From Sphyrna mokarran (lineage: Eukaryota): a stretch of 64,000 nt of DNA. A program made the translations under genes and the position numbers. Each line of letters begins with the position of its first letter. Positions within the stretch are counted from its first letter, which is position 1. Of the stretch, positions 1 to 64,000 are shown one piece after another. A model generated the notes under the pieces. The model ran no database searches. It was not told the origin of the DNA and saw only the letters and a program-made list of their open reading frames with translations. The stretch is from contig JAGIQG010000026.1 in NCBI GenBank assembly GCA_024679065.1, positions 35,960,001-36,024,000 of the forward strand, in the 5' to 3' direction.

Positions 1-116
1 GCAGCAAAGAGGTTTAAAAAAGAGAATTACACAAAGCGATGAAGCAAGTTCACCCTGACACTGGCACCTCCTCCAAAGCCACGAGCATCATGAACTGCTT
101 TGTGGATAATATTTTT
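1..116 (+). pseudogene. Histone H2B pseudogene fragment
   Basis: 19-30 reads KENY, then after a frameshift 30-116 reads [29 protein letters not shown], matching H2B KESY...[29 protein letters not shown]; truncated after this point. Confidence 0.85.
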
Positions 117-1613
117 CCCCCAGCCCATTGCAACTGGATTTTTGAAATCAACGTTATTGCTACTATTGGTATTTAATTAGAATTGAACAAAAAGTTGGAG
201 GTTTTAATCCCATCACTACGTCCAGTTATCAAACACAAATGGGAGTGTACAGCAAAGAATTTCCACACCAGCACTGCCTTCTATCCACTCCTTGAACAAC
301 AGGTAGAATTCCTCAAAAAAAGGTAGTGTCCAAGCATCTGTAATGAGACCACAATGTCCATTATCTGAAGTTGTCATAAATGGTCCTGCTGAATGAGTGT
401 AGCAAGAGGATGAATTTGGCCACAGCAGGGTATTGATGTGGACAGGTTGGAATGACAATGGTGAGCTGATTGCAAAGAGAGAGAAAGCAACTTGTGGTTT
501 TTGTCTGAGCCATTTCTAGGCTGACTTCATCCATCATGAACATTCTGCAACACAAACAGCTACAAGAATAGAATGTACTGGCAAGTAAAATAAGGGCTTT
601 GTTTGTGACAGCATCAGGGACTAAGGAAAAAAAAAAGGACTTCCATGACCCAGTATGCAGAGGTTTTGGCAACATTTACAAAATTTGCCAAAAAAAAACA
701 AACAGTACTCAAAATTAAATGATGACTTTAGATCTAGGATTTGAGAACATAGGCCTGGAAGGATTTGGGTTTCAGGAGTAGGACTTCAAGCCTGCTTTAT
801 CATCCCACAAGATCAGGGCTGATCAGATTGTGGTCTCAACTCCATTTTACTGTCTCTCTTGTTACCCTCGACTTCCTTGTCCATTGGAACATTTAGCTTC
901 CAAAACTTAAGCTTCAGTTAAATATAAAAGGTAAGCTTCTCCTGGAAAATCATTTCTATCCAGAGCTTTTAACACCTGGACTAATCCCCTACCACGGGAT
1001 GGAGTGCTGCGGTGATTTTGAATGTTTCCAGCAGTCCAAGGGGCATAAGTGTCAAAGCGATCAGGGAACTTCAAAAGATTCCAGATGATAGAAAAATAAT
1101 GACTTGGAAAAGGCATCGGAATTCATCAGCTTGATACTGAACAGTCCTTTTCCCGGGGAAAGTGTAATTACTAGACCCCCAACCTTGGGGAACAGCCCTG
1201 ACATCAATCCTTTTTCCCCACCCAAGTTAAGATCCCTTGGGAGCTCCCCCACTCTTCGCAGATTGGCAGTGGGGTACATAGGCACAGTACTTGCCACTCT
1301 TTCCTCTCAGTGCCAAGCCAATGTGCAGTATAAGCTTGGCACTAGGGGTCCTGAGGGGTGGGGTGGATGGTGAGGGAGTTAGGTCACCCTCATGCCTGCA
1401 TGATCGGAGGGGGAGGGGGAAGGGGAAGCGACTTTTCAGTGATCCGGGGTGGGGGGGGGAATGCTCCATTGTGCTGAGGGTTTGGGATGTTTCCCTTGCC
1501 AGTTAGGGTTGCCATGTCTGTTATGGATGGAAGGGGTTCTGTCAGTATCATTTTGAAGGGCACCCTGATCTCTCAAGTTGGGCAAATCCCACTTTACAGG
1601 TCCTGCTAAACAC

Positions 1614-1759
1614 CCAGTATCACATTATCATAGAGTCAGGAAGAACAGATCTGGAGAAGACACAGATCAACTGGTGGTGGCTCCACATCAAAGCAGGAAA
1701 GCCCTCCCTGACATGGCATTTTGCAAGGGGAACTGACTGAGTCTAGTGTCGTGAAACAG
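1614..1759 (+). repeat. 146-bp direct duplicate of 3133-3278
   Basis: Aligns to 3133-3278 with 3 G/A mismatches and no indels. Confidence 0.95.
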
Positions 1760-2189
1760 GATGTGATGTCACTGGCTGGCCTATTCTGTATTGCCCTTGA
1801 GGGGGCAGTTAAAAATCAAATTTGAGACAAGATTAGGTAAGGATGGCAGATTTCCTTCCCCGAAGGACACAATAGTTTAATTCTAGATTTTTAAATTATG
1901 GAATTCAATTTTCACCATCTTGTCAGTGGGATTTGAACCTAGATCCCTACAGCTTTGCTCTGGTTCTCTGGATTTAGTTGGGTGACAATACCACAGCCTC
2001 TCCTAACTAGTCTATATTGCTTTGCAGATTCTCTCTACCTCCTTCTGACAACTTGCTTTCATCCTCATCTTGGCATCAAGAAATTTAGCATGCACTTGTA
2101 ATATGGTTAGTTTTATTTGTTCAACATTTTTTTTTTTTAAAAAAAAAAAAGAGTCAAGAATAAAGAAATATTACAAGCTTAAATGATAT

Positions 2190-2462
2190 CATGGGTGGCT
2201 AGCACTGCTGCCTCACAGCTTCAGGAACTTGGGTTCGAATCCTGGCTTTGGTCAATGTGTGTGGAGTTTACACACATTCTCCCCATGCTAGTGTGGGTTT
2301 CCTCCCAGTCCAAAGATGTGCCGGATAGATGCACTGGCCATGCTAAATTGCCCCTTAGTGCCTCAGGAAGCATAGATTTGGGGGGGGGGGGGGGGGGAAA
2401 CGTGGACTTAGAGATGGGCCTGGGTGGGATTGTGTTCAATGCAGACCTGATAGATGTAACGT
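2190..2462 (+). mobile_element. HE1-like tRNA-derived SINE
   Basis: GGCTAGCACTGCTGCCTCACAG...GGTTCGAATCC (A/B boxes) and V-SINE core TGTGTGGAGTTT-CAC-TTCTCCCC; poly-G in tail. Confidence 0.85.
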
Positions 2463-3039
2463 AGAAACCTATCACTCAGATGATTGTGGATTTAGGCACC
2501 ATGATAGATCTAAAATACAAACTTGATTTGATACCTTACTGTTGTGCTGCAATGTTGCAACTGAAGAAACAGCACTCAGACAAGAGGTCCCAGTCTGCAT
2601 GTTCAAATGGATGTAAATCACTAATATTGAAAGAAAAAAGGAACTTGTGGCTATCATTTATTGCTCAACAGATTCCAAGAATCAACTGTTTACTGGATTC
2701 TCATCACTTGGGAGGAAACTTGCTGTGCCAAGTTTTGCTACACTTTAATCTAAAGTTGCCATTGCAGTTGGTCTGTGATGCCTAATCTTATGGAGCTGGT
2801 GTATTATTGTCACATACATTGCCCAGAAGATCCACACTTTTGCATCAAGGTCCTTGACAAAAGCAGGAAAGATAAGCCCAGGTCAAGAAGTATTGTATTT
2901 GGGATGAAAAAAATCTTTTTTTTTTTAAAAAAGAAAGGCAACCTGCATTCTGTGCTATTAACTGCTCACAGGAGTTACACTATTCACAGGAACAGTGTTT
3001 ATGGCAGCTGCACAGTTACAACAATGGCACAATTTTAGC

Positions 3040-3708
3040 AGTACACTATGACTTATGCTGTAGATAATCTGAACAACATGGCAATGTGGGGGAGAAAGAA
3101 AATGGGTTCCTGCAGTGATGGCCCAGACAGGGCCAGTATCACATTATCATAGAATCAGGAAGAACAGATCTGGAGAAGACACAGATCAACTGGTGGTGGC
3201 TCCACATCAAAGCAGGAAAGCCCTCCCTGACATAGCATTTTGCAAGGGGAACTGACTGAGTCTAGTGTCATGAAACAGAGGAAGTTCTGACCAGAGATGA
3301 AATGTCAGAAGAAGCTACTGATGACAGTAACCAGGTTAGAGCGCAAGATTGCATTTCCAGAAGTGCTCAGAGAAGAACACCCGAGAACAAGAAAGTGGCA
3401 ATGAGGTTATCATGGAACCATCATCCTCTAGATGGACTGATTATGCTCATGTAGATCTTGTAATGGATATTGATGCTTATGTTCAGTATATAATTGTGTT
3501 TAAAAAAGTTATGAGGGAGCATTGAAGTAAGAGAGGAAGTGTGTTGTGCATGTTGGGGCATGCCCCTTTAAGAGAGCAGGTCAAGTAACCCAAGTTCTAC
3601 CTTGGGTAGGGCTTGTCTGGACAGTCTTGTGCAATAAACTGTTCTGTCAGTTTGTTATTACTGACCTCGATCTTCAATAATTTTCAGTATCAAACCTCAA
3701 ACACAATA
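3040..3708 (+). mobile_element. Gypsy LTR retrotransposon 3' remnant (integrase tail, probable LTR)
   Basis: Frameshifted KWVPAV..QTGPVS..IWRRH.DQL integrase C-terminal motif at ~3100-3190; purine tract ~3502-3520; AATAAA at 3633. Confidence 0.6.
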
Positions 3709-3989
3709 GGGCCAAGTAGGGACTATGCCAGGGGACCCATTGGAAGACTCCCAATGCTGGCGATCTTCAAGAAATGATGGGTAAATATGCCACTGTTGGC
3801 TTGGTTGGGTGGAGGTCAATGAGAAGGAAGAAGGGCAGAAGTGCACTGAGATTCCAAATGGTGTCCAATAACTTTGCAGCTGGGTTTATGTCCCTCACCC
3901 CCAGGAGGCAGTGCTGTCTGGACCATATTGGATCACTCCAGTTTTTACTGTTATGACACTTGGTAATTTAAATTCTGTCTAGAGAATGG

Positions 3990-4800
3990 TCAGCAGGTCT
4001 GGTCACATCCATAGGAGAGAAAACAGTTAATGTTTTGAATCTGTCCCTTCAATTGGGACTAAGGAAAAAAAATGTTAGATATTATATTGTAGGTGGGAAA
4101 GTGATTGCAATAAATATGTAGTAAACCGACAGAGGCTGGTATTTGCTGGGGGAGATGCTTTTAGATGGAGATTTAAAAAGTGATTAAAAAGCATAAAGAT
4201 GGAGGCGCAAAGTCTAAAATCATTAAGCTCAATGTCGAGTGCTGTAATGTGTCTAGTTAGAAGATGAGATGCTGCTTCCAGTTTGTGTTGGGCTTTGCAG
4301 CAGACCAAGGACAGACATGTTGAGATGAGAGCAAGATACCAAGTTAAAATGGCAAGCAACACGTGGAGATGCCAGCATTAGACTGGGGTAAACACAGTAA
4401 GAAGTCTCATAACACCAGGTTAAAGTCCAATTTATTTGATTGTAAACTCATAAGCCCCAAAAGCAACAAGATGGTCAGGGTCTTGCCTGTAGACTGAATG
4501 AAGGTGTACCATCAAGTGTCACCCAGTTTGCATTTCATCTCCCCAATGTAGGAGAGACCACATGGGAGCAGGGAATCCATCAAGGAAGTGCAAGTGAACT
4601 GCTACTTAACCTGGGTCTTTAATGGTGAGGAAGGAAAAAAAGTAAAGGGAGAAATGATGCACCTTCTATGGTAAGGAAAGTGCCTTGGGAAAGAGACAGG
4701 GAGTTGGGAGTGAAACAGTATCATTAAAGGAGTGGTTCCTCTGGAATGCTGATTGGGCTTTAGGAAGTGTGGAAAAAGGTGTGTTTAGTGGTGGTATCAC
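3990..4800 (-). mobile_element. Penelope-like element fragments
   Basis: Minus-strand GLSYIGEMKCKLGD (GIY-YIG-like) near 4520-4570; PLE terminal motif AAGTCTCATAACACCAGGTTAAAGTCCAA at ~4402-4430. Confidence 0.6.
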
Positions 4801-5787
4801 AATGGATGCATATTCTTCCTTAATGTTTACAGTTCAGTTCTTAAGAAGAATACATCCTTCACGGTGGTGAAAATGAAGAATGTAAATTATGCAGAACTCA
4901 GATCTATGTGGTCTCTACTCCATGTGCAATACATTGGGCAGAGTGCATTCTACCATTACTACTTGTGATCAGCTTTTGGACGTGGCTGGAATTATTGAGG
5001 CTATCCTGGATTTTTGGTCACTCCATTTTCTTTAGGTCCAGTGAAAGTCACTCCTGATGAGATGGCACAGGTTTCCATTCTCATTCTTCTACAAACAACT
5101 CTGAAGCTCATTAATTACATTACAGTGCAGGTTATATTCTGGGGAAACATGGACAAATGGGAACACAGACTTCAGAAAGAATAGATAGGTAATTTTGCTA
5201 GGATGAAAACCCTTTGCCAGCATTGCCAGAGAAATATTTGTTATCCTGCTTTCCCCTCAGATTTATTTCATGAGCCTTGTTTACAAGGTAGAATTAGTGG
5301 AAGGTCAATACACAGATTAACAAAAGGTATCAAAGTAGACAAACAATAAATCTGCCAAAACAAATTTTGTGGGGCCTGACCTGCTGGTCACCAAGTAATT
5401 TATCATCTGTGTCCTTGTATTACTAATTGTAATAACATTCTGCTAATTATTAACTAGATGTGGCACAGTATGCCTGGCTTATCAGCAGAGCTCTATTATG
5501 TACTCAAATATTTTTTTTAAAGTAGTGAGTATCTAACATCTAACCAACATTAAGATTTTCAAAACTGAGTCTCTTAATTGGTAAGACAAGTTAGTGAGCA
5601 TTGAAATGGTGGATGAATGGATTTGATGCTTCCTTGGACAATTGTGGAAGATACAGAAGACTATGACCATTACCAACATTCTGCAATAGACTTGTCTTTT
5701 CAACTGTCAATTGCTTCCTGAATCCTTTGATGGTCCGTAGAACTGGTGATGCCAAGAACAGGGAATATTAGGTAGTCTTCACCTACG

Positions 5788-6075
5788 AGCAGCACAGTGA
5801 TTAGCACTGCTGCTTCACAACTCTAAGGACCTGGGTTCAATTCCTGGCTCAGGTCACTGTCTGTGTGGAGTTTGCACATTCTCTTCACATCTGTGTGGGT
5901 TTCCTCCCACACTCCAAAGATGTGCAGGTTAGGTTGATTGGCCATGCTAAAAAATTGCCCCTTAATATACCCACTAACCTAAGCACCCCAGGATACTATG
6001 TAGGGATATAGGGGTAGAATTGTGGTAGGTGCAGACTTGATGGGCTGAAGGGTCTCCTTCTGCACTGTAGGGATT
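5788..6075 (+). mobile_element. HE1-like SINE
   Basis: tRNA-like head plus V-SINE core plus CR1-like tail. Confidence 0.85.
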
Positions 6076-9000
6076 ATAAGACCATCAAGTAGCCAAATCG
6101 TGTCTTGCCCTTGGAGTTTGAAAGAGCAGAGGTATTAGACCATTCTTAAGCTTTCTGGTATTGAGGAAACATGATCTTTACAATCACCTCTATAGTTTTG
6201 CATTGAGACAACTCATACATGCATCTTTAGACTCATCCAAATCAGGTGTTCACTACTGAATTGGCTGGAAGATGCAAATGATTTAGGAAGGACTAGTGAC
6301 ACCATCCCATTTTGAACAAACTGGAATGTTTGAAAACCAAAGCTTCTTCCTCAAGCTCTCCCTTCCAGGAGATATATCACACAATAGGTGGGATTCTCAT
6401 CTGTCCCTGCCCCCTAAGGATTTGGCACTCAGCCAAAACCCCATCCACAAACAAGATTGGAATTTTTGGCACACGTTCAATATCCCATTCACTTTTGGTA
6501 AGGAGCTGGAAGACCCTGATAAAAATCTGTGCCCAACAACCCATTAATCTTAGGCCTTGGTTACTCACTATGCCACTACAGAAACTGATCATAAAATTTC
6601 CTCTTGGAGCCAAGGTCAAAAAAAATTCCTACAATTGAAAAAACGGTACATTTCCAAACTCTGTAGTGTTATTAAGCCTAACAGCAGCTGTAAAAAAATG
6701 TATAGAAATGTCAAGTTAAAACAAAGTGTGGAATGGAGCCTCTGTTGATGTTGCATTAGGTTTTGCACAAAATATTCCTCCTTGGGGAGGACATGTTGAT
6801 GTGGATCTTAGTAGAAGCATTAAGCAGCTAGTGAAAATGAGTGTGGAACCCTTTCCCTATCCAGCCATTGAACTCAGGAGGAGAAAGTCAAATTGAAAGG
6901 AAACACCAACATGTGGAAGGCTTGCCTTAATCCAAGGGCTGCTGCACTGTCAAGAGGCATGGCTTTCTTTGGAGGTACATAGAACAGAGGGCCTGTTGAC
7001 AATCAGATACTGTGAAGAAAAAAGTTACCATTTACAAATTAAACAGAGTTCTGGCAGCATCTTGGCTAATATTTCCAAATTTGATCACTCATCTTATTTG
7101 CTGTTTGTGGTATGTTGTTAAGTGCAATTTGTCAACTGTATACTTAGGACTGTGCTCCAAAGATAGTCCACTGGTTGTGCAGCATAAAGCTCTATACAAG
7201 AGCAAGTTTATTTAGTTGCCATGGGGTGGGATTTTATGGCCTCCCGTCATCCAGAAACTGTAAAGTCCCACCTGACGTCAATGGATCTTCTCATCGTCTT
7301 CCCCTAGCAAATGGGGAGGGGGACATTCTGGTCTAAATTGAGTATTGGGAACTGGAAATACTGTTTAAAAAAAGCAATAACCAGCATCTTTCCCATCCAA
7401 ATCAAAACAAAAAATTCTATACAATAAATATCTCATTATGAATCCTAGCATGATAGACATTAAAAGTCTGCTATTTTACAATCAGACTGGATCACTTTTC
7501 TTTAGTAAGACTTGCCCCTTCTGTTAATTTCCAATCATTATATGTTGAGGAAGTCTAGCCTGTACCTTTTTAAAAGGAAAACCAGGTTTATTTCCAAAAC
7601 AAAGTAACAGACTCTCCCAGAATGAGCTGGTTTATATACTTTCACAATTATTTCAATCCTTCCCCAACTTTACACGCAAATTTAAAGGATATTCTATTGC
7701 ACAAGCTCCCAGCACCTATCCAGTATTCAGTGATTTTGAATATTTATACCAATGCTCTTGCAATTCTTATGATGCATTTAAAGTAATATAAATGAGGACT
7801 TTGTTTATCCAAATGTGCATAATTGTACTGCAACTGTGCTGCTAATGAGTAGTTTTGCAACATACCTCTGAATGATCCTTCGTTCCCATTCACTGTCAAA
7901 TAAACCGTTGTCATTTCTTTGTGTACAGGCATACTGAACAATGAGAAATTTCACTTTAAAGATGGCTGGAGGATTTCAATTCAGTCACTAACTGCATTGC
8001 AAATGGGGTGATCTCATCATCTCCAGGCAAGGACACAAAAAGCCTCAAACTAATACTGAAACAATTGCCATTTCCTGTGGAGATAATGGAATCCAATCAT
8101 ATCCTGCAAGTAACACCCCAGATTGGTTTTTGCCTACCAAGAATATACAAAGACTGGAAATTTCAGGGTCTATTGAGTTAGAACGCAGGAGGTTTGAGAC
8201 CATTTAGTATGGAATTCTTCAAGAATTCCATTTTCCTCTGACTATTGCATGGAATTGGCTACCCAGTTTTCCCCACCAACAGTGGCCGCACCTCAAAAAT
8301 AACTAATTTGTGATGAAACCTTTGGGACATCCAGAAGGTGTGATGTTGTAAATGCTGTTTTTTTTTGTTTGTCGTTGGGAAGGCAAAATACAGCTGTAGC
8401 CTCAATGTAACAGTTACCCATGAGACTCCGTGTCACATCTAGTACCACATAAAAGAATTGAATATTTAAACAGGCTGTGTACACAGTGAAGTTACAGCAG
8501 GGTTAGTACAGTTAATATAGAGCAAGAACACAAAACACACTGAAAACAGTATGCACTGAACAACTGAGGCAGGCTTAGGGGTCAGCAACCCATCAGGAAT
8601 CGAAATTAATCCCCAGGTCACTGCTGTATGCAGTAGAACATAATTCAGTATCAATAAAAATGGTATTTCTTCATTTTATTACTTGGGCTAGTACACTCAA
8701 GTCATTAGTCTGACACTGCTTCATACATGAAGGTTTTAGCATGTTTGAAAGATTAATTAACCTGCTTGTTAAAATAAGAGCCAAAACATCATTAATGAGC
8801 AAACGTTGTATAGTGCAGTAACACTGCCTCCAATTCTGTTCTGCACAGTCTAAGATTGCATGATGTATACATCCAGAGGACATTGTTGCATAGCCACATT
8901 CCTCTGCAGTTTGTTTGGAACATTGCATTGGGTGCAAATCCTGAACTTGAGAGATATAGTGTAAGAGGCAACAGTGAATCATCAGTCCATTTTGCACCTC

Positions 9001-9559
9001 TTCCAACTTTTAAACTTATTGGTAGCAATGTAAAGCTTGCTTCTTTTTAAAAAGAGTTGTTTTACTCTATTAGACAAAGCCAAGACCTAGCTAGCATGCC
9101 GTAGGCTAATGTGCAAGTAACTTGGCACAAAAAGTCTTTTTCTGCACCTATCCTGGCACTGGGCTTGAACTAGATTCAGCTGAACTACATAATGAGTAGA
9201 ATAAGGGAACCAAATTCAATGCAACTTTAAATTCTGCCTGTTCAACTGAGCAGGCAATTTTGACTTATTGTCACAAGTATTTTTTTTTTTTTGCATGCTA
9301 TACAAAGAAAGCATACCATTCATACAGAAGGGAAAGAGTGCAGAATGTAGTGTTATGGTCATAGCTAATGTTTGAGAAAGATCAGCTTAATGCAAGGTAG
9401 GTCCATTGAAAAGTTTGATGGCAGCACTGAAGATTCTCCTGTAGACAGTTTGAGTTCTTCAGGCTTCTCGATCTGCTGCCATAACTTTGATAGAATTCCC
9501 AAACAAGCTTTCTGCTGAATTTCTAAAAGGTATAGTGGTTGAGAGGGTATGATCATTTC

Positions 9560-10150
9560 CTTGCTCCTTATTGTTGACTATCCCTCAATGATGTCCAGGG
9601 TCATGGGTTTCTTCCATGGGTCTTCAGGTGACTGAACAGGCTGAGATTTGCAGAGCTTTGGGCACAATCAGGCTAGACACCCCACTAAATAGCAGGACCC
9701 AGAATACAAGATTTGCTTCTTTTTCTGCCTCATCATTAAGACTTGTAGCTTGATGGACAAGTGATTGCAGTTCTGAATGTTTGTGTTGTCATGCTTCAAG
9801 ACTAGCTTCAGAGTGTCTTTGAGGCATTTTCTTGGTCTTCCCTGGGACATTGGCCCTGTAGAGTTCCAAGAATAGGACTGGGTTGGGTATGGGTTGAGAT
9901 TTTCTGATCTCCAGTGCTGTGGTTCATTTTAGACAAGAGAACAATTGTGAAAAGAAAGTTAACATTTGTGTACACATGTTTGGAGATCATGTGGAAGTGT
10001 CAATGATACTGAGCCATAGATTGAGAATTTTAATTTTCCTTTCACCAAGCTACTCCCAATGTTATACTTCAATGATCTCATTGAAACTATGTCAGGAGAG
10101 TGGAACAACCATACAAAATGTTGCCCCAAGATATTCAGCACTCAAAATGA
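9560..10150 (-). mobile_element. RTE-clade LINE 3' fragment
   Basis: SQGRPRKCLKDTLKLVLK, the typical RTE ORF C-terminus. Confidence 0.7.
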
Positions 10151-11484
10151 TTTGCAGAATGGTCCCAATTTTAAATTCTGAAGAATCTCAGACTCAAAAC
10201 ATTCTCTGTTCTCTCTCTCTATGGATGCTGGAAAAGCTCTGGCAGCATCCATAGTATTTTTCTTTTGCTACTCAATTTGAATTCTCATCTAACAGAAACT
10301 GACTTGGGACAATTAAAATGAAGGAAATGACCTGCCTCCCCCACCCCACCCCACAAGATGCTGAAGTCATCATTTGCTATTTTAGTTAGAGATACAAGTA
10401 GAACAGGAGTGATGACTTCTCTATCTGGTCAGAGTGCTTATCAAACAGCTAGGGACTGATCCTACGGACCCCCTCAATTGCAGCTTTTTGCAAGCAACCC
10501 AGCAGGGTATGAGGAAGAATGCAGTGTAATGAAATCTGAAATAGAAACCAAAAATACTCAGCAGCATCTGAGGAGAGAGAAACAGAGCCAAAATGTCACT
10601 GATCTTTCATCCTCAGTAATGTTGCCTCCCTCCAGAGATACTGCCAGATCTGCTACTTCCAGCATTTTTGATTTTTATTTCAAACCTCCAACAACTGTAG
10701 TATTTTGCTTTTGTAACAAGGCTGCATTGCAGGTATCCCAGGTTCACCACTCACATTTGGGATTTGCATGCCATGTGCTCTACCTGCCCTTTAGAATCAA
10801 GGCTAATGATTGTAGTGGGTAACAAAATCCATGGGGCAGTAACACAATGTCAAAGACTTCTCATTGTAACTAAGAAGGAAGCAAATAATACACAGGCTGC
10901 AGACATCTTGTTCACCCAGCCAGTCTAGTTCTAAGTTTTAATTTGTGAGCAGAGAATGTATATTGATAGACAGATCATCTTTAATGCCAACAAAAACCCA
11001 AGACATAGGATTAGGGGAAAAAACCAATCAAGGTTAGAAAGGAGGAAAGGCAAGTGATAACAAATTTAAGAAAGATTGAGAGAATATTAAAGGAATTTGA
11101 GAGAATGGGACTCAGGCTGAAGGTTTTCCCACCAATGGGCTTTGCAGGAGTGATATACAGAAGAGTGTTAGTGAGCAGTTGTACCACTGATTAGGTGCCT
11201 CAGCACCTCGTGTTTTTAACTAGTTGACTCACAATGATATCCTACTTGATTTTTCCTAAAGATTATTGCATTGAGTTTGCTATGAAATCAAGACATTTTG
11301 CATGTGAAAATGAGATGAAAGCCACTATTTTAAACAAAACAATTTCCATCTGTGGACTTGATTTTAATATTTTATAGTAAGTAGCACTAGGTTGAAGTCC
11401 AACAAGTTTATTTGTTAATACCAACTTTGAGCACTGCCCCTTCACCAGGTGAAGATTTGAGTGTTAGCTTTATGAAAGTTGGAA

Positions 11485-11720
11485 CCATAGGAATTCCTAT
11501 ACTGCAGAAAGAGGCCATTCAACCCATTGAATCTGCACCAACCCTCCGAAAGTGCACTCTACCCAGCGGCTTACACTCCTCCACCCTATCCTCAATCCCA
11601 CACATTTTAACACTGCTAATCCACCTAACCTATAGGTCTTTTGGATTGTGGGAGGAAACTCGGACATAGGGAGAATGTGTGGAGTTTGCACAGTCACCCA
11701 AGGCTAGAATTGAACCATCT
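11485..11720 (-). mobile_element. HE1-like SINE
   Basis: Reverse complement of SINE core and tail (GAGGCCATTC...CCACCTAACCT...GTGGGAGGAAAC). Confidence 0.75.
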
Positions 11721-12389
11721 GATAACTGTTAGGTAGGCAATAACTTAAATAGGACAGTTAACCCTATTCATCTGATAGGAATAGGATGAAGGGGGATTAA
11801 AATTGCAATCATGTCATTTTCACAATAACTTTGTTATTGCTTTCAGGAAGTTGCTCACCATAGACAAGTGTGGGTTAATATCTAAAAGCTTGGCATGGTT
11901 TTTGATGATCTTTATCCAACTTGAATTCTTGTCTTGAAACTCAACCCAGGATTGCTATGTTCAGACGTTTGTAAAATGAAAGGTCAAACACAGCTGCTCC
12001 AAAAGATGCAACCCATTATACTTACTCAGAATTGCACTGGGATAGCAACCTACATTTGTGCATTGTTGAGTGGGATTACAATTGTTAACTTTCTGACTCA
12101 GGTTCGAGTATTGTGACTGCTTCAGGGATTATCTATAAAATGTTAGGATTCCAATCACTGACATGCAAGGAGGCCAACATTCCTTGGTGAAGCATTGTTA
12201 TGCTCCACCAAGATTAACTGGCATTTCATCTGTATAGTACTTTGCATACATTAATGACTGTTTGCACAGGCAAATTCAGTTACTTGGGACATTTTGATAG
12301 TATAAATGAAAGCTCTTTACTTATTAACAAGATTCAAGACAAAAAACTTTGCTCAGGCAAACGGCCATGTTGTGTTATCAAGCAGGAAT

Positions 12390-12650
12390 GATGTGACTTT
12401 AAAAACAGGCAAGGAGACATATGGGATGCTTGCCTTTATTAGCCAAGGCATAGAGTACAAGAGCAGGGATTTTATGATGGAGCATATAAAATACTCATTA
12501 GGCTGCAACTATATAGTGCGCGCAGTTCTGGTCACCACGCTATAGAAAGCGTGCGATTACACTAGAAAGATTGCAGAGGAGATTCACTAGGAAGTTGCCT
12601 GGACTGTTATGTTTCAGCTATGAAAAAGATGTTGGTTAAGCTCAGCAACT
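12390..12650 (+). mobile_element. CR1 LINE ORF2 3' fragment
   Basis: YGMLAFISQGIEYKSRD motif. Confidence 0.75.
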
Positions 12651-12729
12651 TCCTCTGGATCCTTTCTATAGTGTACTTGGAAAGGTTAGTCATGGTGCAA
12701 TTCAATTCCTGCCTGGATCCACTACTGCT

Positions 12730-14205
12730 TATCTATCTCCACAACAGATGCCATTTCCCTGGCCCTACACTCAACCCTGGAAACATCTACATCAGATTCC
12801 TATTCATAGGCTACAGCTCAGCCTTCAACACCATTATTCCAAAAGACTCATCTCCAAACTTTGTGGCCTAGGGTTTGGCTTCTCATCTTCCAAATCTATA
12901 GGCTCCAGTCAACAAGGCAACAACACCTCCATAAATCATTCTCACTGGTGCCCCCGGTTATTGATCTTCTACTAAGGGGGAAATATTTCTTCCCATTTAT
13001 GCCTCTCAATTTTGTATATCTCAATCAGGTCCCTCCTCTTCATTGTCTGGAAAAAGGAAAACAACCTTGATTTGATTTATCACATGTATTAGTTTACACC
13101 GAAAAGGGTATTGTGTTCTCAGCTTCTTACTATATTCCTTACCCACCTGACCGCATGGTCAGATTCCCCTTAAAATTCAATTTAAGTTTGTTGATGACAC
13201 CACCATTGTGGGTCAGGTCTCAAACAATGACAAGACAGAGCACAGGAATGAGATAGAGAACCTGGTACGATGACAATCTCTCCCTCAATGTCAACAAGGG
13301 ACGAGAGATCATCAACTTCAGAAAGCATGGTGGAGAGTGTGCCTGTTTACATCAATAGGGATGAAGTAGAAATGGTCAAGAGCTTCAAGTGTCCTGATCG
13401 TCAACTGAACTGGATCCCCCATACTGATACTAAATCAAGAAAATCCATCAACACCTCTACCAAGCAAGGTGAGAGAGGCAGACACTGGGAATTTTTAAGA
13501 CTTATCTTGATAACCATAAGAACAGACAGGGAATGGAGGGATACAAACAAATAGAATGGAAACATAAGCAGCGCAGGCTTGGAGAAGTGAAGAGCCTGTT
13601 TCCTGTGTTGTACTGTTCTTTGACTGAAGAAATTTGACATGTCCACCAAAACTCTCACCAACTTCTATTGATGTATCATAGACAGCATTCTTCCTGCTTG
13701 TACCATAACTTAGTACAGCTCCTGCTCTGTCCAAGACCACAATAAACTAGAGGGTCATAAATGAAGCCTTGTCCACCACTCAAACTAGCCTCCCATCCAT
13801 TATCTGTACTTCAAGCTGCCTCAAATGCAGCCAGCATAATCAAGGACCCCAGGCATACTCTCTTCCATAAGAATCTAGCAACACCAATTTTAAATCCAAC
13901 CGATTTATTTGATAGTAAATTTGCGAGCTTTCGACAATCAAATAAATCAGTTGGATTTAAAATTGGTGTTGCTAGATTCTTACTACCCCAGTCCAACGCC
14001 GGCATCTCTACATCATGAATACTCTCTTCCACCAGGTAAGATACAAAACTGAGGTCACGTACCACCCAATACAAAAACAGCTTTCCCTGCTGCCATGAAG
14101 TTTCTGAATGGACCTACCTCACATTAAGTTGATCTTTCTCTACACCCTAGCTATGACTATAATACTACATTCTGCACCACTCTCCTTCTCTATGTACCAT
14201 ATCCT
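12730..14205 (+). mobile_element. Rex1/Babar LINE fragment (decayed, interrupted)
   Basis: YIRFLFIGYSSAFNTIIP, KFVDDTTIVG, PVYINRDEVEMVKSFK; paralogous to 33280-34360. Confidence 0.75.
13868..13982. repeat. 46-bp-arm palindrome (Penelope-like terminus foldback)
   Basis: Arms 13868-13913 and 13937-13982 are reverse complements with 1 mismatch around a 23-nt loop; followed by CCCCAGTCCAACGCCGGCATCTC PLE terminal sequence. Confidence 0.9.
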
Positions 14206-14978
14206 CCATGCTGTGAGGATATGGCCATGTTAGTAATTAAACAACTCTACAAACAGAATGTCAGTAGTTACAAAATAAAATCCAGTGTTTAGGGAAAAAT
14301 TGTTAAAGTGTAGATTAACAGGGAGCAATGCAAGAATGCAAATTCCAATGTCAACTTTTTAATGTCAGTGTTATTTTAATGGGAGCTCTGCTTGTGGTCA
14401 TCTTTGAAGAAATACAAGCACATTGATTTGGCTAATGAGCTGCAGTGTGCTTGTAGAAAGTACATAGACTAAGAACAACCAGTTTTCAACAGATACTGTC
14501 AAATATGACAAGACAGAGAGCACAAACTTATAGGCATCAGCCTACATCGAATCCTAGTCGGAAATATGGTTGAAAATTGTCAGTTGTGTAACTGGGATGC
14601 TGTTCATAGATGCAGTTACTGCAATATTAAATCAGCGTACAAAGTTATCAGTGTTAGCAATCACTTGCGGGGGACGAGGACAATAATTATTTCTACTGAA
14701 AACCGACTCGTGGTAAAATTTCCAGATCCCGCACCATCCCCCCAGCCATGGAAAGATCTTGGCAAAAGAAAATCTGACTTGCAGTAAAGACCTTGCAATC
14801 AGACCATTTGAAACGCACCATTTAGCAAATGCCCTGAGCAGGTCGGATTTCACCAATCTGAAACTACCTTGCTTCTTTTGCAACATTTAATGCGCAAAAA
14901 GATATCGTATTAAAAGTACCAGTCCGAAGATGGTTTATTGTTAGACCCTGTGTTCTAGTGAGGATTGAAGTGGGTTAC

Positions 14979-15148
14979 CTGTACTGATCGAACTTTGCGA
15001 ATTTACTCCAATCCACAGGGTTGCTTTTATAAGATTCCATCAGACCGTGCACTTCTTCCACGTTGACTTTGTCACTGGAGAAAATTTCATGAAGTTGTTT
15101 GATCAAATCCTCCAAAGTTTCTGGCACCTGGAGCTGAGTCTGATCCAT
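14979..15148 (-). CDS. CDO1: Cysteine dioxygenase type 1, coding exon 1 (170 nt)
   Basis: MDQTQLQVPETLEDLIKQLHEIFSSDKVNVEEVHGLMESYKSNPVDWSKFAKFDQYR matches the vertebrate CDO1 N-terminus; AG|GTAAC phase-2 donor at 14978; downstream exons not found in the window. Confidence 0.95.
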
Positions 15149-15230
15149 CTTTATTCCGCGTTTTGGTAATTAACCCAAAACAGGAGCAGACTCAGAGAAG
15201 TGACGGTGACGGTCAGTCTGCAGCAGCGCT

Positions 15231-15337
15231 CTTTATAAAGGAGTCTGGAAAACGTGTGGGCGGAATGAGGGAGGAGCTCCGGGAAATTAAAGTAATGAAT
15301 TAATCAAAACATTCCCGTTGGCAAACGTCTGACCAAT
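15231..15337 (-). promoter_or_regulatory. CDO1 core promoter
   Basis: TATAAAG on minus strand 15237-15231, about 85 nt upstream of ATG; GGGCGG 15258-15263; CCAAT 15333-15337. Confidence 0.7.
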
Positions 15338-15777
15338 AATTCCTGCGCCCTGAACTGATGATTCAACACACCAAACTGTCTGGGCGCTCAAAGTTTAACA
15401 TTTTGTGTCAAAATAATCTAGACTTCTGCAGTATTTGGATTTTTTTGTTGTTGTTCCTTTTACCGTTGGGACAAGTGCTCAAGGCTCGGGTGAAATTATA
15501 CAAAAGATTCACATTTCATGGAATTCCTACCGTGCAGGAGGCCATCCGGCCCATCGAGCCTTTATCACCACATAGATTTTTTTATTTTCTTGAAATAGAT
15601 AAGGATGTACTCCAGTTATGCCACATTTTTAAAGTAATTTTACCAAGCCCTATTTACTGTTAAAAGCTGGCAGCATTGAGCTGCACTGTATCTCACTCAT
15701 TATTTGATTCAGATGGACCTTCCCACGTATTGACTTTATCCTAGCTCAGACAAAGCAGCCATTGTCAGGGTTCTGGT

Positions 15778-16115
15778 TAGAACATAGAAAAACTACAACA
15801 CAAATAGGCCCTTTGGCCCACAAGTTGCACTCAACATATCTCTACCTACTAGGCTTTCCTATAACCTTTCAAGTTCCATGCACTTATCCAGAAGTCTTTT
15901 AAAAGACCCTATCAAATCCATCTCCACCACCGACTGCAGCCAATTCCATGCACCCACTGCCTTCTGAGTGAAAAACTTACCTCTGATGTCTCCGCTGTAT
16001 CTACTCACCAGCGCCCTAAACCTGTGTTCTCTTGTGGCGGCCATTTCAGCCCTGGAAAAATGCCTCTGAGAATCTACTCAATCAATACCTCTCAACATCT
16101 TATACACCTCTATCA
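15778..16115 (-). mobile_element. CR1 LINE 3' end
   Basis: DIRGKFFTQKAVGAWNWL...SFKRLLDKCM; AGAACAT tail. Confidence 0.8.
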
Positions 16116-16699
16116 GGTTAGCCAATTTGTATGTCTGTCTGAAGTAAAAAAAAAATACAAATTCAGCCTTGCATGTGAACTTCTACTTCCTCCTGAATGC
16201 TGCTCTGCACCACTACCTAAATCCCACTCCTAACTGAAGCCTCATGCCTGTGCCCCATTCTTACCCCCACTGAGTTCCTCCCTGACCTGAATTTTGCTGC
16301 TACCAAGTGTAATTTCTGCCACTGAATAATAGGGGTCAAATTCCCTGGATAACATGATTTTCTACTTTCATTACATGGCAGGAAAGTAAGTTTAAACATT
16401 AACAGAGGATGGTGGGATGAGGCAGTTAGAAAGAAGATTAGACAATACTTAAGGAGAGAGAGAGACAGACAGTATCCCTGTGCAAAGGCCATCGAGAATC
16501 CAAAGGAGCGTGTAGCATACCCAATGCACAGGCGAAAGATAGCTCAAAGTGGCTGGAAAAGGTTGTGGGAATGGAAGGGAATAAACTGTGGCCCATGTCA
16601 GAACAATTGACACAGAAAGGGACAGAGAACAAGGTTATATAGGAATTAGAAGTCATTCAGCCCTTTGATAGAAATAATATTAGAAACAACAATTAAAAA

Positions 16700-17490
16700 G
16701 ATAAGAAACAATAATAAGTGCAAAGATCAGAGTACAGAGATTGATAAAGGTAATAGAAATACTTTGAATACAGGCAAGGTTCCAGGAATTTAAAATAAGA
16801 TATACTGCTTTAATCAAAGAATTGATTGGATAATTACACGTCAGTCCACTGTTTAAGACTGTTTAGGTGAAAGAGGAAAACTAGTGATTTGTTAATCTGA
16901 CATCTGTTGTCAGGAAATGACTAGAATCTATAATTAAGGAGGTGACCAAGCATTTTGAACAGGTCAGAGAGATCCAGCCTGGGTTGATCATACCGGGTAA
17001 AGCTAGTTGAATTCTTGTTTAAATGGTGACTAAAGTAGTGGAAAGAGGAAGTCTCTGGATTTTTAAAATTGATTCCCAGAAGGCATTTGTTGAAATCCTT
17101 CATAAGAGCCACTTAGCTAAAGTTGAAGCTCACGGATTTGAAAGCAAACTATTACCTTGGTTAGGAATTTGCTGAGTGGTAGGAGATAAGGTGGATGGAT
17201 AATGGACAGTTTCTTAATCGGCAGGATGTGATTAGTAATATCTTTGTGAGGATCTGTGTTCAGGCTTCACTCATCTCGTTTTATTAATGACTAAGATGGT
17301 TCAAAGAAAGGCCATGTATTTAAATTTGCTGATGATGCAAAGGTCAGCAGCATTGTAAGTAGAATAGATGAAGACACTTAATTTCAAAATGAATAGATTA
17401 AGTGAATGGACAAATTTATGTACATCAGTGTAGGCAAATGTGAGGTCACCCACTTTGGATCTAGAAAATATCCTAGATATTTTCTAGGAC
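16700..17490 (+). mobile_element. CR1 LINE RT fragment
   Basis: Decayed RT with KFADDAK at ~17321-17341. Confidence 0.65.
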
Positions 17491-18721
17491 CGGCAAATGT
17501 TAGTCAGGGGTGAGGTGGAGGATGGAGGGCATGAAGGAGAAGAGGAGGAGTAGAAGATGGATCCAATGGACCAAATACATCAACCCTGCCAAGACCCCTC
17601 AGGATCTTTTAAGGTTTCAATCAAGTTGCTGTTTACTCTTCTAAACTCCAGTGGGTATCAGCCTATACTTTCCTCATAAATCAATCCAGGTAATAGTCTA
17701 GTAGACTTTACTAAACTGCTTCCAATGCATGTTGCATCCTCCCTTAAATAAGGAAACCATTACTGTGCACAGTATTCAAGATACAATCTCAACAATTCCC
17801 TATATAATTGCATCATAATCTCTCTAACTTTGTATTCAACTCCATTTGCAATAAATTATAATATTCTATTAGTACTAAGCCTTCCTAATTGCTTACTGTA
17901 TCTGCTTTTGTGATTTGTGTGCTAGGAGACTTGGATCCTCTTCAATCTCTTATCATTTAGATATTGGGCAGAATTCTCCAACCTCGCCTGAGGCTGGGAT
18001 TATCTGGTCCTATTGTTGTGAACAGAGATTTGGCTGAGCACCAAATTCACCATTCTTGTTGGCAGTGATAGTGGGGTGTGTGAGAGTGAAGAATTCCGGC
18101 CAATAGATTTCTTTTTTATTTTTCCTGCCAAAATGGACAATTTCACACTTTCCCATATTATACTCCATTTGCCAGGTCTTTGCCCACTCTGATAACCTAT
18201 CTATTCCCTTTGTATCCTCTGTGTTTGTCTTTTCCATGTTTTATTATCTTATCTATCTTTATATTATCAGCAAATTTAGCAATCTTTGGATGTAAATGAC
18301 TTGGATGATCCTTTCATCCAAGTCATTTACATAAACTTAAAAAGTTGAGGCATTGATCCCCGTGTCACACCACTTGTTAATCTTGCCAACTAAAAAAATA
18401 CCCATTTATGCCTACCATCTGTTTTCTGTTATCTAGCCAATCTTCTATCCATGTTATCCCTTAAATCATGAGCCATTTTTTTCACAATACCTTTAATATG
18501 GCAGCTTTTCAACTACATTCTGGAAATCTAAATACAGTCCATCCACTGCTTTCATTTTAACCACACGATATGTTATTTCTTCAAAGAACTTCAATAAATT
18601 GGTTAAATGTGATTTCCATTTCACAAAACAATTTGCCTCTGCCTGATTGCTTGAATTTTTCAAGTACCCTGCTTTAATAATACTTGCTAACATTTTCCCT
18701 ATGATACATCAAAGACAGACA

Positions 18722-18898
18722 CTCAAGGGAATTTGGCACGGCCAATCCACCTAACCTACACATTTTTCGACTGTGAAAGGAAACCAGAGCACTTGGAGGA
18801 AACCCACGGAGGGAATGTGCAAACTCCACACAGACAGTGACTTGAGGCTGGAATTGAACCTGGGATCCTAGTGCTGAGAGGCAGCAGTGTTGAACTAC
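18722..18898 (-). mobile_element. HE1-like SINE
   Basis: Reverse-complement core GAATGTGCAAACTCCACACAGACAGTGA. Confidence 0.8.
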
Positions 18899-19387
18899 TG
18901 AAGTTCTGCTTTCTGCCTTCCTTTCTTGAATTAAAAAAAATTACATTTGCAACCGAATGGAACCTTTTCCGAATCTAGGGAATTTTTGCAAATCAAAATC
19001 AAATCATCAGCTATCTCACAAGCCACTTCTTTTCAGACTCCAGGATGAAATCCACCGGAACATGGGGACCTTCAGTTCTAACAATTCTCTCAGTATCACA
19101 CCCCTAGTCAGTGTAATTTTTCTAAGTTCCTCCCTCACTTTCTATTTCTGATTTCTAGCTATTCTGGGATGTTACTAGTCTATGGTGAATGCAAAGCACC
19201 TGTTCGATCCATCCATCATCTCCTTCTTTTCCATTATTAATTCACCAGACTCAATTTCTATAGAACCTGCACTCACTTTGTTAACTCATTTCTTTTTAAA
19301 ATATCAGTAGAAACTGAAATATCAGCCTTTCTAATTCCAGCTTGCTTTCACTGGTACTCTAAAAGTTTTCCTCCTTTATCAACCCAT

Positions 19388-19740
19388 GCTGACTGTGTGG
19401 AGTTTGTACATTCTCCCCACGTCTGCGTGGATTTCTTCTGGGCACTCCAGTTTCCTCCCACAGTCCAAAGAATAAAAAGTTTAAAGTTTATTTATTAATC
19501 ACAAGTACAGTTACACTGCATTGAAGTTACTGTGAAATTCCCCCTAGTCTCCACACTCCGGCACCTGTTTGGGTCACTGCACTCAACCAGCACGTCTTTC
19601 AAATTGTGGGAGGAAACTGGAACACCCAGAGGAAACCCATGCAAATAGAGGGAGAATGTGCAAACTCCACACAGACAGTGATCCAAGCTGGGAATCAAAC
19701 CTGATCCTTAGCACTGATTTGCAGCAGTACTAACCACTGT
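19388..19740. mobile_element. Two HE1-like SINEs (partial + copy 19388-19470; - copy 19478-19740)
   Basis: Core motif present in both orientations. Confidence 0.8.
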
Positions 19741-21040
19741 GAAAGAATTGGCCATGCTATTTCACACTAACTTCATTGCAGTGTTAATGTAAGCCTACTT
19801 GTGACTAATAAGTAAACTTCAACTTTAACCTTTTGGTCATTCTTTGCTGTTTTTATATTTGGTCCAATCTTCTGACTTGCCACCCATTTTTGTGCAATAT
19901 TTTCTCCTTAAGTTTTGATATTATCTTTATTTTGTTAGTTAACTACAGGATGGTGGACCCTATCATTGGAATTTTTCATTCCAATTGGAATGTATCTATT
20001 CTGAAATGTCCCCTTAAATGTCTGCCATTGCATCTCTATTGACCTTCCTTTAACCTAATTTGACCATTCATCCTAGTTAGCTCTGCTTTCATGTCCTCAT
20101 ATTTGCCTTTATTTGAGTTTGAAATAAAAGTCTTGGACTCACTCTTCTCTCCCTCAAACTGAATGCAAAATCCAACCATATTATGATCACTACTACTCAG
20201 GAGTGCCTCCACCAACACGTCATTAATTAATCTTATCTCATTGCAAAGTACCAGCTCTAGTATTGTCTGCTCTCTGGTTGGTACCAAAATTTGCTATTCT
20301 GAGAAACTATCCCAAAAACATTCTATGAATTCCTCATCTAAATACCTTTACCTTTCTGATATTCCCAGTCTATATACAGATTAAAATCCCAGATTATCAC
20401 CGTACCTTTCTGACAAACTCCCATCATATATTTCTTTATACCGAACCTTCCATATAGTTACGGTTAGGGAACCACTATTCCCATGAGTGAATTCTTGTCT
20501 TTATCATTTCTCATCTCAAATCATTTCTATATCCTTGTTTCCTCAAGTTCAGCCATCCTTCTCTAATGTGCTAAGATCATTATTAATTAATAGAGCCACT
20601 CCTCCAATTTTTCCTACCTCCCTGAATGCCATATTCCCTTCAATATTCAGGTCACAATCTGATATTATCTGTAATTGCAATCACATCATATTAATTAATT
20701 TCTATTAGCACTATTAGTTTTAATTGTTTCGTTTCGGGTGCTTCAGATGTTGAACCTTTAGTTTTGTCCTTTTTTTAATGTCTAACCATATCTGCTGATT
20801 TACTCTAAGACTTGTATTCCCTGTGTCCTTTCCTGTCTCAGAATATTTATAATTTTCCGCATAATACCTTTCTTTCTTGCCTTTTCCCGACTCTTTGATA
20901 CACCATATTTTCCCAAATTTAATCCCTTGCCACCACTATTTAGTTAAAAACTTCTCAACTTCCTTAGTTATGCAGCTGGCAAGATTCAGGTGTAGATCAT
21001 CCCAATAGTGAAGCCCAAACTTTCCCCAGTACTGATGCCA

Positions 21041-21328
21041 GTAGTGTGACATGAACCCAAGATCTCAGTTGAGGTTTTCCTGATGTGTGGAACTTAACTA
21101 TCACTTCCTGCTCAGCGATTCTGTGTTGTCGTTTGTCTTGAAGGCCACCCTGGAAAATGTTTATCAGAAGATCGGAGAATGAATGCCCTCGACTGCTAAA
21201 GGGAAGAGTCTTGCTGGTGATTGTTGAGCGATGTCCACTCAACCATTATCGTAGTGTCTACATGGTCTCGCTGGTATACCATGCCTCTGGACATCTCTTC
21301 CCGCGATGTATCAGGTAGACAACATTGG
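21041..21328 (-). repeat. 288-bp copy of PLE segment 23311-23598 inserted in CR1 ORF1
   Basis: 20 mismatches in 288 nt, no indels. Confidence 0.9.
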
Positions 21329-23029
21329 AACCCACTTCTCCTAAACCAGTCTTTGAGACACGTCTTCATCTCTTTAATTTTATGTTTCCAATTCTAATTT
21401 GCGTGTGGCTCAGGTAATAATTCAGGATTATTACCTTTGAGGCTCTGCTTTCTAATCCAGTGTTTAGCTCCAGACATTCTCTCTGCCAAACCTCTTTGAT
21501 GGTTCTATCGATTCATTGGTACCTCCATGGTATACAGCATGGATCCTCTCCTTCCCACTGCAAGTTCCTCTCTAGCACAGAGCTGATGTCCTGAACCCTG
21601 GCACAAAGTAGGCAACAAGCCATAATAGACCCTTTGTTGCAGAGAACAGTGTCAATCCTTCCCACTATGTAATGGTCTAATATGATTACCACATTTCTTT
21701 TTGCACCCCCTACTGGACTGGCTTCCTCTGCCACGGTGCCATCATCAATTTGCCCATCTACCTCCACTGTCAGCTAGCCAAGCTAAGAGAACCTCAAACC
21801 TATAGCACAGTTGCAGAAGCTGAGGCTCCTGATCTACTCTTTGGGACCTGCCTCATTTGCAGTCATACCTTCCTTACCTGACTTCCGACAAATCAGAAGG
21901 CCCTATCCTAAGAGCTGTGAGTGCCTCCTGGTCCAAAACATCTAGGTAAAATTCCCCCTCCATGATGCGTTGCAGTATCTGTAGCTCATCCTCCAGCGCA
22001 GTAACTCTGAGATAAACCTCTTCAAGAATCACACAGCTAACCAGGAACTCCCACATGTTACAGTTTTGACAAATCATCCGACCTGCAATCCTTAATGCAT
22101 TTTAATTAATTAGTTTATATATTAATCGCTGCTTTTACTTCAGGCAGCCTGTAGTTGCAGCTGAAACATGAGGAATAGGCCTCCAAGCCTATCTGGAGTA
22201 GCTGCCTGGAATCTGCCAGTGAAAGACCAACTCCAGGCAGCTACAATGTTCTGCAGAAGCTTTGAGGCCAATTGGAAAATTCCAATCAGCTCCTGACTTT
22301 TGGGCCCAATCAGCCTTTAATTAGTTGAGTTGGCTACATCATGCTTACAGGCAATTAGCCCTGTCAAGCATCCATCCCATCTTCGGGAAAATGGGTTGGG
22401 GAACAGAAAAAGCAACACAATGGGTGCGATGTGAAGTTCCACACTTGTCCCACCCTCAGACTGCAGGGCCTGAAAACTCAGCCCTGAGGTTAAAGGAAGA
22501 GGTCAACAACCTAAAGTTTCAATCCTCAGTACGGCAAATTTCAATGGGATGAGACATGAACTGAGTGACCACAGTAAACTGAACTACACCAATAAGGAGT
22601 AAATCTAATGGACAAACCAGACAGTGGGAAGAATTCAAAGAAGTATTTCATACAATCCAAAACAAGTACATATCCCTAAAAGGCAAAGCTCCAAGAATGC
22701 AGTTAACAGCAATGGTTAACAAATGAGATAAGAGACAGTTATTAGCTTAAAGGAAAATAACTTATATAAATGCAGGAAAAATCAAAATGCAGCTGACAAA
22801 AAGAGCTATAAAAGGCAATAAAGGGGCACAAAGAAAATATTAGCTGGTCCAAAAAAAATTGAGAAAAATTGCACAGCATATAAAAGCTGACAGTAGATTT
22901 TTAAAGAATATATTAAGGGAAGGAACGTGATATTCAGGAATATGGGTTATTAAATTCTGGCGTATGTGACATTATAATCAACAATAAGGAAACGATAGAC
23001 TTATTAAGTGAGTGTCATAGATTAATACA

Positions 23030-23935
23030 GTGTAAAGTCTCACAACACCAGGTTAAAGTCCAACAGGTTTATTCAGTAGCACAAGCTTTCGGAGTGCTGC
23101 CTCTGCATCAGGTAAGTGGAGAGTTGGGTTCACAAACATGGCATAGATAGACACAGACTCAATCACAAGATAATGTTCGGAATACGAGTCTTAACAGGCA
23201 ATCAAATCTTTACAGGTACAGACAATACAAATGGAAAGAGGATTAAGCGCAGGTTAAGGAGGTATGAAGCCGGACAGTTAGGAGGGTTTTGCAAGCCGTG
23301 GGGGTTATAGGTAGTGTGACATGAACCCAAGATCTCAGTTGAGGCTTTCCTGATGTGTGGAACTTGGCTATCACTTTCTGCTTGGCGATTCTGTGTTGTC
23401 GTTTGTCTTGAAGGCCACCCTGGAGAACATTTATCAGAAGATTGGAGAATGAATGCCCTCGACTGCTAAAGGGAAGAGTCTTGCTGGTGATTGTTGAGCG
23501 ATGTCCATTCAACCGTTATCGTAGTGTCTATATGGTATCACTGGTACACCATGCCTCTGGACATCTTTTCCCGCAGTGTATCAGGTAGACAATATTGGCC
23601 GAGTCGCACGAGTATGTATCATGTACCTGGTGGATGGTTTTCTCACGTGAAATGCTGGCATTCATGTCGATGATCTGGCATGTCTTGCAGAGGTTGCTGT
23701 GGCAGGGTTGTGTGGTGTTGTGATCACTGTTCTCCTGAAGGCTGGATAGTTTGCTGCGAACAATGGTCTGCTTGAGGGTGTGCAGTTGTTTGAAGGCAAA
23801 TAGTTGGGAGTGTGGGGATGGCCCTGGTGAGATGTTCATCATTATCGATGACATGTTGAATGCTCTGAAGAAGATGTTGTAGCTTCTCTGCTCCAGGGAA
23901 GTACTGGACAATGAAGGGTACACTGTTGGCCATGT
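23030..23935 (-). mobile_element. Penelope-like element 3' part (GIY-YIG endonuclease + terminal repeat)
   Basis: PCHSNLCKTC..YSCDSANIVYLIHC..RC..MNGHR..QKVIAKF; terminal AAGTCTCACAACACCAGGTTAAAGTCCAACAGG; degenerate hammerhead at ~23079-23115. Confidence 0.9.
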
Positions 23936-23939
23936 GACT

Positions 23940-24220
23940 ATCTGACCTTCTGTCTCTTAAAGCTACGCTCCCTGGTTATTGACCCCTCTGCTAAGGGGAA
24001 AAGTTACTTCCTGTCCACTTGATCTATGCCCCTCATAATTTTATACACCTCAATCAAGTCCACCCCTCTGCTCCAAGAGAGACAACCTCAGCCCATCCAG
24101 TCTCTCAGTAGCTGAAACGCTCCAGTCCAGGTAACATCCTGTCTCTGCACCTTCTCTACTGCAATAACTTCCTTCCTATGGTACGGCAACCAGAACTGTA
24201 CACAATACTCCAGCTGTGAC
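23940..24220 (-). mobile_element. CR1 LINE 3' fragment
   Basis: CCAGAACTGTACACAATACTCCAG (LEYCVQFW on minus strand). Confidence 0.7.
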
Positions 24221-24559
24221 TTAAGCTTGAGCACTTTGTGTTTTTCTACAAAAAGTAGGAGTAAATTAACATTGAATGGTTGACTGTGGTCTTGCCATTC
24301 CCCACAAGTTCCAAGATATATGGTTGATCTTTCACTTTATCATAGAATCATGGAGCTGAATTTTCCACTTATTTGACTAAGTGAGGTGATGGGCGGTTCC
24401 AATGGTGCTCTTCCCACTGGCCGGAATGGCAGGAACTTGCATCTGATTCCGTGCTTGGAACTTCATTGATTAAGGACGTCTCTCCGAATCACCTGGCAAG
24501 GTGGCAAGCTGGTTCTTTCACCTGCTGTCAGCTGGCAGGTTCAAAGGTCCCAGCAGAAT

Positions 24560-25110
24560 ATCTAAACGCCAGTACAACACACCTCATGTGTTTCCCTCAC
24601 GCCCTCTCCCCTCCAAACCCCCCACCAGCATTCCATTGGACCATTCCCTTCTTGACACCCTGGTCCACTCCTCCATTACCCTAACCCTGCATCCTCTTCT
24701 CATGGAATTGCAGAAGGTGCAACGTTTGCTCCTTTACCTCCTTACTGTCCAAGGGCCCAAACACTCCTTTCAGATCAAGCATCTCACTTGCAGTTTGTTC
24801 AATTCAGTATACTGCTCCCAATGTGGTCTACTTTACATTGAAGAGACTAAATGCAGACTGGATGACCGCTTTACGGAACACTTCCACTCAGTCCCCAAGC
24901 ACGACCCCAATCTTCCTGTCACTTGCCATTTTAGCTCAGTATTTTGCTCTCATGCCCATCCTTTGCCTGCCACAAAGCTCTGATGAAGCCTAATGCAGAC
25001 TGGAAAAGAGCAACATCTCATCTTCCGACTGGGCACATACGGCCCTCAGTACTTAAAATGGAGTTCAACAAATTCAGATTATGAACTTTCCTCTCCATCT
25101 TCACTTCCTG
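24560..25110 (+). mobile_element. Penelope-like GIY-YIG fragment
   Basis: HLTCSLFNSVYCSQCGLLYIEETKCRLDDRFTEH...EQHLIFRLGT. Confidence 0.85.
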
Positions 25111-25698
25111 CGTTTGTTTTGTGTAATTCACTTCCTCTGGCTTGTCGTAACACAAACCCATTCCTCCCCCACATGGCCTTTGTTCCTTGTTCAGTTTTGT
25201 TCCCATTAAGCACTGACCTTTGTTTTCCTATTAACACATCCTGCTATCCTACCTATACAATTAACACTCTTCAGTTACTATTGGCACCATTAACATTACT
25301 TGAATCATCAATAACATCAGATAAGTTACACAATATTATTAACATTTGCAACATGTGACTTAATGGGGTGGATCTGCACATTTGACCCCCACCCCCCAAG
25401 TCCCATAAATCACTTCACCAATTAGTCACTTTGATAGTTTTAATATCCATTTTAATCTCTTCAGTTACTTTAGTAAAAGTGGGCATTAGCTAGCTTTGCT
25501 TTAACTCGTATCAGATTTTCTGGTAAAAGTTCAACAGTAGTGTCATATCTCTCATAGTTACTCAACATCTCATTAAGGTCATTCGTAATATTAAAAGAAT
25601 CTTTCTCTCTCATGTATATCAATTAATTTTGTACAACCTATTCTGGTTGGTATCTGAGGTTTAAAGCAAAAGGTAGCATTCGTAATATTACATTATCA

Positions 25699-26022
25699 GG
25701 GCAGCATGTGGCAAAGTGTGGCTGCATGGTGGTACAGTGTTTAGCAGTGCTGCCTCACAGCGCCAGCCTCACAGTTCAATTCCTAGCTTGGGTCACTGTC
25801 TGTGCGGAGACTGCATCTTCTCCCTGTGTCTGCGTGGATTTCTTCCAGGTGCTCTGGTTTCTTTCCACAGTCCTAAAGACTGTTAGGTGCATCGGCCATG
25901 CTAAATTCTCTCCCTCCGTGTACCTGAACAAGCATCAAAGTGTGACAACTAGGGGCTTTTCACAATAACTTCATTGCTGCGTTAACGTAAACCTACTTGT
26001 GACACTAATGAATAAACTTTAA
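25699..26022 (+). mobile_element. HE1-like SINE in env
   Basis: tRNA head plus core plus AATAAACTTT tail. Confidence 0.85.
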
Positions 26023-26653
26023 AGAAAGAGTCTCCCACAAATTAATATTCACACCTTGAACATTATCAACACATCAAATTCAACCCATAGATATCTCCTT
26101 TCGCAATATCCTGCATTTTGTGGAGTAAACCAGGGATTTCCCATCTGGTCTTCAGCACATTCATCTCGAAACATTGCTTCCTATGATAATGCATTGATCA
26201 CCAAACCAAGAAGAATATTTCCATGATGAACTCTCTCTTCAGTTGTACTGTAATAGAATCCAGATAGTACCTGCTGCTATGTTCAATTTAAAATCAGTTT
26301 CTTATCTGAACTATTTTAGTTTACAGAAACAGTTGGTACACAAATTTTACCACTTTATGGGAATATTAATAATTAGGATGACAACATCCCTGATGCTATA
26401 AGATTTCCCCTAGAAGACCAAACCTAGAAATTAAACCTTAGAAGATTATTAGTGCAACAGTGAGAGTAAATAATTTATTCGCAGAGATCCACTAATTGCA
26501 GAGCTCTGCACAGGGAACAGGAGCCAAACTCTCAAGTTATGTCAAACAATAATTTTCTGACACCTTATCAATAATTTTATGTTCAGCAATAAAAGCATTA
26601 ATAAGGTGTTAACAAATTATCTCCAGCAATAAAAGTATTGGTCATTATGGCAA

Positions 26654-26960
26654 GGCACGGTGATACAGTGGTCAGTGTTGCTGGGACCTGGGTTCGATTC
26701 TCGGCTTGAGTCACTTGTCCACATGGAGTCTGCACGTTCTCCCCGTGTCTGCATGGGTTTCCTCCGGGTGCTCTGGTTTCCTCCCACAGTCCAAAGATGT
26801 GCCAGTTAGGTTGATTGGCCGTGCTCTATTGCGCCTTAGTGGTCTGGAATGTGTAGGTTAGAGAGATTAGCAAAGTAAATATTTGGAGTTATGGGGGTAG
26901 GGCATAAAGTGAGATTGTTATCAGCGCAGATTTGATTCTGTACTGTAGACTTTCTATCAT
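26654..26960 (+). mobile_element. HE1-like SINE in env
   Basis: GGCACGGTG...GGTTCGATTC plus core. Confidence 0.85.
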
Positions 26961-27347
26961 TTCTATCAAGTCTTGAAACCAATACTTCAAGACGATGATA
27001 GTTACCAATCCAAATAATCTAAAATGAAAATCAGTTCTTTGGGCATCAGAAACAGTTAATCCTGAGAACTCTGGTGAACAGGAATCGTCTCATCACTGAA
27101 ACATGCCCAGCCATATCCTTCTCTACCAGATTTCCCTTGTTCTCTACAATCTGAACACCCGCTGGTTCATCACTTATCCCTCTCATCCTCACCTAGGATT
27201 CTAACTAAATATTTTGCTCATCTTGTACCCAAGTTAGCTTCACTGATCCCTGTGACTGGGTGGACAAAATATCCCAAAATAACTGATCATCTCTCAGCAA
27301 AGTCAGTGTTGATAAAGAATCAGACAGAAAAGAACCAGACCATTTGT

Positions 27348-27870
27348 GTGGAACTCCTGAGATAAACCAGTCCAGGTATATTGCTACCTTGAAGCTTAAA
27401 ATCAAATTTATATTGACCTTGCTGATTTAAAGCAATAGGTCAGAAATCATTGCTAATATCCAGGTCAGTAAAATACCGCGCTGCTGGAGCCTGTTTCATT
27501 ATTGTCTGGGGGCTAGTTGTTACTGATGGTGCTGTCATTAACTCTCTTCAATCAATTACCAGTCTCTAAGAACCGTCTGGTGTCCTAACTGGCCAAATTA
27601 TCAAATTGTTTGTGGAAGCTACAGGTTGAAAAACACTTTGTTGCAGAAGATTTGTGATTACTTTTGCAATCTCTCCTTCTGTTTGTCCAGCCATGAGATG
27701 GATGATGAAGGAACAGTGCTCCGAATGTTTGTGATTCCAAATAAACCTATTGGACTTTAACCTTTTCTATTTGTTTGGGGAAATCACACTGCCTTTGAGC
27801 TTTTGGGACAGAGATCTCAATGATTATTTCTCCTCTCATTTGATCACAGTTATGCTTACTCATTGTAAAT
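27348..27870 (-). pseudogene. ERV reverse transcriptase N-terminal half
   Basis: SKHNCD..QRQCDFP / IWPVRTPDGS*RLVID*REL / YFTDLDISNDF*PIAL..QYKFDFKLQG / YTWTGLSQEFH, then an abrupt join to integrase-tail-like KWSGSF..DSLS; a PLE fragment is inserted at ~27700-27775. Confidence 0.9.
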
Positions 27871-27999
27871 GTTTGGCAATAATGTCTTCTATTATTAAAT
27901 CATCAAACATATCAGTAGGGTTAGGACAAAATTGCCCAACTGTACAAATCCCTATCTGTGTAAATACCTGAGGATGACTCAAGTGGTTCTTCATTTGTA

Positions 28000-28300
28000 T
28001 TGGCAATAATTTGCCAAATCAAAAGGCAGATTGCATTGACTCAAAATCGGAACTCAAAATGTGCTCTGTCATTCGGGGAATAAAGCTGGGTGGCAACAAA
28101 CTACATCCATCTTAAATCTATCAGGTCCATTCCAAACCCTTATAAATGTCTGTTAAATCCACTGAAAATCGTTATCTCTTTCTTTCACCAAGATAAATGA
28201 ATATCTGTGGATGTGTTAAGGGAAGTGTAAGAATCCCCAGTATCCTATAGGAATTGGAAAGGCATCCTCTGCGCCCCCCCGCCCAAACTGGCCTTCTACC
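28000..28300 (-). pseudogene. ERV aspartic protease
   Basis: FL*DTGDSYT (DTG at 28244-28236), flap SGF, EHILSSDF. Confidence 0.8.
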
Positions 28301-28379
28301 ACAGGTTTCATGCTGCAGAAGCCAGGGATTCAAATCCAATAACTGTGAATAAAGACAAGTAATCTCCTCCACTTCCCTT

Positions 28380-28816
28380 ACTGGAGCCTGCCGCACTGGT
28401 CCCTCTAGTGACAAAGTTTGATATCCCTGTCCTGATTCCTGTCCTGCTCCCAGGAAAGTTTGATATCCCTGTCTGTGTGGGTATTGGCAAGGTGCTCTAC
28501 ACTCCTGAGCAAAGTGACTCATTCGATCACAGTTATAAGATTGGTTCGCCTCTATCTCTACCCACAGGAATTATATATGGAGGAGGATCTGAAACTGGCC
28601 CAAATTCCTCTGACTCTTTTCCTTGTAACTGCTCTAAACATCTGCCCTATTAAGTTTAGAAGCTTGCTTCCTTTGCACGCCAAAAGCTTCTTCCCAACAT
28701 CTCTGGCCTATGGATCCCGAACCCGGTACCAAATTACTACAACGCTTGACCCACTTGGATCACTTCTAGTTTAGATACTTTCTTAACATGGCTTCCCATT
28801 CTTGGCAGGCCGCCAT
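28380..28816 (-). pseudogene. ERV gag remnant with zinc knuckle
   Basis: MAACQEWEAMLRKYL start; SYNCDRMSHFAQEC = CX2CX4HX4C with first Cys TGT>TCT; capsid apparently deleted; in-frame 42-nt-period duplication (QGYQT x2). Confidence 0.75.
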
Positions 28817-29181
28817 TCTCTACACTTTGGCTTCGTCTAAGGGAGGCGAGCAGTTTAGGGATCTGGCTTTCACTACGTTTTCACTCTGAGTCGAAGGCAT
28901 ATCAGAAACGCGCATTGCACTCCTCTGCCACTCAAGGAGATAGCCTTTCTCATGGGTTACCTAGAGTTTACCCTTATCCCTCAACTAACTTAATTTCACT
29001 TCACAAATTCTGCTGTTTGTTAGTCACACCCGGTTTCTTTTCAATTGTTGGCCAATGCACCTCTGTCCCTGTTCATCCAATTGAATCCTGGCCATCTTAA
29101 TACAGGCTCAGGCTGGATGTCCAAGAGTATGTGAAGTTTTAGTGTTCGATTTCAGAGCAACTTCAGCTGCTTCTTACCAAT

Positions 29182-29197
29182 GCCCACCCAGGACCCA
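29182..29197 (-). other. Primer-binding site, tRNA-Asn-like
   Basis: Minus strand ...CTAACA TTT TGGGTCCTGGGTGGGC versus tRNA-Asn complement TGGCGTCCCTGGGTGGGC (two 1-nt deletions), directly after the LTR-terminal CA. Confidence 0.75.
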
Positions 29198-29200
29198 AAA

Positions 29201-30550
29201 TGTTAGCCAACTGGAATACTTAAACCTTTTTCCCAGATATTTCCCCCTTGTGTGACCAACAAAAGATAGACTATTGACTGAGATTTCACTCTTTATTTAG
29301 CATTTCAGGTACCAGTGCTCAATGTAAATCTACATTAGTCACATCACTTAGTTTAACTTACTCAACTTAAATCCATTTAACTTCAACCTTAACTTTTAAC
29401 TCATTTAACTTTAAACTTTTTAACTCCAATTTAACTTTAAAAGTTTAACTGATTTAACTTTTAAGTTTTGACTGAAAACAACCCACTTGAGCGAACTGGC
29501 CAGGTCTCTATGAATCTTCCTCATACATAGTTCTTTATTCTTCTCTCAAAGACGATCTTCGGGCAAACATTGGGAATGTAATCCTTGAGTTTCCGCTGAG
29601 GAAAAAGACACGAAGTACCTCTTTTATTGTGGTAGGGAAAACCCAGGGAGTGTGGAGCACGGCAGGAGAAGAATGTATGGAAAAGATTAAACTGAAAGCA
29701 CTGTTGCATCCACACCCACTGCAGGCAGACACATGACAAATTTTTAATAAGTACATCTCAGACGGTACCAGGTGTGATCATTACAGCAACAGTAAGAAAA
29801 TTGACATCACTTAACAAGACTCAAAAAAAGTCGAGAAGAGCCATTGTGCCTCTGGAAAACTAATCAAGTATGAAAGCATGCAGGATCTGTAAGAAATGAT
29901 CAAAAACAGAACTGTAACCAATTTAAAATAACAATCTGATGACCTAAGTGAAATGTAACACTTTGTAACGCAAAAAGATATAAGAATACACAAGAGCCAA
30001 CAATCAGTAAAGTAACTCAGAACAAAGCTGTAGTTACAGCCACGAGTTCTCTCTCCCTCATGCATGTTGAATAAAGCCATTTTTGTTGAGGTTCTACACG
30101 GTCTCCGAAAACTCCGTTTGTTCATTCCCTCCTACATTTATCCCAAACGCTGCACATTCTTCCAGGAGGCCCTCAGCCAATGATATCGCTGGAAACTGAT
30201 CACAATGTTCGATTATAGTCAACGGAACATAGACAACTCTCAGATGTTTACACTAAGTGCATGTGGGTCACATAGCCTCACCGTATATGGACTATAGAAA
30301 CAGCACTGGGATGTCTGACGTTCTTACTTGGGGTCAGCACAGGAGGTGTCAGGTCACATCTCCCATGACAGTTCATGACTTGCTGCAGCTTTCTCCGACC
30401 AGTATCAGTGTTTAATACAAACTAAACCAAAATTCCCAGCATGCTTGATTGTAGCTCTTAACTATTCTCGTTATTGGTTTTGTCGTTGGCCATCCAGCCA
30501 CAGGACTAAGGACAACAGTGACCCCCACCAAACCACACCGCCCTCGACAT
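29201..30550 (-). mobile_element. 5' LTR of the ERV (interrupted)
   Basis: Ends in CA just before the PBS; minus-strand AATAAA at ~29292 and ~29534; outer end uncertain. Confidence 0.6.
29628..30136 (+). mobile_element. 509-bp solo LTR with 5-bp TSD
   Basis: TGTGGTAGGGAA...TTCCCTCCTACA (10/12 inverted match); TTTAT at 29623-29627 and 30137-30141; TATAAG 29979; AATAAA 30070. Confidence 0.85.
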
Positions 30551-30899
30551 CTAGGTGTTGGTGTGAGCCATTAGTCACATTAATGAAGTCCCCCATCTGG
30601 AGTCTGTATGTATCACCTTCCAGAAAACAATGTGAGATCCATTTCTGCCCTTTGTGAGCAATTCATTCAACCTCACCAGAGTCCAGCTTCCCAACCACTC
30701 AGTTTTCCCTTGCCCCTCAATTGTTTGCCATCCTCCCCTTTCCCTTTGTCTTCCACAAGAAAATGCAGCAAGAGTGGGTCATCAGGCCCTTCAAGCCTGT
30801 CCCATCATTGACTCACTCATGGTTGATCTGTGCCGGCCTCAATGCCTCTTCTGGAACAGTTCCCCATAGCCCTCTATCGCTTAGTAATTAAACAATTGG

Positions 30900-31890
30900 A
30901 GAACTTCCTCATTAACATCCCTGTTCTCAATGATAGCAGAGCCCACATTCCAACTATTGAAAACTTGTGCTTCAGAACCAGCCAGATTATTCAGGCATCT
31001 ACCTGACAATCTGGAAAATTACCCAAGTCTATCCTGTCCGCATAAAGCTGGGTAAATCCAATCCAGCCACTTACCACCCCGTCAGTCACCTCTCAATCAT
31101 CAGCAAAGGGATGGGAAGCGTCACTGCTTCCATAACAGCACTTACACAGCAATAAACTGCTCACTGGTGCTCAGTACAGCTTCTCGCAGGATCACTCAGC
31201 TTTGATCCAAACATGGGCAAAAGAACTGAACTTCACAGGTCAGGTCAAAGTCACTGCTCTTGAGCTGATGGCAGAGCTTTATCGAGTGCGGCATCAAGGA
31301 AAGCTAACAAAACTGAAGCTAGTGGGAGTCAGAGTAAACTTTCCGCTGGTTGGAGTCATACCTGGCACAAAGGAAGATGATTGTACTGGCTGGAAGTTAA
31401 TCATTTTGGTTCCAGATTGTCGCTGCAGGCAGTGTTCTCGGACTAAGTTCAGTCCTTTCATCAATGTCCTTCCTAGATCAAAGGTCAGAAGTGGGAACTT
31501 GCAGGACAAAGCAGCTCACTTGATTTGCATCCTATCCACTACCTTAAACAGTCATTTCCACAGTGCAGTTTGTACTATCTACAAAATGCGCTGCAGTAAA
31601 TTGCCCAGGCTCCTTTAACAGTACCTTCCAGACCCTCACTCTTCACCATTGAGAAGGACAAGAGGAATTGACACCATCGCAATTTTGTGGAGCTATATCA
31701 CTGTTCCTTCACTGTCGTTGGGTCACCTACCCCCATCCCTATCAGCACTGTGGGCAGACCTACATATCAACCCCAGACAGACTGCATCAGTTCACGAAAG
31801 TGAGTCACCATCACCTGTATAAGAGCAATGGAGGGCGGTAATAAAATGTTTGTCCTTGTCAGCAATGTTCTCACTCCATAAATGGATAAG
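30900..31890 (+). mobile_element. CR1/L2-type LINE, decayed
   Basis: IWKITQVYPV..KSNPATYHPVSHLSIISKGM; same family as 50320-51500. Confidence 0.7.
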
Positions 31891-32558
31891 ACCAGTTCTC
31901 TGCTACACCAGCAGCTGTGATAGGTCAGATTTTCAATGGGGAGTCTCAGTTAATGGCTAAAAGAAGGAGTGCTGAGATGCTGGGATATTTTGCTGGCCAC
32001 TGTAGTTAGAATGGGTGGAGCAGGAGTGGGGGACTGGCTGCACTGACATAGACTAAAACAACATTTGATGAGTACAAGGGATTTAATGGGATTGAGGGTT
32101 ATAGATAGACCTGGTAGATAGGGATATGATTGGTGCAACTTGTGGGCCGTAGGGCGTGTTTGTCTTGTAGTGTTCTATGTTCTATGTTGCATATCATGAG
32201 AGACTGGAAAAGGTGGGGGAGGGATTGGGAAGAGAGTCTGGCACCTGGGTAGATCATGGGCAGAATTCTCCCAGGGTCTCACCAGTGGGCGCGAGGCAGA
32301 ATTCAACAGTTGTTCAAACATCAGTTTTATATCAGCGTGAATTGCCCCTGAGATCTTCTGCCAGTGCCGATTGGGAAAGCTGCTGGGGCCCAGCATCAAA
32401 CTGATCCCATTAATGGAGGCCCAATAGGAATCCTCCCACCCAATTCTCTGAGATATCAGCAGGGTGATACCCTGGTCCAGAATATGTCTGGAACAACATG
32501 GAGTGCAGGAATCAGGACTAACCAAACAGTGCCTGGGGCTTCTTATGGCTGTTAAAAT

Positions 32559-32848
32559 GGGGCAGTGGTTAGCACTCAGCACTGCCTCACTGCGACAGGG
32601 TCCCAGATTTGAGTCCCAGCTTGGGTCACTGTCTGCGTGGAATTTGCACATTCTCCCTGTGTCTACATGGGTTTCCTCTGGGTGCTTCGGTTTTCTCCCA
32701 CAGTCCGGAAGACATGCTGATTAGGTCTGCTGGCCGTGCTAAATTCTCCCTCCGTGTACCTGAACAGTGCTGGGGTGTGGCAACCAGAGGATTGTCACAG
32801 TAACTTCATTGCAGTGTCAATGTAAATCTACTTGTGACAATAATAAAT
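32559..32848 (+). mobile_element. HE1-like SINE
   Basis: Head plus core plus AATAAA tail. Confidence 0.85.
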
Positions 32849-33279
32849 ACATGTATAAAAATAAATATCTTAGAGTTTGGGATGTAGTTTGCCAACAGGC
32901 CTGGATCCCAGAACACCACAGCAGTAAGGGTTGGGGAAGGCAGGGCATCTATCAAGTGGAGCAGTGCCAGGAGGAGATCCATTTTCCAGCCTCAGAAAGT
33001 TTCTGGAGGTCTATTTTCTAATTCAGGAGTTCCGCTTCTTTTTTCAATAATGGGTCAGTGATGATGAGTCTCATTTCAGTAGGGCAGGTATGACGGTGGG
33101 AAGCACACTGTCAAATCACCCCATCATAGAATATGCCCCTAAACCCCACGGGGATGTGGGCTGGAGAATATGGTCCCTCTGGTCTCCGCAGCAAGAAATA
33201 CTCTCTGTTCCCACCCCTGCCACAGGACTTAGTCCCAAATGGGAGATTTCCACCAGTGTTTCATTGTGTTAACAGAATC

Positions 33280-34362
33280 CATCTCCAAACACATCTCCAA
33301 TCTCCGTGGCCTGGGCCTCGGCTTCTCTCTCTCTGCAACTGGATCCTGAATTTCCTCACTCACATACCACAATCAGTAAGGATAGGCAACAGTACCTCCT
33401 CCATGATCATCCTCAACATCCCCACAAGGCTGTGTTCTCAGCCCCCTACTATACTCCTTATACAACAATGACTGTGCTGCCAAATTCCCCTCCAAGTCGA
33501 TTTTCAAGTTTGCTGACCCCACCGCCGTAGTGGGTCGGATCTCAAACAATGATGAGACAGAAGTACAGGAATGAGACAGAGAATCAGTTCACCAGAACTG
33601 ATGATGCGGCAACAATAATCTCTCCCTCACTTTCAACAAAATGAAGGAGATTGTCATCGACTTCAGGAAGCGTAAGGGAGAACATGCCCCTCTCTACATC
33701 AACGGGGACGATGTAGAAAAGATCGAGAGCTTCAAGTTTTTAGATGTTCAGATCACCAGCAAACTGTCCTGGTCCCCCCATGCTGACACTACAGTTAAGA
33801 AAGTTCACCAATGCCTCTACTTCCTCAGAAGACTAAGGAAATTTGGCATGTCCGCTACAACTCTCACCAACTTTTACAGATGCACTGTAGAAAGCATTCC
33901 TGCAGATTGTACCACAATTTGGTATAGCTCCAGCTCAGCCCAAGATCGCAAGGAACTATAAAAAGTTGTGAATGTAGCCCAATCCATCACGCAAACCAGC
34001 CTCCCATCCATTGACTCTGTCTACACTTCCCGCTGCCTCGGCAAAGCAGCCGGCACAATTAAGGACTCCATGCACCCTGGACATTTTCTTTCCACTTCTT
34101 CCGTCGGGAAAAAATGCAAAAGTCTGAGGTCACGTACCAACCGACTCAAGAACAGCTTCTTCCCTGCTGCTGTCAGACTTTTGAATGGACCTACCTTGCA
34201 TTAAGATAATCTTTCTCTATACTGTAGCTATGACCGTAACACTACATTCTGCACGGTCTCACTTCCTTCTCTATAAACGGTATACTTTGTTTGTGTAGTG
34301 TGCAAGTAACAATACTTTTCACTGTTATGTTAATACATGCAACAGTAATAAATCATATCAAA
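33280..34362 (+). mobile_element. Rex1/Babar LINE 3' part
   Basis: MKEIVIDFRK..PLYING..FKFL..LSWSPH..KKVHQCLYFLRRLRKFGMS..RTNRLKNSFFPAAVRLLN; AATAAATCATATCAAA tail. Confidence 0.9.
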
Positions 34363-35456
34363 GAATCTTTGTCAATTATGAGAGGCTGGTGAAGTGATGT
34401 GGTTGGATTGGGAATAACTTCAGTTGGGTATCAGTTTTGGCTTTTTCTAAATTCATGAAACACACAAATTTCCATTTGAATCATTGGTATTTTGTAGAAT
34501 CTTTAGGTTATTTTGTATTTTCTATGTGTATCAGGCACTGCTCATTATCGTACCGTATGCTTGCCCTGAATTGCTTCCTTTGCTGTCACCCAGTGGCTGC
34601 CACGGGAACTGCAGGTGGAGTGAAAAATAAATCAGAGGCACACAAAATTCAACCTTACACAAAAAGAAATAGATCTGATGGTAAAATAATTATTCAGCGA
34701 TACTGGACAAAGCCTGGATAATTACACTCACAATTCTTGGCGAGACTTTTGTTGTAAAATCTTAAATAATAGTGCACAGTTTGGAGAGAAGACAGTCATA
34801 TTTATATCGAGTTTGAGTAGATTTGAAAATAACGCCAATTTTTGCCCAGAAATAAATAATGATTTAAAGGGTAGGGATAGGGGAATTGTTTTTTTCCAAG
34901 TCCCCTGGCAGATTTGGGTTTTATCTGAGGATGTTCGTGGATTATTCTGGAAATTTAACCCAGAACCACTTAGACTTGCAAGGAGCAGGTGTTTAGCCCA
35001 AAAAGGCAGTTGCACAGACAAGACTAAGGATTCTGGAGTGAAGATGCTTTATTAAAGGGCTCTTTAGCTCGCAGTAAACTTTGATCTCAGCGTTCACCTT
35101 CTCGCTTACCCTGCTCAGAATGATATTAAGCTGTGAGTAGAACGGAAGGACTCAGAATCATTATTCAAGGGCTGTGTGTAAGCACCCGGCCTACATATCG
35201 GGCTTTAAGATTGTATGAAAAATGCTTCTTGTTTTCGTCCTTTGGTGACCAATCTCTAGATGATATTCCCTTCATCCCCTTGCTGGTGGAAGTATTTTTT
35301 TCCATGGTTACTGTACCCATTCAACATTTTATCTTGATCATGCTATAATGCTCTAAAGTCCAGGGAATACAGGCTAAGTTTATGCAATCTAATTTAATCT
35401 CCTAGGATTGGATATCATTCTGTTGCACCCTTCCAGGGCTGATAATCGATATATAG

Positions 35457-35810
35457 GGGAGGCATGTTGGCACAGTGGTTAACACTGCTGCCTCACAACA
35501 CCAGGGACCCGGGTTCAACTCTGGCTTTGGGTGACTGTGTGGAGTTTGCACATTCTCCCTGTGTCTGTCTGGGTTTCCTCTGGGTGCTCTGGTTTCCTTC
35601 CACTGTTCAAAGACATGCAAGTTAGTGAATTGACCATACTAAATTTCCCATTAGTGTCCCAACCAATGAAAATTTGATAGCCATAGCGAATATGTGGGGT
35701 TATGGGGTAGGGGAGGAGAGGGCCTTGGTAAGATACTCTGTTGGAGAGTTGGTGCAAACTAGATGGGCTGAATGGCCCCTTCTGCACTGTCAGGATTTTA
35801 TGATTCTATA
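35457..35810 (+). mobile_element. HE1-like SINE
   Basis: Full head/core/tail. Confidence 0.85.
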
Positions 35811-35949
35811 TCCTTCCTCAGGGATGGTGCCCAAAATTGAATACAGCACTCCAGCCTGACCAAGGTTCAATGTAACTGAAACAATAGTTAACTCCAATGA
35901 CAATGGAGATCACAGTGAGCTCCATGGAGCATCTCATTGCAGATTTTTA

Positions 35950-36210
35950 TTAGAACATAGAACATTACAGTGCATTACAGGCTCTTCAGCCCTCAATATT
36001 GCACCAACCAGTGGAACGAATCTAAGGACCCTCTAACCAAAATTATTCCAATATTATCCATATGCCTATCCACTGACCATTTGAACATCCTTAAAGTTGG
36101 TGAGTCCACAACTGCGGCGGGCAGGGAATTCCACGCCCTTACTACTCTCTGAGTAAAGAACCTACCTCTGACATCCGTCCTACAATTATCACCCCTCAAT
36201 TTAAAGCAAT
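35950..36210 (-). mobile_element. CR1 LINE 3' end
   Basis: DVRGRFFTQRVVRAWNSLP..FKWSVDRHM. Confidence 0.85.
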
Positions 36211-37684
36211 TGGCTGAGGATATCAAGGGATGTGGACCACAGGCAAAGATATGGAGTGAAGTGTACATCAGCCCAAACGTCTAATTGAATGATGGAACAG
36301 GAATGAGGGGCTGAATGGCCTTCTCCTGTTCCTATTTTCCTAAAAGATTTGTGGATTTTAGGTTGCGTTGTTATCCATTTAAGACATTTTGTACTTCAAC
36401 CCTATGCCAAGCAACTTCAGATATCTTGCTCTGGCTCTGAAGCCAAAGTTTTCATCATATCTCCTGGTCATAAATGTGATGATCTTGGTGTGGGGGGGTG
36501 CTGGTTGGTGGGGGTTGGGTGTTTCAATCTGAGGTTTTTAAAATTTAATTTGTGGAATGGGGCCGTTGCTGGCTTGGTCAGTATTCACTGCCTCTCCCTA
36601 ATGGCCCTTGAGAAGATGGTAGTGTGCTGGTTTCTTGCCATTGGGACAGAGTTCTGTACACCGTATGGACTGCAGTGGTTGAAGAAGGCAGCTCACCACA
36701 AGCAATTCAAGGTCTTTTTAAAAATTCTTTCATAGATCTGAGTGTCAGCATTTGTTATCCTCGAACTGAGTGGCTTGCTGCTGTCATTTCAGAGGTCAAT
36801 TAAGAGTCAACCACACTATTGTGGTTGCCAAATCAGATAAGGAGGGCATATTTCTGTGAATCAGATGGGTTTCAATAACAATCATTGGCCTTTTAATTAA
36901 GAGGTTTTTTTTTAATTCAGATTTCACCATCTGTCATCCATTTGAACCTGGATCCCCAGAATGCCTTTAGATTACTAATCCGGTGAGAATACCACTATGC
37001 CACTACCTCTTTTTTGAAATCCAAATACTACATCTATTGCTTCCTTTTTATCCATCCTGCTTGTTACATCCTCAAAGAACTTCAATAACTTTTGTCAGGC
37101 ACAGCTTCCCTATTGTTAAACCATGTTGACTCTGTCTGATTATATTGTGATTTTCTTCATGTCCTGTCACTGCTCCTTTAGTAATTATTCTGGTATCTGC
37201 CCAGATGTCAGCCTATCATTTCCTGCTTTCAGTCTCCCTCTTTTCTTGAGCAGGATCAAGTTTCCCTTATGTTTCCAGTTTTCCAATTCATTGGGATCTT
37301 GCCTGAACCTAAGAAATTTTGAAAAATTAGAACTATTTCTTCCACTTTCTCTGCAGTGAGGAGAGAACAAAGAGTGATGGAGCAGAAAGCAAGGAGAGAT
37401 TAAACGACAAATGACACGAGTTGTGAACAAGATGAAAGAAACATGTGTCCAACAGAGTATGGTATCCAACGTGGATCCACGCGTTTGCAGCAGAGTAACA
37501 GAGAAGGAGATGGAAATAAGGGAAATCTGACAAGCAGCTTCTGTATTCCATGAATGTGATGGAGATTGGTAGGCAAACTCCAGGACCTCTTTGCCAGCCG
37601 ATAGGAATAAATTCAGTTCGGTAATGAAAGCATTGTCATTGACAATCACAAGCACTGCTCTACCACTGCAGCTAATAGAATCCA

Positions 37685-37950
37685 CCGAATAGAATCGTTG
37701 AATCCCTCCAGGCAGAAGGAATTCATTCAGCCATCGAGCTTGCACTGCCAACAATCCCACCCAGATCCTACACTGTAACCCTGTATATTTCCCCGTCACT
37801 AAGGGGCAATTTAGGATGACTTATCCATTTAACCAGTATATCTTTGGAGTGTGAGAGGAAACCAGAGCACCCAAAGGAAACCCACACAGGCACAAGGAGA
37901 ATGTGCAAACCCCACACGGACAGTGACCCGAGGCCAGAATTGAATCTGAG
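37685..37950 (-). mobile_element. HE1-like SINE
   Basis: Reverse-complement core and tail. Confidence 0.8.
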
Positions 37951-38139
37951 TTCTCCTTCTCGCTATGCTAATCATTTCATTATTCTTCAGTTCTAAGAAC
38001 GACACAATGTATGCTTGCTAGATCTAAGAATTTGGAAATCTGAAATAAAAGCAGAAAAATCACGATAAAATTTAAGCAGCATCTGTCAGAGAAACAAATT
38101 TAATGTTTCAGGTTTGCTGATCTTTCATCTCAACTGGAG

Positions 38140-38470
38140 AATACTGAAAAGCCGGGATAGAGCGGAGGTGGTTCCATGAATAGAAGAGACTGGGATCTGA
38201 GGGCACAGCCTCAGAGTAAAGGGATGATCCTTCAGAACAGAGATGAGGAGGAATTTCTTCAGCCAGAGGGTAGTGAATCTGTGGAATTCATTGCCACAGC
38301 AGGCTGTGGAAGCTGGATCATTATATATAAATATATATAGGTTCTTGGTTGGTAAACGGATCAAAAGTTACAGGGAAAAGGCAGGAGAATGGGGTTGAGA
38401 AACTTATCAGCCATGATTGAATGGCAGAACAGATTCGATGGGTCAAATGGCCCAATTCTGTTCCTATACC
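38140..38470 (+). mobile_element. CR1 LINE 3' end
   Basis: FRTEMRRNFFSQRVVNLWNSLPQ. Confidence 0.85.
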
Positions 38471-38649
38471 TTTTGTCTAAATCAGAAATTTAATAGTTCA
38501 TTCGCAAGTGTTGCATTTTAAAAGAAACTTTTAAGTTTCTAATTTTATCTCTCAAATCTAAAAACAAATTCTGAAAAGTTACAAATCGCTCAATCTCCCC
38601 CCATGATTTTGAGTCGAAAAAATGAACGGATAGGAACTATTATTTGAAT

Positions 38650-38781
38650 CTGCGGTTGTACGGGGGACGGATTTGAAGCCGGACCGCCTCAAAGGTCAGA
38701 CACCGCCAGGGAGTGCTTCCGGGACCGGTCAATAAGAAGGGCGCCTGGAGCCACTTCCGGTCTCTCGGGCGCGCAGTGAGA
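38650..38781 (+). promoter_or_regulatory. RPL37 CpG-rich promoter and 5' pyrimidine (TOP-like) start
   Basis: CpG-dense; two CTTCCGG Ets/GABP motifs (38716, 38754); CTTCCGGTCTCTC just upstream of the ATG. Confidence 0.75.
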
Positions 38782-38784
38782 ATG
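38782..38784 (+). CDS. RPL37: RPL37 exon 1 (ATG only)
   Basis: ATG|GTGAGT donor in CpG island. Confidence 0.9.
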
Positions 38785-40641
38785 GTGAGTGAGGCAGCGG
38801 GAAGGAGGCCTGGGGACAATCCGTGTCCATCCTCTCCCGGCCGGACCGTTCACACCAGGCCGCCGCTGGGGATTAACTCTACACTCCCCCAGCTACTGCC
38901 CCGCACCGATATCCCGGGCCCTGCCTCATGAAAATGAAGTTAGGCGAAGGATGTAGGCCTTTGTCACCCCATCGCTGCAGCTCGGGGCCTGAGTGCGGCC
39001 TAGTGCCTTCTGGTAGGCAGCGATCCGCAAGGAGGATGACAATGCTCGGGTTGTGCCCCTTTCTGGGCTTACGTGACTGACTGGCGATTTCTGGTTTCCC
39101 CAGGCTGGAGGCAGTGCTCTCTGCAGGGCTGAGTGTCTTGGAGCAGGTTTGCTCTGATGTACTCGCTGCCGTTCACTTACCAATTCTCTCTTCCCCATGT
39201 CAGTGCATTATAGCCTAATAACACGATCCCGAACAAAAACACGAAATGCTGGAAATACTCAGTGCCAGGCAGCATCTGTAGCGAAGGGAGCAGGAGTTAA
39301 CCCTTTAGTTTTGACAGAAGATCACACACCTGATATACTAACTACTCTTTTCTCTGCAGCTACTGCCTAGCCAGACTGTTTCCAGCACTTTCTATTCATA
39401 TTAAGATTTCCAGCATTTGCCTTACTTTGCTTTGGTGACCAGATTCTAAACCTGGTTAGTTCTGTACAGATCTTGACCATTCTGGAGAGCATAATAGAAA
39501 AAGAACATTTAAGCTCATTTTTTTCATTTATTCATTAAGGGCCTAGATTTTCCTCCTTTCAGTTGATTTTTTTTTGTCATACTCATTAGAGTTCAAGTCT
39601 ATAATAGGGGTGTTATAACTGCCCAACTTGTCAGTGTGGAAGGCACGTTCAGGCTACTATGATCGTGATAAACACTACCATCTAAAAGGAACCTTCACAA
39701 GTATACCTAATAAAGCACGTACTTGTCTTTTGACACTTCATACATCATTGTTACAAGTACAGTATTATGGATGGAAGTAAGATTTTGGTTTCATGTTTGT
39801 CTCTGACCACTTCTGATGTACAAATTATTCTGTTGAAAGCAAATAAATTTGACTCACTCCCATAGTTGTCTGGCTCCAGGTCTATTATAAAATTATACAT
39901 AGAGCATCCATCAAATCTATTGGTTATACAAAAAACTGACCAATGTAGTCGTGTTCACAGTGTACAGGTTAGACCATATCAACCAGTTTTAAATGAAGCA
40001 TGAGAAGATGTTTCTGACATCTTCACTGACCACGGGTCACTGGCACAACACCAAAATAATAATGCAATTAAAGTTCATTCACCTGAAATATCTGTGTCTC
40101 TGCATAGCCATTGCTTGAATTGTCAAATACTTCAAGTATTTTCTGCTTTTGATTAGAAAGTAGTTTGTTGAGTATAAATATACTATTATACTGCAGCCAT
40201 CATTTGTAGCATCAGTGCAATTAAGGGACCAATCTAGTTGGCTATATGATCAAGAAATGGATAAATGACTATGCTAACAGAGTTAGATGAAATAGTTATG
40301 TATAGCATTAGCAGTGCTATAAAACAGGTTGAATGGCCTGACTGCAGCCCATTCTATGGTAGTTCTATTCTTGTGCAGCATATTCCATGGAGAAGCACCA
40401 TAAATGTGTTGCCGGGAGAGCTGTGTTTGGAGTCTTTGTCACTCGTTTTGTTCTATGCCATTCATGTTAGGAGTTTTAATATGTTAACAGCTGTTTGTTT
40501 TCATCTGGCTTGACTTGACCTTTAGGTTGGATTGGCTGGAGTTAATCGCTCTCCCATTCCTGTTCCTTAAAACGCCAGTAGGGATGGGAGGATACAAAGA
40601 GATTGGATCATTCAGAAACAGTTTGGTGATACTTTCAGTAA

Positions 40642-40821
<180 letters not shown>

Positions 40822-41882
40822 TAGGGGGGGGTAGCCATAGCCCGAAGGACCTAATACCCTTGATATAAATATGTTCTTTTTACTCTTGTTGGAATGTAAT
40901 TCTAATACCGTGGCGTGAAAGTTGTCTGTCTTTGAGCATGAGCTGTGGCATTGAGTGTTGACCAGTTCTTTGTCTGTTTCTGCAATTTGAATCTATCGTT
41001 GTTCAAATCGTGCCTGCTTCAACAGGAATCCCTGGTTTCTGGAGCCTGCCTGGTTTAAACAAATTGTGCTATTTACTTTGGATTATAAGTTTACAACTTG
41101 CAATTGTTGCGCCATTAAGGAATGGATGCAGTATCTACAAAGATTTTGTACCAGCTGAGACAAACTAATTGTACTTAGTGTCAAAGGTTTATGTAAGGTG
41201 GTATGGTTGACTGTCAGGTAAAGATAGGATTTCGTTCATTTGTGATGTCCTTTGTTCAATTGCTGAAGTTTGCTACATTTCACCTGATAGTTATAATTAG
41301 ATATTTGGATTAAGGATCAGTAGATGGCTGCCATCTTTTCTAAAATGAAATATGAGATAGGGAAATTAGTGCTTCCAGTAACCCATTGATAGCTTTGTTG
41401 CTTTAGAAGTTGAGCATTTGAAATGTTTGATGTCATTGATAGAATAATTGTAGCAGACAGATCATTTTACCAATTAGATTCATGCAGGTATTTTTCTGCA
41501 AATGAATTATTTGGTCTGATTTCACTCTTAATGGAATCCTAAACCCTCAATCTTTCCCAATCAACAACCTAATCACCTTTTAAAGGAAATTGTGTGCTCT
41601 ACTTCAGCAATGGGTACGCATTCATAACCAATCGCTGCAAACAAAAATGCTTTGTACTTATCTTCCATTTCTGCCTGATAATTTGACCAGACAAAGCAAA
41701 TTGTGGCTGTTTGACTTGAGTTCTTAAGGAATTTGAAAATCTCAATTAGATCAACCTTCATTCTAACTCCTCCTTGTCACATGTCACTTTGCTGCTTTTA
41801 ATTGTTTGACACCTGGAGTAAGCTTTGTAACTGCTGCTTGGTTATGTGGACCTGATGGACTGGGACATCTCAGGTTGGATAA

Positions 41883-42032
<150 letters not shown>

Positions 42033-42781
42033 TAAGGGATGCAGTGACAGTAGCTACTCATAATGATCATGGGAGCAGGGTAAAAGTGCTCGATCACTGA
42101 ACCAATGCATTGTGATCAAAAGTCTACTTTTCCACCAGATGAAAGATAGAAAATTGTAACAGGCTGCTAGAAAGCTCTGTTAGGAAGTTTCCCTGGGAGG
42201 AGGTAGTGTTGGAGACAGTGCATGTCCTGGATGTTGTGCGGTGATTAGGGAGCTGTATCTAGAAATGGAGATGTTGGGGGCAGGATCGCTCTAGTTGGGA
42301 TGTGTACCTGGGAAAGGGTTACGTGTCAGGGTATGTACTCCGGAAAGGGCAGTGTGTTGGGGCTTGTGTACCTGGGAAGGGGCAGTGTGTTGGGGGGGTG
42401 TACCCAGGAAAGTGCAGTGTGTTGGGGGTGTATATGTGGAAGGAGCAGTGTTTGATTTGATTTATTATTGTCACATGTATATAGTGAAAAGTATACCATT
42501 CATAGAGAAGGAAATGAGAGAGTGCAGGATGTCGTGTTATAGTCGTAGCTAGAATGGTATATCTTGGTGTGGCTGGGTCAAAATACTGACTCCGCTCTCT
42601 GAAATCTAGTTTGAATCTAACCCACTGTCGTATTTTCAATATCCAAAATCAAATTAGTTTGGACGCTTCTGGAATTCTGGAAGTATTTAGAATACCCTGT
42701 AATTCCTGCTGCCAATCAGAAAGATTGCAGGGATAATTGCACATAAGTCTATATTGCAGCCTATAGTGCATGCACAGTTAG

Positions 42782-42925
42782 AGTCATAGAATTCCTACAG
42801 TGCAAATGGAGCCATTGGGCCCACCAAGCCTGAACCGGCAATAATCCCACTGAGACACCACGTTTTTACCCGCTTTTCTCCCTGACACTAAGGAGCAATT
42901 TGCATGGCCAATCAACCTAGCCTGG
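42782..42925 (-). mobile_element. HE1-like SINE 3' fragment
   Basis: CATAGAATTCCTACAGTGCA...GCATGGCCAATCAACCTA. Confidence 0.7.
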
Positions 42926-43819
42926 ATTTTGGCATCAATTTCACTGCAACGTAGTCTTTACAAAACGTTTTAAGGCCATAAAACAGAAGGAATATATTGC
43001 AGTGCTTCATCTGATTTGACTTGGGGAATGGCCTCGATCGGGGGCACAAAGATCAACCAAAATGCCTCGAGCAACGTAGTCCAAATCTGTGATTAAAATT
43101 GGGTGTTATGAAATTCATATCTAATACTTGTGTGTTTTCTGTTTTTTAAATGTTATTCCCTCTCGTTACATTTTGTCAATTTTTCCATTCTAAATTCCTG
43201 TGTCAGTGTTCACAATGGAACTGTGTAAATGTGGCATATGATGATTGCTCTCAATGATGGTGCTGTGGTCTTGGTGTTTTTTACCATCTCAAAGTTGTGT
43301 TTATAATATAAAATCCATATAATTCGCATCTATGGAATTGGACTCAAATTTAATTTTCAAGTGACCAGGTTAGAAAGTAGGTTATAATTTGGATCGGGCT
43401 GTGCTTTTACCTATTTTAAAGCCCTTATTATTGATATACTTTCATACAAAATACTTTTGGTTAAAGGAGGAAGAACTTTGCACCCCTCAGGTCCTTGGCA
43501 TGTTCCAAAGTGCCATGATGCAAAAACTGGGGCATTTGGGAGGCTTAGGGGTTTCCTGGCAGTAGAGGCCATGGAGCTTGGATGTATAAAACTAACACCA
43601 GTGTGACTGTTGATTGGAGGGCTTAATTTCAGCATCAGTCTAGATGGATTGTGTCTGCGTGTACTAACGAGTGATGGAAGAGACAGTATTGTGAAAATAT
43701 AAAATAAATTATTGGAAGGAATGGTGCCAGGGAATCGGTGGACAGGTGGTGTTAAGTCTTATAATGAAAAAGATAGGACTAGAACAAGGAGTGGTCTGCT
43801 TAACCCAGTTGAGCTATTT

Positions 43820-44915
43820 CTTTTATTTGATGAGTTCATGGCTGATCTGTGACCTAACTCCATAAATCTGCTGTTGACCTGAATTCATTCTTACATTTGA
43901 TCCATAAAATTTATCAGTATCTGTTTAAAGAGTAACAATTGATCTGATATCAGTTGAAGTTAGAGGATGAAAGTTCCAATTTTCTACCACTCATCGATTG
44001 TCCTGAGAAGCCTGGCTCTAATTTTCAGTCTGTGGCACCTTGTGCTATATTCTCCAACAGTGAAATTAGTTTCTTTTCACTCTTACCTGTTCTTGCAATG
44101 TCTTGATCAAATCATACCTTTACCATTTAAATTCTAATTCACCATTAGTTTTTTTTAAATATCTCCTCATAATTTAATCCTTGGAATCCAGGTATCACTC
44201 TGGTTAATCCAGTCTGCACTCTATCCAAGCCAGTATCTCCTTCCTGAGATGTGTTGCCCAGCCCAGAACTGTTCACAATATTACAGGTGTGATCTACCCA
44301 GGGATTTGAATAGCTGAATTGTGATTTGAATGCTAGTTCCCTAGATGTAAAAGTCAGTATTCCATAAGCATTTTTGATTATTTTCTGTATCTGTTTAATT
44401 GCAGTTTAATGATCTTTAACCTGGAAACCTCTTTGGCCCTTCAGTGTTTAGTTTTTTATCATATGTAGTGTGCCTTGTTCTTGCACCCAAATTAGATGAC
44501 CTTGCATTTAGCTATATTCTAATTCATTTGCCAGAGTTTTGTTCATGCATTTAATCTATTAATACCTTCATAATTTTATATTTTCGTCTACACTATTTAC
44601 GATACTATCTTTGTCATCAGCAAGATAGAATTAGCAGCTTTCAGTCTCATCAACTAAGTTATTAATACATGATGAATGGGTAAGATGCAGGCACAGATGC
44701 TGGCAAAGCACCAATAGTCACAGCTAACGAATTCAAATACCCGACAACCCGTCCTCAGTATGGCCATTCTGCCAATTTTCTCACCAAGACAATAATTTGT
44801 CTTCAATTCCATGAACTTCAACTTCAGCTAGCAATCGATTATGAGCAACTAAATCAAATATCTTATGCAAGTTCATATAAATGTTATCCATAGACATTCC
44901 TCTGTCCACTACTTT
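43820..44915 (-). mobile_element. Old CR1 fragment in RPL37 intron 3
   Basis: CCCAGAACTGTTCACAATATT and TTGTCATCAGCAA (ADD) on minus strand. Confidence 0.65.
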
Positions 44916-45179
44916 GATTTTTTTATTTGAAAATATGACTAATCAGGTTTGTCAAAATTACTCAGAACTGTAGACCTTCGCTTAGTGGCAGGACAAGTAA
45001 TGGAATCTGTACTCATTGTATGAGAGGATGATTGAGGAAAAGTTAAGCTGCATTTGATCACAGATTAGATAGAGTGATTCCTGCAGAGGAGTAAAGTGGT
45101 GCTGTGAGTTTAAGAGAATGTAGTAATGTAATTAATGCATGAGATATCTATGGAGAGAATTTGTTCTTATTTAAAGATG

Positions 45180-45435
45180 ATTTATTTATTTGTCACAAGT
45201 AGGCTTATATTAATATTGCAATGAAGTTACTGTGAAAATCCCCTAGTTGTTCACAACACCTGTTCAGGTACACTGAGGGAGAATTTAGCATGGCCAATGC
45301 ACCTAGCCAGCACACGTTTGGATGATAGGAGGAAATGCATGCAGATATGGGAAGAACGTGCAAACTCTACACAGACAGTGAGCCAAGCTGGGAATTGTAC
45401 TTGGGTCTCTGTGAGGTAGAGTCCTTGCCACTGTG
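45180..45435 (-). mobile_element. HE1-like SINE
   Basis: Reverse-complement core and tail. Confidence 0.8.
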
Positions 45436-45561
45436 ACAGCACTATCTGTTGGGATTGTTCAGGTGCTTTCAGGGAGACATCCTGGGAACTTGCATTTGTT
45501 TGAAATCTTTGCTATTGATTATTATGCTGTCCTTACCGCCTCCTTGTTGTCTTGATTGTAG

Positions 45562-45631
45562 GAATGGATTCCGTGAAGGGACCACCCCGAAGCCAAGGCG
45601 TTCCACAATGGCTTCCTCCAGCACTGCATAA
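45562..45631 (+). CDS. RPL37: RPL37 exon 4
   Basis: NGFREGTTPKPRRSTMASSSTA*; the four exons total 97 aa. Confidence 0.97.
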
Positions 45632-45654
45632 AGTATCAGTGTACCTACGCAACA

Positions 45655-45660
45655 AATAAA
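45655..45660 (+). terminator. RPL37 polyadenylation signal
   Basis: AATAAA 24 nt after the stop, followed by GT/T-rich sequence. Confidence 0.85.
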
Positions 45661-47599
45661 GTTATGGTTTGGAAAAATTTCTGTGCTTTCCTCTGTTTGG
45701 TTTTTGTATCCAGGCTCCTCCCACATCTGTTTTAAAAAGTCCAACCTAACACCAAATAATCTTGATCAGTGTTTGACATCTGTGTGTGTATGGCGGGGAG
45801 GGGGTCAGATGCGCCCAGTTTGTTGCACTATAGCAGTGCAGTGGGCTGGGAGGCCAAGTAGCGGGCTCCCTGCTGGGCACCAAAGTCTCTGTTTCACCGA
45901 GCCCTGACTTTCTGGAAATTGCCATGGAACTAATATAAATACTATAATTGTTTAAATCTTATTAACAGGCCTGAAGTCTCTGAGCCTGCTAGCCTCTCCT
46001 CTTCCCCCTGCCACTAAGGGGGAGCTGGCGGCCTGACCTCGCTAAGGTGAAGAGAGACCCCCAGGAGGTCAGGATCAGGGGTAAGGGGTGTGGCCCTGGG
46101 CTATACCAGCTTGGCCCCTTGGCAGTGCTGGGTGTGGTCAGTAAGCCAGAGATAAGGAGCCGGCCAGCGATTGGGAGGCCGGCAATGTAGTGCTACTGCG
46201 TATATACGTGCTGACAGATTGGTGCATGCGCAGTGGCTGATCACCGCTATCCTGCTGGCCTCTCCAGTGGAAATTAATTCAATGTGAATCTCACTAGGAT
46301 GCTCAGCAGCGCACAGAGCGGGAGATTCATTTTGAAAATCACACTTAAAAATACAGTGGGAATTATTCCCATTCTCACACAAATTTGGCACTTAAAATTT
46401 TTTGGGGAGAATCCCAGCCCTGTGTTATATGGTGGGAGCTGAATTAATATGAGAAAAGTGCTATAGGAGGTGAGTAGTTTGTGTGTGTGCCAGCTTATCT
46501 CAAAGAATATCTCAATTCTACTTCCCTGCCTCTCAGCCTTACAGAATTCTTCTTTCACATTTATGCCTCTTGAAAGTTAGTAACTATATTCTTTCAGGCA
46601 TTCATTCCAAATCACAACTCCAGAAAAATGATCCCTTTTTGGTTGGTTTGCCATTGTTTGAAAATGCTTTGTCCCCTGGTGACTGCCCCCCCCCCAACCC
46701 CTACTAGAGCAGAAAGATTTAGTTTTAGTCAATCCAATTTAAGTGGGTTGAGGGAGTAGTTATACAAAGACTGGAGAACATACTCAGCCACAGCTTCTAA
46801 TCTATGCAGTACTCCTGCTTGAAACAAAGTCACTGTTGAGCATGAGATAGTGTTTGGATTTGACATTTGTTTTTTGCGCTAGTGATTGAGTATTGGATTT
46901 ATACATGAAGATTGGAGGCTTCAGTGGCAAAGAATATGATGACACAGCTGAGAAGAGCTCTGAGGCACATCACAATAACTTGAACGAGGGAGTGTGCTGA
47001 AGTCTTAAAGGAGAGGTGTTGGAAAAGACTGATCGTTGTGGAAGAAAAAGTAAGAATGTGATCTAGCTATGAAGCATAAGAATGTAAAATATATGATCAG
47101 AAATGGACTATTTAGCCCTTGGGCCTACTTTGCAATTCAGCACAATCATGGCTAATTTGATTCAACTATATTTTCCCACCTATTCTCCATATCCCTTGGT
47201 CCCCTAAGATCTAAAACCTGTCTTCTCAGCCTTGAACGTACTCAAATAATGGAGTATCAAGAGGGGGAGGGGAGTGGGGTAGAGAATTCCAAAGATTCCC
47301 AGTCCTACACATGAACAATTCTTTCCTTATTTCCACTAAATGATCAGCCCTGAAATAATGCTCCAGTGTTCTAGGTTCCTGACCAAAGGAAACAACCTCT
47401 CAGTATTTACCCTCTTACACCCTTTCAGAATCTTGTATGCTTCCAGGAGATATCCTCTTATTCTTCTGTAGACCTGGTTTATGCTGCCTCATGATGGGCC
47501 AGTAATTATAAATTCCAAACAGCTCATTCTTGAGATATTCCACTAATTACAATTTGCTAACTTGAAAATACCCTTTATATCCACATTCTCTGCTCTGTT

Positions 47600-48600
47600 C
47601 ATTCCCAAACTCCATGGTCTGGGGCCTCAGCTCCTCCTGCTGTGACTGGATCCTGAACTTCCTAATCCATAAGATCACTATCAGTAAGGATAGGCAAAAC
47701 CTCCATGATCATCCTTTACACTGGTGCCCCAGAAGGCTGTGTTCTCAGACCGTTACTATACTCATACAGCAATGACTATGGCCAAATTCCCCTCCAACTC
47801 TTATTTTCAAGTTTGCTGACGACACCATAGTGGGTTGAATCTCAAACAATGAACAGAGTACAAGAATCAGATAAAGAATCTGGTGAACTGATGCAGCAAC
47901 AATAATCTCTCCTGTGATGTCAACAAAACGAAGAAGATTATCATCGACTTCAGGAGAACATGCCCCTCTCTATATCAATAGGGATGAAGTAGGATTGAGA
48001 GCTTCAAGTTTTTAAGTGTCCAGATCAACAACCTGTCTTGGTCCCTCCATGCAGACACTAGTTAAGAAAGCCCATCAATGCCTCTTGCAGAAGACTAAGG
48101 AAATCTGGCATGTCAGTTACAACTCTCCAACTTTTACAAAAGTACCACAGAAAGCATTCTTCCTGGTTGTATTGTAGTTTGGTATCGTTCCTCCTCTGCT
48201 TGAGACTGCAAGAAATTGCAAAAGATCATGAATGTAGCCCAATTCATCACGCAAACCAGCCTGCTGTCCATTGACTCTGTGTATATTCCCGCCAAAGCAG
48301 CAGCATAATTAAGGAGCCCACGTACTCTGGACATTCTCTCTTTCTCCACATTCAGTCAGGAAAAAAATATAAAGTCTGTGGTCATGTACAAACGACTCAA
48401 GAACAGCTTCTTCCCTGTTGCCATCAGACTTTTGAATGGATTTACTTTGCACTGTGATCTTTTTTACATCCTAGCTATGACTAACACTACATTCTGCACG
48501 CTCATTTTCTTCTCTATGAATGGTATGCTTTACAATGTACAAGAAACAATACTTTTCCTTTATGTTAATTTATGTGATAATAATGAATCAGATCAAATTA
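47600..48600 (+). mobile_element. Rex1/Babar LINE 3' part
   Basis: FKFADDTIVG, RLKNSFFPVAIRLLN; paralogous to 33280-34362. Confidence 0.85.
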
Positions 48601-48726
48601 AGCAATTCTCCATCTGCAAATTAGTATACCAAACTGCATTAGCCCTTGTTCATTATTCATTTATGGGTCATGGGTATCGCTGGCTGGCCAGCGTTTATTT
48701 TCCATTCCTTTTTGCCTGAGGGCAGT

Positions 48727-49854
48727 TAAGAGTCAGCACTATAGTTGTCTCAACACTCTGGCTGTGGCTCTGGAGTCCAATGTAGGCAAGATCAGGAAGG
48801 CAGATTTCCTTCCCTACAGCACATTAATGAATCAGATGGGTTTTTCCGAAAAATGGTTTCATGGTCATCAATAGTTTTTAATTCCAGATTTTTTTAAATT
48901 TGAATTTAAATTCCACTATCTGCTATGGAAGTATTTAAACTCAGATTCTCAGAACATTAGCTGAGTTTCTGGATCAATAGTCTAGTGATAAAAATACTAG
49001 GTCATCATCTCCCCCAATCTTTTATATGGAGCAAATGTCTTTGGTTATCCAAGTATACTCCATCTGTTTGCACCTGTTTATCTATTCTGCTAGTTACATT
49101 ATAATCCCTGGGCAAACTTTCAAATTCTGTTAAGATCTAGTTAGGGTCCAATAACTTTTGTTGTAAAAGTAGATGAAAGTTGAAATCCAAGTTACTAACA
49201 GAATATAGAAGGGGTGAGCAATCTCGACTAGCACCCGTTAAAGGTGCATGTGTAATGTTACTGATGTGCGCTCATTCACTGCTCAGTGTTTACCACTGAC
49301 TTCTCCCTCGCCACAATGTTCACCATCCTGATCAGTCAAGGCAAAATACATGATTTTTGGATAAATATAGGCTTTGCCTGTTGCTTAAATTAAGTAGACA
49401 TAAATACTTCAAAAATGGACCATTAGAGGATTTGTCAACTCATGAAGGAAGCACCTTATTAACCATATTTGCTGAGTTTGATGGCTCTAATGCCCTTTCC
49501 CCGAGCTGCCAGTATTAATATTCTGTTTATGTTAGTGCAGTTTCATTCTTTTTTGATGCAGACATCACTGACAAATGCTACGATTGCAGTCCCGGCAGTT
49601 ACCATTGGCAACAAATGTGATTGTTACAAAATCTTCTACAACTCTTGTTTCAGCTCTCTTTCAAGGCTGAAAGAGATTCAGCACTGTAGTTGACAAAAGA
49701 CAAAAACTATTGATGACCATGAAACCATTTTTCGGAAAAACCCATCTGATTCATTAATGTCCTGTAGGGAAGGAAATCTGCCATCCTGATCTTGCCTACA
49801 TTGGACTCCAGAGCCACAGCCAGAGTGTTGAGACAACTATAGTGCTGACTCTTA
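48727..49854. repeat. 153-bp inverted repeat (48727-48879 / 49702-49854)
   Basis: Arms are reverse complements with 2 mismatches, 822-bp spacer; derived from a SINE-like repeat. Confidence 0.92.
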
Positions 49855-50319
49855 TAGTAGACTTGATATCACTCATTTGGATTGTCTTAGCAGCTTCTCG
49901 CCTCCCAGTTGCTCAACCTCTTCTCTTAAGATTATGACCCACTATAATTCATAGGACTGATCCCCGTATCTAATCATCGCACGCTACTGCCTCCCGAATT
50001 TGGATTTGATTTATTATCACATATTATCACTGTATTTGTAACAAGTGACAAGTATTGTTTCTTGCGCACTATACAGACAAAGCATACTGTTCATAGAGAA
50101 GGAAAGGAGAGAGTGCAGAGTGTTACAGTCTGTAGAGAAAGATCAACTTAATGAGTTAGAATAAAGCAGAGCGAGAGTAAAAGAATTAGAAGGTATACTG
50201 GACACAACTTGCAAGAATTCATCACGCTCCAACGCCATCTTGAAATCCTGCTATCTGCCTTCTCAGGAGAAGAATCCCTGAGCCCAGTCTGTCAGCTGGG
50301 ACTTAGTTCCAGGTGTCCT

Positions 50320-51500
50320 TCCAGTCTTAGTTCAAACATAGACAAAAGTTTTGAACTCAAGAGGTGAGGTGAGAGTGACTACCTTATGCATCAAGGCAGT
50401 ATTTGGCTGAGTCAAAGAGCCTCAGAAAAACAGGGGTCATTGAGAATCAAGGAAAACATCCCATTGATTGGGAATCATACCTAATACAAGGAAACATAGT
50501 TGTGGCTGTTGGAGGTCAATCATCTCAGTACTCGCCATGACTATAGGAGTTCCCCGGAGTAGTGCCCTCGACCCAACCATCTTCAGCTACTTCATCAATG
50601 ACTTTCCTTTCATCACAAGGTTAGAAGTGGGGATGTTCACTGTTGATTGCACAATTGTCAGCACCATTCAGATACTGAAGCAGTTCACACCCACATGCGG
50701 GAAGACCAGATCAGCAGTCAGGCTTGGGCTGATCAGTGGCAAATAACATTGCTACACAAGTGCCAGACAATGACCATCTCCAACAAGAGTGAATTCAATT
50801 ATCACTCCTTGATATTCATGGCATTGCTAAATCTGAATTCCCCACTATCAGCATCCAGGGAGTTACAAATTGACTAGAAACTAAACTAAACCGTCATATA
50901 AATACTATGACTACAAAAGCAGGTCAGAGGCTGTTTATGAATTCTATGGTGAGTAATTTTGACTTCCCAAAGCTTGTTCACCATCTACAAGACACAAGTC
51001 AGGAGTGGTGGAATACTTTCCCCTTGTCCAAATGCAATTCCATCAACATTCAAGAAGCTCAACACCATTCAGGATAGAGCAGTTTGCTTGATTGGCATCC
51101 TACCCACCAGGTCCAACTGACCAAATATAGTGGCAACAGTGTCTATCATCTACAAGAGCATTGTACCAACTCACCAAGCATCCTTCGACAGCACCTTCCA
51201 AATCTGTGATTTTCACCATCTAGAAGGGTAACGGTAGCAAATGCATGGGAACACTACCATCCGCAAGTTACTCCTTCAAGCCACGCAGCATCCTGATTTG
51301 GAAATATATTGACATCCCTTCACTATCGCTAGGTCAAAATCCTGGAACTCGCCCCAAGGATACACCACACGGATTGCAGTGCTTCAAGAGGGCAGCTCAT
51401 CATAACCTTCTCAAGGACAATTAGCAATGTATAATAAAATATAATGTATAATAATAAATTGGTCAACAACATTTATGTCCCTGAAAGAACTTTTAAAAAA
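50320..51500 (+). mobile_element. CR1/L2-type LINE RT to 3' end
   Basis: GVPRSSALDPTIFSYFINDFP..VGMFTVDCT. Confidence 0.8.
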
Positions 51501-52239
51501 AGCTACACTGACCAAATATTAAGTCCCAAATCCCAGCTGCTCTGAGCGATGCTGCTCTGGGGCCCTCCCTAAGATCCCATTCTCCGTTGCAGTCAATAGC
51601 TCCAAGGATCTCTCCAAGCCCCAGTCCCTCAGGAGCACAGAGCTAATGGACACACTTGAGCTGCATGGAGCCATTCCTCTCCTTTGTGTTCTTTCGATCC
51701 ATCATGTGGGCAAATGTTTTGTGCCCCATGGTCGTCGTTACACACCACCATGCATGTACATTGCCCAATCCCCACAGCTGCAAAAGAACATTAGAAACTG
51801 AGCTTGTGTGTGGCCTGTCTCTATGCCTCCCTCAGCACCTGCATGCAACTCCCAGGCATGTTGGGAATTGTAATCCTTGGCCAATGTGTGGAAAACACAC
51901 CAAAACAACCAGGAAAGTAAATCCCCACACACCATCTCAAAAAGTTTTGCTAAATTTGACACAACATGATTTCTTTTTGGTAAAACCACGTTGAATTTGT
52001 CCAGTCATACTCAAACTTCCTACGTGCTTTGTCAAGATTTCCTCAATAATAGATTCCTGCATTTTCCTGATTGATGTCAGGCAAAGTGGCTGCCTTCTGT
52101 CTCCTTGATTGAATAATGACGTCACATTTACTAACCTTCAATTCACTCTGACAATTTACCAGGAAAACCATAATCTGTGCATCCATGACCTAGCTGATCC
52201 GATTGGAGCTGCCTGCAGCACAACCAGAGTAGTTAATGT

Positions 52240-52579
52240 ATGATAGAATCTTTGAATTGCTACAGTGCAGAAGAAGGCCATTCAGCCCATCGAGTCTGCA
52301 CCGACTTTCCAACAGAGCATCTCACCCAGGCACTCTTCTGTCCTTCTGTGAAATCCCACACGTTGATCTTGCTAATTCCCCTAACCTGCACATCTTGGGA
52401 CACTAAAGAACAATTTAGCCTGGCCAATCCACTTTTGGACTGTGGGAAAAAATCCTGGAGCACCCAGAAGGGGACACACGCAGACACAGGGAGAATGTGC
52501 CGACTCTACACCAACAGTGATCCGAACCCAGGTCCCTGGTGCTGTAAAGCAGCAGTGCTAATCACTGTGCTACCGTGCT
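52240..52579 (-). mobile_element. HE1-like SINE
   Basis: Reverse-complement full copy. Confidence 0.85.
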
Positions 52580-53696
52580 GTAATCCTGGAGAAAGTTTCA
52601 TGCAGGCCTCTTGTACAATGGAAAATGGGGCACATTTTTGCAGAACCATCCAGGTTTAATCTTTGCTTTCTGTCTTTCCTCTTATCCAGACAGATCTGAT
52701 CACTGATCGTGAATGGCAACAAGTTGATTTCGGACACACAAACAAGGTAAGTATTGTGGTTGGACCAGATGAAACCCATACATTAGGATACTCACTCCAT
52801 AAAAGATGAATCCCAGCTCCACACGCTTGACCCAATAAAAAAGCCTCCACCAGCAAACATTGCAGCATCAGGTACCTCAAATTCTTCCAGTGTTTACACT
52901 GATAGCGTGCTCCATGACCATGTGGGCACTTCCAGTATTTGGACCTGAGGATGCTGTTCAGCACACGCTAAAAAGCCACAGTTTTGCACATCATTACTTG
53001 CAATTATGTTGCCTGCTTTTGTTGAATGACATTCACTGCATTAATTCTGTAACTCCAATTAAATATATTAATTAATGCTCTGGATTGTCAAGTTCAGCCC
53101 CAGAGAAAAGTTTTCTAGAATTCTCAATAGTTTTGTAGAGGCCCTTCATGAGATTGTGTGTTTGAATGGGCCACGGGTCGATCTCTGGATTGACCCGGCA
53201 CAGCGAGTGTTCAGAATCAAAGACCCAAAAGACTTCAAAATGCTGAAAATTAAAAATAAAAAATCTGGGAAACAACTCCAACAGATTAGGCAACCATGAG
53301 AAAAAGAGAGAAAAACAGTCCATTATTTCATATGGTCACCGACCTGAAACGTTATCTTTGTTTTTCTCTCTCTACAGTGATTTACTTGTAAGCTACTGAG
53401 TTGTTCTTTGCAGTATTTCTTGTTTCTCTCTGAGGTTGCTCAATGTGGAGCTTTCGCTGTAGAATGTAGCTAGCTTCCCTGCAGCCTATCAGCTCCAAGA
53501 CAAGGAAGTCGCTGTCATTCTGCTTCTGTCTGGCCACAGGATTAAATTTGTCATTCCTTGCAGCATTGGACCCCCGTTACAGCCTTTACAGTTAGTCAGC
53601 TGCTGATGAAGCACAGGGAAACAATGAGATAGTGGTGATAGACATCAGATTTTACCGAATTCATCCTTCAAAGGCGTTGGATGTTAGAGAAATACG

Positions 53697-54170
53697 GTGT
53701 GGAGATCTGGCGTTGGACTGGGGTGGGCGCAGTAAGAAATCTCACAAAACCAGGTTAAAATCCAACAGGTTCGCTCACCCATTGAAGGAGCAGCGTTCCA
53801 AAAGCTCATGATTCCAAATAAACCTGTTGGACTTTAGAATCATAGAATCACTACAGTGCAGAAGGAGGTCATTCGGCCTATCGAGTCAGCACCAACAACA
53901 ATCCCACCCAGGCCCTATCCCCGTGACCCCCACATTTGCTAATCCCTTAAACCTCTGCATTTTGGGACATTAATGGGTAATTTAGCATGGCCAATGCTCC
54001 TGACCTATATATCTTTGGAGTGTGGGAGGAAACTGGAGCACCCGGAGGAAACCCACACAGACACGGGGAGAATGTGCAAACTCCACATAGACAGTGTCCC
54101 AATTCGGGAATTAAAAGCAGGTCCCTGGAGCTGTGAGGCAGCAGTGCTAACCACTGTGCCACCATACTGC
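53697..54170. mobile_element. Penelope-like terminus (53697-53836) followed by minus-strand HE1-like SINE
   Basis: TAAAATCCAACAGGTT...AACCTGTTGGACTTTA inverted ends with degenerate hammerhead; SINE core. Confidence 0.8.
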
Positions 54171-55019
54171 CCAAACCTGGTGCTGTTAGAGAAATGAGCA
54201 TCTCAGTGGTCTGGTGCACTGAGATAAACCTTTCCAACACACCCAGTCCAGCTGTTTTGTCATGGTATCTGACATGACAGCAGGGGGAGCTGACAGGCAA
54301 CTTTTGGGAGGCCTCTGTCTCTCTCCAAAGTCGATATGAACAAGAGCACCCAGCTGAGAATTTCTAAATGAAGATTCCTGCAGCCTGGCTGATTAAAGAT
54401 CAGTGACTCAGGCACATTTGACTCATGTGCAGTTAAATGAGAGTGGGCTCTTCCTCTTATGGTGCTAATGGACAATTGGAAGAGTTTGAAACTCGTGCCT
54501 GGAACGCAAAAAAGGGAGTGGAACGCGGGAGTGAGGAAGACCCTTAAAAACTGCAGTTTCAGCATTGTGTTTATATCTGTGACTGAGAATCCCACCTTCA
54601 TACACCTGCATTTAGCCAATTTCCCTCCGATTTGAAACTGGTGGCTGTGCTTCCGGCAGAATAATTCAGATTGCAAAGAGGTTCTGGGAGAGAAAACCTA
54701 ATAGAAACTGAGAGGGCCAGTTATGATGTGGAGATTTTCTGAAAAGCCCTGTGTTGTCTCATTTGACTTTACCGGACTCCCACCCTGAAATGGTCATGTG
54801 CCATTAGAACGTCCAGCCCTTTAGATTCATTCCATTTGGCCATGGTGTCCACTCCAGCTATCTGTAGAGCTATCTGTAAATGTCCCATTTCCCTGTGCTG
54901 ACCTCTTCAGCCTTCATTTCCCTCAATCGCCTTTGCAATTTCCTTTTTGAAATTTCTGCTTCTACCACCCTATAAACAGTGAGTTCCAGGTCATTATCAT
55001 TTCAGCACTGTTAGTGACT

Positions 55020-56320
55020 CCTCAGATACTGTGGCTGTCTGTGTGCATGTGCAACAAGACCTGGTCAAAATCCAGGCTTTGGCTGATGTGGCAAGTAACA
55101 CGAGTGCCAGTCAGTAACCACCTCCAACAAGAAAGAATCTAACCATCTCCCCTTGAAATCAATGGCATTACCATCACTATATCTTTCACTATTAATATCC
55201 TAGGGGTTGCCCTTCACCTGAAGCTGAACTGAACTTGCCAAAAAAAATAGAGTGGCTGCAAAACCAGGTCAAAGGCTGGGGCAGCATGGTGGCACAGTGG
55301 TTAGCATTGCTACCTCACAGCACCAGGACCTGGTTTCGATTCCTGGTTTGGGTCACTGTCTGAGCAGAGTTTTTACGTTCTTCTCATGTCTGCATTGGTT
55401 TCCTCCCACAGTCCAAAGATGTGCAGGTTAGGTTGGTTGGTCACACTAAATTGACCGTAACGTCAGGGGGATTAGCAGGTTGAATATGTGGGGTTATAGT
55501 ATTAGTGTCTGGGTGGGACTGTGTTCAGTACAGACTCGATGGGCCAAATGGCCTCCTTCTGCATTATAGGGTTTCTATGAATTCTAGGAAATCTGTAGCA
55601 GACAACTCACCTCCAGTTTTCCCAAAGCAAGTCTACAAGGTACAAGCCAAGGGTGTAATGGAACACTCTCCACTTGCCTGGTTGAGTGCAGCTCCAGCAA
55701 CACTCAAGAAGCTCAATGACATCTAGTATAAAACAGCTCCTTTATTGGCAGCCAATGCACAAACATTCACTCCCTCTACCACCAGTGCACAATGGCAACA
55801 ATGTGCACCATCCAAAATGGACTGCAGCAAATCACCTAGGCTCCTTAAACCCATCATACCATGTAATTGTCTAAATGTTTTTAAAAGACAAAATTGTACT
55901 CACCTCTACTACAGCCTCTGACATTCACTATCCTCTGTGTGAAAAAATTGCTCCTCTGGATGCTTTTGTATCTCTCCCCTCCCCTATACCCTCTAGTTTT
56001 AGACTCCCCTACCTTTGGGAAAAGATATTGACTATCTAGCTGATCTTTCCCCCTCATTATTTTATAAATGTCTATAAGTTCACCCCTAAGCTTCCTATGC
56101 TCCAGAGAAGAAAGTTCCAGCCTATCCAGCTTCTCCTTATAACTCAAACCATCTGGGTCAAAATCCTGGAATTCATTTCCTAACAGCAATATGAATGTAC
56201 CTGTACCACATAGACTGCTGGAGTTCAAAAAGACAACTCGCCAACACTGTTTTAAGGGCTATTATTAGGGATAGACAATATATGCTGGCCAGCAATGTTC
56301 ATGTCTTATGAATGAAAAAG
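55020..56320. mobile_element. CR1/L2-type LINE (+) with nested HE1 SINE (55278-55583) and CR1 3' piece (-, 55850-56150)
   Basis: YKVQAKGVMEHSPLAW; LSYKEKLDRLEL..LRGELIDIYKIMRG. Confidence 0.75.
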
Positions 56321-56552
56321 AATGTTCTCCAATATCACTATATAGTTCTTGCAAATCTCTGTGATTTTCATACAAATTTCTCCCACTAGCTTTTTCTTAT
56401 TATTTGGAAGTCTACAGAATATGTCCAGTCATGTGATCATCCCCTTTTCACCTTCCATATCAGAAGAAGTATGATAGGATTGCTGTTATGACCAGTCCCT
56501 AGTGAGGTTCCCCAAAGATTATCATCATCTTTCACCTAGGATAGTCTATAAG

Positions 56553-58772
56553 TGTCACAAACATGGGTGAGAAGGGATGGCTGGCTCCATGTTTAGCAAC
56601 AAAGGTTTAATTGTTCCCTTGGATATCTTTACAAGACCCATTAGTTATGTTTAAAAATGAACCAATTTAACCAGGCCTTCTTGAGTTAAAATAAAGTAAA
56701 TTTATTAACTTATAAAAAGACAAGGAGAAATGGTAAAACATTTGCATATACATTCATATGGATTAGAAATATGAATTGAATTCAATAATAAACACATACA
56801 TTAAAAAGTTATACAAAACAGTTCTTGAGTTGCAAGCAGTAGATGATGGAGCATGTAATCATTATCACTTCATTCCAGTATAGTTGATACCTGCTTTCAA
56901 GTAGTTAATTCTCCAATTCAGGTGTCCTGTAGTTTAGTAGAGATATTCCAGTTCTTTATTCCAGCTGCATGCGTTTTTTTCTGGCTGGTTGAATTTCACA
57001 GTCAGAGAAAGAGTTTTTCCTCCCAGCACACACACACACACACACACACAGATTGCAGCAGGGCAACTCTCTCAGCTAGCTTTTACCCCCATCTTTGTAC
57101 ATTCCAACTGACATCCACTGTTTGATCTAAGGAGACAATTTCACATGGTCATTTTGATAAGATAGCCATTACATTCCTTTGTCTTTACCAGATGCAGTAA
57201 TCAATGGATTCTTTTAAAAGTACCTTATCTGGAAACATAGAGAGGGCCTCCGTTGTCCCTTCCAGAATCATCCTGCTGTGGTTCTGTCAGGTTAACTATA
57301 CCTTCCCAGCCATCTTTGAGGTTTGTACTCCTCAGATTAGATCAGGTTTCAGGCCTTCAGCCATTCTCTACAGCTCATTAATGAAGGATCAACAGGTTCT
57401 CTATCAATTGGGCATGTTTATTGAAGTTAACCCTTTCAAAGATCTTACTATTTCTGTGGCTAATGGTTTTCCTGCACTTGTTGGTTTTGGCTCCTGCACT
57501 AACAACAATCCCGATCTCAGTGTTTCACCTTTTTCTGCCTGAATTGAGAGTTAGCATCATCCCTGCTTTACCTGTTTTAAGGCTCTTCAGAGAGTCAAAT
57601 CCCATCTTCTGATGAGTTTATGGTATTCAACCTTCTTTAGGACTGGTCCAGAAATTTAAAATTTTTAACTCACCCCTGATCGGTGTATTGTGCACATTCT
57701 TGTATTGAAGATGAACCTCCATGGGATTCAGTGGAGTCTTCTGCTGAAGTGAAACCCAACACTGTAAACTTTATTCTTATTGTTATTGCTTTTAAACAGG
57801 ACACTTTCCACTGAACAGAGAAAATTAAAATGGCTGCTACAAGTCACCTGATCACAGAGTTGCCCATCCTGTCTGGGAATCAACCCCAGCTGTTTCAAGA
57901 ACAAAATAATTATTTCTTCCAGCTTTTAGAATATCACACTAATTTCTTGTAGTCAACAGAAGCAGAGAAAGTACAGACAAACTCGCTCCCCTATCCTGAA
58001 CTATCATGAGAAAGAAAGACCCATCCTTATTACTGGAAGAGATAATTATAACCAAGCTGTTTCTCTCCTGAGGAGAAACAAGTGAATTCTGACCGGCAAC
58101 ACGGAAACTAATTGCTAGGCTGCAATTAACAAGTAATAGACCACATCCCAACCCACGTTCCTGGCTTTTTGGATAGTTTTAACATCAAATCTTTGAACCT
58201 CACAGAGGGACCTGCTGTTTTAATGTCAACTGGACAGAACTCCAGCAACCAGGATCAGTAAGCAGTCCCAAATCTACGAACCCTGTTTAAACTTAAAAGA
58301 TCTGACCAAGCCATCTAAAAACAGAATTATACAACAACAATGTTCATTTTAAGGATTTTCCTTTTGATTTAACCAGCCAGAAGCTCATAGGAGAATCCCA
58401 TCATGAGGGAACCACCCTCTGGACTCTAACATTGGACTCTGGAATACATATAAATGAATAATTACTTTTTTTCTGTGGTTCCTGCACTATTAAACTTCTT
58501 TTTTCTATCCATTACCTTATTTACTCTAAATGTGTGTGGAGTGGGACAGAGTAAATACAACTTATTCTGAGATTTGAATATGCAAAATAAACTAAGCTTT
58601 TAAATTAATCCTAACTTCTTTTTGCTGTGGATTAATGGTAAAATTGAATCATAAAAACTAAGGGATTGGGAAAGCATAGTATCATCTTTTTTACAAAACA
58701 AATGCAAACACCTTCTACTCACCGACAAGAGGAAGTTAGTGAAGGTTCCCTGTTTCTTTTCTGTCTGTAACT
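56553..58772. mobile_element. Two probable solo LTRs in opposite orientation
   Basis: TGTCAC start with minus-strand AATAAA at ~56701; second unit with AATAAA at 58586 ending TGTAAC; no coding motifs; TSDs not resolved. Confidence 0.4.
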
Positions 58773-59052
58773 ATATACATTGATACAGTGAATGTCCAAG
58801 CTAGGAGCTGTCTCCACACTTGCTTCTATACACAGCTCTGTCTGTCACCACACTGAGTCCTAGATGCAGGCCATGTCTTCACTTACATCACTGTGTGGGT
58901 GATGTACTCAGTTCAATGTTAACCCTTTATATGTTAAACACTAAACTGCATTGAATTGTTCAAACCACCTAGATTTAGATGGTTAAACTCTAACAGTACA
59001 TTTGTGTCCTTAAGATTTGTCTCTTGCCATTTGCACCTAACTTGGTGCTTCA

Positions 59053-59405
59053 GGGTGGCACCGTGACATAGTGGTTTGCATGGTTAACCTTCAGGGTGGA
59101 AGAATAGCACAGTAGTTCATGCTGCTGTCTCATAGCACCAGGGACCCACGTTCGATTCCAGCCGTGGGCAACTGTTTTTATGGAGTTTGTAAGTCCTTAC
59201 TGTGTCAGCATGGGTTTCCTCCCACAGTTCAAAGATGTGTGTGTTAGATTGGTTGGCTATACTAAATTGCCCCTGAGTGTCCAAAGATGTGTAGGTTAGG
59301 GTAAATGCATGGAATCCAGATAAGGTGCCCTGTCAGAGAGTAGGTGCAGAATTGATGGGTTGAATGGCCCCCTTCTGCACTGAAGGATTCTAGGATTTTA
59401 TGATT
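59053..59405 (+). mobile_element. HE1-like SINE
   Basis: Head (duplicated), core and tail. Confidence 0.8.
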
Positions 59406-59531
59406 TTGTACACCACAGATAAGTGGGGTGTTGCTACAGGGAGAATATGATGACCCCAGAATCAGGCAACTCTTAAGTTTCAAAATCCTTAAGTAATGGA
59501 AAATGAGTTGATTAAATTACTGACTTTTTTG

Positions 59532-59752
59532 ACATTGAACCAACCAGGGGAAAACTGGTTCCTGGGGAAAGACCATCGGGTGAGGTACAAGATGGCTGCC
59601 ATTTATTGCTGGACTGATATCAATGACATTGGGAACAGTGTCTCCTGAAGAGGAATTCTGGGACATTCCAGATCAATAATGTCACCAAAGCAGCTTTGGA
59701 GATGGTGGGGATTGTCTACTGTGCTGCCCCTAAAGGGACAATCACCACAGAG
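59532..59752 (+). pseudogene. Decayed Ig V segment with heptamer
   Basis: With two frameshifts: TLNQPG-KTGSWGKTI-VRYKM (FR1; Cys position TAC); later KRNSGTFQINNVTKA...GIVYCAA (FR3); CACAGAG at 59746-59752; FR2/CDR2 missing. Confidence 0.55.
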
Positions 59753-59971
59753 TCAGAATTGACTCAACATTCTCTAACCTTCCAGAATTAAACTTCCCAT
59801 TTTTAACTAAAAACAAAATATAGTTCTGGTCAGAAAATTCTTTATTCTGTAATGATAACAACACTTCCCTTACTCTTGCCTTCTCCTTATATAGAGTTTA
59901 TAAAGAAGGTTGATCCAAAAATTGACCAGTCCACAAACCGTCCCCAATACTGCAAAATGAAGCGTCTTTAA

Positions 59972-60249
59972 ACAGTGACGTGTCCGACCGTTACTGAAAT
60001 GGGTGGAGCTGAAACTGAGACATTTGTATGTGTTGTAAATAAAATGAAGATATGTTGAGTTTGTCTCTGTTCTGGACAGTCCCTCTCCTTAAAATAACAT
60101 TGCACAGTTCCTGCTGGGACCCAGCTGTAAGTTATTATCACCCAGCTAACCACACTGATCACTGATTGGTGGAAACTGCCATCTCAATGCAGTTTAGCTT
60201 CAACCAATCTCCTTCAACATTTCCATGAGGTTCGATTAGCTCTCAGTGT
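59972..60249 (+). pseudogene. Decayed Ig light-chain C1 domain
   Basis: TVTCPTVTEMGGAETETFVCVVNK (P-to-C spacing as in CL), frameshift to LFWTV, ITQLTTLITDW (LTxxxxDW), Cys 60188, terminal SISSQC; polypyrimidine AG acceptor at 59893-59894. Confidence 0.6.
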
Positions 60250-60352
60250 TCTGAATCCATGAAAATAACGCATTGTATCAGTAAATCATATTCAGGAGTT
60301 AGTGCAATGGAGGTCAGTGTTTCCATAGTCAGTGGCTAGTTAATGGCAGATT

Positions 60353-60690
60353 AAAGTTAAAGTTTATTTATTAATGTCATAAATAGTTTTACTTTAACAC
60401 TGCAATGAAGTTACTGTGAAAATCCCCTGGTCGCTACATCCTGGTGCTGGTTCAGGTAGATGCAGGGAGAAGTTAGCATCACCACTGCACATAACCAGGA
60501 TATTTTTTGGTCTGTGGGAGAAAACTGGAGCACCCGGAGAAAATCCACACAGATACGGGGAGAACATGCAGACTCCACACAGACATTGACCCAAGTCAGG
60601 AATCGAACCTGTGTCCTTGGAGCTGTGAGGGTGCAGTGCTAACCACAGCTCCACCGTACAGTGCCACCCTGTGCCACACTGTGCCACCAA
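60353..60690 (-). mobile_element. HE1-like SINE
   Basis: Reverse-complement full copy. Confidence 0.85.
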
Positions 60691-61324
60691 AGTTAAATCT
60701 TCTTTGTTGTGCATATTCACTCACTGGCAAGGCCAACGGAGCAAGATTGTCCAAACGTCAACTGAGGGTTTCGTTGGCTGGATTCTCCATCGGAGAGTGG
60801 GAAATAGAATTTGGGATCGTTATCAAGGCCCAGTCCCTCCATCCCGGAGTGGGACTGTGGAATGATGGGTACATTCACATGTTGGGGTTTTCACAGATTG
60901 GCCCAGCTGGGGTCAGGTTCCTTGTTGATTCTGGGCAGGGGTGGGGTCTTGTGGTCAAAGCTAAAGGGGTCTTGCAGCTTGAGAGGAGCTGCAGACAATA
61001 GGAAGGACTAACCAACAGTGAGTGTCCTATAGTGAGAACATTGCTGTATCATGTCTGAGATGGTTTCTCTTGAAGAGAGCTATTAGTATACTTGCTGAAT
61101 CCGTGTATGAGAATCGTATCCATCCTCATTTTTATAAAGTTTTCATTGACGAGAACCAAAGTATCTAAATCTCAGCAATTGCAGAGGGTCAAGAATGCAG
61201 CTCACCACCACCTTCTCCAGGGCAACAAGGGATGGGCAATAAGTGCTGGCATAACCAGCAACACCCATGTCCCACAACCAAATAAAAAAATGGTTGGTTT
61301 TGCACCAGATAGTAATACAGCAGG

Positions 61325-61740
61325 CACAAAAACAGAAAATGCTAGAAAATCTCAGCAGGTCTGACAGTGTCAATGGAGTAAGAAGTCTCACAACACCAAG
61401 TTAAAGTCCAACAGGTTTATTTGTTGGCAAACACCACTAGCTTTCTGGGCTTTGCCTCTTAGTCAGATGAGTGGGGAATTCTGATCATAAACAGACCATA
61501 TAAGAACACATCCTCAGTTTACAGAATATTGATTAAAATGCAAATCTTTACAACTAATCAAGTCTTAAAGGTGCAGACAGTGTGAGTGGAGATATCATTA
61601 AGCATATGTATTGTCTCCAGACAGGACAGTAAGTGAGATGTTGCAAGCCCAGGCAAGTCATGGAGGTTACAAATAGTGTCTGTGGAGACAGAATAGAGCT
61701 TATATTTCGAGTCTGGATGACCCTTCATCAGAGCTAAAGA
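61325..61740 (-). mobile_element. Penelope-type terminal repeat with a second PLE terminus nested inside (61372-61680)
   Basis: AAACAGAAAATGCTAGAAAATCTCAGCAGGTCTG...TGTGGAGACAGAATAGAG is split by an AAGTCTCACAACACC.. unit; AGTGTC at both junctions. Confidence 0.7.
61697..61735 (-). ncRNA. Minimal type I hammerhead ribozyme motif
   Basis: AGCU-CUGAUGA-A-GGGUC(AUCCA)GACUC-GAAA-U-A-UA-AGCU: intact core, stem I and stem II, 1-bp stem III, AUA triplet. Confidence 0.6.
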
Positions 61741-61987
61741 CAAAGAAAAATATAATCCAGCAGAAAGTTTCCTTGTTGGGATGTGAACAGCAATTCATAA
61801 TTCAGCTTTGAACAGAAGAAGCAGACAAACATGAAAAGGAGAAGTGGGAAATATCAGACAGAAACTATCTTCTGTTTGAAATGTGACTCTCTAACTGGGC
61901 TGAGGTGTCACTACATCAATCTGAATCTCTGACACTGAATGGGAGGCTTTCACATCCTTGCTCTGATTGGTGAGTGTCAATTCTCTA

Positions 61988-62027
61988 ATTTGCATGCCTG
62001 TCCTTCCTGTTGTGAATGGCTCTATAA
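61988..62027 (+). promoter_or_regulatory. Ig light-chain promoter
   Basis: Octamer ATTTGCAT 61988-61995 (light-chain orientation); TATAA 62023-62027. Confidence 0.9.
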
Positions 62028-62115
62028 CTGGCTCCAATGGGCAGCTCCTGCCACACTCTGTCACACACACACACACACTCACTGAAGGGAGGCAGCGAGC
62101 TCATTGGCACAAAGG

Positions 62116-62161
62116 ATGTGGACCTGGTGTTTTTTCTGCTCTTTGGCACTGTGTCTGGGCT
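62116..62161 (+). CDS. IgL leader exon
   Basis: MWTWCFFCSLALCLG + T|GTAAGT; 46 nt, phase 1. Confidence 0.92.
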
Positions 62162-62266
62162 GTAAGTACAAACCCTGAAATCTGCTTCTCCCGCAGCAGC
62201 AGACGGGGGACTTGGAAACACTTTCAGACAGTCAATTTATAACGTTTAATCTCTGCTTTCTTACAG

Positions 62267-62593
62267 ATGGACAATCTCAGACTCTGACTCAGCCTCCAGA
62301 CGTGACTGTGAACCCGGGAAACACGGCCACACTCGACTGTAACATCGGAACAGATGATGGCTATACTGTGTATTGGTACAAGCAGACCCCAGGAGCAGCT
62401 CCTCAGTGGGTCCTCTATTATTATTATTCTCACAATGCCCCCACCTATGGTCCTGGGTTTAGTAGCGACCGTTTCACATCGACAGCCAACAGCGGCCACA
62501 ACATTTACAAGTTAATCATAAAGAACGTGGAGGTGAATGATGCTGCCGTCTATTACTGTGGAAAGTGGTTTTCAAGCAGCAGCAGCTATGTGT
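62267..62593 (+). CDS. IgL V segment, probably sigma isotype
   Basis: QTLTQPPDVTVNPGNTATLDC..WYKQTPGAAPQWVL..YGPGFSSDRF..YKLIIKNVEVNDAAVYYC; long CDR2 and YGxGFSS motif typical of sigma/L2; open frame. Confidence 0.93.
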
Positions 62594-62621
62594 CACAGTG
62601 ACAGGAGGTAAAACAAAAACT
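62594..62621 (+). promoter_or_regulatory. 12-RSS of V
   Basis: CACAGTG-12 nt-ACAAAAACT. Confidence 0.97.
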
Positions 62622-62934
62622 GGCAACAGTAAATGTTATACAATTAATAACTGTGTGTTCGGTAAAACATTGTTAAGTTTTACATTTCATCAAATCACTT
62701 TAATTTCGTCCTTTATGCAATATTTTCCAACAAATATAATAATAATTGATAACAATCTGAATCTCACTACTCAGTATTGAGCGTTAATGATATTTTACTG
62801 TCAGTGTGTGTGTGTTACTGTGAGTTCATTCCTTACTGTCCCATACCAGCAGGAACACTGGGAATACATGAAGCCTGATTAATGCCGGACTGGAGAATCT
62901 GAAATGTGTTTTCTGTCTGATTTCCAGGGTCTGC

Positions 62935-62973
62935 GATAACTGTGTGGACTGAATCCTAAAACATCACACTGTG
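62935..62973 (-). promoter_or_regulatory. 23-RSS of J (degenerate nonamer)
   Basis: CACTGTG 62967-62973 is consensus; the nonamer position holds GATAACTGT versus GGTTTTTGT. Confidence 0.75.
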
Positions 62974-63010
62974 TGGGTGTTCGGCCAAGGGACCAAACTC
63001 TTTGTCGCAG
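62974..63010 (+). CDS. IgL J segment
   Basis: WVFGQGTKLFVA + G|GTAAGT. Confidence 0.96.
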
Positions 63011-63482
63011 GTAAGTGGCTGGAAATCCCCTCCTCTAGAAACTAACTGTGTGAGTTTAGACATTTAGAAATGAATGAATAATTCAAACTCAGTTATTTCT
63101 TAGCACCTAGGAGTTAAATGTTAATTTGACAGTGAAAATGCAAATACCATGTGTTGTGTCCAGCACTAGACTGATTAATTAGAAAGACAGTAATAATTAT
63201 TAGTGCAGTATATCTGAATATTGCTTTCTGACACTGTCTCTGAATAATGATGCTGCTGGATATTCTATGAATATATTCATATTCTTTCTATGAAGAAGTG
63301 CTCTGACTTTCTGCCTTCATTTCTGATCTTCCATATGGGTATCTATATTTTAAATAGTTGGTGCAGATAGAGTTTTGATCGATGGGTGTTACAGTTTTGT
63401 CAATCATTCATAGTGGGCAGTGCTGGGGAAAGTGTGAAGTTGTGATTTTCTCTCCTGGTTCAGCTGTTTTGCTGATGAACCA

Positions 63483-64000
63483 GACTTTAGTAAGGTGTTT
63501 GATAAGGTGGCCCATGGAAGATTTCTGCAGAAAATGCAGATATATGGGATAGAGGGTGATTTAGCTAATTGGATTAGGAATTGGCTAGCAGATAGAAGAC
63601 AGAGGGTGGTGGTTGATGGGAGATATTCATCGTGGAGTTCGGTGACAAGTGGTGTACCTCAGGGGTCTGTTTTGGGGCCCCTGCTGTTTGTAATTTTTAT
63701 AAATGATCTGGATGAGGGTATTGAGGGATGGATTAGTAAATTTGCAGATGACACTAAAGTCGGTGGAGTGGTAGATAGTGAAGAGGGGTGTTATAGTTTG
63801 CAGAGAGACTTGGACAAGTTGCAGAGCTGGGCCGAGAGGTGGCAAATGGAGTTTAATGTGGAAAAGTGTGAGGTAATGCACTTTGGCAGGAATAATAAAT
63901 GTGTAGAGTATAGGGCTAATGGTAGGATTCTTAATAGTGTTGATGAACAGAGGGATCTTGGTGTATATGTGCATAGATCCCTGAAAGTAGGCAGTCAAGT
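63483..64000 (+). mobile_element. 5'-truncated CR1 LINE with uninterrupted RT frame, in the J-C intron
   Basis: DFSKVFDKV..SGVPQGSVLGPLLF..KFADDTK..WQMEFNVEKC..RDLGVYV, no stops to the window end. Confidence 0.95.

What the first reader, a model, noticed from the sequence alone, without database searches (positions are those of the whole stretch)
25260..30550. Deleted endogenous retrovirus with an unusual mix: tRNA-Asn PBS, CCHC gag, spuma/loki-like pol, non-gamma env
Seen on the minus strand, in order: LTR end CA, Asn-type PBS, gag with zinc knuckle, DTG protease, RT (KHNC..QRQCDFP, WPVRTPDGS.RL.ID, LDISN.F), a clean jump to an integrase-tail motif, and a glycoprotein remnant with NxT sites, a Trp-rich segment and a hydrophobic end; no gamma-type immunosuppressive/CX6CC motif is visible. 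Known: LDISN-type RT is foamy-like but foamy Gag lacks CCHC; lokiretroviruses are a basal lineage whose Env resembles Mononegavirales fusion proteins. Inference: a basal, possibly loki-like retrovirus lineage in a cartilaginous fish.
Basis: partly seen in the sequence, partly recalled or inferred. Interest (0 to 1): 0.75.

Follow-up and report, generated by a model that had tools for sequence, protein, structure and literature searches.

The report
Decayed snakehead-type retrovirus fossil in shark
This is a broken, heavily deleted retrovirus relic, likely from a shark genome, that likely belongs to the known snakehead-retrovirus-like group rather than to lokiretroviruses, so its 'unusual mix' of parts is likely ordinary and only its envelope type stays undetermined.

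Summary
A real but dead endogenous retrovirus lies on the minus strand (about 29200-25160): Asn-type primer site, short gag remnant with a damaged CCHC knuckle, protease, and the front half of RT. About 2.7 kb of pol is gone, and likely most of gag. The RT is 63% identical to an intact unnamed relative (P0098), whose family also appears inside a Mustelus shark gene model. In an RT+tether tree the family sits among non-loki retroviruses (100/97). AU tests reject grouping with loki (p 0.010), tetrapod foamy (0.02) and gamma/epsilon (0.002), but not with snakehead retrovirus (0.105). By eye the gag end and protease start match the published whale-shark consensus rh_ty_ERV2, listed beside snakehead retrovirus in clade Huo. 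CCHC Gag with LDISN-type RT is normal there. The claimed integrase tail and glycoprotein features were not confirmed: two SINEs sit in the 3' region, N-x-S/T counts equal shuffles, and 0 of 6 env references align. No LTR pair was found. Verdict: new member of a known kind; env type open.

The parts
29182..29202 (-). CA dinucleotide (likely LTR end) followed by a degenerate tRNA-Asn-type primer-binding site
   Evidence: 16 of 18 bases match the PBS of L039; chance tests; no second LTR found, so the LTR end is inferred
28400..28960 (-). Short, frameshifted gag remnant: PPPY motif (28586-28575) and damaged CCHC knuckle (28540-28499); capsid likely deleted
   Evidence: Translation, pattern scan; by-eye likeness to the gag end of rh_ty_ERV2; PBS-to-knuckle about 0.65 kb versus about 1.9 kb in SnRV; no significant alignment to SnRV Gag; start approximate
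27960..28290 (-). Aspartic protease remnant, DTG at 28244-28236
   Evidence: tblastn to P0087/P0098; frameshift-aware score 212 versus shuffle maximum 42 for SnRV pro-RT
27342..27949 (-). RT N-terminal half up to motif B; stops and frameshifts; YxDD motif and the rest of pol absent
   Evidence: 63% identity to P0098 over 139 columns
27686..27770 (.). About 85-nt insertion in RT holding a 61-nt host repeat (27703-27763), with a short imperfect duplication at its flanks
   Evidence: gap in tblastn; three other copies in the window; flanks
25200..27340 (-). Region in the env position (about 1.5 kb without the SINEs): likely env remnant, type undetermined
   Evidence: position only; no match in Pfam, PDB, env profiles or frameshift-aware alignment
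26650..26965 (+). SINE copy inserted in the env-position region
   Evidence: 26683-26874 matches many window copies; outer limits from my recall of the shark HE1 SINE, not from a call
25707..26026 (+). Second SINE copy inserted in the env-position region
   Evidence: self-BLAST, 77% over 324 nt to the copy at 60357-60678
25159..25170 (-). Polypurine-tract-like run followed by TG; a possible 3' LTR start, followed within about 110 nt by another host repeat (24812-25047)
   Evidence: sequence, repeat hits; 10 purines only, and no likeness to the 5' side (158 of 200 shuffles score as high)

Best explanation
This is a non-coding, internally deleted provirus that likely belongs to the snakehead-retrovirus-like class III group (clade Huo of Xu et al. 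2018) and likely sits in a shark genome. Shown: gag, protease and RT are broken by stops and frameshifts, pol ends after motif B, and three host repeats lie inside the element. Inferred mechanism: a retrovirus likely primed by tRNA-Asn, with CCHC Gag and a protease-RT-tether-RNase H-integrase Pol, integrated into the germ line; large deletions then removed most of gag and about 2.7 kb of pol (during reverse transcription or later in the genome; not distinguished), and the copy decayed neutrally while SINEs inserted. It cannot replicate by itself. The 3' region is likely the env remnant, likely not gamma-type, but its type is not established.
For: Closest relatives: P0098 (63%) and P0001 (58%), then coelacanth, frog and turtle Pol proteins (37-47%), SnRV 37%, foamy 29-32%, loki 27-29%, gypsy 13-24% (names). 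The window, P0001 and P0098 form a clade (100/99) inside the non-loki retroviruses (100/97) in a 39-row RT+tether tree rooted on Gypsy. AU tests on 30 of those 39 rows reject family+loki (p 0.010), +tetrapod foamy (0.02), +gamma/epsilon (0.002) and +ERV-L (0.013), and do not reject +SnRV (0.105) or a 14-row SnRV-like clade (0.30). P0098 has tether and a following RNase H start. A near-identical piece of the family is in a Mustelus asterias gene model. The gag end and protease start resemble whale-shark rh_ty_ERV2 by eye, whose label stands next to Snakehead_retrovirus near the Clade Huo label in S2 Fig. Class III is the commonest ERV class in cartilaginous fish: 2843 RT loci in 6 genomes (PMC11089739).
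Against: My trees do not recover a supported SnRV-like clade: these rows form an unresolved basal fork. With the short RT alone, AU tests did not reject sisterhood with loki (p 0.40) or foamy (p 0.54) (47 of 67 rows). The rh_ty_ERV2 link is by eye on a 400-character stretch, and its clade is read from label order in PDF text. Elephant-shark and teleost foamy-like ERVs (clade Tu) were not in my trees. The group labels on tree rows are mine, from motifs, genome size and PBS. The window's Gag does not align significantly to SnRV Gag (47 versus shuffle maximum 55). The host is inferred, not given.
Confidence: 0.8

Rival explanations
1. A shark foamy-like ERV (clade Tu, related to the C. milii retroviruses 1-5 / CmiFLERV).
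For: Best PDB hits are foamy RT; Asn PBS occurs in galago foamy virus and newt FLERVs; shark FLERVs are published; short-RT AU test does not reject.
Against: PDB holds no SnRV-like RT among the hits, so best hit is uninformative; AU p 0.02 against tetrapod foamy with the intact relative; foamy and fish foamy-like Gag lack Cys-His boxes while this has one; teleost FLERV RT motifs differ by eye.
Confidence: 0.07
2. A lokiretrovirus, the first in cartilaginous fish.
For: No gamma-type env motif; a weak by-eye likeness of about 26 codons near 27265-27190 to the first strand of loki Env in the paper's supplement (7 identities, not beyond chance by my rough estimate); short-RT AU test does not reject sisterhood. 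The five shark and chimaera genomes I saw in Table S2 of PMC7947760 carry no asterisk (I read the asterisk as presence), so it would be new.
Against: Outside loki at 99/98 and 100/97; AU p 0.010; loki RT motifs (PLSRWPM, TWNRCPFGY) are absent and SnRV-type ones present; 27-29% identity to loki versus 37-47% to most SnRV-like Pol rows.
Confidence: 0.03
3. A separate deep class III lineage of sharks that is not truly part of clade Huo, possibly with an env taken from another lineage.
For: Unresolved position in both trees; the env region matches none of gamma, epsilon, foamy or SnRV env; env swapping is known in this group (CmiERV-I has gamma-type env; SnRV does not).
Against: SnRV grouping not rejected; by-eye match to a published Huo member; decay alone can hide env homology.
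Confidence: 0.09
4. A Ty3/Gypsy retrotransposon or a gamma/epsilon retrovirus.
For: Database names of some relatives say 'Gypsy retrotransposon integrase-like protein' (automatic).
Against: Gypsy excluded at 100/99, gamma/epsilon AU p 0.002; relatives carry tether plus RNase H.
Confidence: 0.01

Closest known systems
rh_ty_ERV2, whale-shark ERV consensus (Xu et al. 2018, PMC6001957, S2 Data; clade Huo)
   Same: By eye: CCHC knuckle, then LEGP and LY at similar spacing, then FL-DTG-S-T-LN protease start; shark host.
   Different: Only the first 400 characters of each entry were readable, so its PBS, RT and env could not be compared; the window copy is deleted and decayed.
Snakehead retrovirus (SnRV; L001, identified by length 10,688 and an RT matching the published SnRV RT)
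   Same: CCHC Gag, LDISN-type RT, WPV-x-PDGS motif, env without gamma-type Pfam hit; SnRV Env looks F-like by Atlas features (0.91, a lead only).
   Different: Different PBS (labelled Arg from recall), 37% RT identity, long Env and accessory genes; no alignment to the window's env region.
CmiERV lineage I / ca_mi_ERV1 (elephant shark; Han 2015, PMC4422223)
   Same: SnRV-like Pol with HKHDCG, WPVRKPDGSW, LDISNGFW; CCHC Gag; LTR ending CTAACA like the bases before the window's PBS (by eye).
   Different: Non-Asn PBS (Ser type by recall) and gamma-type env; its look-alike P0005 does not group with the window family.
Lokiretroviruses (Wang and Han 2021, PMC7947760)
   Same: Tether plus RNase H in the intact relative; no gamma env.
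   Different: RT outside the loki clade; loki RT motifs absent; F-like env not shown here.
Foamy viruses and FLERVs
   Same: RT likeness; Asn PBS in some members.
   Different: Cys-His box present here; tetrapod foamy grouping rejected; foamy Env profile finds nothing.

Membership tests
Retroviridae (ERV) | RT inside the retrovirus clade, not Ty3/Gypsy | tested here: met
Retroviridae (ERV) | PBS-gag-pro-pol order | tested here: met
Retroviridae (ERV) | Tether plus second RNase H | tested here: inconclusive
   deleted in the window; present in relative P0098 and other relatives
Retroviridae (ERV) | env gene | tested here: inconclusive
   region present by position; no homology found
Retroviridae (ERV) | Paired LTRs and target-site duplication | tested here: not met
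   no LTR pair; expected loss in a decayed copy, but not shown
SnRV-like class III ERVs (clade Huo) | Pol groups with snakehead retrovirus | tested here: inconclusive
   unresolved fork; grouping not rejected (p 0.105, 0.30) while all four alternatives tested were rejected
SnRV-like class III ERVs (clade Huo) | Close kin to a published member | tested here: inconclusive
   by-eye match to rh_ty_ERV2; no computed alignment
SnRV-like class III ERVs (clade Huo) | CCHC Gag with LDISN-type RT, as in SnRV and CmiERV-I (typical, not defining) | tested here: met
Lokiretroviruses | RT inside the loki clade, sister to all other retroviruses | tested here: not met
   not rejected as sister with the short RT alone
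Lokiretroviruses | Env similar to PF00523 fusion glycoprotein | tested here: inconclusive
   no Pfam hit in 3 frames; no loki Env was available as a query
Lokiretroviruses | Integrase close to CGIN1 | not testable with these tools
   integrase deleted in the window
Foamy viruses / FLERVs (clade Tu) | Gag without Cys-His box | tested here: not met
   knuckle at 28540-28499; feature from PMC5210030
Foamy viruses / FLERVs (clade Tu) | Pol groups with foamy viruses | tested here: not met
   AU p 0.02 against tetrapod foamy; shark and teleost FLERVs were not in the tree
Gamma/epsilon retroviruses | RT in class I | tested here: not met
   AU p 0.002
Gamma-type Env | ISD followed by CX6CC | tested here: not met
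   could be lost by decay or deletion

The most novel reading that the evidence does not exclude
The shark family carries a compact paramyxovirus-F-type envelope (about 500 codons, loki-like in size) on a snakehead-type Pol, extending F-type Env beyond loki and foamy viruses into shark class III retroviruses and supporting F-type Env as ancestral or repeatedly swapped at the base of retroviruses.
Probability: 0.3. Interest if true: 0.5.

Novelty: new member of a known kind. Interest (0 to 1): 0.2.

Why it matters
As it stands it is one more decayed class III ERV in a group where these are the commonest kind (PMC11089739), and likely kin to a published whale-shark family. Its only open value is the envelope: SnRV-like retroviruses carry different env types (gamma-type in CmiERV-I, F-like by a lead in SnRV), and foamy and loki Env are related to paramyxovirus F (PMC11468914, PMC7947760). 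Knowing the env type of this shark family would add one data point on which fusion protein the earliest retroviruses used. This copy is too decayed to answer that.

Tried and rejected
No whole genome is held, so copy number and fuller copies were not examined. Rfam and ARAGORN: nothing in the window. Pfam on 9 frame translations: one chance hit. Word-based protein searches with the window RT (38 candidates) and the middle env-region frame (413 candidates): no hits, weak evidence. PDB searches with three env-region frames: only chance hits, best E 0.54. Foamy Env profile against three frames of 26648-25201: best E 0.059, probability 0.9%, taken as chance; the same profile also misses SnRV Env, so the test is weak for distant F-type proteins. 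Gamma (13 rows), foamy (13 rows) and SnRV env searches over 1704 window pieces: no significant hit. Frameshift-aware alignment: 0 of 6 env references above 40 shuffles each, z -1.9 to 1.2. Single-sequence fold of part of SnRV Env: pLDDT 39, not used. No loci of the family in viral contigs or prokaryote genomes; the metagenome scan gave 17 loci, none of this family; no loki locus in viral contigs. Sequencing runs: 11 listed from 5 studies, one DNA run holds 0.93 of the words, the other 10 hold 0.07 or less; no RNA holder listed. No read-level evidence was obtained. Earlier scan findings: none in 4 look-ups. Considered and dropped: another PBS further upstream (no better site among 5 types); reading SINE-derived frames near 26965-26850 as env.
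Full report
What is there. On the minus strand the window holds, in order, a CA followed by a primer-binding-site-like stretch (29202-29182), a short gag remnant with PPPY and a damaged CCHC knuckle (28540-28499), a protease with DTG (28244), and RT up to motif B (27949-27342). All frames carry stops and frameshifts. The PBS matches 16 of 18 bases of the Asn-type PBS of foamy genome L039; 4 of 2000 resamples of the upstream stretch do as well, 0 of 2000 if a preceding CA is required. The tRNA type was picked after the fact, so this is good but not airtight. Pol homology ends at about 27342; four full-length relatives have 903-927 more residues there, so about 2.7 kb is missing, including the catalytic motif, RNase H and integrase. 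PBS to knuckle is about 0.65 kb against about 1.9 kb in snakehead retrovirus, so most of gag is likely missing too. An insert of about 85 nt splits RT and two SINE copies lie in the 3' region. No LTR pair exists.

What was not confirmed. The integrase tail has no support from a profile of 7 Pol C-termini. The 3' region is about 1.5 kb once the SINEs are set aside and sits where env should be, ending near a short purine run plus TG, but N-x-S/T and stop counts are at shuffle level, and it matches nothing in Pfam, PDB, the protein collection, gamma or foamy Env profiles, or six env references in a frameshift-aware alignment whose positive control scored 212 against a shuffle maximum of 42. These tests are weak for distant F-type proteins: the foamy profile also misses SnRV Env, and no loki Env was available as a query. 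A gamma-type ISD/CX6CC is absent, which makes a gamma env less likely but may reflect loss. By eye there is a faint likeness near 27265-27190 to the first strand of loki Env in the supplement of PMC7947760: 7 identities in 26, not beyond chance by my rough estimate.

Where it belongs. A full HMMER scan gave 49 RT relatives. The closest are unnamed fragments P0001 and P0011; a search with P0001 gave P0087 and its longer cluster member P0098, 63% identical to the window RT and homologous through the protease. A near-identical piece of P0087 is fused into a Mustelus asterias gene model, which ties the family to sharks; the host of the window itself is inferred. Next come coelacanth, frog and turtle Pol proteins and SnRV. 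References for foamy, gamma, epsilon, alpha, beta, lentivirus, ERV-L and Gypsy came and the 49 hits; three loki rows were recognised by the loki RT motifs printed in PMC7947760's supplement. All these labels are mine. In the 67-row RT tree and the 39-row RT+tether tree the window groups with P0001 and P0011 or P0098 (100/98, 100/99), outside loki, Gypsy, tetrapod foamy, ERV-L and gamma/epsilon, in an unresolved basal fork that also holds SnRV. With the short RT alone (47 of 67 rows; 20 long, short or redundant rows dropped) AU tests could not reject sisterhood with loki or foamy (p 0.40, 0.54). With P0098 included (30 of 39 rows; 9 dropped) they rejected loki (0.010), tetrapod foamy (0.02), gamma/epsilon (0.002) and ERV-L (0.013), but not SnRV (0.105) or a wider SnRV-like clade (0.30). 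Non-rejection does not show a clade.

Comparison with print. Xu et al. 2018 (PMC6001957: passages, section 7, supplement searches, file 7 part 16 with entries cut at 400 characters, file 2 label text) define clade Huo as related to snakehead retrovirus and present in all major vertebrate lineages. Their whale-shark consensus rh_ty_ERV2 resembles the window's gag end and protease start by eye, and its label stands directly before Snakehead_retrovirus. Han 2015 (PMC4422223: first half of the text, supplement 1 part 1) describes elephant-shark lineage I as SnRV-like; by eye it has CCHC Gag, LDISNGFW RT and gamma-type env. SnRV has zf-CCHC Gag and an Env with no gamma hit. So CCHC Gag with foamy-looking RT is the normal state of this group. 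Asn primer sites are reported in galago foamy virus, newt FLERVs and guppy/molly ERVs (PMC5512871, PMC5210030; passages). Clade III makes up most ERV RT loci in cartilaginous fish (PMC11089739, passages). Wang and Han 2021 (PMC7947760: parts 1-2 of 4, supplement part 1 and searches) list no cartilaginous fish among loki hosts. Also seen: PMC10699275 (parts 1-2 of 4), and passages of PMC12193657, PMC4977317, PMC11468914, PMC12583693, PMC9967133, PMC13524379 and bioRxiv 10.1101/2024.03.17.585361. Unseen supplement text matters here: the rest of rh_ty_ERV2 (PBS, RT, env) and the C. milii retrovirus 1-5 sequences could confirm or upset the placement. The HE1 name for the SINE, the Ser and Arg labels for other primer sites, and the Penelope and LINE readings are recalled; one search gave only a listing.

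How it works. It no longer does: shown are the broken frames, the deletion in pol and the insertions. Inferred are germ-line integration of a tRNA-Asn-primed class III retrovirus, later deletions, neutral decay, and that the 3' region is env. Age cannot be dated without LTRs.

Verdict. New member of a known kind, likely of an already published shark family; interest 0.2. The loki reading is unlikely (0.03). The boldest reading left open is a compact F-type envelope on a snakehead-type Pol in sharks (0.3; interest 0.5 if true), which needs better-preserved natural copies to test.

Noticed in passing
window 21041-21328 and 23311-23598: Two 288-nt direct repeats, 93% identical, 2270 nt apart; the second overlaps a 142-aa minus-strand frame with no Pfam hit that reads like a Penelope-type element tail (by recall). 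Possibly one partly duplicated retroelement.
   Followed up: partly
whole window, e.g. 19585-19740, 32563-32849, 45167-45419, 60357-60678: A SINE family with more than a dozen copies at 68-85% identity; HE1-like (elasmobranch SINE) by recall, in line with a shark or ray host.
   Followed up: partly
window 33605-33958: Frame with an ALKBH8_N Pfam hit (E 2.9e-09); by recall this domain marks the tail of LINE reverse transcriptases, so likely a LINE fragment.
   Followed up: partly
L001 6131-9532: Snakehead retrovirus Env (residues 420-1010) scores 0.91 to a baculovirus-F cluster and 0.88 to Fusion_gly clusters in the Atlas: a lead that SnRV Env is F-type. I did not see this stated in the passages read; not confirmed by profile or fold.
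   Followed up: partly
protein P0096 (XP_078069703.1): A Mustelus asterias transporter gene model begins with pol pieces of this ERV family, likely an annotation fusion.
   Followed up: no
window 29480-29340: A run of degenerate AAGTTAAA-like repeats upstream of the PBS-like site, with AATAAA at 29628, 29539 and 29297; role unknown.
   Followed up: no
window 26549-26620: A 72-nt imperfect self-complementary stretch (77%) next to the SINE inside the env-position region.
   Followed up: no

Follow-up and report, generated by a model that had tools for sequence, protein, structure and literature searches.

A probable dead immunoglobulin light-chain cluster upstream of a sigma gene in Sphyrna mokarran

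The DNA upstream of an immunoglobulin light-chain (IgL) sigma gene of Sphyrna mokarran holds what is very probably (about 0.85) an unprocessed light-chain cluster, of whichever isotype, that is no longer functional. The most likely source, at about even odds, is an old sigma duplicate from which the J has gone, since the constant (C) piece leans to sigma, one register of the variable (V) piece aligns with the V of the neighbouring sigma gene, and the genomic context points in the same direction; against this source, the protein-level models favour a lambda-type V (5.8 bits for the best lambda subfamily vs 2.0 for sigma). Antibody loci commonly contain light-chain pseudoclusters of this kind, and erosion has gone too far here for the isotype to be certain. 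The first-pass annotation of this DNA had proposed, among other origins, a decayed Ig cluster of a different or ancestral isotype. A decayed cluster is supported, with a significant C1 5' half and a marginal V, and another isotype is the less likely source, the C piece leaning to sigma. An ordinary duplicate of the adjacent gene, which that annotation had set against its own proposal, is now the single most likely reading, although unproven.

The window (the whole stretch of 64,000 nucleotides that was analysed) was studied with frameshift-aware aligners and forward models, the references being 45 sigma and 108 chondrichthyan lambda chains. The sigma set came from 55 rows (P0002-P0056); left out were one row, five truncated or odd models and, of the remaining 49, the 4 without a J motif. 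The lambda set came from 114 rows (P0057-P0170), the bird row being kept out of the profiles and 5 rows having no J motif. Scores were compared with two nulls, dinucleotide shuffles and tiles of equal size cut from both strands of the remaining window sequence; p values of 0.01-0.05 are to be taken as weak, because the region was picked post hoc and tested with many models. A neutral-decay scan gave peaks of 40-55 bits at 38.6-39.1 kb, on both strands and with every profile; these were rejected as Ig, being the GC-rich CpG island at the start of RPL37, and the later models were therefore composition-corrected. The coordinates of the features are collected in Table 1.

Table 1. Features of the light-chain relic, of the neighbouring sigma unit and of the upstream marker gene, in window coordinates.
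Feature	Position	Strand	Basis or remark
RPL37	38782-45640	+	upstream of relic
Possible promoter/5'UTR remnant (borderline)	58826-58856	+	aligns to neighbour 62017-62085
Possible leader exon remnant	58864-58903	+	13 codons (the 13th a stop) + 1 nt, then GT at 58904
Interspersed repeat inside relic, ~300 nt	59107-59405	+	between leader-like and V-like parts
V relic, register A (sigma-like)	59410-59640	+	nucleotide pair-HMM to neighbour V
V relic, register B (lambda-like; 3' end as in the first-pass annotation)	59440-59752	+	best of 13 lambda subfamily profiles
Pyrimidine tract with AG (acceptor-like)	59866-59894	+	by sequence; 65 nt before first alignable C residue
C1 relic, 5' half (strands A-C)	59959-60081	+	sole clearly significant relic part
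Possible C1 3' half (LTTLITDW, SSQC)	60082-60255	+	collinear with 5' half
IgL sigma unit (downstream neighbour of relic)	62116-63009	+	V-set match, sigma similarity, RSS, J
Neighbour leader	62116-62161	+	15 codons + 1 nt
Neighbour V exon	62267-62593	+	V-set E=1.7e-19
Neighbour RSS12	62594-62621	+	RSS scan
Neighbour J	62974-63009	+	sequence

The 5' half of the C1 relic is the part that clearly exceeds chance. Compared with 8 sigma C sequences, it scored a mean of 45 vs 26.7 +/- 2.8 in shuffles, 0/100 of which reached it. With each of the sigma, lambda and pooled profiles it is the top C peak of the 128 kb formed by both strands of the window (24.5, 22.4 and 26.8 bits, the runner-up peaks having 20.5, 21.5 and 22.4), and it was equalled or exceeded by 0/269 tiles with the sigma profile and by 1/269 with the lambda profile. 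When the two halves were scored separately, 0/300 shuffles reached the score of the 5' half under four profiles, whereas the 3' half was at chance level, its score being reached by 104-199 of 300. The C1 motifs pointed out in the first-pass annotation are indeed present at 59972-60250, those of the 5' half above chance and those of the 3' half (LTxxxxDW, the Cys and SSQC) at chance. No other C1 peak exceeded the background near the relic in the scan with the three profiles. The C1 relic, which lies on the same strand as the sigma gene and 2 kb upstream of it, contains stops and frameshifts and shows at least 24-25 changes in 78 nt with respect to the sigma consensus.

A chance similarity, in which an AT-rich intergenic stretch holds a lucky C1-like peak of 27-40 residues and the rest is pattern-finding, would agree with several of these searches. 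The margin of the 5' half over the next window peak is just 1-4 bits, single-frame hmmsearch gave it E=0.33, and in the neutral-decay scan it ranked from 4th to beyond the top 8, outranked mostly by GC-rich peaks. Pfam returned 0 families for 6/6 relic inputs, PDB 0 matches at E<=10 for 3/3 relic queries and Rfam 0 in the window; blastn/tblastn with the neighbour gave no relic match above noise, and the relic frame holding three pieces had 0 matches at E<=0.001 among 1.84 billion representatives. The 3' half of C1, the J and the leader are also non-significant. Nevertheless, such a coincidence is improbable, as it would have to put the peak that three profiles rank first in 128 kb at 2 kb from a genuine IgL gene and on its strand, with 0/905 shuffles doing as well and with two FR3-plus-heptamer sites, among the top non-gene sites, no more than 350 nt upstream. 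The comparison of the Ig scores with shuffled controls, by which the first-pass annotation had proposed to be judged, was thus significant for the C1 5' half, marginal for V, and at chance for J and the C 3' half.

Judged from its sequence, the C piece leans to sigma. Its single-sequence mean was 10.0 bits with the 45 sigma chains vs 5.4 bits with the 108 lambda chains, and maximum likelihood trees put it on the sigma side, the lambda clade having a bootstrap of 98-99, on a very long branch of 2.3-2.4 substitutions per site. These trees comprised 26-33 aligned residues of the piece and up to 15 sigma, 18 lambda and 1 bird C sequences, without kappa, sigma-2 or lambda-2, for which three homologue searches returned no C sequences. 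Over 65 placements, the weights were 0.81-0.88 for sigma, 0.05-0.07 for the stem and 0.07-0.12 for lambda, and the AU test rejected no placement (p 0.60-0.72 for the stem, up to 0.26-0.37 for lambda), the stem being within 0.03-0.4 log units of the best. The separate C phylogeny that had been suggested as a check therefore places the C piece with sigma and leaves lambda and stem unrejected. The small lambda weight counts against a lambda origin; in its favour, the C profile of one lambda subfamily lies no more than 0.7-1.5 bits from sigma, and when V and C are scored together the lambda chain P0158 is the best individual reference, with 16.7 bits vs 14.5 for the best sigma chain.

The V relic appears marginal as an Ig V, and it can be read in two registers, which overlap and compete, so that at most one is right over 59530-59640. 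Register A has FR2 near 59427-59480, the end of FR3 at 59582-59613 and a heptamer-like AACAGTG at 59634-59640, and the V DNA of the neighbour aligns with it collinearly from FR2 to FR3. With the nucleotide pair-HMM, 0/150 shuffles and 1-2/394 tiles reached its score (0/100 shuffles and 1/197 tiles in a second test), the absolute score being about 2 bits and the limits having been chosen after viewing the alignment. Codon models gave weak results for this register (9/287 and 24/287; 57/273 tiles; 40/273 tiles), and the sigma V profiles were non-significant (57/273 tiles; 19/137).

Register B runs from an AG at 59438-59439 through CDR2-FR3 (59586-59719) to a Cys at 59720-59722 and to CACAGAG at 59746-59752. 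By eye, a candidate Cys23 is found as TGA at 59521 and a Trp at 59563, in a 306-nt exon counted from the AG at 59439, and the spacing of 14 codons from TGA to Trp is that of P0158. These 5' landmarks are better than the 5' register of the first-pass annotation, whose words TLNQPG, KTGSWGKTI and VRYKM are present at 59532-59594 in different frames; KRNSGTFQINNVTKA..GIVYCAA is present at 59648-59728. The family-wide lambda V profile was non-significant on the relic (52/200 shuffles), and the best of 13 lambda subfamily profiles was marginal (44/1569 shuffles; 5/287; 7/273 tiles; in a further test, 1/80 shuffles and 4/137 tiles), with p about 0.01-0.03. About 21/46 positions, counted by eye, match the P0158 subfamily with three frameshifts, and the register resembles the FR3 of the P0158, P0132 and P0088 subfamilies. 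As for the claim of lambda-type or VpreB-like V frameworks, the lambda lean was reproduced, yet it is weak (5.8 vs 2.0 bits) and the rival sigma register matches the neighbour DNA; a VpreB-like origin is unlikely, VpreB being reported as a eutherian innovation (PMC9614664).

Register B supports a serious rival to the sigma duplicate, possible although on the unlikely side, namely that a stray lambda (type II) cluster with germline-joined V and J came to lie beside the sigma gene and then decayed. Since all shark lambda genes are germline-joined (PMC5192425, PMC4279169), the compact layout would be obtained without a deletion: neither an RSS nor a separate J would be expected, as in type II/NS3 genes, and the VJ-C intron would be short, occupying 59752-59894. 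The four tests with p about 0.01-0.03, the FR3 likeness to the P0158 subfamily, the P0158-like codon spacing, the 306 nt from acceptor to CACAGAG and a KGT that follows YCAAP all agree with this. However, the KGT is about 7 codons too near the Cys for a J, no FGxG J was found above chance (213/500 shuffles), the family-wide V profile was non-significant, and the C piece leans to sigma. Moreover, in 16/16 species with chromosome-scale contigs for both, lambda rows and sigma rows were on separate contigs, a count made on the longest contig per cluster among the matches listed (120 of 124) and without two species whose lambda rows sit only on small scaffolds.

A heptamer-like word follows each of the two candidate V Cys sites at a distance of 22-23 nt (59604-59640 and 59717-59752), and in a scan of the window for FR3 plus heptamer the two sites, which are about 112 nt apart and within 350 nt upstream of the C1 relic, are among the top non-gene sites. 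Their mutual similarity is at chance level. A tandem duplication of the V end with a period of about 111 nt was tried and rejected, no signal being obtained (693/1000 shuffles), and FR1 searched for across the repeat gave no signal either (225-249/300 shuffles).

Upstream of V, the letters CTATA..CAGCTC..TCTGTCAC..CACTGA reported in the first-pass annotation are present at about 58826-58856, but their resemblance to the TATA/5'UTR of the intact gene is just borderline against the nulls: 27/1000 shuffles and 6/1415 tiles, 73/1000 and 27/1415 once the CA run was collapsed, and 3/100 shuffles and 10/199 tiles with the pair-HMM. No exact match to the neighbour octamer (61988) was found upstream of the relic. 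The leader profile test was non-significant (28/500 shuffles); the candidate leader ends in phase 1, the same as the neighbour leader, and is followed by a candidate intron of 111 nt, the neighbour intron having 105 nt. A repeat which the first-pass annotation had overlooked lies between the leader-like part and the V-like part. It is covered by up to 13 other window copies, mostly with 67-86% identity, is presumably a tRNA-derived SINE, and by eye may have a degenerate head from near 59054; in the repeat-free tests, 59054-59405 was removed, the first 53 nt of this cut having been set by eye.

Scanning for RSS and octamer used their consensus words. The heptamer CACAGAG claimed at first is real as a word and does not form a recognisable RSS, as it has no nonamer (at least 4/9 mismatches with any spacer of 10-25 nt); no RSS within the relic passed the scan. 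The earlier statement that no RSS-flanked J is evident was confirmed, J scores in the relic being at chance level (213-227/500 shuffles: 213 in the lambda-type test, 227 in the sigma-type test). No similarity was found between the relic and the neighbour J (139-142/150 shuffles higher), nor with the neighbour V-J spacer and J together (137-143/150 higher). What had been placed as an acceptor after CACAGAG is an acceptor-like pyrimidine tract with its AG ending at 59894. There is no open frame across V and C of the relic, stops being present in all three frames and several frameshifts being required.

The short V-to-C distance and the missing nonamer would also suit a retrocopy of a rearranged light-chain mRNA, one of the origins first offered. 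This is now disfavoured, and highly improbable, given the intron-like sequence between leader, V and C: Cys and C are about 160 nt further apart than they would be in a sigma chain after splicing, the acceptor-like tract lying in between, and a leader-intron-like segment lies upstream. No poly(A) is seen, the longest A run in 60201-60500 being 4, although old tails can erode, and only coincidence would have brought a retrocopy next to a sigma gene.

If the relic is a sigma duplicate, a sigma cluster would have been duplicated in tandem long ago, and its upstream copy, with the arrangement leader-intron-V-RSS-J-intron-C, would have been inactivated and left to neutral decay. The repeat would have been inserted into the dead copy, and a deletion would have taken the J plus most of the spacer and of the intron, which would account for the short V-to-C distance; this deletion must be assumed, since V-J spacer and J are unlike those of the neighbour. 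The relic would today give no protein product and take no part in recombination. Tandem sigma copies are common, with 7 Pristis rows on one contig and 8 Mobula birostris rows on one contig, and clusters of the same isotype are reported to group together (PMC12227049). The relic resembles the sigma minicluster (type IV) in being adjacent to a sigma unit on the same strand, in its C scoring best with sigma, in the alignment of register A to the neighbour V DNA and in the leader-intron lengths; it differs in having no open frame, nonamer or J, and in the distance from V Cys to C, about 240-350 nt in the relic and over 1.4 kb in the neighbour sigma.

Nurse shark has known light-chain pseudoclusters, namely a fourth sigma-2 locus and NS4 pseudogenes (PMC5192425, PMC2193156), and gar has C-lambda and V-kappa/C-kappa pseudogenes (PMC5985310); as here, dead units are found beside working ones or apart from them. 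The relic, with its at least 24-25 changes in 78 nt, is far more decayed than the gar C pseudogene, which is described as having one frameshift. A literature search over titles and abstract openings, with most subscription papers and supplementary locus tables outside it, found no such relic and no linkage of RPL37 and sigma.

The V leaning to lambda and the C leaning to sigma would be explained if the relic were a fossil of some other lineage, that is, kappa, sigma-2, lambda-2 (an isotype so far missing from sharks) or a VJ-C1 gene of the non-rearranging kind, which is unlikely. In line with this, the stem placement of the C piece is almost as good as the best (0.03-0.4 log units), lambda-2 has been argued to be ancestral and lost in cartilaginous fish (PMC5985310), and non-rearranging antigen-receptor genes exist in sharks (PMC12227049). 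Nevertheless, a long branch on 26-33 residues drifts stemward by itself. Furthermore, the search among 1.84 billion representatives, which found nothing, recovered 40/50 simulated relatives at 60% identity and 15/50 at 50%, so that close intact relatives are unlikely, distant ones being still possible, and among the matches listed for a profile including the relic frame (120 of 124) all were sigma or lambda chains. Teleost kappa-like V repeats of P0001 gave scores of at most 32 with the relic, a figure that stands without a null comparison. UrIg/UrIg2, compared by description, is similar as a compact single-exon VJ plus C1 of sharks without RSS; it has three or more C1 domains (PMC12227049), where the relic has one C1 peak. 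VpreB/lambda5, also compared by description, shares non-rearranging V-like or J-C-like parts, but is reported as eutherian (PMC9614664) and as not found in fish (PMC5192425). That the relic was a compact, light-chain-like gene of non-sigma origin (lambda-2, an ancestral lambda in its original place or a non-rearranging VJ-C1 whose V is lambda-like and whose C is sigma-like) is equally doubtful, and the suggestion that such a gene may be intact in other species gained no support from the representatives.

As a dead sigma duplicate, the relic would add a further example of the birth and death of antibody clusters in sharks, with annotation value only. A non-sigma origin, if true, would give physical evidence on the first linkage of the light-chain isotypes and would bear on whether sharks formerly had lambda-2, a fifth isotype proposed as lost (PMC5985310); a compact non-sigma gene would imply that sigma and lambda were linked beside RPL37 in ancient times, and such a gene might persist intact in a chimaera, a ray or a squalomorph shark. 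RPL37 can be used as a synteny marker to locate the RPL37-to-sigma interval in other genomes.

The neighbouring sigma unit has a V with 80% identity to horn shark sigma and 78% to nurse shark sigma, its C exon being outside the window, past the 3' end. The heptamer of its J, at 62967, has a poor nonamer at 23 nt (4/9 mismatches). A better nonamer, with 2 mismatches, is found 50 nt from this heptamer and 21 nt before a second heptamer-like word, at 62938. An insertion or duplication of about 27-29 nt in 62908-62973 may have damaged this J RSS, and the neighbour cluster may consequently rearrange poorly. Within the sigma J-C intron, a LINE reverse-transcriptase fragment (RVT_1, E=3.4e-22) occupies 63438-63998 and is open to the window end. 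The sigma model P0052 of Cetorhinus maximus, which has no FR3, CDR3 or J and stops early in C, is possibly another decaying sigma copy. RPL37 itself has an ATG-only first exon (38782-38784) in the CpG island and others near 40667, 41947-42031 and 45563. Between this gene and the Ig locus, a candidate exon of 57 nt at 52690-52746, with no Pfam or PDB match, has good splice signals and an open frame, and may be part of a further gene.
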